From Thermoplasmata archaeon (GTDB lineage: Archaea > Thermoplasmatota > Poseidoniia > Poseidoniales > Thalassarchaeaceae): a stretch of 56,042 nucleotides of DNA. Shown here piece by piece: positions 1-56,042 of this stretch. The notes under the pieces were generated by a model. The model was not told where the DNA came from. It worked only from the letters and a program-made list of their open reading frames with translations, and searched no databases. Numbering within the stretch: position 1 is the stretch's first letter; each line of letters begins with the position of its first letter. The translations under genes and the position numbers were made by a program. The stretch is taken from contig PBXQ01000054.1 in the NCBI GenBank assembly GCA_002727675.1, positions 1 through 56,042 of the forward strand, in the 5' to 3' direction.

Positions 1-1
1 C

Positions 2-1618
2 CCGATTATAGGGGGTGATTCCTGGCGAGATAGATACGGATGTATCGACAATGACGGCGATGGTCAATCTGATCTCAATGATGCCTTTCTTAATCAATCA
101 ACTCAATGGAGTGATACTGATGGTGATGGTTTTGGGGATAATTGGGATAATGTTTCCTGGAACAATACTCGTGCATCTTATTGGCCTGGGATTTGGATTT
201 TAGGTGCCTTTTTACCAGACCCCTCTCCAATGGATTCGGATAACGATGGTTTTGAGGATGGTGGAATTTCTAACAGTTCTCAACCTTGGGATGATTGTGA
301 AGATTTAGTTGGTTATTCATGGCGAAATCTAGTTGGTTGTCCAGACGAAGATGGTGATGGTTGGGCTGATATTGAGGATGGGGTGCCTAATAACCCCACT
401 CAAACGGAAGATTCAGATGGTGATGGTTATGGCGATTCCATTAATGGTACGGAAGTAGATGATTGTCCGAATCGTGCTGGAAATAGCACCATTGATCAAT
501 TAGGTTGTCCAGATAATGATGGCGATGGGATCTCAAATGATGCTGACGATTGTCCGACTGTTTTTGGATATCCGCCCAATGGTTGTCCTGATCGGGATGG
601 TGATGGTTATGTGGATGAGACTGGGGAGAGTGATGCCTTAGTAGATGGCTGCCCAGATGATTTTGGCACCTCATTTGAAGACAAGTATGGTTGCCCTGAT
701 GGCGATGGTGATGGTTATTCAGATGAGGGTGATCAATTCTCTAATGATAGCACTCAATGGAGTGATAGTGATGGTGATGGATATGGTGACAATCCAAATG
801 GTACAAATGCTGATGATTGTCCATATCGTGAAGGTAATTCGTCAATAGAAATTCTTGGTTGTGATGATGCTGATGGCGATGGTTATTCTGATATTATTGA
901 TTTATTCTCTGAAAACGGCTTGCTTTGGTCAGACAGTGATGGTGATGGATTTGCTGACCAGTTAGGTACTAACCAGTCAGATGATTGTATAAACAAAGTT
1001 GGTAATTCTAGTAATTACTTGCTAGGTTGTCCCGATTTAGATGGTGATGGAATCCCAGATTCATTGGATGATGACATAGATGGTGATGGATATACGAACA
1101 TAGAAGAAAATAATGCAGCAAATGCTACAGATCCATTTGATCCCAATAGTTTCCCAGTTAATTCTAACACAGATTCACAGAATGGGGCTGAGGATGGAAA
1201 TCCATCTAGTGGTTCATCTTTAGGGGGATTCAACAATTCATTACTAATTGCTGTATTGTTGTTGCTTCTTGTGATTGTCGGTAGAATAGGTTTCAACATT
1301 AATGCCAATGTCAAATCCCGTAAGTTGTTTGAGGAGATGCAAACAACTTTTTCTAAAATTAATGATTTTGAAGGTCTTTCATCATTTGAAGAAGAGTTAG
1401 ATCAGGCATTGAAGACAAATTCAATCATGGCATCTCAAGGGGTATATCTTCGTAATAGAATTGAGAAGAAGAGAACAAAGTTCATGGAGGAGTTACAAGT
1501 TTCTCAATATGCTGAATGGTGGGCTCAAATGGGATATCAGCAACAACAATCAGGTTGGTATCCAGCAGATGGTCAATCACAATGGCCTGCTGGAAATTAT
1601 GACCAAGGTCAACAATGA
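2..1618 (+). CDS. Thrombospondin type-3 (Ca-binding DxDxDG) repeat surface protein with C-terminal TM anchor; 5'-partial
   Basis: Frame is open from base 2 (PIIGGDSWRDRYGCIDNDGDG...) into the 230..1618 ORF; many GCPDxDGDG / QWSDSDGDGYGD repeats; hydrophobic segment LLIAVLLLLLVIVG; Q/W/G-rich tail. Confidence 0.85.
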   Translation, partial: PIIGGDSWRDRYGCIDNDGDGQSDLNDAFLNQSTQWSDTDGDGFGDNWDNVSWNNTRASYWPGIWILGAFLPDPSPMDSDNDGFEDGGISNSSQPWDDCEDLVGYSWRNLVGCPDEDGDGWADIEDGVPNNPTQTEDSDGDGYGDSINGTEVDDCPNRAGNSTIDQLGCPDNDGDGISNDADDCPTVFGYPPNGCPDRDGDGYVDETGESDALVDGCPDDFGTSFEDKYGCPDGDGDGYSDEGDQFSNDSTQWSDSDGDGYGDNPNGTNADDCPYREGNSSIEILGCDDADGDGYSDIIDLFSENGLLWSDSDGDGFADQLGTNQSDDCINKVGNSSNYLLGCPDLDGDGIPDSLDDDIDGDGYTNIEENNAANATDPFDPNSFPVNSNTDSQNGAEDGNPSSGSSLGGFNNSLLIAVLLLLLVIVGRIGFNINANVKSRKLFEEMQTTFSKINDFEGLSSFEEELDQALKTNSIMASQGVYLRNRIEKKRTKFMEELQVSQYAEWWAQMGYQQQQSGWYPADGQSQWPAGNYDQGQQ

Positions 1619-1688
1619 ACAATAATTGCCAAAAATTCCCCTCAAGTTGAAAGAGGGGTCGCATTCAGCGTTGTTTAGAGGGAATGGT

Positions 1689-3011
1689 ATGTCTGGCAAA
1701 GTAATCAACGATACAATCCATGGAATGTTTAGAATTAAGGGAGTTAGAGAGGAACTTCTCACTACTCCAGAGTTCAATAAATTAAGTCATATCAAACAAC
1801 TTGGTTTAGCTCACTTAGTTTTCCCTGGTGCACATCATACTAGATTTGAACACTCTCTTGGAGTCTCTCATATTGGGGGTTTGATGGCTGATTCTGTAGG
1901 TCTTGATGAGCATGAGAAAGATATTGTGCAAGTAGCTGGGATGTTACACGATGTAGGGCATGGGCCATATTCTCACACGCTTGAGCACATACTTCACGAG
2001 CGTGGGGGGGCTGATCATATGCATATTACTGAAGGAATCATTACAGGTGATTATGATATTCTTAAGGATGATGAACATTCATTATTTGAAAATAGGATGA
2101 AAATACCTGAAATTCTAGAAAATTATGATATTGACCCTGAACAAGTTGCTGGATTAATACATGGCGCTGATGCAGCAGGTTCAGAAAGAAATTTGTTTAG
2201 TTGGTCTGAGGGTGGTAGTAATTTTGAGTCTGAAGATCATACATTAGCTCATTTAATTCATGGCCCTGTAGATTGTGATCAATTAGATTATTTGTTGCGA
2301 GATGCACACTTTACTGGTGTGGCACATGGTGTGGTAGACCACCTTAGGTTGGTCGAGTGTTTGGAAAGGCACAGTGGTGATGTTGCTGTTCAAGAAGGTG
2401 GCGTACCTGCTCTGGAGGGGATGTTAATGGCTCGTGGTCTAATGTATTCTGCAGTATATTTCCATAAAGTTACAAGAGTTACAGAAATGATGCTTTCTAG
2501 AGCTGTTGAAAGAAGTGCCGATAATCTTCCAGATGCCGTTGATATGCAAAGGATGGTAGATGCTGAAATTTGGCAGGCTTTGTCAGAGGCTGGGGGGATT
2601 GCTAAGGAGATGTTGCGCCGCTTAAAATATCGTCAATTGTTGAAGGTTTGTGTCACTCGCAGGGCTGATGAATTCAGTGAAGATCAGATTAAGAGATTGG
2701 TACAACTTGCCGAAAATGGGGATTTAAGGAGAGAAATTGAAGATGAAATTTGTAGGAGAGCGAAGGTTCCTGAAGGATTTGTTGCAATCGATGTCCCTAG
2801 TGTAAAATTATTACTTTCAGAGCCAAGAATGGCCCAAGTTGACGTGCGGATAATTGGACATGACGGCAAGACTCGTTGGTTCCAAGAACATACACCTATA
2901 GCAGATGCACTGCGCAGGAGGCAAGTTTCTCAGGCTGCTATGTTCATCATGACATTACCAAATTCTACTGAAGATGTTGCTCAAGTAGCAGAGCGTATTA
3001 TATTTCAATAA
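1689..3011 (+). CDS. HD-domain phosphohydrolase (SAMHD1/dNTP triphosphohydrolase-like)
   Basis: Motifs IKQLGL..FPGAHHTRFEHSLG, LHDVGHGPYSH, DCDQLDYLLRD; ATG at 1689 preferred to TTG 1626. Confidence 0.9.
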   Translation: MSGKVINDTIHGMFRIKGVREELLTTPEFNKLSHIKQLGLAHLVFPGAHHTRFEHSLGVSHIGGLMADSVGLDEHEKDIVQVAGMLHDVGHGPYSHTLEHILHERGGADHMHITEGIITGDYDILKDDEHSLFENRMKIPEILENYDIDPEQVAGLIHGADAAGSERNLFSWSEGGSNFESEDHTLAHLIHGPVDCDQLDYLLRDAHFTGVAHGVVDHLRLVECLERHSGDVAVQEGGVPALEGMLMARGLMYSAVYFHKVTRVTEMMLSRAVERSADNLPDAVDMQRMVDAEIWQALSEAGGIAKEMLRRLKYRQLLKVCVTRRADEFSEDQIKRLVQLAENGDLRREIEDEICRRAKVPEGFVAIDVPSVKLLLSEPRMAQVDVRIIGHDGKTRWFQEHTPIADALRRRQVSQAAMFIMTLPNSTEDVAQVAERIIFQ

Positions 3012-3030
3012 TTGACTCACGTGGGATTTT

Positions 3031-3459
3031 ATGGCTGAGGACTCTGATGTAGTAGATTCCGAGAATTCATTCATACGCTCTCCGGCTGCAATTATGGCAG
3101 CAATATCTGGCGGCACTCTTTCTGTTTCTGCAATTTTAAACCCTAGTAAGGTTACAGGTTTGAGTCTATGTCCTATCTTCCACATGACTGGTGTAGAATG
3201 TCCTTTTTGTGGGATGACTCGTTCCTTTGTTTCAATCACTCATGCTCGTTTTTCTGAAGCTTTGGATTACAATATTGGATCCCCGTTAATCTATGTGGCT
3301 TTTGTCTGGATGCTATTTGTATCAGTTAGAGATTTGAAATTAGGCCAGCATAAAGAGATCCCATCAACCCCCAAATGGCTGTACAAATCGTGGCTTATGG
3401 TTACAATAACAGTATTTGCTTGGCTCTTTTGGAGCCGTTGGTTAAGCAATCTAATCTGA
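3031..3459 (+). CDS. DUF2752-family membrane protein
   Basis: CPIFHMTGVECPFCGMTRS motif typical of DUF2752, plus 3 hydrophobic segments. Confidence 0.8.
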   Translation: MAEDSDVVDSENSFIRSPAAIMAAISGGTLSVSAILNPSKVTGLSLCPIFHMTGVECPFCGMTRSFVSITHARFSEALDYNIGSPLIYVAFVWMLFVSVRDLKLGQHKEIPSTPKWLYKSWLMVTITVFAWLFWSRWLSNLI

Positions 3460-3852
3460 TTACCTTTTTAGAGGCATTCCATTTGCATCTGGTAGATTTC
3501 CCATGACTATCAATATCAAATCAATTAATTGCCAAATCCCACATCCGCCAAGAGTTATTAATTTGAGAATGCCAAGTCCCGTGTATCCAAGGTAAAATCT
3601 GTCAATTCCTAAATAACCCACAAAAATAGCCAGTAGCAGAGCTATTAACCATTCTTTTTCTTCTCCGCCTACTTGTGTTGCGCCCATCGGCACACCAGCC
3701 ATTGCTGGTGCTGGTGCTGGTGCTGGTGCAGGTGCAGGTGCACTAGCAGCGGGAACAAATCCTGGGAAATGTTGTTGCGTGTATTGCAAAGCGCTTTCAG
3801 GCGCGTGTCCTTGTCCAATTAATCCATCATAGTATTCTTGTGCTCCACTCAT
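3460..3852 (-). CDS. TM2-domain membrane protein with Pro/Ala linker
   Basis: [37 protein letters not shown] is the TM2 signature; GGAGG upstream of ATG 3852. Confidence 0.88.
3704..3742. repeat. Hexamer tandem repeat (GCTGGT)4(GCAGGT)2 encoding the (PA)n linker
   Basis: Directly visible in the sequence. Confidence 0.9.
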
Positions 3853-4011
3853 ATTATCACTAAACCTCCGAATAAGGTTTAGCATATAATTTGACCGACT
3901 AGATATAATACTCAAACTAAAAACCTCTCATTAGCAAAGATTGGTTGGGTAATAGTGAAAAGTAGAACTTAGGTCGGCGGTCAAGAACAGAGTTTTTCTC
4001 TGACCTTTTAG

Positions 4012-5382
<1,371 letters not shown>

Positions 5383-5388
5383 TTTTCT

Positions 5389-5652
5389 TCAAACAGCCGT
5401 TGGTGCTACGTGGTCATCATCTTTATCAGAGTCATCATTGACTCTATTCCAAACACCAGTCATTAATTCGTGGTGGTGATTTTTGCAATAGTGGAATCTT
5501 CGGTATGCTTCTCTAAATGAATATGCTTTCTTACCAGTAGCTACCAAATATCCTTCTGGCGAAAGGCGGCTAATAATTTCTCCATTCTCCTCACATCCGG
5601 GGTAGTCACATTTTGGGTTTGTGGAATCTTTTTGTTTGTTATTATTAGTCAT
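5389..5652 (-). CDS. Small putative zinc-binding protein
   Basis: CDYPGC...HYCKNH; AGGGGG RBS upstream; last gene of the carboxylase run. Confidence 0.6.
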   Translation of the reverse strand: MTNNNKQKDSTNPKCDYPGCEENGEIISRLSPEGYLVATGKKAYSFREAYRRFHYCKNHHHELMTGVWNRVNDDSDKDDDHVAPTAV

Positions 5653-5685
5653 ATGTTTCCCCCTTTAAATTAATTATTTTGATAG

Positions 5686-6099
5686 TTAATTGTCTTGTTC
5701 CTCATCATCTGTATTTGGTTCAATTACTACTAGAGGAAAATTTGATTCAATATTAACTCCAGCTTGACAATTAACTTCTGTTACTACACCTGTAATCGGG
5801 GCAGCGACTTCATTTTGCATTTTCATTGCCTCAAGAATTAGAATAACTTCTCCTTCTTTAACTTCTTGACCTACTTCAACTTCTACAGTAATGATCTTAC
5901 CAGGTATAGAACTTGAAACAACACCTGATTTTGCTCTTTTCTTGCCCGTTCGCTTTCGTTTTGAAGTTGTAGCAGTTTCCCCTTCTACTTCAATGTGAAA
6001 GGTTTCCCCTTCAACCGTAGCTTTCCATGAATCTCCAACAGGTTCTAATTCAACCTCGAAAGTTTCCCCATTAATGGTAACCTTTCTTTTTTCAGTCAA
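5686..6099 (-). CDS. Biotin carboxyl carrier protein
   Basis: ILEAMKMQNEV biotinylation motif with lipoyl/biotin-domain pattern. Confidence 0.93.
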   Translation of the reverse strand: MTEKRKVTINGETFEVELEPVGDSWKATVEGETFHIEVEGETATTSKRKRTGKKRAKSGVVSSSIPGKIITVEVEVGQEVKEGEVILILEAMKMQNEVAAPITGVVTEVNCQAGVNIESNFPLVVIEPNTDDEEQDN

Positions 6100-6103
6100 A
6101 ATA

Positions 6104-6445
6104 TCACCTCCAAGTAGACCTCTTTGATCTGGAAAATGAATATCCTGGCAACCCTAATGCCATAAGTCGGTGGTCTTGAGCCCAAGGGCTTCCCATTTGC
6201 CTTCCAATTGTTGACTGAGTTTCAGTGCTGTGGTTTTGAATTGAAAGTACTGCCATGATGGCTGCAACCTTTCTTATCTTTGAGCGGTTATCAGAATGAT
6301 TAGGAGATTCATCAATTTCTTCTATTGGCACATTTTCTTTGATTAAGTGTGAATCAAATTCAATAATTTCAGAGATGTCACCTCTAGTATTATGTAATAT
6401 ATTACTTAATGAATTATTGTAAGTTTCATCATTCATATAATTCAC
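6104..6445 (-). CDS. Small accessory subunit of acyl-CoA carboxylase (epsilon/delta-like)
   Basis: KVAAIMAVL...SPW..R pattern resembles PccE/OadG-type tails; lies between the carboxyltransferase and BCCP genes. Confidence 0.5.
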   Translation of the reverse strand: MNYMNDETYNNSLSNILHNTRGDISEIIEFDSHLIKENVPIEEIDESPNHSDNRSKIRKVAAIMAVLSIQNHSTETQSTIGRQMGSPWAQDHRLMALGLPGYSFSRSKRSTWR

Positions 6446-7999
6446 CTACAATGGTATATTGCCATGCTTTCTTGCAGGACGATCTTCTTGTTTATCAAGT
6501 AACATTCCCAATGCCTTGCAAAGTTTTTCACGCGTGTTTTTTGGTTCTATAACATCATCCAAGTAACCTAGGGATGCTGCTTTGTAAGGATTGGCAAATA
6601 AATCTCCATATTCTTCAACGAGTCGTTCTCTTTCTTGTTCTGGGTTTCTTGACGAATTAATCCTTTTACGATGAATAATTTGTACAGCACCATCTGCACC
6701 CATTACTGCTAGTTGTGCGGTTGGCCAAGCTATATTGTAATCGCCTCTAATATGTTTAGAGCACATTACATCATAAGCACCCCCATACGCTTTTCTCATT
6801 ATAACGGTCATTTTTGGCACAGTGGATTCAGAATATGCATAGAGTAGTTTGGCGCCATGGCGAATAATCCCACCCCATTCTTGATTTGCTCCAGGTAAGA
6901 ATCCAGGTACATCAACAAATGTCAACAATGGAATATTGAAAGCATCACAAAAACGAATGAATCTGGCAGCCTTTACAGATGCATCAATATCTAGGCACCC
7001 CGCCAATACTTTAGGTTGGTTTCCGATTATTCCAACAGTATTTCCATCTAGGCGAGCTTAACCAATTACGATATTTTTTGCATAATCACCTTGAACTTCG
7101 AGAAAAGCTCCATCATCAACAATTTCTGAAATCACGTCCAATACGTCATAGGGCTTTTGTGAATCTTCAGGTACCAATTCTTGTAGTTTCTCACATAATC
7201 TATTTGCTGGGTCTTTTGTAGGTTTTAGTGGTGTTTTTTCGAGATTATTTTGTGGTAGATGGGAAACTAATTCTCTTGCAATTTCAAGCGCATCTTCATC
7301 ATCATTTGCCGTGAAATGAGTAACTCCTGACATTGATGCATGTGTTGAGGCACCACCTAATTCTTCAAATGATACTTCTTCATTTGTGACGGTTTTGATA
7401 ACTTCAGGTCCAGTGATAAACATGTGTGCTGTTTTATTCACCATGATGACAAAATCTGTAATTGCGGGGCTGTAAACCGCCCCTCCAGCACAAGGTCCCA
7501 TAATGATACTAATTTGTGGAATAATTCCACTCGCTCTCACATTTCGGAAGAAAATTTCAGCATAAGAGCCTAAACTTGCGACCCCTTCCTGAATTCTAGC
7601 TCCTCCGCTGTCATTGAGCCCAATGACGGGTGCTCCAGTTTTCATCGCCATATCAAGGACTTTGCAAATTTTTAGACCATGCATTTCTCCAAGGCTCCCC
7701 CCATATACAGTGAAATCTTGTGCGAAGCAGTAAATTGGCCGACCTTCAATTGTTCCATGTCCAGTAATTACGCCGTCCCCTGGGATGACATTTTGATCCA
7801 TTCCAAAATCACGGCATCTGTGCTCAACTAAGGAATCAATCTCTTGAAATGAGCCCTCATCTAACAGTAATTCTAGTCTTTCACGTGCAGTCATCTTACC
7901 TTTAGCGTGTTGAGCATCTACTCTTTGGCCACCTCCGCCAGCTTCTGCAACAGCCTTCCTACGCCGCAAATCGCCTAGTCTTTCCTCGGTCGTTTTCAT
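6446..7999 (-). pseudogene. pccB: Propionyl-CoA carboxylase beta / methylmalonyl-CoA carboxyltransferase, interrupted by one in-frame TAA (7058-7060)
   Basis: [67 protein letters not shown]; the two ORFs share a frame and read [19 protein letters not shown] across the stop. Confidence 0.85.
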
Positions 8000-8124
8000 T
8001 CCGCTCAACTCGCAGGTGACAACACTCGCCAATAGACTATGCGGCTCATAGTAATCAATTATTTCTGAAATGTGAGGGTCGCTCAATTGAAAGGGGAGGG
8101 GCATTTCGACTACTACGGGGTCCT

Positions 8125-8562
8125 ATGCGCATCGTCATTGCAAAACCAGGTCTTGATGGCCATGATAGGGGTGCTAAGGTTGTTGCTCGTGCATTACGGG
8201 ACGGTGGTCATGAAGTAATTTATACTGGTTTAAGAAGAACTCCAGAACAAATAGTACGTACCGTTTTAGATGAAGATGCAGATATGCTTGGACTTTCTAG
8301 TTTATCTGGTGCTCATGCATTTTTGTTTCCTCGGATTTGTGAGTTGTTAAAACAGGAGGGTTGTGGTGATGTCACAGTATTTGGGGGAGGTATAATACCT
8401 GTTGATGATCGCTCAGAGTTATACAGGGCTGGAATTAGGGCTATTTTTGGACCAGGTACAAAAATGCAGGAAATGATTGATTTCGTTAATGAAGTAAAAA
8501 ATAGAATAGATGTCGGAAAACCAGTTGGTGTTGGAGAGGGTGGCGATTGGTTTTGGTCTTAG
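8125..8562 (+). CDS. Methylmalonyl-CoA mutase cobalamin-binding (small) subunit
   Basis: AKPGLDGHDRGAKVVARALRD (DxHxxG), SSLSGAH, GGIIP, FGPGT. Confidence 0.93.
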   Translation: MRIVIAKPGLDGHDRGAKVVARALRDGGHEVIYTGLRRTPEQIVRTVLDEDADMLGLSSLSGAHAFLFPRICELLKQEGCGDVTVFGGGIIPVDDRSELYRAGIRAIFGPGTKMQEMIDFVNEVKNRIDVGKPVGVGEGGDWFWS

Positions 8563-9455
8563 GACGTGAGCAGTTGTCAATTGAGTTTGTTAATCAAGCA
8601 CTTTCTGGAAATCGTAGGTCTTTGGCCAAATTGTTATCAAGTATTGAGAACGGTGAATTAGATAGTAATTCTATTGGATTAGATGGACATGATGATGATG
8701 GAACCATAATAGGAATTACAGGCGCTCCAGGTGTAGGGAAAAGTAGTTTGATTGAGAAGTTGATTTCTCATTGGTCTACCCAAGGTTTGAAAATTGCTGT
8801 AATAGCAGTTGATCCATCTTCACCTCTTTCTGGTGGTGCCTTATTGGGTGATCGTATTAGGATGGATTCTGCAGATAGTAATTCAAATGTTTTTGTTAGA
8901 TCATTTGCAACCAGAAATCAACCAGGGGGTCTACCAAAATCGGTGGGGTTAGCAGCCAATCTGATGAGGAAATGCGGATATGATTTGGTTTTAATCGAAA
9001 CAGTGGGTGCAGGTCAATCAGAAATTAGAATAGTTTCATTTGCTGATAGAGTTGTGCTTATTGAATCCCCAAATAGTGGGGATCAAATACAAGCAGAAAA
9101 GGCGGGTATAATGGAAATTGCTGATTTGATTGTTGTAAATAAATCAGATTTACCAAATGCAGAACGTTCTGCTATGCAAATCACTTCTGCTCTTCAGATA
9201 TCAGGTTCTCCTACTTGCGTATTATTGGCATCAGCAAAAACAGGCGAGGGGGTTGAAGAACTTGCTTCACAATTACTTTCTATTCCTATAAAGATGGGTG
9301 CAGAGGTTGCAAGGGCTCGTGAAAGGCTATTGGCGGCATGGGCTTCATCCCTACTTTCAAGAGAAGATATATCTAAGATAATAAATGACATTTCCTCTGG
9401 TGAAGTAGATGCAGAAAAATGGGTTTTGAATAATTTGAGGTGGTATGATGAATGA
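8547..9455 (+). CDS. meaB: MeaB/ArgK GTPase chaperone of methylmalonyl-CoA mutase
   Basis: GITGAPGVGKSS, AVDPSSPLSGGALLGDRIRM, IETVGAGQSE, GDQIQAEKAGIME, VNKSD; exact start uncertain. Confidence 0.92.
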   Translation: MVLVLGREQLSIEFVNQALSGNRRSLAKLLSSIENGELDSNSIGLDGHDDDGTIIGITGAPGVGKSSLIEKLISHWSTQGLKIAVIAVDPSSPLSGGALLGDRIRMDSADSNSNVFVRSFATRNQPGGLPKSVGLAANLMRKCGYDLVLIETVGAGQSEIRIVSFADRVVLIESPNSGDQIQAEKAGIMEIADLIVVNKSDLPNAERSAMQITSALQISGSPTCVLLASAKTGEGVEELASQLLSIPIKMGAEVARARERLLAAWASSLLSREDISKIINDISSGEVDAEKWVLNNLRWYDE

Positions 9456-10095
9456 TTCTTTGATACTGGCAGATGAATATGAAGCTGATCATGTTAAACA
9501 TAGTGTGGGTGGCTTAAGAGGCCATTTGTTAAGAAGAGCAATTCACCTTAGTATGGCATTTTTACCTTGGTTATATTATTGGCATGGCGCACTAATTTCT
9601 GATATTATTGGGATATCTATTCATAATTTTGTTACGATTGTTGTTTGTCTCATAATTTTAGCTGAATTAATTAGGTTGAAAATTGGTTTTACTATTATTG
9701 GTCAGCGAGACTATGAAGCAAAACAATTGAGTGCTTTATTTTGGGGTGCAATTTCAGTAGGTTTTGCGCTAATATATTCTCCACAAATTGGATTAATGGG
9801 TGCAGGCATTGGCTTGCCATTAATTTATGGATTATCTTTTGGAGATCCCGTTATGGGGGAAACTAGAAGGGCTGAAAAAAGCAGCAATTTTGTATTATTT
9901 TCTGGTTTATTAACGGTGTATTTAGTGTGGTTTTTATCTTGGCATTTAATCTCGACTCCATTGATTTATGCATTAATAATCCCTCCAATCCAGGTCGCCT
10001 CTGAATACCCAAGATTAAGGTGGATTGATGATAATGGTTTGATGGTATTAGTTCCATTAATTGTTATATTATGTTTTAACTCGTTGGGATTATAG
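9445..10095 (+). CDS. Polyprenol/phytol/dolichol kinase-like (CTP-dependent) membrane protein
   Basis: RRAIH, GDP, IDDN motifs in a multi-TM protein. Confidence 0.6.
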   Translation: MMNDSLILADEYEADHVKHSVGGLRGHLLRRAIHLSMAFLPWLYYWHGALISDIIGISIHNFVTIVVCLIILAELIRLKIGFTIIGQRDYEAKQLSALFWGAISVGFALIYSPQIGLMGAGIGLPLIYGLSFGDPVMGETRRAEKSSNFVLFSGLLTVYLVWFLSWHLISTPLIYALIIPPIQVASEYPRLRWIDDNGLMVLVPLIVILCFNSLGL

Positions 10096-10167
10096 AGTTG
10101 TATTATTGATAAGGCTATAATTGATTAGGGGTTATTGTTAAAATCCGGTTACTTGTCGTGGGTATTG

Positions 10168-10275
10168 ATGCCAGACCAAGTATTGCAAGATGATGCTCCT
10201 CCTCAAAGTCTCTATTTGTTGACATATTCAGTAGCACTGATAGTTACTTTTGTAATCTGTGTAGTTTATTGGTGA
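10168..10275 (+). CDS. Putative 35-aa single-pass membrane microprotein (not in ORF track)
   Basis: ATG10168..TGA10275 encodes MPDQVLQDDAPPQSLYLLTYSVALIVTFVICVVYW; fills the intergenic gap on the same strand as its neighbours. Confidence 0.55.
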   Translation: MPDQVLQDDAPPQSLYLLTYSVALIVTFVICVVYW

Positions 10276-10323
10276 AAATTTAATCCACGCATTCAAATCA
10301 TGTGATTATTCCCGTGGTATTGC

Positions 10324-12180
10324 ATGTGTGGCATTTCAGCAATTCTTGGGGAATGTGACGAATCAATTGCTTTGAGTATGGTCTCGAGTTTATCTCATCG
10401 TGGCCCTGATGGTTTTTCTTCATGGTCTAGTCAAGATTGTACCTTGGCACATTCACGTTTATCTATCGTTGACATTTCAGGTTCTAACCAACCAATTGGT
10501 TCAGAACACGGTTCTTGGTTAATTCAAAACGGGGAGATATATAATTACAAAAATTTGCGAAGATTATATTCTAATTATCAATGGCGCACTAAGGGTGATG
10601 GAGAGGTTATTTTAGCAGCACACAAATCGTCCAATAATAAAATAGATTACGACATTGTTCGTTCTTCCAAGGTTGGTTGGGTTAGGAGAACTGCAAATGC
10701 AGATCAACCATTAAATCCAGCAGAAAGACACATTGATTGGGTATCTAATTTAGATGGGATTTGGGGTTTTGCATTATGGGACTCTAAATCTCGAGAACTA
10801 ATTTTGTGCCGCGACCCTCTTGGAGTTAAGCCGTTATTGAGAACGATAACTCCATCAGGAAAACTGTTGGTTTCTAGCGAAGCTAAGGCTTTTTGTCACC
10901 ACCCTGAATATGAACCCAAAATCGATGAAAATGCTTTGTTGGCTAGGCTGGCTTTTGAGTATTCACTTGATGAAACCACTTTATTTGAGGGTGTATCTCA
11001 AGTTGCACCAGGGACAATTGAGACATGGACATTAGATGACCTTGGGAGGGCTACTTTAACGGGAGTAACAAGTTACTCTAGGGATATTGTTGCACCTTCA
11101 GATAAGTGGAATCCTACAACTAATGCAAAGCAATTACTTGATTCTCTTTGTGTAGGGATTGAAGATAGATTGATGTCCGACGTACCAGTTGGGATTATTC
11201 TTTCAGGTGGATTAGATTCTAGTTTAGTTGCAGGACTTGCTCATAAGGCCGCAGAACAAACAGGGGAACAAGTACCCGAATGTTGGACCGTTGCAGAAAG
11301 CGAAGACAACCCTGATTTCATTGCTGCAGAAGAGGTTGCATCACAACTAGATTTAGGTCACCATGCTTCAACTTTAGATGATGAAATATTTTGGAAAACA
11401 TTACCTTCACTATCTTGGAGTGGTGAAGATTTAGACGTCTCAGTTTTATTTTTCCAACCCTTATTTAAGAAAATGTCTGATAACGTAAAAGTTGGATTAT
11501 GTGGCCAAGGTGCTGATGAACTTCATGGCGGTTATCCTAGATATCAAAATTTAGAATCACATCGTGAAACTATATTTTCTAGATTAATGTCTAGCCAACA
11601 TCCATTTGCTGATCATTTAATCAAAGACATCTCTTGCGTTGCACCCCAAGGACCGGGTCAACCATGGCGATCTAATTCTCATGACCCTATCGCTAAATTT
11701 GAAAATCTTACAACTACTTTACAATATGAAATAGATCATGGTCAATTAACTAATTTTCAATTACGTTTAGTTGATAGGCATAGTATGTCTCATGGCTTAG
11801 AGGTTAGGGTTCCATTTTTGGGTTCAGAGCATAGACGTATATCTCATAAGATTCCAATTCATTGGAGGGTAAGGGAATCTCAAGAGAAATTAGCTCTAAG
11901 AGCGGCTGCGGCATTGACAAAACTTCCTTCTTCTATTGTTAATAGACCTAAGTTACCTGCTGGTACTGCCACTACTCCATCAATGCTTGATGAATTTCTT
12001 AAGGAATTAGCGCCACATGCGGGTGATTGGAATTCTAGATATCCAAGATTAGAGAGAATTCTACGTAAACAGCCGGATATGGCTATTGGTCTCAGGTTGT
12101 TTGAATCACTACACATTACTGATGGTGGTATTGGTAGAGAAGGGAAGGGCTTATGGGATCTCCTTGAGGATGTTGAGTGA
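10324..12180 (+). CDS. asnB: Asparagine synthase-like glutamine-hydrolysing amidotransferase
   Basis: N-terminal MCGI, HRGPD, HSRLSIVD, NGEIYNY, RDPLGVKPL, LSGGLDSS, GQGADELHGGY, LEVRVPFL. Confidence 0.9.
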   Translation: MCGISAILGECDESIALSMVSSLSHRGPDGFSSWSSQDCTLAHSRLSIVDISGSNQPIGSEHGSWLIQNGEIYNYKNLRRLYSNYQWRTKGDGEVILAAHKSSNNKIDYDIVRSSKVGWVRRTANADQPLNPAERHIDWVSNLDGIWGFALWDSKSRELILCRDPLGVKPLLRTITPSGKLLVSSEAKAFCHHPEYEPKIDENALLARLAFEYSLDETTLFEGVSQVAPGTIETWTLDDLGRATLTGVTSYSRDIVAPSDKWNPTTNAKQLLDSLCVGIEDRLMSDVPVGIILSGGLDSSLVAGLAHKAAEQTGEQVPECWTVAESEDNPDFIAAEEVASQLDLGHHASTLDDEIFWKTLPSLSWSGEDLDVSVLFFQPLFKKMSDNVKVGLCGQGADELHGGYPRYQNLESHRETIFSRLMSSQHPFADHLIKDISCVAPQGPGQPWRSNSHDPIAKFENLTTTLQYEIDHGQLTNFQLRLVDRHSMSHGLEVRVPFLGSEHRRISHKIPIHWRVRESQEKLALRAAAALTKLPSSIVNRPKLPAGTATTPSMLDEFLKELAPHAGDWNSRYPRLERILRKQPDMAIGLRLFESLHITDGGIGREGKGLWDLLEDVE

Positions 12181-12189
12181 GGTTTTGAA

Positions 12190-13413
12190 ATGAGTGAATA
12201 TTGTGGCCCGAATTTACTTTCCGATTATTATTCCATTCTTGAAGAAAAGAGAACCGAATTAGAAAATTGGTTTGCTTTAGAGAGGGAGAAAAGAAAGATG
12301 CCGTTTTATGCATCAGTAGATATTAGGGATGCTGGTTGGAAGGTCGCAGCAGTTGATGCGAATGCCTATCCTGCTGGTTTCAATAATATTGGTGAATCAG
12401 AGAGAAAATTTCTTTCCGAGCAGTTGCATAAATGGTTAAGAAGCAATCATCCAAATTTGAAATGGTTGCATATTTGGCCTGAAAGTCACACTAGAAACAA
12501 AGGATATGTTGAGAATCTTATCGTGTTAAGAGATTTATTAATTTGTGAAGGTTATAGAGTAACAGTAGGGTCTGTTGAATTACAAGGTTTATCTACGATT
12601 GAAGGACTTTCAGGAGTAATTGATTTATCGGTTACTAAAGCAGAAGGTTGCTTAGTTGTTGATGGTAATACACCTGATTTATTGATATTAAACAATGATT
12701 TAAGCAATGGTGCTATTGATGGGGTCGGAAATATTCCTATTGCCCCACCACAAGAGATGGGTTGGTTTCAAAGAAGAAAATCAAATCATTTTAGGCATGC
12801 ACAACCATTTATCGATAAAGCGGCTGAAATTATTGGTATAGATCCATGGTTATTGGGTACTCATTGGTTTGTTAGCAAAGATAAATGTTTAGAAAAAGAA
12901 ACATGCAGAATAGAACTTGCTGCACAAGTTGATGATTTTCTCAAATTTTTGCAGAAAAAATATGATGAATATGGAATTGAAGGTAAGCCAGTATTGTTTG
13001 TAAAAAATGATTCAGGTACATATGGATTGGGTATTATTGAAATTGATAGTGGGGAACAATTACTAAATTTATCTAATCGTAAGGTGAATAAATTAACCTA
13101 TGGCAAAGGTGGTAATGAGGCTATAGATTTTTTACTTCAAGAAGGGGTCCCGACATCTTTAAGATTAGGTAATTCTGTTGTTGAGCCATGTTTTTATGGT
13201 GTTGGTGGAAAACATACTGCGGCCTTTTACAGAGTCAATCACAAGAAAGGAGTGATGACTAATTTGAACACACCTTCTACTGAATTTATGGATTATTCAC
13301 AAATTTCCAATCATCCAGAGGGTTCTTTGATTGTTAATTCGGCTGATAATTGGCACGCTTTAGTGTCTGAAATTGCGATGTTAGGGATGGCTTCGGAATT
13401 AGATGAATTATGA
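12190..13413 (+). CDS. gshA: Glutamate--cysteine ligase, ATP-grasp-like GshA family (PF08886 type)
   Basis: PFYASVDIRDAGWKVAAVDANAYPAGFNN, PESHTRN, LNNDLS, GWFQRRKSNHF, KNDSGTYGLG, QEGVPT, FYRVN. Confidence 0.85.
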   Translation: MSEYCGPNLLSDYYSILEEKRTELENWFALEREKRKMPFYASVDIRDAGWKVAAVDANAYPAGFNNIGESERKFLSEQLHKWLRSNHPNLKWLHIWPESHTRNKGYVENLIVLRDLLICEGYRVTVGSVELQGLSTIEGLSGVIDLSVTKAEGCLVVDGNTPDLLILNNDLSNGAIDGVGNIPIAPPQEMGWFQRRKSNHFRHAQPFIDKAAEIIGIDPWLLGTHWFVSKDKCLEKETCRIELAAQVDDFLKFLQKKYDEYGIEGKPVLFVKNDSGTYGLGIIEIDSGEQLLNLSNRKVNKLTYGKGGNEAIDFLLQEGVPTSLRLGNSVVEPCFYGVGGKHTAAFYRVNHKKGVMTNLNTPSTEFMDYSQISNHPEGSLIVNSADNWHALVSEIAMLGMASELDEL

Positions 13414-13689
13414 TTCCTCATCTCCATCTTCTGTTTTTTCCATCCCAACTATTTCGTAATTAGAGGGGAATAATGCTACCAGAATTCCTGCTATCATAGC
13501 AGCTAGACCCCAATAAAATCGTGATTGAACAATCATCATTTCTAGTGCGATAACAACGAGGATTAATCCTCCAAGGTTAGAAATCCAAACTAAGGTTTTG
13601 AATGTAGAAAGTGATACGCCTTTCTGATGCTGTGATCTGTATGGTCCAAATTCTGCACCAAATCTAACCGGTTCTTTTTCATCAGCCAT
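13408..13689 (-). CDS. Small 2-TM membrane protein, last gene of the Rieske/cytb operon
   Basis: Two hydrophobic helices; GGTGA RBS; directly follows the ferredoxin gene. Confidence 0.7.
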   Translation of the reverse strand: MADEKEPVRFGAEFGPYRSQHQKGVSLSTFKTLVWISNLGGLILVVIALEMMIVQSRFYWGLAAMIAGILVALFPSNYEIVGMEKTEDGDEES

Positions 13690-13693
13690 ATTT

Positions 13694-14026
13694 TCACCTA
13701 TCAATCATTTTGATGGCATTGGTCGGGCATGCTAGGACACATAATCTACACCCTGTGCATTCATCTCTAATTATTAGGGCTTTTTTATTTACTTCAATTT
13801 CTATTCCTGGTGTTCTCAAAGGTTCATCAATTAACTCAATTGCATTATCATCACATACAAGTAAACATTGATCACAACCTATACACTGATCTTTAATTAC
13901 GAAAGCAACAAATTCTTCTCCTTCTTTAATATCATTTGAGTGAATTTCTAGGGCTTTTTCCATACTTTCTTTTATTCTGGCAGCCTCTATTTCTCGGCGT
14001 CTTTTTAGCTCATCAAGCCCAGTCAT
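13694..14026 (-). CDS. 2x[4Fe-4S] ferredoxin
   Basis: CIGCDQCLLVC and CTGCRLCVLACP. Confidence 0.9.
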   Translation of the reverse strand: MTGLDELKRRREIEAARIKESMEKALEIHSNDIKEGEEFVAFVIKDQCIGCDQCLLVCDDNAIELIDEPLRTPGIEIEVNKKALIIRDECTGCRLCVLACPTNAIKMIDR

Positions 14027-14065
14027 CTAACCAATCCTTCAGGTTCCCGATATCAAATGCTCTAT

Positions 14066-16969
14066 TCAAACAATTGCTTCATCATTGATATTATTTTGAA
14101 CAATTTCAGTAGAGGGTGCCTTTACTGCGTTTTTCTCATCAACTTGCTTGGCTAAGAATGAAACGACATCCATTATTTCAAAGTCGTAACTAGGGTCGCC
14201 CTCAAATTTTAAGCATTCAAAATGAGTTACACACTTGGGGCAAGATGTTAACATAATTTCAGCACCTGTTTCTTTTACTTCTTCGAACCTTTGTACTCTA
14301 AGGGTACGACTGTCTTCATTACAAGACATCATGCTAGAAACACCACAACACAATGCATCTTCATGATGGTGTTCCATCTCAACCATGCTGATACCATTGA
14401 CATTTTGAATTAGGTTTCTGGGTTCTTCATAGATGTTCATTTGCCTACCTAATCTACATGGGTCATGGAACGTAACTTTCTTGGGGCAACTAGATGTTAA
14501 TTCAACATCGAAACCTTTCTCTGCAAGGAATTCCGTAGTATGCATTACTTTAATTCCATCCAATTCATAATCCATAGCAAAAGTCTTGAAACATTCAGCA
14601 CAACTACTTACGAGTGTATCAATCCCACTATCTTGTAATTTGTTTTCATTATATTGTTTTAATTTGTCAAAGACATCTCCCATGCCCTGCCATTTTTGAT
14701 CGTGCCCACAACATTTCAAGAAGTCCCTCCCTAGGTATGAAACATCAACCCCCATTTCCTCAAATAGAGTAAAAGCTGCAGTGGTAGTTTCTCCTAAATT
14801 CATTTCACCCTTGTTTAAGTGGCTAAATATCATGTCTCGGTCAAAATAATCTACACAACCAGGGTAATATCCAATTTTAGAATCTAGAGGATATTCTTCA
14901 ACTGAAATGAATTCAGAATCAGAATCTTCTTCTGCTTCTGCCGCTAATACTGCTTGCAAAATAGTATGGGGTATATTTGCGGCAGGAGGTCCACCAACCA
15001 CGAGGTTCCTTCTAATATCAACGTATGAATCATAGTAAACTAATTGTGGACATGCGTTTGTACAGGCTCCACAAGTAAGACACGAGTACATCGGTACACC
15101 ATCGTCTTCGTTGTTCCAAGTGTTGTAAATTATGTTTAGTTTATCTCCGGCATTAAATAATCTTACAGGGCAAGCATCATCACAAAGGTCACAACCATAA
15201 CATTTGTTCATTTCATACTCATATCCACGTGCCATGCTGCGCAAGAGGACATAAATCATTGCTCCAAGTCCAAGTGGGGGAATAAATAATGCATAAGTTA
15301 ATTTTGCATCTAAACTTTTAGGATTTTGATGGTAGGTTGGATTTTCCATGGAATATTGCTCTAGGTTTGAATTGGAAATTCCGGCTAAAGCAAGTTCAGT
15401 ACCATTTGTCCTGTCTAATGCCATTCCAGTATTTGGATTTAGGAATAATGGTTGATAGACAGATACAGATGAGGTTGAATCAACTTGAACTGAAGAATTA
15501 GCAGAATCAAATGATGATTCCATTGTCATTGTTACTGTATATTGCCCTGGTGATATTACAAATTCTTTGGTAATACAAGTCAGTCCTTCTTCTAGGTCGC
15601 CATCTAATGTTGCGATAGTAGTGCCGCTTGTATCTAAGACATTTACATCGATGGAATGGCCACCAGCTTTTCTAACACTTGTCTTAAAGGTGCAGCCCAA
15701 ATCCATGGTCAATTGATTTTGGCCCAAGTCTTCAACACTAAGTGTATATGAATTTGAAATTGTGGAATCACCTGAATAACTAAGGATTTCAGTAAATCCA
15801 TTTACGCCACCAGTGACAACTCCTTCAATGGTTTGGGTTTGCATGTGTTTATTTTCATCAGCAAAATCAATCATCGTCATTTGTACTGGCTGGTAAATCC
15901 CCCAATTTTTCCAGTAAGATGCTGGGAGTAGACAGTAGTCACTTCTATCTGATGACTCTTCACCAACAAACTTAGAATCTTGCCAAAGTGAACTTCCAGA
16001 ACTTGCTCCGTATGAAAGACAGTTGCTTTCCATTAAATCCCAATCATGCCCCTCTTCAATTACTAGTAGGGTATCAACAGGCTGGTTTCTAAGTGTGGCT
16101 AATTCGTCAACATCATCCATTGCACCTAGCCCTCCTATGTCCCAAAACCCTCCATTATAAACTGGCCAAGACACAACCGAAATTAGGACGGCAATAATTA
16201 GTGAACCTATTGCAATATTTTTGCCTATTTTAGGGCTTGCTCTTGACCCAGATGATTTAATCATGTACCATTTAGCTATGAAGTAAATCATTATCCAAAT
16301 GAAAATACCAGTAAGGATCCACGGAATAGCATTGAAAACTTCGGCTATCCATGGTTCTCTTACTACGCAACTAAGGCCTGCATGAGAATTAAGTTGGCAG
16401 AAATCAGATCTATTTTTTCCATATAATAAAAGGAATATATTTATTGAATACACACTGATAAACCAGACGTGAGCCAAGTAAATTACTCCGGCTGTTGCAA
16501 ACCAAGGGTCTTCAACACCTCTCTTTTCTCTGCCACCTAGGAATGGCGGCAGTGCTAGTATTCCTACTGGGAAGCCAGTTAGGAAAGCCCCCCACCATCC
16601 AGCATTCCAAGAAATCACAGGGGTGCCGAAGAAATCTCCGATTATTTGTGGTAAAGGAATGTCAAATTGAGGTAAATATTCTCCCCAACGTAAATATCCA
16701 TACGAAAATAGAACATACCAATCAGGGAATACGAAACCAGCTTGTGCAAAAGGATCAGCTGCACTGTGTAAGGGTGGTGGAATCAACCATGCGTAAAATG
16801 CTAACACGGCGACCATTGAAGCAAATACAAGGCTGTCTCTAAGTACTTCATGAGGCCAAAGTGGATGTCCTTCAAACACTCTTTCTCTCTTTTGCTCAGC
16901 ATCTAACATTTTTTCCTTTTCGCGCATATATACATCTGCAATGCGTCCAAAATTATCTATTAAGCCCAT
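14066..16969 (-). CDS. Cytochrome b6 subunit IV-like protein fused to an extramembrane domain and an HdrD/GlpC-like (2x[4Fe-4S] + 2xCCG) module
   Basis: WPHEV..ADP..PDWY (PEWY-type Qo motif); CYGCDLCDDACP, CLTCGACTNACP; YYPGC..KCCG..SCAEC; FHDPCRLGR..LCCG..TSCPKC. Confidence 0.88.
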   Translation of the reverse strand: MGLIDNFGRIADVYMREKEKMLDAEQKRERVFEGHPLWPHEVLRDSLVFASMVAVLAFYAWLIPPPLHSAADPFAQAGFVFPDWYVLFSYGYLRWGEYLPQFDIPLPQIIGDFFGTPVISWNAGWWGAFLTGFPVGILALPPFLGGREKRGVEDPWFATAGVIYLAHVWFISVYSINIFLLLYGKNRSDFCQLNSHAGLSCVVREPWIAEVFNAIPWILTGIFIWIMIYFIAKWYMIKSSGSRASPKIGKNIAIGSLIIAVLISVVSWPVYNGGFWDIGGLGAMDDVDELATLRNQPVDTLLVIEEGHDWDLMESNCLSYGASSGSSLWQDSKFVGEESSDRSDYCLLPASYWKNWGIYQPVQMTMIDFADENKHMQTQTIEGVVTGGVNGFTEILSYSGDSTISNSYTLSVEDLGQNQLTMDLGCTFKTSVRKAGGHSIDVNVLDTSGTTIATLDGDLEEGLTCITKEFVISPGQYTVTMTMESSFDSANSSVQVDSTSSVSVYQPLFLNPNTGMALDRTNGTELALAGISNSNLEQYSMENPTYHQNPKSLDAKLTYALFIPPLGLGAMIYVLLRSMARGYEYEMNKCYGCDLCDDACPVRLFNAGDKLNIIYNTWNNEDDGVPMYSCLTCGACTNACPQLVYYDSYVDIRRNLVVGGPPAANIPHTILQAVLAAEAEEDSDSEFISVEEYPLDSKIGYYPGCVDYFDRDMIFSHLNKGEMNLGETTTAAFTLFEEMGVDVSYLGRDFLKCCGHDQKWQGMGDVFDKLKQYNENKLQDSGIDTLVSSCAECFKTFAMDYELDGIKVMHTTEFLAEKGFDVELTSSCPKKVTFHDPCRLGRQMNIYEEPRNLIQNVNGISMVEMEHHHEDALCCGVSSMMSCNEDSRTLRVQRFEEVKETGAEIMLTSCPKCVTHFECLKFEGDPSYDFEIMDVVSFLAKQVDEKNAVKAPSTEIVQNNINDEAIV

Positions 16970-16985
16970 ACTGAATCATCTCCTA

Positions 16986-17852
16986 TCAATGAGGCTCCGC
17001 GATGCCTTGTACCCAAACAATAAACAAATGTATGATTATTAAAGTGGTTACGATTACTGGTAATATGAATACGTGAAGGAAATACATTCGTGTTACTGTT
17101 GCTCCTGAAAGTGATGTACCGCCAAATAGCAATATTGCCATCCAATTACCAATTAATGGGGTTGATTTTGCCATTGCAATCCCAATTGTGGCAGCACCAA
17201 AGGCAAGAGCGTCCCATGGTAGCAAATATCCAGAGTATCCAAAAATAATTGTCAAAAGCATTAATCCTACTCCAATAAGCCAGTTTAATTCACGTGGGTT
17301 TCTGTAAGCGCCAGTGAAGTAAACTCTACACATGTGTAAGAAAACAGATGCGACCATGAAGTGGGTGGCCCAATGATGTATACTTCTGATAATATAGCCA
17401 AATGGGAGTTGAGTCATGATAAATTCCATGCTACCATAAGCGGGAGTGGGGTCTCCATCTCCACCGGGGACATAGTAAATACCTAGTACAGTGCCTGTGA
17501 TGATTAGAATAATGAATGCTAAGAATGAAATCCCTCCAAGGCAGTATAATGGGTACCAGTACCAAATAATTCTGAGTTTATATTTCTCTGCGTGTGTCAT
17601 AGGCATTTGTCTGTGGACTGAATGATATGCATCCCTACTCATTGCCCAGTAGTCTTGAATTCTGAAACGCGTGTCTAACCATGAGAATGTCCAAAGGAAT
17701 ATCTTTTCAGCCATTCCCATTTTACCAACAGATTCTACAGCCCGGAGGATTTCTTTGCGCGGAACATCATCATTTTCTTTTCTCAGAGTCAATGCGACAA
17801 TTACCGATACGATGATTATGAAGAACCAAAGGAACCAAAATTGTAGTAACAT
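16986..17852 (-). CDS. petB: Cytochrome b6-type (N-terminal cytochrome b) subunit
   Basis: YCLGGISF, RSIHHW..LHMCRVYFTGAYRNPRELNW, GYLLPWD, FLHVFILP..IH, QGIAEPH. Confidence 0.92.
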   Translation of the reverse strand: MLLQFWFLWFFIIIVSVIVALTLRKENDDVPRKEILRAVESVGKMGMAEKIFLWTFSWLDTRFRIQDYWAMSRDAYHSVHRQMPMTHAEKYKLRIIWYWYPLYCLGGISFLAFIILIITGTVLGIYYVPGGDGDPTPAYGSMEFIMTQLPFGYIIRSIHHWATHFMVASVFLHMCRVYFTGAYRNPRELNWLIGVGLMLLTIIFGYSGYLLPWDALAFGAATIGIAMAKSTPLIGNWMAILLFGGTSLSGATVTRMYFLHVFILPVIVTTLIIIHLFIVWVQGIAEPH

Positions 17853-17862
17853 ATCTATTCAC

Positions 17863-18741
17863 CTAATTACAAAAAGTATACCAATCGAGAATTTCAACAA
17901 CTCCCTCTGCTTCAAAGTCAATAGCTTCAATTACACCCGAAGCATTGACTTGGAAAGGGATTAATGGGATTCCTACAGGGGCAGGCCCACCAGTTCTTTT
18001 TATCCCGAAATAATTGAATGCCGCTCCTGTATTTTTGTTTATGTTTGTATTTTTCTCTATTACTGTAGGGTCAAACCTACTAGAATGACAAATACAGAAT
18101 AATTTGTTACCACCTGAGTCTAGCCCCCCAGGGATCCAATTATCGGCAGTGAAGTCATTAGGGACTAATTGCCAACCAGGAATGCAACAAAGGTGCGGGC
18201 ACCTTGACATGACGATAATCATGTTATCGTGAATTTTCAAAACAGACCATTTTGCCTCTTCTTCGATTTCCCCGCCATAACCAATTATGGCGCCTGTTTG
18301 ATCTTCGCCATCTGCAAATTGGAAACGGGGTTTTCCTGTAGATGTGGAAGTGTCTTTATTTTCATCATGTGGGACGTAAATTGCTGTTACTGGCATCCCA
18401 CCCCAAACACCTTGAGCACCTGACATACCAGTTGAACTAGTGGCGGCATCATCTACGAAGTCGCTCTTTTTCATCGATTCCAAATGTTTTGAACCATACC
18501 AAACATTGTCTTCTTGACCTTTGGGTACCCAATAACTGATTGAGTTACTACCTCCTGCATCATCCCTTGTCCCCATTAACAATGAAGCAAATCCTATTGA
18601 ACCAAAACTAGCCATGGTAATTAACCCTGCAGCAGAATTGAATGAGTAACGCATGAATTTTCTTCTGTCTAAATTGTAAGAACCTTGGGGTGTGGTATCA
18701 CTAATTATTGGCGACGGGCGAAGCCTAAATTCTCTTGCCAT
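17863..18741 (-). CDS. petC: Rieske [2Fe-2S] protein with Tat anchor
   Basis: DRRKFMR twin-arginine motif + TM; CPHLCC and CICHSSRFD boxes; GPAP. Confidence 0.9.
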   Translation of the reverse strand: MAREFRLRPSPIISDTTPQGSYNLDRRKFMRYSFNSAAGLITMASFGSIGFASLLMGTRDDAGGSNSISYWVPKGQEDNVWYGSKHLESMKKSDFVDDAATSSTGMSGAQGVWGGMPVTAIYVPHDENKDTSTSTGKPRFQFADGEDQTGAIIGYGGEIEEEAKWSVLKIHDNMIIVMSRCPHLCCIPGWQLVPNDFTADNWIPGGLDSGGNKLFCICHSSRFDPTVIEKNTNINKNTGAAFNYFGIKRTGGPAPVGIPLIPFQVNASGVIEAIDFEAEGVVEILDWYTFCN

Positions 18742-18745
18742 CTAA

Positions 18746-19195
18746 TTACACCTCGTATTTATGCCAACTATCTGGGTCCTTCGGGGGGATGAATTTCCTA
18801 CGTCTGTTCTTGACTATTACAATGTCAGGGGCAACCCATTTGAGATAAATAATACCCATGACAATGAGAGTCACCATTGTCATAGCTAAGTGGAATGAAA
18901 GTTGCTGTTGATCCCATCCATTATACAAGCCATAAGTCATAGAGCCAGCCCAGTATAGTGTCCAGCCAACACCCCACAAGAAAGTCAAAATTACCAATGC
19001 CGAGGTCCCATTCAGTGCCAAACTAGCACGAATAATTGTTCCTGGTTCTACTTTGTTGTAAACGCCATGGTCTATTGCTGATTGGTATGTTTCTTCGTCT
19101 AGAGTTACACCCTCAAGCGCAGCCCTAGCATCTTCTACACTCACATCGCCACTGGCGACCTGCCGTAACATCTTGGTGATGGTGTCCTGTTTCAA
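18746..19195 (-). CDS. 2-TM membrane protein with N-terminal SHOCT-like helix pair
   Basis: MLRQVASGDVSVEDARAALE followed by two TM helices; overlaps the upstream gene by 4 nt. Confidence 0.65.
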   Translation of the reverse strand: MKQDTITKMLRQVASGDVSVEDARAALEGVTLDEETYQSAIDHGVYNKVEPGTIIRASLALNGTSALVILTFLWGVGWTLYWAGSMTYGLYNGWDQQQLSFHLAMTMVTLIVMGIIYLKWVAPDIVIVKNRRRKFIPPKDPDSWHKYEV

Positions 19196-20016
19196 ATATG
19201 GTCACCTCTCTTCAAGTTTTTAATCCTCAGTCGTAGCAAGTTACTCCTTCCCTCGTAATGTCTACTAAATCCATACCTTAGGAAGAACCCACAGAAAATA
19301 ATTACTGAAATCACTGCTCCAAAACCGAGCAAACCAAGCCAATGTGCTCTGAAAGGTGCTCCCATGCTGTGTAAGTCGATGTGCCCACTATCTACTACTG
19401 GCGCAGCAATATTTCCATCACCAGCAAAAACCATGCGTGTATTTCCGTCGTCATTTCCTTCGGTGATTGAAAATGAGAGTCTATTGTATGAGTCGGGCGC
19501 AGTAGGTGCGCCATTCCCATCAACAGAATTTCCAGCCACCCAGAATTTCACATCACCAGTGCCGCTAGAAGGCGGGGTCCAAGTTACTAACCACATACGA
19601 TCTGTAACTTCAGCTCCTTCAGAGGTGTGGGTCATTGTTTGTGGGGAGCCATCATTATGGACTAAACTGCCATAGCCTTCTGCTGCTGAGAAGGATCCAC
19701 TAGATGCTCGCATTGAAAAACCACCTGTATTATGGCCGGGGTCAATTTCGGGTCCTCCAATTAGTTGGATAGTAAACGTATAGGTGCTATCTTCAGACCA
19801 CATGTATGGCAAGCCATCAACTAGCAATGTGACACTATCTGATGGTGCTACAAGATTATTTGTGTGGCAGGTACAACCATTTTTTGCGACATCGGTTTCG
19901 CCCGCTGCTTGGTCTCCTGTAATGCCGTCAGATTCCGCTATTGAGGTGCTCGCTAAAAGTAGCGCAGTAAGCAGAAGAATTAGCGGCATTTTCAAGTCAT
20001 TGATTTTGCCACCCAT
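19192..20016 (-). CDS. Secreted, C-terminally anchored Reeler / choice-of-anchor-V-like protein
   Basis: Signal peptide, GCTCH, GGFSM, THT, WLVTWTPPSSGTGDVKFWVAGNSVDGNG, C-terminal TM. Confidence 0.7.
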   Translation of the reverse strand: MGGKINDLKMPLILLLTALLLASTSIAESDGITGDQAAGETDVAKNGCTCHTNNLVAPSDSVTLLVDGLPYMWSEDSTYTFTIQLIGGPEIDPGHNTGGFSMRASSGSFSAAEGYGSLVHNDGSPQTMTHTSEGAEVTDRMWLVTWTPPSSGTGDVKFWVAGNSVDGNGAPTAPDSYNRLSFSITEGNDDGNTRMVFAGDGNIAAPVVDSGHIDLHSMGAPFRAHWLGLLGFGAVISVIIFCGFFLRYGFSRHYEGRSNLLRLRIKNLKRGDHI

Positions 20017-20195
20017 GCTACCCTCAACCTATGATGAAAGGGCCGAATTGTTTGGGTCTAATAATCGTTTGCTGAACGCTATATGATAGGTCGCTTTCAG
20101 TGACGTATTTATTACGATGTCAGAGGCTTCATTTTTGGATTTAATTTTGGCATAATTTATTTGATGAATAGATTAATCATAAACTTGTATTTGGG

Positions 20196-20507
20196 ATGAG
20201 TATGGCTGAACGCGGGTGGGTGAATATTTACAATTTGACTGATGCTCAGATTATTGATATTGATGAGGCAGAGAGTAAGATGGAAATGCATGATTTGACT
20301 GGAGCGGAAGAAATCCTAATTAGGATGTTGAATGAAGATAGTGAATGTGTCCCCGTATTGAGTAACCTTGGTAATCTGTATGGAAAATATTTTTATGAGT
20401 TTGAGAAGGCAGTAGAATATTATTCCAAGGTTCTTGAGATTGAACCAGATAATGCTTGGGCTAGGGATGAAAGAAGAAGGTATCAAAGATATGCCTCATA
20501 TGATTGA
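20196..20507 (+). CDS. Small TPR protein
   Basis: VLSNLGNLY..EFEKAVEYYSKVLEIEPDNAWA TPR consensus. Confidence 0.8.
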   Translation: MSMAERGWVNIYNLTDAQIIDIDEAESKMEMHDLTGAEEILIRMLNEDSECVPVLSNLGNLYGKYFYEFEKAVEYYSKVLEIEPDNAWARDERRRYQRYASYD

Positions 20508-20540
20508 TTTTCAATATACCCAAAGTTCAACCGCTTAGTC

Positions 20541-21458
20541 ATGTTGGGTGTTGTTGTGCACGATGGTAGTCTCTTAATCGCTGGTGTCGGTAGTCTAGGA
20601 TCTATTTGGGCCAAAAGAGCACATGAAAATTGTAGTGACTATTGTGATTTATTGCTAGTTGATTCTGATGAAGCCTCATTTGAAGATTCTAGGCACGCTC
20701 ATTGTGTTCCTTTGGGAGATTTATCTAGTGAAGGATGCGCCGCCCTCCCAGAATTAGCGGCCTCCCATTTCATGAAGGCTACAGCGATCATGGATAAAAT
20801 TCTGGAGCCAGTCGAATTATTGATTTTACTAACATCTCTAGGTGGTGGTGTTGGTTCAGGCTCAGCACCTTTACTTGCTTCACAAGCTAGGCGTAAAGGT
20901 GCGTTAGTAATTTCAATAGCTGGGATTCCGTTTGATGATCACCCGACTCGTCGAGAAATTGCATCTTCAGCCTTCAATAGATTGGATGAATCTTCTGATG
21001 TTTGTGCCAAATTATCTCTTGACCGCCTTGCATGGCAAGCACGGAGTAGAGGCGTGGACTGGAGAAAACACCCTTCATGGATAGAGGAATTAGTCCAAGG
21101 ATTGGTTCTTACTTTAGGGCAAGTGGGTATTATCAACTTGGATTTAATGGATTTGCGTTCAGTTGTTTCTAGAAGTGGGGCGGCTACAATGGTTGTTGCT
21201 GAAGGGGATCCGAATGATCCTGAATCTATTTTCTTGCAAGCACTTTCAGCTCCGTTGGCATCTTTAGATGTTAGTGGGTCTACTGGTTGCCTATTGCAAT
21301 TAGAAGGTGGGCGGCAAATGTCAATTTATCAGATGGAGAAGGTTGCAGATGCATTTACAAGAGGTTTAGATGAAAATGCACAAGTAATTATTGGCGCTAG
21401 GCATTCCGATGGTTTGGATGGTAAAATAAGAGTTGTAGCAGTAGTAAGTGGGCTTTAA
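20541..21458 (+). CDS. Divergent FtsZ/tubulin-family protein
   Basis: LGGGVGSGSAP (tubulin signature variant), IPF, INLDLMDLRSV (T7 loop), VIIGA..IRVVAVVSGL C-terminal domain. Confidence 0.8.
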   Translation: MLGVVVHDGSLLIAGVGSLGSIWAKRAHENCSDYCDLLLVDSDEASFEDSRHAHCVPLGDLSSEGCAALPELAASHFMKATAIMDKILEPVELLILLTSLGGGVGSGSAPLLASQARRKGALVISIAGIPFDDHPTRREIASSAFNRLDESSDVCAKLSLDRLAWQARSRGVDWRKHPSWIEELVQGLVLTLGQVGIINLDLMDLRSVVSRSGAATMVVAEGDPNDPESIFLQALSAPLASLDVSGSTGCLLQLEGGRQMSIYQMEKVADAFTRGLDENAQVIIGARHSDGLDGKIRVVAVVSGL

Positions 21459-22750
21459 CCATCAATCAATTCAATTTCGTCTATATCCAATTCACCATGT
21501 TCGTTATTCTTTTTTTGACTAAATTCATCTTTTTGTTCACTATCTTCTTTACTTTCAGATATCAATTCATCGGCATAAATAGAAATTAATCGTGAATGTT
21601 TATTTATTACAATTGGATACAAAATAATTATTGTTAAAGCAGTAATAATGTGCCCTATTGCCATTGTAGTTGCAATGTTATTCCCTCCTATCCCGTTTGT
21701 GATATTGGATATCATAGCAATACTTCCAGCATAACCAAAACCAAAAGATAAGCCCCAGAATAATGCATTATCACTCGTGAACAATTTACCACCTTTACTC
21801 ACATTTCTACTAGCAAGTGCCCATATGGCAAGAACTACAGTTAGTAACATTAACACAAACTCTTCTAAAATCATAGTAATTGGTGAAGGGTCATCAATTA
21901 GTCTTCGCCATGCACTAGCAATGTGCCAAATGATAAAAATTTGAGAAATTAATCCCCATCTATTTGCTAAAGTAGCTCCACCTCTGGTTAGAGTAATTTC
22001 TCTAAGTTTTCCTGAATGTAAAAATATCAATACGATTTGTAGTAATATTGAGATAATAACGAATCCAAACCACTTAAAATTATTATCACCTTCAAAACCT
22101 GAACTATAACCATATCCAATAATAATGGAAAATGTAACCACCCCAATCAATTGGCCAATTATAGCGCCAAATAAAGTACCTTCGCGAGCTGTAGAGTCTG
22201 TGATTTTAGTACTACTTGAAATCCAAGCATAAGTACTACTTTTGAAAGAACTACCCTGCCCTATAGACCAGACTAAGAAGAGGGATGCTAGTCCAAAAGG
22301 AACCCAATCTTTTATGGAATCATTATTACTAGAAATTATACTGATAATTAAGGCAATAATTGAACTAATAATTATTGGAACGCTCCAAGATCTTATTGAT
22401 CTCATTATCAATGATTTTATCCATGAATCTGATGATATTTCATTTACTCTAACTAGGTTAAAAATTGCATCCCACCTAGTCGCAGTTGCAGTGATAGCGT
22501 AACCAAATGAAAGAGAAATGAACCCAATAGCTGAAAAATACAACAGACTATATATTTGAGCAAAAGCATAGAGGGTTGATGAAAGCATCATTAGTAGAAT
22601 AATGTGTGGTAGTGTTTTCAAATCTAATAATGTTGACAATAAATCCCCGAGGCCAAATTTTTCTTGTTTTATTGAATAATCATTATTTTCTTCCGAGGGG
22701 CCAAATGGTTCATTTTCTCCTGTAAGAAAATCGTTTTCTTCCTCGTCCAC
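21455..22750 (-). CDS. Polytopic membrane protein, unknown function
   Basis: About 10 hydrophobic segments with acidic termini. Confidence 0.7.
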   Translation of the reverse strand: MDEEENDFLTGENEPFGPSEENNDYSIKQEKFGLGDLLSTLLDLKTLPHIILLMMLSSTLYAFAQIYSLLYFSAIGFISLSFGYAITATATRWDAIFNLVRVNEISSDSWIKSLIMRSIRSWSVPIIISSIIALIISIISSNNDSIKDWVPFGLASLFLVWSIGQGSSFKSSTYAWISSSTKITDSTAREGTLFGAIIGQLIGVVTFSIIIGYGYSSGFEGDNNFKWFGFVIISILLQIVLIFLHSGKLREITLTRGGATLANRWGLISQIFIIWHIASAWRRLIDDPSPITMILEEFVLMLLTVVLAIWALASRNVSKGGKLFTSDNALFWGLSFGFGYAGSIAMISNITNGIGGNNIATTMAIGHIITALTIIILYPIVINKHSRLISIYADELISESKEDSEQKDEFSQKKNNEHGELDIDEIELIDG

Positions 22751-22802
22751 ATGACGCCCAAGCGTCCACTCCTGTTAAGTCCGATGCACACACGCGTGAA
22801 TT

Positions 22803-23108
22803 ATGGCTAAGTTGGGCAAGGCTTCCCGCGATAAGTCTCGCTGGGTTGGATTGAGACTTGATCAACCAGTTAATCAAAGGTCGGAATTAGAATCATTAAT
22901 CTCTCAAATTGAATCAATAGGTAGTAATTTTAGATTATATGATTTTGTTGATAATAAAGCAATAATACTTATGTCACTAGATACTTACATGAGTTCTAGG
23001 TTTGATTTAGAACAAGGAGTTGGTGGTATGAAATCTATAACCAGTTCTGGTAAAATAAAATTAGTAAGAGAAAGATTGGGTATAGTGGTAAAAAGGCGCA
23101 AGAGATGA
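22803..23108 (+). CDS. Rpp14/Pop5-like RNase P protein
   Basis: KSRWVGL N-terminal motif and TSSGKIKLVRERL resemble Pop5 RxRY / SGTIK motifs. Confidence 0.55.
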   Translation: MAKLGKASRDKSRWVGLRLDQPVNQRSELESLISQIESIGSNFRLYDFVDNKAIILMSLDTYMSSRFDLEQGVGGMKSITSSGKIKLVRERLGIVVKRRKR

Positions 23109-23112
23109 AAAT

Positions 23113-25695
23113 TTAATCATGTTTAGCTGCCCATGCATCCTCTACTGAAAGAGCTCTATTTTTCAATGGGATTATTTTTCTATATATTTCATATGGTGAC
23201 TTAATCTCACCTTCAACAGTTAGAAGCCTAACTAAAGGAATGCCAAAGTGTTCTTCATTTTGAATTAATAATGGTTCGATAATATCCCAATCCTTATCTG
23301 ATAATTCAACGAATTCACCCCCATTTAATTGTGATGATGATAAAATTTCATGTGGGTCTCTGACATATATTGCTCCTCCACTTGAAAGACTGAACAGGTT
23401 TCCACCAGGGTATGGTGTTTCTAGTTCTGTAATTGAACCAGATTGGTCAAATTTAATCCCGTTGATAATAACAAATCCACCCCCTTCTAGTGGATCTCCA
23501 GCCATGAATGACTCTGCCAAATAATCTAAAGCAGTCCCATTAATTACTAGTTTTGGACCTCCTACAGAGTTAATCATTGGCCTACCTGCGGCGTTTCCTT
23601 GGACAAACAAACGCCCACCTTTTGCTCCATATCCATAGCACTGTCCCACATCTCCATGAACCACCAAGGTACCTTTCTTGTAAATTTGAGCAACTTGATC
23701 CTGGGCATTTCCGTGCATATGGATTGTCATCCCATCACTCCCACTTCCAAGATAATCTCCAACACTACCAAATACATCTATTCTAACATCTTCAGTTTCC
23801 ATTCCAAAACCATTGCCAATAAACCGGTGTCCTCGGCAGTGAGTGACACAGAAATTTTTCCATCCTGATTGGTAAAGTGCTACTAATTCACGGGCTAGAG
23901 ATTCAGTTCCTTCTATGGGATATGGTCTTGCATCTACAACAATAGATTGCGTGAGGTTTTCTGGTTCTGGAATATGTCCGGGAGATTTTTGTCCAATGAA
24001 GTATTCGCATGGTTTTGTGCTAGAATGATTTAATATTTCCATTATTGAATCCTCTACTAAATCAAGCCAACGGCTTGTTCTAAGTTTACCAGTGTCATAT
24101 TTTCTATTTAGCAATAAACAAAGTAGTTCAACAGCTTGTTTACGTGATTTTTCACTTGCAAATGAACTAATTTCAGATAGTAGTGCTCTTGCTGAAGGCC
24201 AATCAAACTCGGAAATATTTGATGACAATTCGGGGAATATTGTTGTGGGCGACCATTCTTCTGGCCATTGAAAACCTGAAGTCAATGCTGAATTTTCTAT
24301 TTGGTAATTACCTGGGGGGTGGGTGTTAATCAAATCTCCAAATTTGTTTTTCATTACTAATTCATGTGTCCCATCTTGATTTGGATTTACGTCAAAAATG
24401 AATGACCCTCCGTCAGTGTATGATCCTCCTCTAGCATTCCAATATTCATCACATCGTCGCCAGAAACGATTATCTTCAGAAGACAAACTTTCCAATACTG
24501 CATCAATAACTTGCTTTTCTGAACCACAGAAAGCAATAGCCACCTCTCCTCTTTGATATGAGAATACTTGTGGGCGTAGCATACTTGTGTCAGTAATTCC
24601 AATTAATTGATGAGATTTGCCATTTGCTTTTGCAATTATGAAGAACCATGGTCCATCGGGAGAGCCGTGAATATGGGTTTTTTGAATGGCTTCGTAAACT
24701 TCTTGTTTTTCATCGGGGAGCATGATAAAATCTAATTCACCTGTAGGTGCTAGACTTTCTATTACATATTCGATGGGATATCCATAAACTCGTGAATGTA
24801 AATCGAATCCTAATGCTGCAACTTCTGTGTCAGTGAAGAATAATGGCTCCATTCCTCTTTGTCCTAGGTAGTCTTTGACTGACACATAATTGGAGAAGTC
24901 GCCGTTATGAACCAATGCTACATCAATACCCTGCCCAAATGGGTGTGCGCCACCAGGGTGTGTGACTCTTCCTCTAGTAGGGTATCTGTGATGGCCAATC
25001 CATACATGTGCAGTCACATCATCTAGTCTATAGAATCTAATCACGTCTTCTGCATAGCCAACAATTTTGAGAATTATCATATTTTGTCCATGGCTTAAAA
25101 CAAACGCATCAGCACGTTGATCTTTAGCGTAGAATTCAACATTTAATCTGTGAGTGTTCTGGAAAAGCATTTCATCCCACATTGCTTTTTTATTACTGAA
25201 GTCTTCTTCCTTGAGATTCCCTTCTGACAAGAATTTTTCTACAGCAGAAGGTTTTGGGCGTATGAAATAACAAACAACCTCTGGTGGTTTGACTTCTAAG
25301 TTTGGCAAATCTTCCCAATTTTTCATAGTGGAAACTTCATGAATGTGATCAACTTCAAATGAATTATGAATAAATTGTTTTTCAACGTCTTTTCTTACAG
25401 ATTCATCAGAGTAAGCTATTGCGTACAAATAGTCGTTTTTGAGAATCTCTTCACTAACTCCAAATTGTTCGTGGTTTAAGCCCACCATGGCAACACCTCC
25501 GCCCTTCCCATTACCTCTATTCCTCATTTGTTCAAGGGAGTTGAACAGATGTTTTCCAGCAACTGGTATTTCACAAGCTAAACCTACGACTCCGCAACCA
25601 CCCTCAGCAGCATCATCTTCATCGAATTCTATTTTAGGTAGGCTATTGTTCATAATTCTTCTAGAATTTAACAAAGCATCATGGTTTGACATCAA
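23113..25695 (-). CDS. Glutamate synthase-like subunit: Ntn glutamine amidotransferase + GXGXG domain fusion
   Basis: EGGCGVVG nucleophile, RNRGNGKGGG, HHRYPT, AHPF, HNGDF, TDTEV; C-terminal GNAQD/GDVG/GNAAGR GXGXG repeats. Confidence 0.85.
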   Translation of the reverse strand: MMSNHDALLNSRRIMNNSLPKIEFDEDDAAEGGCGVVGLACEIPVAGKHLFNSLEQMRNRGNGKGGGVAMVGLNHEQFGVSEEILKNDYLYAIAYSDESVRKDVEKQFIHNSFEVDHIHEVSTMKNWEDLPNLEVKPPEVVCYFIRPKPSAVEKFLSEGNLKEEDFSNKKAMWDEMLFQNTHRLNVEFYAKDQRADAFVLSHGQNMIILKIVGYAEDVIRFYRLDDVTAHVWIGHHRYPTRGRVTHPGGAHPFGQGIDVALVHNGDFSNYVSVKDYLGQRGMEPLFFTDTEVAALGFDLHSRVYGYPIEYVIESLAPTGELDFIMLPDEKQEVYEAIQKTHIHGSPDGPWFFIIAKANGKSHQLIGITDTSMLRPQVFSYQRGEVAIAFCGSEKQVIDAVLESLSSEDNRFWRRCDEYWNARGGSYTDGGSFIFDVNPNQDGTHELVMKNKFGDLINTHPPGNYQIENSALTSGFQWPEEWSPTTIFPELSSNISEFDWPSARALLSEISSFASEKSRKQAVELLCLLLNRKYDTGKLRTSRWLDLVEDSIMEILNHSSTKPCEYFIGQKSPGHIPEPENLTQSIVVDARPYPIEGTESLARELVALYQSGWKNFCVTHCRGHRFIGNGFGMETEDVRIDVFGSVGDYLGSGSDGMTIHMHGNAQDQVAQIYKKGTLVVHGDVGQCYGYGAKGGRLFVQGNAAGRPMINSVGGPKLVINGTALDYLAESFMAGDPLEGGGFVIINGIKFDQSGSITELETPYPGGNLFSLSSGGAIYVRDPHEILSSSQLNGGEFVELSDKDWDIIEPLLIQNEEHFGIPLVRLLTVEGEIKSPYEIYRKIIPLKNRALSVEDAWAAKHD

Positions 25696-27017
25696 TTGCC
25701 GCCCCCTAAATATTTCAATAAATCAGTTCTGCCTACTAATTTTTTAACATCGTCAAGTCCCAGTTTGCTTAATATATCTCTAATTCTCCATTGTATTGCG
25801 GTATAGTAATTATCCAGTCTTTTGATTGCCCATTCTTGTTGGATCCATTCTTGCAGTTCTATGTCGGTGGTAGTTAATCCCCAAGGGCACCCTCTGCCTG
25901 ATGGCCCACCCTCACAGTTGGAGCATCTAGTGCAACCCATTGCAACTAAATCACTAGTTCCTAATACTACCCCGTCGGCACCAAGTGCAATTGCTTTGGC
26001 AATATCGTCTCCAGTCCTAATCCCGCCACTTGCAATCAAAGTGACTTTGTCTCTAATTCCTTCTTTAATTAAGAATTTATGCACCTTTGGTATGGCTAAT
26101 TCTATTGGCATTGCAATATTTTTCTTTGCTATTTCTGGAGCGGCTCCTGTTCCACCAAATCCACCGTCAAGGTGGATAATATGTGCTCCAGCATAGTATG
26201 ATCCTACAGCAACCATATCAACATCGTGAGGTGTTGAGACTTTAACTGAAATTAATGCATTTGGATTTACAGTTTGTATCCAATCAATATGCTTGGAGTG
26301 GTCCTCAACTGAATATGTTGAGTGGAATGGGAATGGGCTAAATAAACTAACAAAGGGGACGCTTCCTCTCATTTTAGCTACCTCTTCCCCGGCTTTAGAT
26401 GCTAGCAAGTGTCCTCCCAATCCTGGTTTTGCCCCCTGTGCATACTTGAATTCCACAATTGGGGCTGCTTGGATTGACCTTTCTTCTACTCCAAAATAGC
26501 CCGTGGCTACTTGAGTTATTACGTGATCTTTACATTGGTATAATTCCTCGGGATATCCTCCTTCTCCCGTTGACATGTAAGTATTCCATTTCTTTGCATT
26601 CATAGCACGGGCCATCATGACGTTTACAGAAACAGAACCATAAGACATACCACCTCCATAAATTGGAATTGGGGGGTTTAGTTTTGCTCTTTCATCTCCT
26701 CTGCGGTTTAGTGGAATACCAGTTTCAATTTCGTCAGAATTTTTAATCCAATCTTTTTCAGAAATATATTTGAATTCTAATTTGTCAAATCCACCGTTAC
26801 TATCTCCGGTTTTATAATTTAGATTTTCAGGTACTTTTCCAGTAGCTGCCATATGCCAAGTTGATAGAATTAGTTCATCTGTCCACCTTGCGTCACCTAG
26901 GGCAGGGGGGATTTCAAATTCACCAAATGCTATGGCATCCATACCATCATGCATTAGATGTGTTGTTTTGTTAATCAAATCAATACTGGGTTTCTTTGGT
27001 TCTTTACTCATGGCCAT
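25692..27017 (-). CDS. Glutamate synthase FMN-binding subunit (GltB2-like) with [3Fe-4S] motif
   Basis: GMSYGS, STGEGG, QVATGYFGV, KYAQGAKPGLGGHL, GGTGAAP, ASGGIR, CTRCSNC..CPWG. Confidence 0.9.
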   Translation of the reverse strand: MAMSKEPKKPSIDLINKTTHLMHDGMDAIAFGEFEIPPALGDARWTDELILSTWHMAATGKVPENLNYKTGDSNGGFDKLEFKYISEKDWIKNSDEIETGIPLNRRGDERAKLNPPIPIYGGGMSYGSVSVNVMMARAMNAKKWNTYMSTGEGGYPEELYQCKDHVITQVATGYFGVEERSIQAAPIVEFKYAQGAKPGLGGHLLASKAGEEVAKMRGSVPFVSLFSPFPFHSTYSVEDHSKHIDWIQTVNPNALISVKVSTPHDVDMVAVGSYYAGAHIIHLDGGFGGTGAAPEIAKKNIAMPIELAIPKVHKFLIKEGIRDKVTLIASGGIRTGDDIAKAIALGADGVVLGTSDLVAMGCTRCSNCEGGPSGRGCPWGLTTTDIELQEWIQQEWAIKRLDNYYTAIQWRIRDILSKLGLDDVKKLVGRTDLLKYLGGGN

Positions 27018-28525
27018 TATTTGCCACCTCCTACATATCCATCAATATCTGAAAATGCTTCGTCTTCTAGGTGAGAACACCACATGGCGCGACCAATTTC
27101 TCCTCGTAGTCTTCTTACTTCTCTAACACCCATAGCACCAAGAATCTCGAGCATTTGATCCCTCCATGAACAAGTTAAATTGACAATTCTTTGAATTGCC
27201 CAATCTTCGGTATATTTTCGTGGGAATTTTGCACCGTAGTCATTGCTTGATAAATCACCGTTTAATCTAGCTTGCATTGCAATCAACAATGGTTGATTCA
27301 AGCCCACAGCATCTAGTCCACAGATTATGGCTTTTGGAAGGTGATCAGCAGCTACAATTACGCCAGTGTTTAGCAAAGTAACCTTGTCCCTAAAACCTGC
27401 ATCTAGCAATTTTTGGTGGGCTTCTAACAATAAATCCATGATAAAACGGCCACCATCTCCTATTCCATGATTATCTGCAACAAAATGAATCACAGGGACA
27501 TTTGATAACATCATTTCATCTAATTTCTGTTGCCATCCTTGGGCAAATTCAAGTCTAACCCCAACAATAATGTCTGGGCAATCAGAAACAACTCTATCAT
27601 AAGATTTAGAATCCCAGCCATCTAACTCAACCATCCTTGTACCTGATTTGAATGATTTAGCACAATCTAGGGAATTTAATGGGATTATAGGTACTACAGA
27701 CGGGCTTGCCAAATTATTCGCAAGCACTATTTCAGAAGGTAAAATGGCTAAAGTATCTACATTTTCTGCAGATTTCTTCCAAATTTTGGCTAATTTATTG
27801 CTGATTATTTCATTTGGGGGGGCATCATAAATGAAAGGGACTTGAATGGTGAACATTCTTGGCCCTTCGCTAATCAAATTACCATCATTATCAAATTTCA
27901 AACTTAGTGGCTTAGATCCAATATCAACAATCGTGCTAATTAATTCCCTTCCATGAATTCCATCTCTGCTCGGCCTGACAATTTCTGACATGTCTGTAAA
28001 CATACCATCCCACCCAGGTCCTCCAAAGCGCCCACGGTACCCTTGCCCACGAACAGGCACAGTACCTTTTCTCGCTTCTTCATCAATTGTTGAAATGATT
28101 TTGGAGTTCAGATAATTATCACCCATAGCTTTTCTTTTTGGGTTATGCTCAACAGTCACAAAATCAGGGTGCTGGACAGTACAACGTAAGCAACCTACAC
28201 ATTTTTCTGGCCTAGGTGAAAATCCTCCGACAGGGCCAGAAAAAACTCCGTAGGTGCATGGTCTTGAAAAGACAACATCCCATTTCCCCCAATAAGTGAA
28301 AGTTTCACTAATTATTAGTTTGGCAAGTCCTATTTTTCCAACTTTAACAATAAATCTGTTAGGTAAAGCTTGATAATCACGAGTTTCCAATGCTTCAATG
28401 TGGTATCTATGATAACTATCAGCTCGCTCACGAGAAATTTTTGCAAACTCTTCCATTGTTAATTTAGAATTAGAATCCAATTTCTGCCCCTCCTCCTTTT
28501 CTTCACTTTTGTTCAACAGTTGCAT
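27017..28525 (-). CDS. Degenerate glutamate synthase FMN-barrel paralog with N-terminal Fe-S motif
   Basis: CTYGVF..CVGCLRC, DMSEIVRP.RDGIHGRE, KAIICGLDAV, EILGAMGVREVRRLRGE; lacks GAKPG/GEGG. Confidence 0.75.
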   Translation of the reverse strand: MQLLNKSEEKEEGQKLDSNSKLTMEEFAKISRERADSYHRYHIEALETRDYQALPNRFIVKVGKIGLAKLIISETFTYWGKWDVVFSRPCTYGVFSGPVGGFSPRPEKCVGCLRCTVQHPDFVTVEHNPKRKAMGDNYLNSKIISTIDEEARKGTVPVRGQGYRGRFGGPGWDGMFTDMSEIVRPSRDGIHGRELISTIVDIGSKPLSLKFDNDGNLISEGPRMFTIQVPFIYDAPPNEIISNKLAKIWKKSAENVDTLAILPSEIVLANNLASPSVVPIIPLNSLDCAKSFKSGTRMVELDGWDSKSYDRVVSDCPDIIVGVRLEFAQGWQQKLDEMMLSNVPVIHFVADNHGIGDGGRFIMDLLLEAHQKLLDAGFRDKVTLLNTGVIVAADHLPKAIICGLDAVGLNQPLLIAMQARLNGDLSSNDYGAKFPRKYTEDWAIQRIVNLTCSWRDQMLEILGAMGVREVRRLRGEIGRAMWCSHLEDEAFSDIDGYVGGGK

Positions 28526-28620
28526 CTGCTGCCCCCCGTAGGGGCTGTTGTCGGCGCGCCACGCCTTTAATCATTGAGTCGCCTCCGTACATTCTTAACC
28601 GCTAATACTATTCATTAGTT

Positions 28621-28641
28621 CACAATAATTCAATAATTGTG
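28621..28641. promoter_or_regulatory. Inverted repeat CACAAT-N9-ATTGTG, candidate operator in the divergent promoter region of the glutamate synthase-like operon
   Basis: cacaataattcaataattgtg is a near-perfect palindrome in an AT-rich intergenic region. Confidence 0.4.
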
Positions 28642-28769
28642 TTCATTCGTTCATCCTTTGGCCATTCTTTTAACCGTATGATATTTTACCGTTTCCTTCA
28701 AACATTTATCATAATTCTTGCCTTAATTTTAGGGGCGATATTCATGATGTGTTGCTTAGTCGGGCAATT

Positions 28770-29303
28770 ATGGCAGGGGGTGGAGACAGTGTTAAAGTGG
28801 CTCCTCATGACTTAGCTATAATAGTGGGTGCAATAGGCCTAATTGGTGCAATTGTTATTTCTCTATTTGCTACTTCATACATTCCACCTGTTGATTTTGG
28901 GGAGGATCAATCTAATCAGGAAGTAAGGTCGCTTTCAATAGGTGTTTTAGGGTCTAATGATAAAATAATCATTGATGGTAATCCATTATGTAATGCAAAT
29001 ACTTCTTGTGAAATTAATTCTATAGTTTTACACCTAGATGGTGATGAACTTCCTAATCCTGAAATTATTACTGAAGAAGATGGTTCATTTTATACAACTA
29101 TACCAGTTAATGGTAGTGGTGAGGTGACAATAGAAATGTCTGGTATAGGTAGTTGGGAGTTTGACATTTCAGCACAAAGGCAAATTCCAGTACAGTTTAT
29201 TCCTGCTATTTTAGCATTAATTATGCTAGTCTGGGGCGTTTGGCGTAAAATGCAGGAAACTACTGAAGATTCAGATATTGAAGATGTTGTTAGTTCTAAT
29301 TAG
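28770..29303 (+). CDS. Membrane protein with two TM helices flanking a soluble beta-rich domain
   Basis: Hydrophobic segments near both termini; no recognised family. Confidence 0.65.
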   Translation: MAGGGDSVKVAPHDLAIIVGAIGLIGAIVISLFATSYIPPVDFGEDQSNQEVRSLSIGVLGSNDKIIIDGNPLCNANTSCEINSIVLHLDGDELPNPEIITEEDGSFYTTIPVNGSGEVTIEMSGIGSWEFDISAQRQIPVQFIPAILALIMLVWGVWRKMQETTEDSDIEDVVSSN

Positions 29304-30799
29304 TCGCTCCATTTCCGGGTATAACTGTCAGTTATAATTTCAATGAATTTGCCATCATGGCAAATTAACTCACCTTGTGAGCTCAAACCACACACATTTA
29401 ATTTCATGCCACTGTCAGAAATTGCGAACTTACCAGGGGATAAATGGTTAGACATTAAATTCCAAATTGAATTTGTATAATCGTTTATGTTTGGCACTAA
29501 TTCATGGTTTTCGTAAAGTGATGAAATTGAGCAATTTAGAATTTTTGCATATTCTTCTAGATTTAATTCTTTATTGGTTATGACATCATTAATACTAGCA
29601 ATGGGCAATTTATTGATTTGTTGAGATGTTATATTTACTCCAATTCCTAATACGATTTTTTGTTTCCCTCCAAACTGTCTACCTTCAATCAGGCAGCCAG
29701 CGATTTTACCGTCCCTATTCCATACATCATTTGGCCATTGTAAATTGATGCCTAATTCCTTGATTTGTTTACAGTTAGTCCAATGGCTAGAGGCTAAAGG
29801 GGTTTTTGTTAAAGCACAAATTGAATCCACAACTGATAAAGCAGCAGACAACTGAAAATTCCCTTGGTTTCCTGAAACAATATTTGGATCAAGGTTCCAA
29901 CTACCTGCAAAATCTCCCTTATTTGTAATCCATTCTCTATCACGTTGGCCGCGTCCAGATGTCTGTTTTCGTGCAATAATACATTGTCCAATTTTTCGTT
30001 CTTTGTCCAGTAAAAATCGATTAGTAGATTCTATTTCATCATGCCATTCAATATGTGTTCCTTGAAAAGGTCTCCATGCAGAAAAACAGGTTATTCGTTC
30101 TCCATCGCCCAATTCGTACTCTTCAATGGTTCTGGTAGCCCATCCAGCCAGACGCCAATTACTTTGCAACATATTGCCTCTAATGTTATTTGTGTGGATT
30201 AAGTATACAGCCCCCGAATTTTTTAGCATCCTTGGTTTTTCTTCAAGTAATGAAATTAAAAGTTCACCCCAACCTTTTTCCCCATCATTATCTAGTAATC
30301 CTGCATCTTCCAGTGGACCTAATCGTATTTCATTTTCATTGATTGGTTCTAAATATGGTAGGTTCCAAATTATTAAATCAAATGGTGCTTCTGAATTGAA
30401 TATATTTTCTAACTGTTTGTTTGACTTATTGTGATCTCCGACCCCTTCCTCGTATACTTTAATTTCAACATTATTTTCAATTGCGTTTCCAATTGTTGAA
30501 GCAACAGCAAGAGGGTTAATGTCACATGCAACAACATCCCAACCATTGAATGCTGCAGATATTGAAACAACTCCAGTTCCACAACCGATTTCTAGTAATT
30601 TCTTTCCCTTACCATCGCCAATTAATGATATGCATTTATCAATTAAATTTGTATCTTCTCTAGGTGGGTATACTGTTGGTGGAATAATTATTGAAATCTC
30701 ATTTCCTTTACTACTAATCCATTTTTTCTCAACAGGGATTGAATTTTGATAGCCGACCTCTCTTTGAATTGGGCCGTCCATAATATTGCGGGTAGGCAT
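29300..30799 (-). CDS. Fusion of HemK2/PrmC-like SAM methyltransferase and biotin-protein ligase (BirA-like)
   Basis: VYPPREDT, LLEIGCGTG, DINP, IIWNLPY; then IESTN, QTSGRGQRDREW, QWPND, KIAGCLIE, LGIGVN. Confidence 0.85.
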   Translation of the reverse strand: MPTRNIMDGPIQREVGYQNSIPVEKKWISSKGNEISIIIPPTVYPPREDTNLIDKCISLIGDGKGKKLLEIGCGTGVVSISAAFNGWDVVACDINPLAVASTIGNAIENNVEIKVYEEGVGDHNKSNKQLENIFNSEAPFDLIIWNLPYLEPINENEIRLGPLEDAGLLDNDGEKGWGELLISLLEEKPRMLKNSGAVYLIHTNNIRGNMLQSNWRLAGWATRTIEEYELGDGERITCFSAWRPFQGTHIEWHDEIESTNRFLLDKERKIGQCIIARKQTSGRGQRDREWITNKGDFAGSWNLDPNIVSGNQGNFQLSAALSVVDSICALTKTPLASSHWTNCKQIKELGINLQWPNDVWNRDGKIAGCLIEGRQFGGKQKIVLGIGVNITSQQINKLPIASINDVITNKELNLEEYAKILNCSISSLYENHELVPNINDYTNSIWNLMSNHLSPGKFAISDSGMKLNVCGLSSQGELICHDGKFIEIITDSYTRKWSD

Positions 30800-30865
30800 T
30801 GATTATTCAAAATTTAATGTGAATTTGTGGATACCTTTATGTCGGACTCATGTAAAGGGTATTCT

Positions 30866-30931
30866 GGAGCGCCAACTCCGATTATGACCGAGCGGTCGTT
30901 AGGGTCAGCGTACGCTGTGCGGCAGGTTTTT
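30866..30931 (+). ncRNA. Candidate small structured RNA upstream of tRNA-Lys
   Basis: Three consecutive GC-rich hairpins followed by T5, about 25 nt downstream of a TTTATG box. Confidence 0.35.
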
Positions 30932-30970
30932 GAAGGGTACCCAAGTCCGACGTTATCTCCTATTAGCCAT

Positions 30971-31044
30971 GGGCCTGTAGCTCAGTCAGGTGGAGCGACG
31001 GACTTTTAATCCGTTGGTCGCGGGTTCGAACCCCGTCAGGCCCG
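30971..31044 (+). tRNA. tRNA-Lys(UUU), CCA not encoded
   Basis: GGGCCTG/CAGGCCC acceptor, GCTC/GAGC D arm, ACGGA-CTTTTAA-TCCGT anticodon arm, GCGGG-TTCGAAC-CCCGT T arm. Confidence 0.96.
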
Positions 31045-31095
31045 CTCCACCAATTGGGCCTCAGTCCATCGTTTTTGGAGTCTGGGGGAAAGGGC

Positions 31096-31686
31096 GTGGC
31101 GGTCAAATCATCAACTAAGAAACGACTAATGGAATTGGGTGTAAAAGAGGAGCTGGCACACAAGTTGGCGGATGATGCCAACATGGATACCATCAAGAAG
31201 ATGAGTGCCAATGATGTTGCTACTAAACTTGGATTGAAGATGGGTGACAATGAACTTGAGACCATTATGGATATTATTCGTGAACAATCTGCATCAAAAC
31301 GTCGCAGACCCACACGCCGGGTTGAGATGAAAGCAGAATTGCGTAAGTTGGAAACAAGTATTCCTTTGGGTGAAATGAGATTTAATGTTTTGAATCATGA
31401 ACTTGTACCACTCCATGAATTAGTTTCCGAAGATGAAGAAATGGAAGAATTGTCTCCCTGGGAATTGATAGGTTCTGATGTAGATGGCAATCAAAGATTA
31501 CGCAGGGAATTGTTGCCTAAGATTTTGATTACTGATCCAGCTATTCAGGCTCTCAAAGAGGCTCTAGAGTTGGAAAATGATGAACTTAGGGCTGGTTGGT
31601 TGAATAACAGGGTGGTGCGAATCACACGCCGTAGCCCATCTGCAGGTATTCACGTAGCTTACAGGTTAGTAGTAGAGGGTAATTAA
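31096..31686 (+). CDS. rpoH: RNA polymerase subunit Rpo5 (RpoH) with long N-terminal extension
   Basis: FNVLNHELVPLHE, LPKILITDP, VVRITRRSPSAG..YRLVV; GTG start at 31096 after GGGGG RBS. Confidence 0.9.
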   Translation: MAVKSSTKKRLMELGVKEELAHKLADDANMDTIKKMSANDVATKLGLKMGDNELETIMDIIREQSASKRRRPTRRVEMKAELRKLETSIPLGEMRFNVLNHELVPLHELVSEDEEMEELSPWELIGSDVDGNQRLRRELLPKILITDPAIQALKEALELENDELRAGWLNNRVVRITRRSPSAGIHVAYRLVVEGN

Positions 31687-31699
31687 GGAGGTTAATGAC

Positions 31700-34600
31700 A
31701 TGAAAGAAATTATTGAAACATTCTTTAGAGAAAGAAGTCTTGTGAACCATCAAATTGCTTCATACGATGATTGTCTTCCCAAAGGAGATGGCCGTAATTG
31801 TCGTTTTGAAAAAATTGTACAAGGGATAAAAATAGGAACAGACGAGGTAATTGAAGATGATGAAGGAGGATTAGTCAAACTGGACGTCCTAGATAACGAA
31901 ATTACAGTACGAATGAAGAATTTAACTTTGGGTCCCCCAACAATTCGTGAAGCAAATGGAGCAAATAATTACGACGCGACACCTTTAGAGTGCCGGTTGA
32001 GAAAATTGACTTATTCTTCTCCAATTATGCTGGATTTTACTATTCACCGTGAAGACCACCCTACTCCAATTAAGGAAGAATCAGTACAAATTGGTAGTTT
32101 GCCAATTATGGTTAGGTCAGAGAGATGCAATCTAAATCCTGGGCATGTTGACCCCAACCGCATTCTTAAGCCGGAATCTAGTGAAGAGGATAAAGAAGTA
32201 TACATGTCCCTTCTTAAGAAAAAAGGAGAAGACCCATATGATCCAGGTGGTTATTTCATTATTAACGGAACAGAAAGAGTCCTCATTTCTATGGAAGATT
32301 TAGCACCTAACAGGGTTACCGTTGAGATGAATAAGAGATATACCCGTCAAACAGAAGTTGCTAAGATATTTTCTCAGAAAGATGGTGTACGTAAGCCGTT
32401 AACTGTGGAAAAGAGAAAAGATGGAATGTTGATGGTGAAAATCAGTAGTGCAGGTGCTCAGGTAATTCCTGCTGTTTTATTGATGCGTGCTTTGGGAATA
32501 AATTCAGATGAAGAGATATTCTCATCAATTGCTGGACATAAAGATGCTTTCAAGTATGTTGTTGCCAACATTAACCACGTAAGAGACCCTGAAATCAAGG
32601 ACCCTTATGCAGTTGAAACAAATGAGGAAGCTATTGCATGGTTAGAGAAGAAATTCGCAGCAGGGCAACAAAAAGAATATCGTGAACAGCGAGTAAATAA
32701 TTTGATGGACAAAGAGTTACTGCCTCATCTTGGGCAACAACCAGAACACAGAATGAAGAAAGCCGTATTCTTGGGTAGAATTGTTCGTCAAGTTCTAGAG
32801 ATGGCCATTACAGATAAAAAAGCAAATGACAAGGATCATTATGCAAATAAGAGAGTAAGATTGGCAGGTGATTTGATTGAGGATTTGTTCAGAGTTAGTA
32901 TGACTCAATTGGCTCGTGATTTGAAGTACCAATTAGAAAGACACCATAACAGAAAGAGAGAGTTGAAGATTAACAGTTGTTTACGTCCGGATGTTTTGAC
33001 ATCTAAGATTATGCACGCTTTAGCAACTGGTAATTGGGTTGGTGGTAGAACAGGAGTTAGTCAACTTTTGGACCGTACCACATATATTTCTGCACTTTCA
33101 CATATGCGTAGAGTTACAAGTCCTCTTGTAAGAAGCCAACCTCATTTCGAAGCTCGTGATTTACACCCAACCCAATGGGGCAGGCTTTGCCCTAATGAGA
33201 CTCCAGAAGGTCAAAATTGTGGTTTGGTAAAGAACGCATCCCAAATGATTGACGTTTCTGAAGCAGTTTCTGAAATTGAGGTGCAAGAGTTACTAAGAGA
33301 AGCAAATGTAGTTGAGCCAGAAGATTGGTCAGAGGGTTCAAGAATACATGTAAATGGAGATATTTTTGGTTTGCATAAGAACCCAAACCGTCTCATAACT
33401 CATTTCAAGCGTCGCCGCAGAAACGGCCGTATCCGCCCAGAAGTAAGTATTCGTCACGATTCTGTTAATAGGGATATTTTCATCAATACTGACAAAGGGC
33501 GTATTCTCCGTCCATTATTGGTATTGGATAATGGGAATATGGTTCTTGCAAAAGAGCACATAGAGGCATTGAGAGAACGTGAAATTACATTCAAGGATTT
33601 GGTAAATAAAGGAGTGGTTGAATGGGTTGATGCAGAAGAAGAAGAAGATCTTCTAATTGCGCCAAGGCCATATGATTTGCCAGCTTTGTCTCCAAAGCAT
33701 AAAAGGCCAATTAACCCTGCTAAAGTTAATTGGAAGAATCTTGGCGAATTCGACATTTCTCATGCTGATTTAGAAGTGGATGTGCAATTGTCTAATGGTG
33801 ATTGGGTAACTGAGAAAATGAAATTACCACTGAATTACTTCCAAGAAGAAATTGAAAAATTACGCCGTAAAGAAAAGAAGAGTGGTGATGTTCTTGTATA
33901 TACTCACGTGGAAATAGATCCTCAACTAATTCTTGGTGTTTGTGCTAGTTTAGTTCCTTATCCGGAGCACAACTCTACACCTCGTGTTACTGGCGGTACT
34001 GCTATGGTTAAGCAATCACTAGGTTTACCTGCAAGTAATCACAGATTAAGGCCTGATACTAGGATGCATATTTTGGATTACCCGCAACGTTCTATAGTTC
34101 AAACAAAATCTATGGAAACCACCAATTTCGTCAACAGACCAGGTGGGCAAAATTTCATTGTAGCAATATTAAGTCATCATGGATATAATATGCAAGACGC
34201 TGTGATTATGAACCGCGCATCTGTTGAAAGGTCTCTTGGGCGTTCAAGTTTCGTCCGTACATACAATGCAGAGAAGAAAAGGTTCCCAGGTGGTCAACAA
34301 GAAGAGATTCAGATTCCAGGTGCAGGGCAAGATGAAGTAAAAGGAAGGAAGGATAGTTCTGAGTATGATCATTTAGAATATGATGGTCTCCCACATCCTG
34401 AGACAATGTTGTCTGGTAAAAGAGATGATGATCCTGCTGTTTTGGTTGGAAAAACTAGTCCACCACGTTTCCTTGAAGAAGGTCATGGTGCTTTCATGAT
34501 GGGTCAGTACCGTCAAGAGTCTAGTATGCACGTTCGTCATGGTGAGAGTGGAAATGTAGATCATCTCTTTGTGACTGAAAGTTTGGACGCAGGGCGCTTA

Positions 34601-35377
34601 GTAAGAATTACCTTACGTCAACATCGTATTCCTGAATTAGGTGACAAGTTTTCATCTAGGCACGGTCAGAAGGGTGTCATTGGTCGCCTAGTTAATCAAG
34701 AGGATATGCCATTTACAGTTGATGGTGTTGTCCCGGATTTGATCATTAATCCTCACGCGATTCCAAGTAGGATGACAGTTGCTCACATTCTAGAAATGAT
34801 TGGTGGGAAAACAGGCGCAATGGAAGGTCGTTTCATTGACGCTTCTGCATTTTCTAGTGAAAAGGAAGCATCTATTCGTGAAGGTTTGCTAAGGAATGGT
34901 TTCCAGCACACTGGTCGTGAGAAGATGATTAATGGTGAGACTGGTGAGGAGTATCCATCTAACATCTTTGTAGGATGTATTTATTATCAGAAACTTCATC
35001 ATATGGTGAGTAGTAAGATTCACGCACGTAGTCGTGGTAGAGTGCAGATTCTAACAAGACAACCGACTGAAGGTCGTGCACGTCAAGGTGGTTTGAGGTT
35101 TGGTGAAATGGAGCGTGATTGTCTAATTGCTCATGGTGCTTCAATGGTAATTAAGGATAGATTGCTAGATGAATCTGATGGTGTCCATCTAGCAGTGTGT
35201 GCAGAAAGTGGGCACATTGCTTATTGGGATAACAGAAGAAGATGTTACATCAGTCCAGTCCATGGTGAAAGTGCAGAGGTACATTTAGTTGAAACCTCAT
35301 ATGCATTTAAGTTGTTATTAGATGAAATGAAATCTCTTGGGGTCGCTATGAGGCTTCAGTTGGAGGATAGGAAGTGA
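31700..35377 (+). CDS. rpoB: RNA polymerase subunit Rpo2 (unsplit B)
   Basis: DPGGYFIINGTERV, ETPEGQNCGLVK, GDKFSSRHGQKG, NPHAIPSRMT, RQPTEGRARQGGLRFGEMERD; AAGGAGG RBS. Confidence 0.98.
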   Translation: MKEIIETFFRERSLVNHQIASYDDCLPKGDGRNCRFEKIVQGIKIGTDEVIEDDEGGLVKLDVLDNEITVRMKNLTLGPPTIREANGANNYDATPLECRLRKLTYSSPIMLDFTIHREDHPTPIKEESVQIGSLPIMVRSERCNLNPGHVDPNRILKPESSEEDKEVYMSLLKKKGEDPYDPGGYFIINGTERVLISMEDLAPNRVTVEMNKRYTRQTEVAKIFSQKDGVRKPLTVEKRKDGMLMVKISSAGAQVIPAVLLMRALGINSDEEIFSSIAGHKDAFKYVVANINHVRDPEIKDPYAVETNEEAIAWLEKKFAAGQQKEYREQRVNNLMDKELLPHLGQQPEHRMKKAVFLGRIVRQVLEMAITDKKANDKDHYANKRVRLAGDLIEDLFRVSMTQLARDLKYQLERHHNRKRELKINSCLRPDVLTSKIMHALATGNWVGGRTGVSQLLDRTTYISALSHMRRVTSPLVRSQPHFEARDLHPTQWGRLCPNETPEGQNCGLVKNASQMIDVSEAVSEIEVQELLREANVVEPEDWSEGSRIHVNGDIFGLHKNPNRLITHFKRRRRNGRIRPEVSIRHDSVNRDIFINTDKGRILRPLLVLDNGNMVLAKEHIEALREREITFKDLVNKGVVEWVDAEEEEDLLIAPRPYDLPALSPKHKRPINPAKVNWKNLGEFDISHADLEVDVQLSNGDWVTEKMKLPLNYFQEEIEKLRRKEKKSGDVLVYTHVEIDPQLILGVCASLVPYPEHNSTPRVTGGTAMVKQSLGLPASNHRLRPDTRMHILDYPQRSIVQTKSMETTNFVNRPGGQNFIVAILSHHGYNMQDAVIMNRASVERSLGRSSFVRTYNAEKKRFPGGQQEEIQIPGAGQDEVKGRKDSSEYDHLEYDGLPHPETMLSGKRDDDPAVLVGKTSPPRFLEEGHGAFMMGQYRQESSMHVRHGESGNVDHLFVTESLDAGRLVRITLRQHRIPELGDKFSSRHGQKGVIGRLVNQEDMPFTVDGVVPDLIINPHAIPSRMTVAHILEMIGGKTGAMEGRFIDASAFSSEKEASIREGLLRNGFQHTGREKMINGETGEEYPSNIFVGCIYYQKLHHMVSSKIHARSRGRVQILTRQPTEGRARQGGLRFGEMERDCLIAHGASMVIKDRLLDESDGVHLAVCAESGHIAYWDNRRRCYISPVHGESAEVHLVETSYAFKLLLDEMKSLGVAMRLQLEDRK

Positions 35378-35381
35378 TAAC

Positions 35382-40012
<4,631 letters not shown>

Positions 40013-40058
40013 TTACAATCCCACCATGAGAAACAAAGTGAGTATGGAGGAATAAATA

Positions 40059-40358
40059 ATGGATATAATTAGACAATTAAAGATGGCATTGAAGAGTGGA
40101 AAGTTATTGTTTGGTCAAAACCAGACTGCAGCAGCATGCGCCCGAGGTGAAGCAAAATTAGTCATCATGGCAGCTAACTGCCCTGGTGAATATTTAGATG
40201 ATTTACATGCGAGTCACCCAGATGTCCCAATGCATCGTGTTACTATGGTAAATCGGGAACTTGGTGCAGCTTGTGCTAAGCCATTCCACGTTAGTACCAT
40301 TTGTGTGGTAGATGCAGGTAATAGTGATTTACTCTCACTAAAAGGTAATATTGATTGA
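40059..40358 (+). CDS. rpl30e: 50S ribosomal protein L30e
   Basis: KSGKLLFG..AKLVIMAANCP..ELGAACAKPF..VDAGNSDLL; canonical position after rpoA2. Confidence 0.92.
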   Translation: MDIIRQLKMALKSGKLLFGQNQTAAACARGEAKLVIMAANCPGEYLDDLHASHPDVPMHRVTMVNRELGAACAKPFHVSTICVVDAGNSDLLSLKGNID

Positions 40359-40447
40359 TTTCTGGTAATTTATATTACTCTTTATTTCGCCAATTTATCT
40401 TTGTTGAAGGCATAGCATTGATGTGCTCTCATGATAGCGGAGAGATA

Positions 40448-41413
40448 ATGGCAATTTCATTATCTTCAGTTCTAGATGAACTTGGTATTGGAATAAAACC
40501 TTCAGGTATTGTATGCAGAACCCCTGGGATTAATTGTTTAGGGGTAATTGAATCTATTAGTGATTTAGATTTCAAGTCACCAGTCCCAGTAGGTTCTTTT
40601 GTTTGGCATGCTGAACCTGGTTGGGCTCCAATTGATAGAATGGAACTAGAGCGTTGGCTAGTAGATTCTCCTAAAGGAGTTCATTGGATAATTTCTGAGA
40701 GGAATTTATTAGATATTGAAGGCGTAGCTATTCTTGAACATATAGATTTAACAATTTGGGGCATAGATGATTTAGCTAAATGGCTAGGTCACGCCTTGTT
40801 ATCGGGTAGGATTTCATTATCAATCGAATCAAACAAATCAGAATCTATTAATTCTATTTCTCAGAGAATAAAAAATAATTCACCTAAGCCATTGAATGTA
40901 GTTGCATATAAGCCAAAGGTAAACTTAACCGAATGGTTATCTCAGAGGGGTTACGAAAGATTACCAGTCAGGCCAATTTTATTGGAAGGTAGACAATGGG
41001 TTGTTGAAGGAAAATTGATAGGTCCAGATGATGTTAGTGAAAGACATAGTTGGAAATTAATTGATGATCCATTCACTGGGGAATTAAGCAGATATGGGGA
41101 TGTAGAGTCATTACCCTCAATCCCTCATCTTGAACGTGTAACTCCTTTAACATTGAAAACAACTGAAATGGTGAGGTCGGAATTGCCTTCAATTTGTGAA
41201 GAAAGGCGGCATTGGAGGATGGATTCAGGAAACGAATCAGGCACGCAAGGTAGTATATTGCATTGGTGGAGAATAAGTGAAAAGGATGCAAGTATGTCTC
41301 ATTCTCCAGTTTTAATACCTGCTTGGGATGTTAACTTCCCGGGTTCTGGCTGGATGTTAGTTCATGGGCTGACTGGCGAAGTTTTGAATTCACCATTAAG
41401 TAATAGATCCTAA
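40448..41413 (+). CDS. Hypothetical protein
   Basis: Long ORF, Trp-rich, no recognised motif; start uncertain. Confidence 0.65.
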   Translation: MAISLSSVLDELGIGIKPSGIVCRTPGINCLGVIESISDLDFKSPVPVGSFVWHAEPGWAPIDRMELERWLVDSPKGVHWIISERNLLDIEGVAILEHIDLTIWGIDDLAKWLGHALLSGRISLSIESNKSESINSISQRIKNNSPKPLNVVAYKPKVNLTEWLSQRGYERLPVRPILLEGRQWVVEGKLIGPDDVSERHSWKLIDDPFTGELSRYGDVESLPSIPHLERVTPLTLKTTEMVRSELPSICEERRHWRMDSGNESGTQGSILHWWRISEKDASMSHSPVLIPAWDVNFPGSGWMLVHGLTGEVLNSPLSNRS

Positions 41414-41417
41414 TTAA

Positions 41418-42140
41418 TTAATCAAATAATGGGCCCAAAATAGTTACAGAGCCTGAACTAATATCAATTGCCTGCTTTTCCATGCTGTGTCTGACATGCC
41501 TCATCTTTTCAATTTGCAAAGTCCTCACGATCTTTCCATTCCTTCTATCCAAACCTAAGTTAATGATACCATCAGCGATGAAACCTTCATTCCCCTGTAG
41601 TTCAGCATGTTCGCCTGGTTGTCTTTCGGTTATGATGAATGTGTAAAGGCCTTGAGTTCTAAGAAAATCAAAGAATCCAAACATTTTCTTCCTCATTTCT
41701 TCATCAACGCTAGTTAAACTGTAAATTGCACCAAGGCTATCAAGAATAAAAACAGAGAATTGACTTCCCCTTTCTTGCTTAAAATGCTGTATCATTCTTT
41801 TAGTGAATTTTAGATAGTCCATAGCTTCATTTTCTTTCCTTAATTCAGTAAGATCAGTGATTTGAAGGTTGGTGGGCAACTCTAAACCCATTGAGTTACA
41901 GGTTTTTAGTAAACTATCAACTGTTTCTTCAACAGTACAGTACAATCCAAACTCACCCGTGCGCTTAAGATGATTAGAAATCATGGATAATGAAAAACTC
42001 GTTTTCATAGACCCCGGTGGGCCTGTAACCAGACTTAGATAAGGTGGTTCAATATCATTGCTAATTACTCGCTCCATTCTTGTAATGCCGCCAACAAACA
42101 TGTTACTCGTGCGTTGGATTTTATGGGTCTTCTTAATCAT
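41418..42140 (-). CDS. KaiC/RAD55-like RecA-superfamily ATPase (single domain)
   Basis: LVTGPPGSMKTS, TVEE, FILDSL, IADGIINL, RTLQIEKMRHVRHS. Confidence 0.88.
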   Translation of the reverse strand: MIKKTHKIQRTSNMFVGGITRMERVISNDIEPPYLSLVTGPPGSMKTSFSLSMISNHLKRTGEFGLYCTVEETVDSLLKTCNSMGLELPTNLQITDLTELRKENEAMDYLKFTKRMIQHFKQERGSQFSVFILDSLGAIYSLTSVDEEMRKKMFGFFDFLRTQGLYTFIITERQPGEHAELQGNEGFIADGIINLGLDRRNGKIVRTLQIEKMRHVRHSMEKQAIDISSGSVTILGPLFD

Positions 42141-42288
42141 TATCTTAAATATCTCATTGGAGGGCAGTTATTTGATTATAATCAGTTGATTCAATTAATC
42201 ATAGTGATTTAATAACCATGTCTCTGTCGTGGGTTTGCGTGATACCAGCCCTTTGGGTTGAGAGAATGGAATTGGAGGCTTGTAATCG

Positions 42289-43143
42289 ATGCAGGAAGCA
42301 CTGAAACGTGTCGAAGTAGAAGCTGAAAAATTCATGACAAAACATCAAGAAAGACGTGATGAATGGAATACAAAAGTAGTTAATTTCCGAACACAACGTG
42401 ACCAAATTAATGGTCAGAAACGTGAGTTATATGATGAAATTGAAAGGCAAAGAGGCGTTAGAGATAAGGAGAATTCTAGGGCCCGTGAAGCAAAAACACA
42501 GCGTCGTGAAGCTAATGAAAAATATTTGTCTTTACGTGAAGAATTATTTGGTCCTGAGGAGAAGGGCAAAAAACAACGGAAAAAAGGAGATACTGTTGAA
42601 TCAATAAAAAAGAGGATGAATTCATTAGAATTAAAATATCAAATTGGTGGTTTTCCTGGTCGTAAAGGAGAAGATCAGTTTCGTGATGAAATGACTAAAT
42701 TATCACGAAAGTTACGTGAATTACAAGCAGATCAATCAAAAAATCAGGAATCTTTTGATAATCCAGAATTAAAAAATTTACATGAGATTAGGGAAGCCGC
42801 TCATCGTGAAGTAATTGAGTCTGCGGATGCTGCACAGGCAGCACACGATTTGATGGGTAAATTGCAGGCTGAAACTAAGAGAATGAATGGAGAACATGAA
42901 ACGGCCCATCGCTCTTACATTTCAGCAAAAACTGAGGCTGATTTAGAGCATCAATATTACATTGTAGCGATGCGTTGTGTTTACAGTGCCCGACACCTAA
43001 CTAAGGCGATTCAAGATAGGGCGGATGGAATCCAACCATCTAAGGTTGAAGCCACAAGCCAAAACATCGATTTGATGAGTGCTTTGATGTCTGGTCAAGC
43101 CCTTACTACAGAACAGTTAATGGCTATGAAGAGGAAAGATTGA
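42289..43143 (+). CDS. Archaeal coiled-coil protein (COG1340-like), paralog 1
   Basis: Heptad-rich; RDEWN/RDQIN repeats, AQAAHDLM, C-terminal SGQALTTEQL. Confidence 0.72.
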   Translation: MQEALKRVEVEAEKFMTKHQERRDEWNTKVVNFRTQRDQINGQKRELYDEIERQRGVRDKENSRAREAKTQRREANEKYLSLREELFGPEEKGKKQRKKGDTVESIKKRMNSLELKYQIGGFPGRKGEDQFRDEMTKLSRKLRELQADQSKNQESFDNPELKNLHEIREAAHREVIESADAAQAAHDLMGKLQAETKRMNGEHETAHRSYISAKTEADLEHQYYIVAMRCVYSARHLTKAIQDRADGIQPSKVEATSQNIDLMSALMSGQALTTEQLMAMKRKD

Positions 43144-43154
43144 GCGGTGATGTT

Positions 43155-44312
43155 ATGATTGCCAAATCTGAAATTAATGATATTCTTCAGAATTATGATC
43201 GCATGAAGTTAAGGATTGGGATGACTGCTAGTCATTCTGCCTTAGATATTTGTGATGGAGCAATTGAGGAAGGATTTCCTACTGTTGCTTATTGTCAGAA
43301 AGGAAGAGAAAAAACCTATTCTGAGTATTTTAAGACTAGGAGAAATCATTCTGGTAGGGTTGTTCGTGGAATGGTTGATAAGGCAATTTTATTGGATCGT
43401 TTTGATGATGTTTTAAATCCCGCGTTTCAAAAAAATATGACTGATAGAAATGTTGTCTATATCCCCAATCGTTCATTCACTTCATACTGTGGGATTGATG
43501 CAATAGAACAGGATTTTCGTGTCCCTATGTTTGGTAGCCGGAATATGCTAAGGATGGAGGAGAGAACAGAAGAACAGGATTATTATTGGATTCTTGAACA
43601 AGCAGGACTCCCATACCCTGAAGCAATTGAGGACCCTCAAGATATAGATTGTTTAGTAATTGTAAAATTACACCATGCTGAAAAGCAATTAGAAAGGGGA
43701 TTTTTCACTTGCGCATCATATGAAGAGTATATGAAAAAATCTAAAGAATTACTAAAACAAGGCGTTATCGATGCCGAAAGTTTATCTGGGGCTAGAATTG
43801 AAAGATATGTTGTAGGCCCAGTATTCAATCTAAATTTTTTCTATAGTCCATTAGAAGAAGAAATGAATAAATTAGAATTATTGGGGGTAGATTGGCGATT
43901 TGAATCCAGCCTTGATGGTCATGTACGTTTACCGGCACCACAACAAATGACAATGCCATTACATCAACAAATACCAGAAATGACAGTTGTTGGACATAAT
44001 ACCGCAACAATTAGAGAGAGCCTTCTTGAAAGTGCTTTTGAATTAGGTGAGAAGTTCATTGCAGCTAGTAAAGAGCATTATGATCCAGGAATCATAGGTC
44101 CTTTCTGTTTACAGACATGCATTGACAAGGATATGAATTACTACATTTATGATGTCGCTCCTCGGCTTGGTGGTGGGACAAATGTACATGTTAGTGTAGG
44201 ACATCCTTATGGGAATGCAACTTGGAGAAAACCAATGAGTAGTGGCCGCAGGATTGCTATGGAATTACGTCGTGCAGTAGAGCAAGATAGATTAGATGAA
44301 GTATTAACTTGA
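43155..44312 (+). CDS. purP: PurP-family ATP-grasp (FAICAR synthetase-like)
   Basis: SHSALDICDGAIEEGF, IPNRSF, FGSRN, ERGFF, RESLLE, GPFCLQ, DVAPRLGGGTN, GRRIAMEL. Confidence 0.88.
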   Translation: MIAKSEINDILQNYDRMKLRIGMTASHSALDICDGAIEEGFPTVAYCQKGREKTYSEYFKTRRNHSGRVVRGMVDKAILLDRFDDVLNPAFQKNMTDRNVVYIPNRSFTSYCGIDAIEQDFRVPMFGSRNMLRMEERTEEQDYYWILEQAGLPYPEAIEDPQDIDCLVIVKLHHAEKQLERGFFTCASYEEYMKKSKELLKQGVIDAESLSGARIERYVVGPVFNLNFFYSPLEEEMNKLELLGVDWRFESSLDGHVRLPAPQQMTMPLHQQIPEMTVVGHNTATIRESLLESAFELGEKFIAASKEHYDPGIIGPFCLQTCIDKDMNYYIYDVAPRLGGGTNVHVSVGHPYGNATWRKPMSSGRRIAMELRRAVEQDRLDEVLT

Positions 44313-44316
44313 TTTT

Positions 44317-44682
44317 TCATAAAATCGGGATAAGATTCGCAACTCCTTCATTCATTTTCCTTCGTACTAAACCCAAATTTGCCCCCTTTTTCATATTTGA
44401 AACAAGGGAGTATTCGCCATTAATACGAATAATTGCTAATATTCCTTCTTCGCCAACAATTGTTACTATTTTTGGCTCGCCTAGTTTCATATTTGAAAGA
44501 GTTGATGTTGCATTTTCAATAGTGTTTGGCAACAATGATGCTGTACCTTCAAGAAATTTTGATGGTGCACCTGAAACTTCTTCGATAAATCCTTCACCAG
44601 TTGTAATTGCGCACCAATTAACACCATCTAATGAAGCAATGCTCTTCACAATTTCTTCTCGCATATTGCACCGGTGTATCAT
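44317..44682 (-). CDS. Roadblock/LC7-domain protein
   Basis: LDGVNWCAITTGEGFI..KKGANLGLVRRKM roadblock pattern, about 115 aa. Confidence 0.75.
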   Translation of the reverse strand: MIHRCNMREEIVKSIASLDGVNWCAITTGEGFIEEVSGAPSKFLEGTASLLPNTIENATSTLSNMKLGEPKIVTIVGEEGILAIIRINGEYSLVSNMKKGANLGLVRRKMNEGVANLIPIL

Positions 44683-44707
44683 TCAGTCAATAAATAAAGT
44701 TGAGAAA

Positions 44708-45712
44708 TTAATCATCTCTTCTCTTATATGTGCGTGATACTCCACTTCTTCGGGCTTGGATTTTTCGCTTACCTAATGTTTTCTTTTTCTTCTTATCTTG
44801 TTTAGATGAATCTTCGGTTTGTTGAAGTTTTGACAAACCTCCACTGTGCAAAAGTCTAGCCATGTCTTCTACAGAAAGAGAACCTCCGCTAATTGCATGT
44901 TCTCGTAATGAATTTATTCTGACTCTTACCTTTTTACCGCGTTGTTCATCTGCTTTTCTAATTCTCAAAAATGATTCTAACCGAGCAATTTCTTTCTTAG
45001 ATTTATTCAATTCTTTGCGATAACTACGAATAGATACCAGCATTTTCTCGATTCTTTTGTTTAATTTCTTTTCTTCTTTACGATTAATATTCATTCCCGT
45101 TAATCTAGGATTTTCATCGCTTGCCTGTTCTGCAACAATTGTATCATCTTCTTTTAGTTCATCCAGTTTTTTAATTGTCTCTTTTTGTAATCGGATCAAA
45201 TCTACAAAATAATTGTGAGCAGCATCTGATTGCTGTTTCAATTTATGCATTTCGATTAATTCAAAGAAGAAGGAAAATTTCTGTATTTCGTTTGCTAATT
45301 GTGGTGCTCTTGTAGCGTCGTCCCTAATTGTTGTAAGATCTCTCCAAGTTCTTTTAATTAATTTTTCAATTACTGATGTGGGCGGGCTTACTCTTTGATT
45401 AATATCATCACGTTCTGCTTTTGCCTCATTAATTTTGGGAGTTCTTTCTCTTAATTCTGTTAGGAGTGCCTGCCTTTCTTTGCTTATTCCTCCACTTTGA
45501 CCAAGAGCATTACGAAGAACTTGCACTGTGGAAATTAATGCATTCCTTTCATTGCCCATAGAGTCTAATTGCGATTCAATTGAACGGATAGAGGATTTAT
45601 GGTCATTGATTTTTTCTTCTAAATGATGTGTTTCCATTTCACGTAAATCCTCAAAGTAATCACGATCTTTAGATCCTTTCTTCCCCCCCTTCTTCTTTGG
45701 CTTTCTCTTCAT
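44708..45712 (-). CDS. Archaeal coiled-coil protein (COG1340-like), paralog 2, with basic termini
   Basis: Heptads, ERDDIN, SDAAHNYF, SGGSLSVEDM. Confidence 0.68.
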   Translation of the reverse strand: MKRKPKKKGGKKGSKDRDYFEDLREMETHHLEEKINDHKSSIRSIESQLDSMGNERNALISTVQVLRNALGQSGGISKERQALLTELRERTPKINEAKAERDDINQRVSPPTSVIEKLIKRTWRDLTTIRDDATRAPQLANEIQKFSFFFELIEMHKLKQQSDAAHNYFVDLIRLQKETIKKLDELKEDDTIVAEQASDENPRLTGMNINRKEEKKLNKRIEKMLVSIRSYRKELNKSKKEIARLESFLRIRKADEQRGKKVRVRINSLREHAISGGSLSVEDMARLLHSGGLSKLQQTEDSSKQDKKKKKTLGKRKIQARRSGVSRTYKRRDD

Positions 45713-46557
45713 TCTTCCTCACCCCCTGTTTTTTCTTGGGGTGATTGTCGTGGCATACTAGATTCTTTTCCTTCTGCAACCATTCTCGCTGCAGCCAGTA
45801 AGTCTCCAGTCCCATCTTTAAGGTCATCAAATCCCTTTTCAATACGGTGATTCCAATATCCAATTATTTCATCTGCTGACTGTTGTAATGCCTTAGAACG
45901 GTTCAATTGTCCTTGGGCAATTTTTTGAACATCACGATTTTCCTCAAATTTTGTGTGGAATTCAGCACTAATTGATGCTAATTCTGTTAATTTTTCATGA
46001 GCATCATTTGCTGCATCCAATAATTCTCTATACTTTTTCCAACCTTCTTGGTATTCTTTTAAATCAGGGTCAGATTCGATTCTGTTAGCTACCCATTCTT
46101 CATGAGACCTGGTAAGTTCTTTCATTTCCCTGAGTAACTTACGCTCACTATTGATATCAAGTGCAGAGGTTTCTAATTTCTCATCCAGTTCAGCCAATTT
46201 TGATGCCAGTTTATCCTTGGCCCAACCTGGATTTGGATTCTTCAATCTCTTTTCAGCAATTAATTTTTCTCGTAGATTAATTAGGTGTATTCTGAGTTCT
46301 TTTGATTCTCTTTGGAAATTATCCCTCCCCACCTTCAAATTTTTTACATTATTCGTGGCGGAATCCCTTTCTTTTAGCGATTCATCAACTAAAGGATTTA
46401 GGTAGTCTAATTCTTTTCTTCTTTCACGAATAATTTCAGGAAGAAGTTCTACCAACTCACGTCTACGTGAGATAATAGATTGAGCCACTTCTTCTGGAGT
46501 CATGGCAATTAGTGTACTTACATCCATAGGTAAGTCGTCGACAGGCCCACCTTTCAT
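45709..46557 (-). CDS. Archaeal coiled-coil protein (COG1340-like), paralog 3
   Basis: ERDSAT/GRDNF, LETSALDINSERKLLREMKEL, ANDAHEKL. Confidence 0.72.
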   Translation of the reverse strand: MKGGPVDDLPMDVSTLIAMTPEEVAQSIISRRRELVELLPEIIRERRKELDYLNPLVDESLKERDSATNNVKNLKVGRDNFQRESKELRIHLINLREKLIAEKRLKNPNPGWAKDKLASKLAELDEKLETSALDINSERKLLREMKELTRSHEEWVANRIESDPDLKEYQEGWKKYRELLDAANDAHEKLTELASISAEFHTKFEENRDVQKIAQGQLNRSKALQQSADEIIGYWNHRIEKGFDDLKDGTGDLLAAARMVAEGKESSMPRQSPQEKTGGEEE

Positions 46558-46625
46558 AAACTTAGGCTTCTGACATATGTTTGATAGGAAAGGTCATTCA
46601 ATTGGTTTGTATTAGAGGGGGTAGT

Positions 46626-49256
46626 ATGAGAAGTTCTAGGGTCTGCCAATTCGCGGCCATTACAATGTTGTTGTTGTTTTGCTTACCTCTGTTGCCAGTA
46701 GTTTCTGCATCAGGTAATGGCCTTCTTATGGATTCCAATTCATTACAGATAAATGGTGACTTAGAAGTGGGGCAAGGAGATATCAATGTAACAATAGATG
46801 TCCAAGCACATGATGTTTCAGCTATTGGTTCTATAAATTTCACCTTAGTTGAAGGTATGAATACTATAGTGGCAAGTGACAACATTTCTCTGAATTTGAC
46901 TTCTGGGGAAATAATTACAGTGCAATTCAATGTATCTATGCTACCAGTCGGTCAATATACTTTAGATTTACAACTTTATGGTTCGGTAGGAATTGCTAGT
47001 CAAAATCATACAGATCACTTGAATCAATTTGTAAAACGTTTAGCTCCTGCGAATCTAGTTCTTGGTGATCAGAATACATGGGTTCTTACTCCAGTAAATT
47101 TCGATACTGGTGAGGCGAGTGGCAATTTATCATTCAGGGATGGTGATATTGGCTGGGTTGTGATACCAGTTACTAATTCTGGCGAGGTGGCATGGAACGG
47201 TTCATTAGGGTTTAATCTACAGGGCGGCTCAGAAAACTACCTAAATGTCAATCTTTCACCCCAATCAAGCACATTTGTAAATTTCACACTACCCCAATTG
47301 AGTGAAAATAATTCAGTAATCTTGAATGTTAATATGTCAAATCAGTTCATTTCGAAATCAATTTCTGTAGGCCCCCCGCCATTAGCAAGGTTAAATTTGA
47401 CAGCAGAGGTGAATAATTCATCTGCTACTTTGAGTGATGAAGTCACATGGTTTATTAATGCAAGTAACAATGGTGAAATTACGTGGTTTGGAAGGTTAAT
47501 TTGTAATTTTTCCAATGTTGCACTTTATGATGAAATATTAACAATAAATGCTGCTTCATTAGAACCAATCCAAGTAATTCTAACAGTCAGGCCGGGGGAA
47601 TTATTTTGTCAATTGCAAGGCGAAGAGCGAATTCATGATGATTCAATAATTAATTTCTCTTTCCAATACAATATGGATGCTGCACATTTTTCTAATGCAG
47701 GGAGTTCTGGTTTAGTAATTGATGGTACAAACTTTCATGTTGGTGATGTTCTAGATGCGACAATAATTGTACATAATGGTGGGGATTTTTCAGGTACCGC
47801 TAAAATTCAGTTTTCTGATTCTGGAGTTACTTCTGAAGGAGAGTTGAGACAATTTAGTGTGGGTCATAGTTTGCAATTGAGTATATCCCACTCATTGTTA
47901 GGTATTTCAGGAGAAAGAGAAATTATGTGGTCAGTTGTTAGTCAAGATGGACTTGTAGACTCAAATTTATCGGGGGTAATTAATTTATTAGTAAATCCAT
48001 CTCAACAATTATCTGCGTCAATTTCAACTTCTTCATGGACTACATCAACAGGGATTACAACTGATGTTGAGTTGATGTTATCTGAGGGGCCTTCAAGAAA
48101 AATTCACATTAATGTTGGATATTCTAATGATGATGATACCACCACTGTTATCAGTAGTGAGTTAATTTTGTCACCAGGGCAAAGATCACTATCTTATTTA
48201 TTGGGTGATCCAGTAGATGCAGATGAAGTTTGGATAGAAGTCAATTCAATTGATTGGTCAACTTCTGTGATTTCAAATTTAGATGATTATTTCACAATCA
48301 CGCCCCCTAACTTAGTTCCTAGTATTGCATTGGGGGTAGCAAATCCTCCTGTGCCTGTTGCTGGTGATCGTACTACAATTGCATATACATTAACTAATGA
48401 TGGTAGCGATGACATTTCTGGGGGACTAATTGTTCTCAAATTATTATCAACTAATGAAATTTTGTGGGAGGGTTCAGCACCTTTGGTACAAGCAGGAGAT
48501 AGTCAATCAGGAGAAATAGTAATCGATACCTGGCCAGAAGGAAATCTTGTTGATGTAGAATTAAAATGGGTTACTGATCACATTGAAACTAGTTATGCGA
48601 ACTCTTATCCCTCTAAGGGTGAAATTATTTCTGATGATATAGACATTCCATGGTCTGCAATATTCTTAGGACTAATTTCTGGTATTGTAATTGCTTCAAT
48701 TGCCCGTTTTGTTATTGTTTGGCAAAGTGAAGACCCCGATGAAAGGAATAGATTGAAAATTGAACGTAAACAGGCTAGAATTGATGCTAGAAATAAAGCA
48801 CAAAAATCTCGTTTTGAAAAGAAAAATCCTAAGGAGAAAAAGGAAGTTCCTTGTCCTTCTTGTGATATGGTGTTAAGAGTTCCAAATGATTATGATGGTC
48901 AAGCGAGATGTCCTGCTTGCACCCATGTTTTTGTGGTCAAACCTATGGATTTACCAATAGAAGAAGATGAGGAATTAGTAGATGAAGATATTGAAGAAGC
49001 TGCTGAAATAGTTGATATCCCAAAGCCAGTGAAAACACCCAAGAAATCAAAAAATGATATAAAAGAAAATTCTGTTGAAGTTAAATCAGACAGTAAAAAG
49101 GCCCAATCAAATGATGATAAATTAATTTCATTTTCACCAAATGATGAAATCAGATGCCCTTCCTGTGCTCAAAGGTTAAGGGTCCCCTACGATAAGAGGC
49201 CAATAACTGCAAGGTGCCCAAGGTGTGAGATAAAGTTCATTGCGGAGAAAAAATGA
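46626..49256 (+). CDS. Large secreted Ig/CARDB-like beta-repeat protein with TM anchor and two cytoplasmic zinc ribbons
   Basis: Signal peptide; repeated VTNSG/ASNNG/VHNGG/LTNDG; TM WSAIFLGLISGIVIASIA; CPSC..CPAC and CPSC..CPRC. Confidence 0.75.
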   Translation: MRSSRVCQFAAITMLLLFCLPLLPVVSASGNGLLMDSNSLQINGDLEVGQGDINVTIDVQAHDVSAIGSINFTLVEGMNTIVASDNISLNLTSGEIITVQFNVSMLPVGQYTLDLQLYGSVGIASQNHTDHLNQFVKRLAPANLVLGDQNTWVLTPVNFDTGEASGNLSFRDGDIGWVVIPVTNSGEVAWNGSLGFNLQGGSENYLNVNLSPQSSTFVNFTLPQLSENNSVILNVNMSNQFISKSISVGPPPLARLNLTAEVNNSSATLSDEVTWFINASNNGEITWFGRLICNFSNVALYDEILTINAASLEPIQVILTVRPGELFCQLQGEERIHDDSIINFSFQYNMDAAHFSNAGSSGLVIDGTNFHVGDVLDATIIVHNGGDFSGTAKIQFSDSGVTSEGELRQFSVGHSLQLSISHSLLGISGEREIMWSVVSQDGLVDSNLSGVINLLVNPSQQLSASISTSSWTTSTGITTDVELMLSEGPSRKIHINVGYSNDDDTTTVISSELILSPGQRSLSYLLGDPVDADEVWIEVNSIDWSTSVISNLDDYFTITPPNLVPSIALGVANPPVPVAGDRTTIAYTLTNDGSDDISGGLIVLKLLSTNEILWEGSAPLVQAGDSQSGEIVIDTWPEGNLVDVELKWVTDHIETSYANSYPSKGEIISDDIDIPWSAIFLGLISGIVIASIARFVIVWQSEDPDERNRLKIERKQARIDARNKAQKSRFEKKNPKEKKEVPCPSCDMVLRVPNDYDGQARCPACTHVFVVKPMDLPIEEDEELVDEDIEEAAEIVDIPKPVKTPKKSKNDIKENSVEVKSDSKKAQSNDDKLISFSPNDEIRCPSCAQRLRVPYDKRPITARCPRCEIKFIAEKK

Positions 49257-49265
49257 GGTTTTATT

Positions 49266-49916
49266 ATGTCGTCTCCAATACTAGAAGAACAAGAGATGTA
49301 TCTCAAGGTCTTGTATGAAGTACATATTGTGGATCCAGAATCTCCAATTCGTACTAGTCAAGTAGCTGAGGCGATGTCTGTGACTGCTGCAAGTGCTAGT
49401 GAAATGCTGAAAAGGTTGGGTGTCAAGGGGTTTGTAAATCATATTCCATACAAAGGAGTTACACTTACTGAGAACGGAATAGAAGCTGCTAGTAGAGTTA
49501 AGAGAAGAGAATCTTTGATGGAAGTTTTTCTAGTTTCGTTACTAGATTTTGATGGGGACATTAAGGACGCTGCATGCAGATTAGAACATGCTTTGACTGA
49601 TGAGTTAGAGTATTCAATTGATAGATTGTTAGGATTTCCTAGCCACGCACCTGATGGTGCTGAAATCCCTAGAATTAACAGGGAAATTAATTTTGGAATC
49701 AAGGGTGTTTTACTTCCCTTGAATGTTTTACCTGAAGGCATGGTTTCTTCAATTGAATTATTAGTCATAGATTCTACCGATGAAAAAACATTGAAAGATA
49801 TGAATATTGAAGTTGGAATGAAAGTTGAAAAAACGAATTCAGATTTTCTTGTTAATGGGTTAAAAATTCAATTATCTAATAACATGCAATCCCGTATTTT
49901 GGTTAGGACCGAATGA
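49266..49916 (+). CDS. DtxR/MntR-family metal-dependent transcriptional regulator
   Basis: EMYLKVLY, TSQVAEAMSVTAASASEMLKRL, PYKGVTLT, ACRLEH, LGFPSHAPDG. Confidence 0.9.
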   Translation: MSSPILEEQEMYLKVLYEVHIVDPESPIRTSQVAEAMSVTAASASEMLKRLGVKGFVNHIPYKGVTLTENGIEAASRVKRRESLMEVFLVSLLDFDGDIKDAACRLEHALTDELEYSIDRLLGFPSHAPDGAEIPRINREINFGIKGVLLPLNVLPEGMVSSIELLVIDSTDEKTLKDMNIEVGMKVEKTNSDFLVNGLKIQLSNNMQSRILVRTE

Positions 49917-49960
49917 ATATTTCAAAGAACGCTTTGATATGGGATTAGTAACTCGGATGC

Positions 49961-50959
49961 ATGATGGCGAATGCCGATGGTGATGCTGACCCTGAAGGGG
50001 AAGAGGTAAAAAATCGCCTTCATGCAATGGAAGCAAAGATGAGAAGGTTGTCAGAAGTTCGTCGTTCTCATAATGATAAGGCAAGAACTAATGCAAATCA
50101 AAGAGATGCAGTTCAGCAACAATATTCTGAATTACGTGATGAGATCAAAGTAATAATTGATTCACAAAAAGAAGTTCGTAATAAGGCTAAAATTCACCAA
50201 GCCCGAAGGGATGCAATTCAAGAACAACTGAGAAATTTGTTTTCACGTTCTAAGTCCACTAAATCCAATCGTGAAAAATCAGTAGTTTTGCAGTTATCTG
50301 AGAAAAACGCTGAAAAACATCGGTTGGAAGAGAGGTTAGTAATTGATGGAAATTTATCTTTAGAGGCCGAAAATAAAATCCATAAGAAATTGAAATCTTT
50401 GAAATCTGAAATAGAAAAACTTGAGCCACAAGTTGAAGAACAGATGCGGATAAAAATAGACCTTGATGATATGGATGGTTCTATTGAACAGTTGAAATTA
50501 GAGGCAGATGATGAACATAAGCAGATGGTTGCATTACATGAGGAAGCCGATAAAATTTGGGAAGAAGTAAAACCAAAATTTGAAGAGCGTGATTTTCTAA
50601 AAGCTGAAGGGGATCGTTTACACAATTTATTTGTTAAATCTAGAGAGGATGCTGATGAAGTCCACAAACAAATTGAGGAACTAAGTAATCAAGTGACTGA
50701 AGTTAGAGGTGAAATGAAGGCATTAAGGGCAGAAAGAGATTCATGGATTTCAGTTCATAATCAATCTGTAGAGGAATCCACTACTACTCCAAAAGATGAT
50801 GCTGAATTAGCTAATAGTCTAGTTTCAAACCTAATGGGTTCTGGGGCACTTTCTCTTGGCGGAGTGTCTAACTCGCTCGACTCATCAGAAAGAAAATCAT
50901 CTAAGCGCAAGGTCAGAAATACAGGCACGCCAGCTAGGGGCCGAGTAAGAAAAAAATAA
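49961..50959 (+). CDS. Archaeal coiled-coil protein (COG1340-like), paralog 4, with basic tail
   Basis: QRDAVQ/RRDAIQ, DGNLSLEAENKIHKKLKSL, ADDEHKQM, ADEVHKQI, MGSGALSLGG. Confidence 0.72.
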   Translation: MMANADGDADPEGEEVKNRLHAMEAKMRRLSEVRRSHNDKARTNANQRDAVQQQYSELRDEIKVIIDSQKEVRNKAKIHQARRDAIQEQLRNLFSRSKSTKSNREKSVVLQLSEKNAEKHRLEERLVIDGNLSLEAENKIHKKLKSLKSEIEKLEPQVEEQMRIKIDLDDMDGSIEQLKLEADDEHKQMVALHEEADKIWEEVKPKFEERDFLKAEGDRLHNLFVKSREDADEVHKQIEELSNQVTEVRGEMKALRAERDSWISVHNQSVEESTTTPKDDAELANSLVSNLMGSGALSLGGVSNSLDSSERKSSKRKVRNTGTPARGRVRKK

Positions 50960-51075
50960 CCATGCTAAATTTTCTACAACATGAGTACTTGGAAAAATCA
51001 TAGTTTGGCTCAGTCAAATTAAATATGAATTATAACTACATCATTCTAATAAAGTAAGTTGCTAGGGGCCGCCAT

Positions 51076-51318
51076 ATGAACGATGATGATCATGGTCCCA
51101 TGAGGTCCTATGATCGGCAATGGGATGAGATAGAGGAAATGCTTGAATTAGCAGAATCGCGAGGTATAGAATGGCAAGAATGGTTCGAAGAATGTCGCGA
51201 TAACGGGGACCGGGATGGGATGAAAGAGGCTGCGCGTAATTTCAAAGCACTTCAAGGTGTTATCAAATGCTTGAAATGGGTATTAGGTGAACAAGGAGTT
51301 GATCATCCTTTAGAATAA
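51076..51318 (+). CDS. Small hypothetical helical protein
   Basis: 80-aa ORF with natural composition, ending ALQGVIKCLKWVLGE..HPLE. Confidence 0.6.
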   Translation: MNDDDHGPMRSYDRQWDEIEEMLELAESRGIEWQEWFEECRDNGDRDGMKEAARNFKALQGVIKCLKWVLGEQGVDHPLE

Positions 51319-51402
51319 GTTTAGATTCTAATTTCATCCTTTTGTTGTAATATTATTGACTAAAACATTCATGAGTTATTCCTTGTTCGGGGTTTTGTTA
51401 TT

Positions 51403-52386
51403 ATGGCCTTAGACCTCAATGAAATGCGACATGGCACTGAATTATTGAAGCGTGGCTTTGCAAAAATGCAAGAAGGCGGCGTCATCATGGATGTTGTAAC
51501 TCCTGAGCAGGCTCAAATTGCAGAAGATGCAGGGGCAACTGCTGTTATGGCTTTGGAAAGAGTTCCTGCTGATATACGAGCTATGGGCGGTGTGGCTAGG
51601 ATGAGTCATCCCGATTTGATAACCGGAATAATTGAAACCACTTCTATTCCTGTTATGGCTAAAGCTAGAATAGGACATTCTGGAGAGGCTAGAGTTTTGG
51701 AAACTCTAGGAGTTGATATGATAGATGAGTCAGAGGTGTTGACACCTGCTGATCCATTTTACCATATTCCAAAAAATGATTTTTCCATTCCATTTGTTTG
51801 TGGTTGTACTAACCTAGGGGAAGCTGTGAGGAGGATTTACGAAGGGGCGGCAATGATTCGTACAAAAGGTGAGGCTGGTACAGGTAATGTGGTTAGTGCA
51901 GTTCAGCATGCGCATTTGGTTTCAGAAGAAATAAAATGGCTCCAGAATTGTGGTGATGATGACTATTCATTTGCAGTTGAACAAATTATTGAACCGTTCC
52001 TTAAACTTGAAATTGCCAGTGAATTAGGAATTCAATTGGAAACCACGCCGTTTGGTTCTATTGACGAATGCATTTATGGGGTGGAGGAAATAATTGCTGA
52101 AGTTAAACAAAAGGGAAGATTACCCGTTGTTACTTTTTCTGCTGGTGGAATTGCCACCCCTGCTGATGCTGCATTAATGATGAATATGGGGATGGACGGC
52201 ATTTTTGTCGGGTCTGGAATTTTCAAGTCAGAAGATCCTGAAACAACAGCACAAGCCATTGTTCATGCCACTCATCATTTCAAGGATTCATCTAAGGTTG
52301 CAGAAGCATCTGCTATGATGGCTACTCCAATGCCAGGGCTAGAAATAGAAACTCTAGATGTTAGAATGGAAGAAAGAGGGCATTAA
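51403..52386 (+). CDS. pdxS: Pyridoxal 5'-phosphate synthase lyase subunit
   Basis: [63 protein letters not shown]. Confidence 0.97.
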
Positions 52387-52659
52387 TTAAGCCAAAACTG
52401 GCGAATCGCCTTCTGCAATTGGTAAATTTACTGCTTCTTTTTCGTTGCGTTCCAACCATTCCTCTTCTTCATCAGGGAGATCTGTATCAGCAAAAATCGC
52501 ATCCTCAGGGCATTCTGTAACACATGCTGCGCAATCAATACATTCGTCAGGATCTATGACGAGATATGTTTCAGCTTCACGGAATGCTTCCACTGGACAT
52601 ACTGCCACACATTCTTGGTATTTCTTATCCACGCATCCAGAAGCAACTACATGAGTCAT
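52387..52659 (-). CDS. fdxA: FdxA-type (7Fe) ferredoxin
   Basis: [40 protein letters not shown]. Confidence 0.85.
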
Positions 52660-52707
52660 GGTTATCTCCAACCCTGCGTCAGGCTCATCAATTATGAACT
52701 TAATTAT

Positions 52708-53190
52708 TCATTGCAGTCTTTTGACTGGTTCGGGGAGGTTATTGCGTTTTGCTATATCAGCAGCTTCTGAAAGCAATTTAACCGCAACTTTTTCTTTATC
52801 ATCACCAGGATACAATTCCAATTTTATTCTTCCTTTAACATTCTCAGAAAGTTCTTTAGGGGTAACAAGAACTAAATTACCGCAAACTAATTCATCCAAA
52901 TTAATTCTTAAATGTAACCAATTTTCACTATCAATTCTATTGATTACTTCATTTTGTAATTGTCCAAGTACAGATGAGCCTAGTCTTGGCAAGGATTTAC
53001 GGGCTACTGATTTTTTGTCAGCGTTTGCCCTTATTAGATAAATATCTGAGCCATGAAATGATTGGGTTTTTTCTATTTCAACTATATTTTCATCCCCAAT
53101 TAGCCATGCCAAAGAATCACAAATCACGTCAATATCTGAAATTCCAGACGCGTTTACTGTCCACTCGACCCGGTGGACTGGTAGTGTCAT
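52708..53190 (-). CDS. Archaeal RNA-binding protein (COG1325/PF01877-like)
   Basis: SFHGSDI, NRID..LHLRI, VKGRIKLELYPG pattern. Confidence 0.65.
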   Translation of the reverse strand: MTLPVHRVEWTVNASGISDIDVICDSLAWLIGDENIVEIEKTQSFHGSDIYLIRANADKKSVARKSLPRLGSSVLGQLQNEVINRIDSENWLHLRINLDELVCGNLVLVTPKELSENVKGRIKLELYPGDDKEKVAVKLLSEAADIAKRNNLPEPVKRLQ

Positions 53191-53337
53191 GTAACTTCGG
53201 TGATACCATGTAATTGATGACGATGTCGCTATATGGGGTGAATTTCTTCTTGTTGAGTGAGTAGCGGCGTTCAAATAGTGGGGGGAAGTCGGCGAGGCGC
53301 TAATGGGGTAGCCCCCGTAAGACCAAGGTGTTAGAGA

Positions 53338-54234
53338 ATGGCGGCAAAAGGAGCGAAAGCACGCGCAGCAGCAAGAAAGCAGAGAGACAAATGGAAGTCA
53401 AAGCGGTGGTTCACGATTAGGGCGCCAAGACAACCTTGGCAATACAAAGTAATTGGAGAAACTCTCGGCGAAACTCGAGAACACCTATTGGGTCGTATTT
53501 ACGAAACAACTCAAAACGAAGTAGATGGCGATTTTAGTAAAATGCATGTTAAACTACGTTTTCGTGTAGTTGATACACGTGGTGAAGATGCTTTAACAGA
53601 ATATATTGGTCACGCTTTCCAGAATGATTTCGTTAGAAGACAAATACGACGTCATCGTGGAAGAGTTGATGACGTTGTAGATTGTGTTACTGCTGATGGC
53701 TATTACATCAGAATCAAACCTGTGGCCGTTGTTGCTAACAGGATTAAGAGTAGTCAAAAGAGTCAAATGAGGAAATTGATGAAAGAATCAATTCTTCAAT
53801 ACACTGCGCGCACTACATGGTTGGATGTTCAGAATTCATTATTAGGTGGTGGCATGGAAAAGATGCTAATTGAATCTATTAAAACAATTCATCCTACTAA
53901 GAGTATTATGATTCGCAAAGTACAATTAATTCAGTCAGGTGTAGTTTCTGAGACAGGACCTACTCTTGAAGAGATTCATGAAGAAGAAAAGAAGTCTTCA
54001 GAAGAAATGGCAGCAAAGAAAGCAGCATCTTTAGAGAAGGCTATGTCTGATGAAGATCTAAGTGACGATTCCGATGATTCCGAATCAGACGATTCATCAA
54101 ATCAAGAAGATGAATCAGAAGTTGTAGAAGATCTTTCATCTCTAAAGGTGGCTGAACTAAAAGAGCGATGTAAAGCAGCGGGACTCAAAGTTGGTGGTAA
54201 AAAAGCCGAGTTAATTGCCCGCTTAAGTGAGTGA
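53338..54234 (+). CDS. rps3ae: 30S ribosomal protein S3Ae (eS1) with acidic linker and C-terminal SAP domain
   Basis: RDKWKSKRWFTIRAP, LGRIYETT, KLRFRV, TADGYYIRIK; tail LSSLKVAELKERCKAAGLKVGGKKAELIARL. Confidence 0.93.
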   Translation: MAAKGAKARAAARKQRDKWKSKRWFTIRAPRQPWQYKVIGETLGETREHLLGRIYETTQNEVDGDFSKMHVKLRFRVVDTRGEDALTEYIGHAFQNDFVRRQIRRHRGRVDDVVDCVTADGYYIRIKPVAVVANRIKSSQKSQMRKLMKESILQYTARTTWLDVQNSLLGGGMEKMLIESIKTIHPTKSIMIRKVQLIQSGVVSETGPTLEEIHEEEKKSSEEMAAKKAASLEKAMSDEDLSDDSDDSESDDSSNQEDESEVVEDLSSLKVAELKERCKAAGLKVGGKKAELIARLSE

Positions 54235-54246
54235 GGTGATTGGATA

Positions 54247-55067
54247 TGCAACGTATCGCCGTCATCGGCGGTACTGGGATGAAGCAACTTGTTGCTGAAT
54301 CTGATTTTGGCAATACAAATTTTGTAGTATTTAGTACAGATTCAGTTGTTGCAGAAACAGATTATGGTGATGTGCCTTTAGAAGTAATTGAAATACAAAA
54401 TGAAGATTATTATGATGAATTTTATTCTGGAGAGGGGCAAAAACCAGACCATTTCATGATTTTTATTATACATCGGCATCATGGTGGGGGAAAAACTACT
54501 CCGCCTCATATGATTAATTATCATGCCAATGTTAAGGCTGCCGAATCTTGTAATCCTGATGTAATTGTATCTATTCAATCAGTTGGGGCAATTGACCCTT
54601 GTTTCCCTCCGGGAATTGTGGGGATGGCAGAGCATACTCTCGATTTCGTAAGCACTCCCGTTACATTTTCTGAAGATGATGCCCATCATGCTGATATGAC
54701 ACACCATTATCCCAAAAATTTGAGAGATATATTAAGACCAATATTATCTGAACAAAGCAATGAAGAACTAAAACTCGATCATATTGTATCTCATGTTAAT
54801 GGGCCTCAGTTTGAAACACCTGCTGAGATTGAGGCATTCTCACGTTTAGGTGCTACTGCAGCAAGTATGACTATTTCTCCTGAGGCGAGGTTGGTTGCTG
54901 AGACTGGTATCCCTCATGTTGGGTTAATTGCATCAAGTAATTGGGCAGCAGGCAAGACTCCTGGTGATGCTACCGCTGAAATTGACCATCACTCCGTAGA
55001 AGCGAAGGCTGCAGATATGCGTGGAATAATTTGGCAGTGCTTAACAGCCCTACTTTCACAAGAATGA
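54247..55067 (+). CDS. MTAP/PNP-family purine nucleoside phosphorylase (probably 6-oxopurine/methylthioinosine type)
   Basis: IAVIGGTG, RHH..PPHMINYHAN, SVG, GPQFETPAEI, MT..PEA, SNWAAG. Confidence 0.88.
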
Positions 55068-55095
55068 TTTTCATCTGCCCATTAGAGGGGTTGCT

Positions 55096-55515
55096 ATGAG
55101 TAGTAGAGCTAGAGATGTAGATGAGTGGATGGCACACCCAAATCAAGATGGTTTGGATGATACGGGTTCTCCCGATGGGTCTTGGGAAACTATGATGTGC
55201 AGAGTTGCTAAATTCCATGATAAACATGATTTTGCGAGTGCAGAAAATAATGGTCACGATATGGGTTACCGACTTGCTTTGATGATTGAGGAATTGGGCG
55301 AATTATCTGCGGCTATAACAAAAAGGAAACCTGCTGAAGAGGCTGCTGAAGAGTTGGCTGACGTATTCATTTTGACTCTTGGGAACGCTTTGGCAATGGA
55401 AGTTGACTTGGAAGCAGCTTTTCACAAGAAGATGGATCGTATAATGCAGAGAAAAGCTAGAAGAGGTAATCTGGGGATTCGTGTTACTGAATACCAAGGA
55501 GATGTTTCTGAATAA
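55096..55515 (+). CDS. MazG-like nucleotide pyrophosphohydrolase
   Basis: LMIEELGELSAAI..AEELADVF..VDLEAAFHKKM. Confidence 0.85.
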   Translation: MSSRARDVDEWMAHPNQDGLDDTGSPDGSWETMMCRVAKFHDKHDFASAENNGHDMGYRLALMIEELGELSAAITKRKPAEEAAEELADVFILTLGNALAMEVDLEAAFHKKMDRIMQRKARRGNLGIRVTEYQGDVSE

Positions 55516-55661
55516 TTGAATAATTATTGTTTCCATGAAATAAATGTGTTCGGGATTAGCTTTAGAAGGGGCTAGAATTTGCTTTAATTAGTAATTTTGG
55601 TTTGAAAATAGTTAATTCAATCTTCACACAGAGTTAAGATTCCCAATACTTACGGAGTTAT

Positions 55662-56024
55662 ATGAATCCAAGTATAAATGTAAACGGGACGGAACTACAA
55701 CCTTGTTCTACTGCTCCAATGACAGGTTGGTATCGTGATGGCTGTTGTAACACCGATTCCAGTGATATAGGTTCTCACACGGTTTGTTGTATTTTGACTG
55801 ACGAATTTCTAAATTTTGCTCGTTCTAAAGGTAATGATTTGATTACTCCTGCCCCACAATTTAATTTCCCAGGGCTCAAAGCAGGTGATCGCTGGTGTGT
55901 CTGTGCACAGACTTGGCTAGATGCGGCCAATGAAGGAGTAGCATGCCCCGTTAGTTTGGAATGCACCCATGAAGAAGCTTTGGCTCTGATACCAATAGAT
56001 TTGTTAGAAGCACATAGCGAATAG
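55662..56024 (+). CDS. DUF2237-family protein
   Basis: PMTGWYRDGCC..GSHTVC..GNDLITP..FPGLKAGDRWCVCA..W..THE. Confidence 0.9.
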   Translation: MNPSINVNGTELQPCSTAPMTGWYRDGCCNTDSSDIGSHTVCCILTDEFLNFARSKGNDLITPAPQFNFPGLKAGDRWCVCAQTWLDAANEGVACPVSLECTHEEALALIPIDLLEAHSE

Positions 56025-56042
56025 TGGCTTACTATAGGGTAG

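Follow-up and report, generated by a model that had tools for sequence, protein, structure and literature searches.

Seven open reading frames packed tightly on the minus strand at positions 13408-20016 of the window (the whole stretch of 56,042 nucleotides that was analysed) encode, in this order, a Reeler-fold protein, a 2-TM protein, a Tat-Rieske protein, a b6-type cytochrome b, a 967-aa fusion protein, a 2x[4Fe-4S] ferredoxin and a small TM protein (g1 to g7). The operon is best explained as encoding the only complex III of Poseidoniales (the abundant marine group II archaea), a Rieske/cytochrome b quinol oxidase of the b6f type. This complex III probably has a direct electron exchange with cytoplasmic carriers, although no bench data are available. 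The iron-sulfur/CCG module of the fusion protein g5, together with the ferredoxin g6, may form a wire between ferredoxin and the n-side hemes and Qi site, a proposal that could equally prove right or wrong and whose direction of flow is unproven. If it is true and the flow is inward, the sole complex III of these organisms would also take electrons from ferredoxin into the quinone pool.

Organization of the operon and its cytochrome b and Rieske subunits

The gaps between the seven ORFs are -4, 4, 10, 16, 39 and -11 nt, i.e., 39 nt at most. Coordinates and gaps thus bear out the tight seven-gene minus-strand operon described in the earlier note, and its account of the domain makeup of the seven proteins was confirmed by Pfam, NCBIfam, PDB, profile and hydropathy results. 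A synteny survey found g1-g5 co-linear in 67/67 loci with enough flanking sequence. The gene for glutamate-cysteine ligase, GshA (4.7e-96), is convergent with the operon. GshA is near the operon in 47 of 80 loci and absent from many loci with full flanks; its adjacency is part of a wider conserved gene order.

The product of g4 (16986-17852, minus strand; 288 aa) is a b6-type cytochrome b with one extra N-terminal TM segment. It matched Pfam Cytochrome_B at 1.3e-42, and its best PDB matches were cytochrome b6 chains (1.7e-43 to 2.3e-42). The heme-b ligands H159, H173, H260 and H275 were found in 84/84 sequences and Cys104 in 83/84. The stretch L102-Y-C104 aligns with F33-Y-C35 of cytochrome b6 (chain 1vf5_A), where Cys35 is the heme-cn cysteine. 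None of five genomes has a Cytochrome_B match besides g4, from which we infer a sole complex III.

The Rieske [2Fe-2S] protein g3 (17863-18741, minus strand; 292 aa) is Tat-exported and divergent: as a single sequence it had neither a Pfam nor a PDB match, and its match to TIGR01416 (5e-8) remained below the cut-off. A profile search with g3 matched bc1 Rieske subunits (1.2e-5), and the alignment covered both Rieske boxes. The boxes, C181/H183/C186 and C216/C218/H219, are present in 71/71 homologues, in which the RR motif R26-R27 is invariant as well.

CxxCH is absent from all seven proteins (0/7), as had been claimed, and this complex III has no c-type cytochrome subunit. The absence of cytochrome c holds genome-wide (PF00034 in 0/5 genomes) and is usual for such archaea. 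It has to be qualified in one respect, because Cys104 of g4, judging from the alignment, very probably still binds one heme (cn) covalently. All five genomes encode blue-copper proteins, and each has one COX1 match.

Subunit IV is fused to an iron-sulfur and CCG module

All parts of g5 lie on the minus strand. The subunit IV part (residues 1-187; 16409-16969) has three TM helices (39-62, 123-139, 155-187) and the Qo motif PDWY at residues 82-85, kept in 87/87 ORFs. Its match to b6f subunit IV was weak (6.9e-4, PDWY over PEWY), and Pfam Cytochrom_B_C gave no match for g5. Two extra TM helices (207-274; 16148-16351) are exclusive to the long form of Poseidoniales and missing from the aligned short forms. 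They are followed by an acidic, beta-rich insert (275-551; 15317-16147) and by the last TM helix (552-578; 15236-15316), which leads the chain back into the cytoplasm. Only about 11 residues separate this helix from the first cluster cysteine. A conserved juxtamembrane motif, G582-Y-E-x-x-x-N588-x-C590-Y, is among the near-invariant columns of the alignment. The Fer4 dicluster (586-642; 15044-15214; Pfam Fer4_8/9/10) contains CxxCxxCxxxCP twice. The first CCG domain (~700-795; 14585-14872), on whose surface g6 docks in the model described below, has C705, C753, C754, C790 and C793, and the second (832-917; 14219-14476) has C838, C874, C875, C910 and C913. Pfam CCG matched two stretches of g5 (8.9e-23), the best being 832-917, for which HdrB, LutA and EtfD were fold matches.

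Six hydrophobic TM segments with positive-inside loops, in agreement with the helices of the AF2 model, place the Fe-S/CCG module in the cytoplasm and the insert outside the cell by prediction, so the module passed this topology check. The soluble domain of ~286 aa noticed earlier is thus present, but its role as a cytoplasmic linker is not supported. The insert contains 12 K+R vs 40 D+E, has beta strands at 377-504 (block pLDDT mostly in the 80s) and gave weak matches to jelly-roll/GOLD-type folds. The AF2 model has a pTM of 0.46 and is weak over the cubane domain (block pLDDT 40-57 at residues 601-680), and it yielded no distance from the module to the hemes.

Misassembly of the fusion can be dismissed: a match was found in 41/41 related genomes and in 63/63 sampled Poseidoniales (21/21 in family f1 and 42/42 in f3), and both halves were co-linear in all 104 fetched loci. 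Our script scored 99 of these 104 as one ORF; in the remaining five, the HSP ran past the terminal stop. We conclude that the fusion is no assembly artefact but real and old. The complete ligand set, 18 cluster cysteines, is conserved across 87 complete ORFs from the whole order and beyond, so that the check on cysteine conservation was also passed: the cubane cysteines C590, C593, C596, C600, C630, C633, C636 and C640 in 87/87, those of the first CCG domain also in 87/87 except C754 (82/87), and those of the second in 86-87/87.

Between families, the Fe-S module is 73-84% identical and ranks second in conservation among the parts of the operon in Poseidoniales loci, while the insert evolves fast (25-42%). 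This conservation, the retention of the 18 cysteines and the dedicated ferredoxin kept beside the module make it very unlikely that the module has no electron-transfer role and instead senses redox state or iron-sulfur, contributes to assembly or stability, or is merely an evolutionary relic, even if functional data are absent and the cubane domain was modelled at low confidence.

Outside Poseidoniales, the sister order has the CCG protein as a separate gene after an ORF for subunit IV and 2x[4Fe-4S]. Three other Thermoplasmatota families have a short fusion followed by genes for an HdrA-like flavoprotein, MvhD-domain proteins or a polyferredoxin. The module has thus been paired repeatedly with cytoplasmic electron carriers.

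The ferredoxin g6 is linked to the operon and predicted to dock on the CCG domains

The gene g6 (13694-14026, minus strand) encodes a 110-aa 2x[4Fe-4S] ferredoxin with an N-terminal helix. It matched Pfam Fer4_21 (6e-14) and, below the cut-off, rnfB TIGR01944 (2e-12); its eight cysteines are conserved in 71/71. It is probably the 'RnfB' previously reported for MGII. By hydropathy, g7 (13408-13704, minus strand) is a small hydrophobic membrane protein of 98 aa. It has strongly conserved motifs, e.g., F79-P-S-N-Y-E-I-x-G-M, and is possibly the membrane anchor of g6 or a small subunit.

Both genes accompany the operon in 71 of 80 loci, with g7 directly after g6 in 64 of the 71. The pair lies on the opposite strand in 34/71 loci and hence is not always co-transcribed with the operon. 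In loci L079, L085 and L088, neither gene was found despite ~6.9 kb of downstream sequence.

When g6 was docked on the g5 CCG domains, ipSAE values of 0.82, 0.83 and 0.82 were obtained, compared to 0.01 for the best control. In the calibration, the mark was reached by 58/80 solved complexes and by 2/110 mismatched pairs. The runs shared at least 89% of contacts, with a partner pLDDT of at least 82. In the modelled interface, residues 44-53 and 101-104 of g6 (around C48, C51 and C100) face residues 694-749, 883-893 and 919-927 of g5. It should be kept in mind that the model may recall HdrB-HdrC-type complexes and that our own alignments served as input. With this caveat, g6 is predicted to be the partner of the CCG domains; together with the gene linkage, this supports the suggestion that the complex has its own ferredoxin.

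Proposed electron path and its alternatives

The core of the complex would run an ordinary Q cycle, with quinol oxidised at Qo (PDWY). The first electron would leave via the Rieske centre to the outside, where blue-copper proteins and the single heme-copper oxidase are its probable acceptors, and the second would reach the n side by way of both b hemes. The fused module, close to the membrane, would act as a wire from the CCG clusters via the two cubane clusters to heme cn/bH. Held at the membrane with g7, g6 would dock on the CCG domains and feed low-potential electrons, e.g., from 2-oxoacid:ferredoxin oxidoreductases, into Qi, so that the complex would double as a ferredoxin:quinone oxidoreductase. 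The earlier idea of a complex wired to a cytoplasmic module is supported to this extent, but cluster assembly, electron transfer to the hemes and its direction are inferred, and no experiment or expression data stand behind the wire. A physiological need for ferredoxin entry is suggested by POR-type oxidoreductases in 5/5 genomes and by NuoF, found in 0/5. On the other hand, complex I without NuoF is itself a commonly proposed ferredoxin acceptor, and with such a possible acceptor a second entry point for ferredoxin is not required.

Electrons could also flow the other way, from the second Qo step through the b hemes and the fused module to g6, in a Qo-based bifurcation that supplies low-potential reductant to an aerobe; in a variant, HdrA-like partners of other lineages would pass the electrons to another low-potential acceptor. 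The architecture of the wire would be identical and says nothing about direction, and the HdrA-like genes downstream of the fusion in families f23 and f25 tie the module to bifurcation-type flavoproteins. We nevertheless regard this exit as unlikely. Transfer from the p side to the n side opposes the membrane potential, and cubane ferredoxin clusters usually lie far below b hemes in potential, so that the step would be steeply uphill. Moreover, these heterotrophs already make reduced ferredoxin with POR-type oxidoreductases (5/5 genomes). A precedent for exit may be seen in anammox Rieske/cytochrome b complexes, proposed in the accessible part of one report (PMC12954380) to make NAD(P)H.

The closest solved relative of the g5 module is EtfD of M. 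smegmatis (1.6e-23; Foldseek 2e-14). According to the available part of the structure report (PDB 9ojn), electrons pass in EtfD from the CCG clusters via two cubane clusters and heme b to menaquinone in steps of 4-9 A, which sets a precedent for the proposed wire, and the excerpt of a preprint on EMO from S. aciditrophicus describes the non-cubane clusters as electron carriers, not catalytic sites. The alignment shows 'CTG' in the first CCG domain of EtfD, against 'CCG' in g5. Both CCG domains of g5 have full five-Cys sets like catalytic HdrB, and a catalytic thiol/disulfide site therefore remains possible. In that case, the CCG domains would use quinol electrons to reduce a low-molecular-weight disulfide (e.g., bis-gamma-glutamylcystine) or a protein disulfide, or would pass electrons from thiols to the quinone pool, in parallel to HdrDE and methanophenazine, and g6 would be accessory. 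This is improbable in our view: the best NCBIfam match of g5, the thiol:fumarate reductase TfrB (3.9e-31), would fit such a site but scored 108 bits against a cut-off of 385, the proximity of GshA (which could be read in favour of thiol chemistry) stems from the wider gene order, and no cognate thiol cofactor pathway was identified. In addition, the modelled position of g6 over the CCG surface suits electron transfer, and the EtfD and EMO work, as far as available, demonstrates that clusters of this kind can serve purely as relays.

The kinship to EtfD also raises the possibility that the module is a docking site for ETF, through which electrons from beta-oxidation and amino-acid oxidation would enter Qi. 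Indeed, ETF alpha/beta genes are present in 5/5 genomes, and three of the five, two single-contig genomes among them, yielded no match to the canonical ETF-QO signature. However, another protein of Poseidoniales (667 aa) combines a hydrophobic domain at its N-terminus (~5 TM segments) with Fer4 and two CCG domains. It matches EtfD at 4.8e-106, far better than the g5 module does and, on the basis of this similarity, is their EtfD orthologue. In most relatives, the CCG part of the fusion query likewise had a second match, of lower score. As the ETF route is already served by this orthologue, we consider an ETF site on g5 highly unlikely.

Relation to known complexes

The split cytochrome b, the b6 spacing of the histidines, the cysteine aligned with that of heme cn, the PEWY-type subunit IV and the Rieske protein resemble cytochrome b6f. 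In contrast to b6f, the Poseidoniales complex lacks a cytochrome f or c subunit, its subunit IV has three additional TM helices, the extracellular insert and the cytoplasmic 2x[4Fe-4S] and 2xCCG domains, and the operon adds the Reeler-fold protein, a DUF7318-like protein, the ferredoxin and the small TM protein. The added subunits of anammox complexes are reportedly an NAD(P)-binding flavoprotein and multiheme proteins, and we know of no CCG module in them. These complexes, which are bacterial and not archaeal, were proposed to be linked through their extra subunits to cytoplasmic low-potential NAD(P)H chemistry (PMC12954380, available part).

EtfD and EMO, as far as the accessible portions of their descriptions go, share with g5 a cytoplasmic module of two CCG domains and two cubane clusters on a heme-b membrane domain, with a continuous wire to the quinone site. 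Their membrane part, however, is NarI/HdrE-like, a heme-b domain on one polypeptide with the module, whereas g5 is subunit IV of a Rieske/cytochrome b complex. The donor differs as well: EtfD and EMO are ETF:(methyl)menaquinone oxidoreductases, and the Poseidoniales operon is linked to a dedicated ferredoxin. HdrDE of cytochrome-containing methanogens carries an HdrD-type domain on a b-type cytochrome and talks to a membrane quinone-like carrier. The 2x[4Fe-4S] and 2xCCG domains of g5, with all cysteines present, are similar, but their membrane partner is not HdrE, and the HdrD model was not among the best 25 of 42 matched NCBIfam families, all of these 25 being below cut-off. Furthermore, Poseidoniales are aerobic heterotrophs, not methanogens (Tully 2019, in part).

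We did not find a description of the fusion itself in the literature, although the locus has not gone wholly unnoticed. The available part of Tully 2019 mentions an 'MGII specific (complex III)' and describes RnfB as an orphan. Diamond 2022 (PMC9038741) reported that complex III of Ca. Angelarchaeales, from the same phylum as Poseidoniales, has hdrD-like and rnfB-like genes as neighbours, and proposed from them that ferredoxin enters at complex III, an independent suggestion in favour of the entry proposed here. In the passages available, this remark is one sentence on neighbour genes in one genome, and they contain no subunit IV fusion, topology, conservation analysis or Poseidoniales.

Proteins g1 and g2

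The product of g1 (19192-20016, minus strand; 274 aa) combines a signal peptide with a beta-sandwich of the Reeler fold and is anchored by a TM segment at its C-terminus. It matched the NCBIfam family choice-of-anchor V (choice_anch_V) at 4.2e-21, and with its AF2 model (mean pLDDT 73.8) the best Foldseek matches were F-spondin reeler domains (E 8e-5). In its motif G-C48-x-C50-H51, both cysteines are kept in 66/67 sequences and H51 in 67/67, and g1 is found in the sister order, too. Possibly, it is an extracellular partner of the Rieske centre, for which no functional data exist. The 149-aa protein g2 (18746-19195, minus strand) has two TM segments by hydropathy and many invariant Trp residues, with a weak Pfam match to DUF7318 just over the cut-off (1.4e-6). 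It is co-linear with the operon in 67/67 loci and presumed to be a small subunit of the complex.

Organization of the operon and conservation of the fusion

The stretch between positions 13408 and 20016 contains seven ORFs, all on the minus strand, with intergenic gaps of −4, 4, 10, 16, 39 and −11 nt from g1 to g7. The ORF coordinates and the computed gaps agree with the tight seven-gene operon (gaps of 39 nt or less) described in an earlier note on this DNA. Its fifth gene, g5 (14066-16969, minus strand), encodes a 967-aa fusion protein, in which subunit IV is followed by extra transmembrane (TM) segments, a beta-rich insert and a module of two [4Fe-4S] motifs and two CCG domains. The exact g5 protein is a member of a nine-sequence cluster, and hundreds of relatives with at least 62% identity are spread over many contigs, including one of 1.5 Mb. 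A match to g5 was found in 41/41 related genomes, mostly as a single open frame of about 930-990 aa; the shorter matches were mostly cut by contig ends, and a few had an internal stop. When 301 genomes of the phylum were sampled evenly, no Poseidoniales genome lacked a match (21/21 in f1 and 42/42 in f3). These matches rule out misassembly as the source of the fusion, which is no assembly artefact and is old.

The synteny survey supported the same gene order in other genomes. g1-g5 were co-linear on one strand in 67/67 loci with enough upstream sequence. The genes of the 2x[4Fe-4S] ferredoxin g6 (13694-14026, minus strand, 110 aa) and of the small hydrophobic protein g7 (13408-13704, minus strand, 98 aa) were both present in 71/80 loci, with g7 directly after g6 in 64 of these 71. 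The pair shares the strand of the operon in 37 loci and is inverted in 34, the inverted arrangement being that of Poseidoniaceae; its median distance from the end of g5 is 94 nt on the shared strand and 33 nt where inverted. No g6 was found in eight of the 80 loci, five of which have less than 700 nt of downstream sequence. The Poseidoniales loci L079, L085 and L088 are without a g6/g7 homologue despite about 6.9 kb downstream of g5; in those genomes the pair may be elsewhere or absent. In one further locus (L020) g6 is present, and no g7 match was found before the sequence ends.

Conservation across the Poseidoniales loci is highest for cytochrome b (77-96% identity to the protein studied here), followed by the Fe-S/CCG module (73-84%), and lowest for the g5 insert, with 25-42% identity between families. 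The best 80 of 297 confirmed stretches in the named genome collection were all of the Poseidoniales type and came from Thalassarchaeaceae and Poseidoniaceae; this selection is uninformative on other phyla. The genus-level relatives of the window are labelled Thalassarchaeaceae. Locus L047 (PAQG01000017.1), titled Acidimicrobiaceae bacterium, has the full Poseidoniales-type operon with all seven genes and 63% identity to g5, and its title is probably a binning or labelling error.

The Rieske/cytochrome b core

Judged from the sequences, the core of the complex is of the b6 type, with a Tat-Rieske protein, a four-helix cytochrome b that has two bis-His heme-b sites and the b6 spacing in helix D, a separate subunit IV and the heme-cn cysteine (CxGG in helix A); the presence of heme cn itself is inferred. 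The Rieske protein g3 (17863-18741, minus strand, 292 aa) is divergent and, as a single sequence, had no Pfam and no PDB match. A profile of 17 homologues matched bc1 Rieske subunits (1.2e-5), with both cluster boxes aligned, and these boxes (C181/H183/C186 and C216/C218/H219) as well as the Tat motif R26-R27 were kept in 71/71 proteins.

For the cytochrome b g4 (16986-17852, minus strand, 288 aa, ~32 kDa; Pfam, 1.3e-42), the nearest solved chains were cytochromes b6 (1.7e-43 to 2.3e-42), far ahead of bc1 cytochromes b, and no gap interrupts the alignment with b6 across helices B to D. In g4, His159/His173 and His260/His275 align with the b6 heme-ligand positions 86/100 and 187/202 (numbering checked on the alignment) and were present in 84/84 homologues. 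Leu102-Tyr-Cys104 aligns with Phe33-Tyr-Cys35 of 1vf5_A, both sequences reading Y-C-L-G-G (Y-C104-L-G-G and Y-C35-L-G-G); Cys35 of b6 holds heme cn. Cys104 was found in 83/84 homologues, the remaining one having an ambiguous base.

Residues 1-94 of g5 match b6f subunit IV (6.9e-4), with PDWY over PEWY, and PDWY was present in 87/87 complete g5 homologues. The domain scan proposed in the earlier note recovered the CCG domains and two CxxCxxCxxxCP motifs in g5, whereas the Pfam family Cytochrom_B_C had no match in it, and subunit IV was seen only by the weak PDB match.

b6f-type complexes have a c-type subunit (c1, f or di-heme c) as the Rieske acceptor, whereas none is encoded in this operon; the CxxCH motif is absent from all seven products, as had been claimed. 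The lack of cytochrome c is nevertheless not specific to the operon. In a set of five genomes, consisting of the window's own genome (71% complete) and four relatives (91-98% complete), class-I cytochrome c (PF00034) was found in 0/5, and a missing c-type subunit is usual for archaeal complexes according to Diamond 2022. We conclude that the missing cytochrome c is a trait of the organism.

Predicted topology of the fusion and its Fe-S/CCG module

Hydropathy analysis placed six TM segments in g5 (46-64, 127-145, 158-180, 214-232, 252-270 and 557-575); on one side of the membrane the short loops carry many K/R residues, and the 286-residue loop contains 12 K+R vs 40 D+E. The AF2 model (32 sequences; mean pLDDT 71.3, pTM 0.46) has helices at 39-62, 123-139, 155-187, 207-243, 246-274 and 552-578; its beta-rich domain spans about 377-504, with a block pLDDT mostly in the 80s. 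The insert gave weak jelly-roll/GOLD-like fold matches only. When the N-terminus of subunit IV is placed on the n side by homology, as in b6f, the insert is predicted to be outside the cell and residues 579-967 in the cytoplasm, the compartment expected for Fe-S domains that lack an export signal. The topology thus does not refute an electron path from the CCG module to the hemes.

The first cluster cysteine, C590, follows about 11 residues after the last TM helix, and this linker sits within near-invariant alignment columns (G-Y-E-x-x-x-N-x-C-Y). Besides the two CxxCxxCxxxCP motifs, the module has two CCG domains, each containing five cysteines (C705/753/754/790/793 and C838/874/875/910/913). 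We counted the cysteines in 87 complete ORFs, 78 from Poseidoniales and nine short forms without the insert. Of the 18 cluster cysteines, 16 were Cys in 87/87 or 86/87 ORFs, the exception being an ambiguous base; C754 is kept in 82/87, and the five ORFs with Val instead are short forms. The CCG cysteines are therefore conserved, as the earlier reading needed.

Relationship of the module to EtfD, Hdr and Rnf

The closest solved chain to the module by sequence was 9ojn_A (1.6e-23). By fold, 9ojn (M. smegmatis EtfD, 2e-14) came first, followed by LutA and then by HdrB chains, including 8rwn_B and 5odc_B. In the paper on the EtfD structure, two clusters in CCG domains, two cubane clusters, one heme b and a menaquinone site are spaced 4-9 Å apart, and the authors interpret them as a continuous wire that takes electrons from ETF to the quinone pool. 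EtfD has its own N-terminal heme-b TM domain, and the g5 module is not an EtfD orthologue, whereas another protein of the genome is. HdrD (or HdrB plus HdrC) has the same set of two CxxCxxCxxxCP motifs and two five-Cys CCG domains as the module; its partner is, however, HdrE, a NarI-type cytochrome b, with which it reduces CoM-S-S-CoB, while that of the module is subunit IV/cytochrome b6. With this set of cysteines, a catalytic thiol/disulfide site in the CCG domains is a rival explanation to an electron wire.

The best NCBIfam match of the module was TfrB, with 108.2 bits vs a cut-off of 385. The HdrD model was not among the best 25 of the 42 NCBIfam families matched, and all 25 were below their cut-offs. 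With scores below the curated cut-offs, g5 was rejected as a true HdrD, TfrB, GlpC or DsrK. The same applies to g6 as a true RnfB (rnfB TIGR01944, 47.1 bits, cut-off 68.7); MGII lack RnfACDEG according to Tully 2019.

The architecture of a quinol-oxidising complex joined to an Hdr-like module, as read in the earlier note, is confirmed; electron transfer between the two is inferred, and a module without an electron-transfer role remains a rival explanation. Because EtfD forms such a wire and the CCG and cubane module is tethered so close to the membrane, a wire to the n-side hemes is the most economical reading. The best-supported mechanism, to which we give an even chance, is that this wire is linked to ferredoxin and serves the Qi site as well as the hemes. 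Electron flow along the module in the opposite direction, from the hemes to the module, is its rival.

Candidates for the cytoplasmic partner: ETF and the ferredoxin g6

The likeness to EtfD makes ETF a possible donor to the module. Genes for ETF alpha/beta were found in 5/5 genomes. A search for the ETF-QO Fe-S signature gave no match in three of these genomes, two of them single-contig, and weak matches to frames of about 108 aa in the other two. These genomes encode, however, a second CCG protein. The copy in the window's own genome (G000, contig C56; L120:2281-4284, plus strand) has 667 aa and combines a hydrophobic N-terminal part, with about five TM segments, with Fer4 and two CCG domains. 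Its match to M. smegmatis EtfD (4.8e-106) is many orders of magnitude better than that of the g5 module, and a second, weaker match to the CCG part of g5 was found in most relatives. On this evidence, the 667-aa protein is likely to be the ETF:quinone oxidoreductase of Poseidoniales, which otherwise mostly lack the ETF-QO signature. Since ETF is already served by this dedicated EtfD orthologue, we ruled it out as the main donor to the g5 module and retain it only as a minor rival.

The ferredoxin g6 is the better partner candidate. All of its eight cysteines were kept in 71/71 proteins, and its gene adjoins the operon even where inverted. Complex models of g5(576-967) with g6 had ipSAE values of 0.82, 0.83 and 0.82, whereas three control complexes had 0.00, 0.00 and 0.01; the g5-g6 runs shared at least 89% of contacts, with a partner pLDDT of at least 82. 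In the calibration of the tool, the ipSAE mark was reached by 58/80 solved complexes and by 2/110 mismatched pairs; the calibration is only roughly valid here, because we supplied our own alignments. The modelled interface comprises the N-terminal helix and the loops around C48, C51 and C100 of g6, and residues 694-749, 883-893 and 919-927 of g5, in the two CCG domains. This result may owe something to solved HdrB-HdrC-type complexes. The g5-g6 pair, a part of the AlphaFold-multimer check proposed for all seven products, passed against the controls; binding of g6 to the CCG domains is supported by the model and not shown.

Relatives outside Poseidoniales

In the sister order of the same class, the two halves of g5 matched neighbouring but separate frames in 8/8 genomes. 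At locus L109, the operon encodes a g1-like protein (with GCxCH), a g2-like protein, a Tat-Rieske protein, cytochrome b (FYCLGG), an ORF with subunit IV, one TM segment and 2x[4Fe-4S], a separate two-CCG ORF and a polyferredoxin. L109 has an HdrC-like part plus an HdrB-like part where others have an HdrD-like fusion.

Short fusions in a single frame (543-789 aa, without the insert) were found among 50%-identity cluster representatives and also in the genomes of three other Thermoplasmatota families, f23 (5/5), f25 (4/4) and f31 (1/1), each directly after cytochrome b. The next gene encodes in f23 an FAD/pyridine-nucleotide-disulfide oxidoreductase with Fe-S motifs (best NCBIfam matches HdrA2/HdrA, 7e-47 and 6.5e-53), in f25 a Fer4 plus MvhD/FlpD protein with matches to HdrA2 in its C-terminal portion (that of HdrA2; 1.7e-42 and 7e-47), and in f31 a polyferredoxin. 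As the scores are far below the equivalog cut-offs, we call these downstream genes HdrA-like and no more. To judge by these relatives, the module behaves as a movable unit.

In other Thermoplasmatota families, cytochrome b has long extensions at the N-terminus, and these extensions are extracellular: a plastocyanin-type cupredoxin plus an Ig domain in L105 (5138-7096, minus strand), and one to four Ig-like Big_5 domains in L106 (10086-11948, minus strand) and L107 (6003-8618, plus strand).

Proposed role in respiration

Each of the five genomes had one Cytochrome_B match, the operon's own, and one COX1 match. Therefore, the complex must do the ordinary complex III job, and as the operon is the only complex III of MGII, any model of MGII respiration passes through it. 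Plastocyanin-family (blue-copper) proteins and POR-type 2-oxoacid:ferredoxin oxidoreductases were present in 5/5 genomes, and NuoF in 0/5. Reduced ferredoxin is thus made and needs re-oxidation, for which complex III is one candidate route and the NuoF-less complex I another. We tentatively propose that Poseidoniales and some other Thermoplasmatota have a hard-wired ferredoxin:quinone reductase inside complex III, in which electrons of ferredoxin would pass directly to heme cn at the Qi site through the Fe-S clusters of the subunit IV fusion, and consider it possible, with more doubt than confidence.

A ferredoxin-to-b6f route has long been debated for cyclic electron flow in chloroplasts. If the proposal is true, the operon encodes a natural, genetically fixed version of this route, and heme cn, on whose purpose the wire reading bears, would be shown to be an n-side electron port. 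A permanent cytoplasmic Fe-S extension would be a new electron entry or exit for the much-studied Rieske/cytochrome b enzyme, and in lineages with HdrA-like flavoproteins the same port could couple the Q cycle to flavin-based bifurcation. With their HdrA-like partners, the split, short and long forms are a comparative series for the recruitment of Hdr modules to different membrane anchors.

The only COX1 match of the window's genome (G000:C78:10398-11768, minus strand) has one in-frame TGA, unlike those of the four relatives, which could be a sequencing error or a broken gene.

Relation to previous work

In Tully 2019, MGII are described as being among the most abundant surface-ocean archaea, with no cultured member; most have cytochrome b and a Rieske protein without a canonical bc1. 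The paper also lists 'MGII specific (complex III)' proteins, as well as an RnfB that is not accompanied by the other Rnf subunits. Our complex would explain both this 'orphan RnfB' and the 'MGII specific complex III'. Term searches found no mention of the module in the main text of Rinke 2018 or in Dibrova 2017. We found no description of the subunit IV fusion, its topology, the split/short/long series or the HdrA-like partners in full-text searches of the literature; supplements may hold locus drawings. The locus or its clade may be shown in supplements or figures of Tully 2019 and of Diamond 2022 (its Fig. 4), or in Supplementary Table 2 and Figs 13-14 of the EMO preprint, with their phylogeny of CCG-domain proteins. 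The EMO authors report production of their CCG domain in E. coli. The literature mentions this system, a Rieske/cytochrome b complex combined with a wire of the Hdr/EtfD type, only in passing, without analysis or test.

Accessory proteins and neighbouring genes

g1 (19192-20016, minus strand, 274 aa) has a beta-sandwich between a signal peptide and a C-terminal TM helix, and contains a choice-of-anchor V domain (NCBIfam, 4e-21). The nearest folds to its AF2 model (mean pLDDT 73.8) were F-spondin reeler domains (E 8e-5; target-normalised TM 0.57), and an atlas search retrieved archaeal 'putative Reelin domain' clusters. A G-C-x-C-H sequence at residues 47-51 (window 19864-19878) is invariant in both orders of the class at an overall identity of about 26%, and so is His225 at the start of the TM anchor, which suggests a putative metal or cofactor site. 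GCxCH fits neither CxxCH nor any known copper-site pattern. g2 (18746-19195, minus strand, 149 aa) has two hydrophobic segments and a weak DUF7318 match. The 179 nt upstream of g1 are AT-rich; we do not claim a promoter.

Convergent with the operon is a glutamate-cysteine ligase gene, GshA (12190-13413, plus strand; PF08886, 4.7e-96), which shares 6 nt with the end of g7. In 47/80 related loci a homologue is found downstream of the operon, within a wider conserved order of MeaB, AsnB, GshA, the operon, a TPR protein and an FtsZ-like protein. A functional link with GshA was rejected: the gene is absent from many loci that have about 7 kb of sequence downstream, and it travels with AsnB, MeaB and other neighbours, so that its adjacency is conserved gene order and not evidence.

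Further from the operon, two adjacent ORFs at 23113-27017 (minus strand), one of 860 aa with a GXGXG domain and a weak amidotransferase match and one of 441 aa with a Glu_synthase core, together resemble a split archaeal glutamate synthase; the 502-aa ORF that follows them is without a Pfam match. Upstream of the operon, on the opposite strand, a small TPR protein precedes a 305-aa divergent tubulin/FtsZ-family protein (20541-21458, plus strand; Tubulin 6.5e-13, FtsZ_C 5e-14), and both are kept in 67/80 loci.
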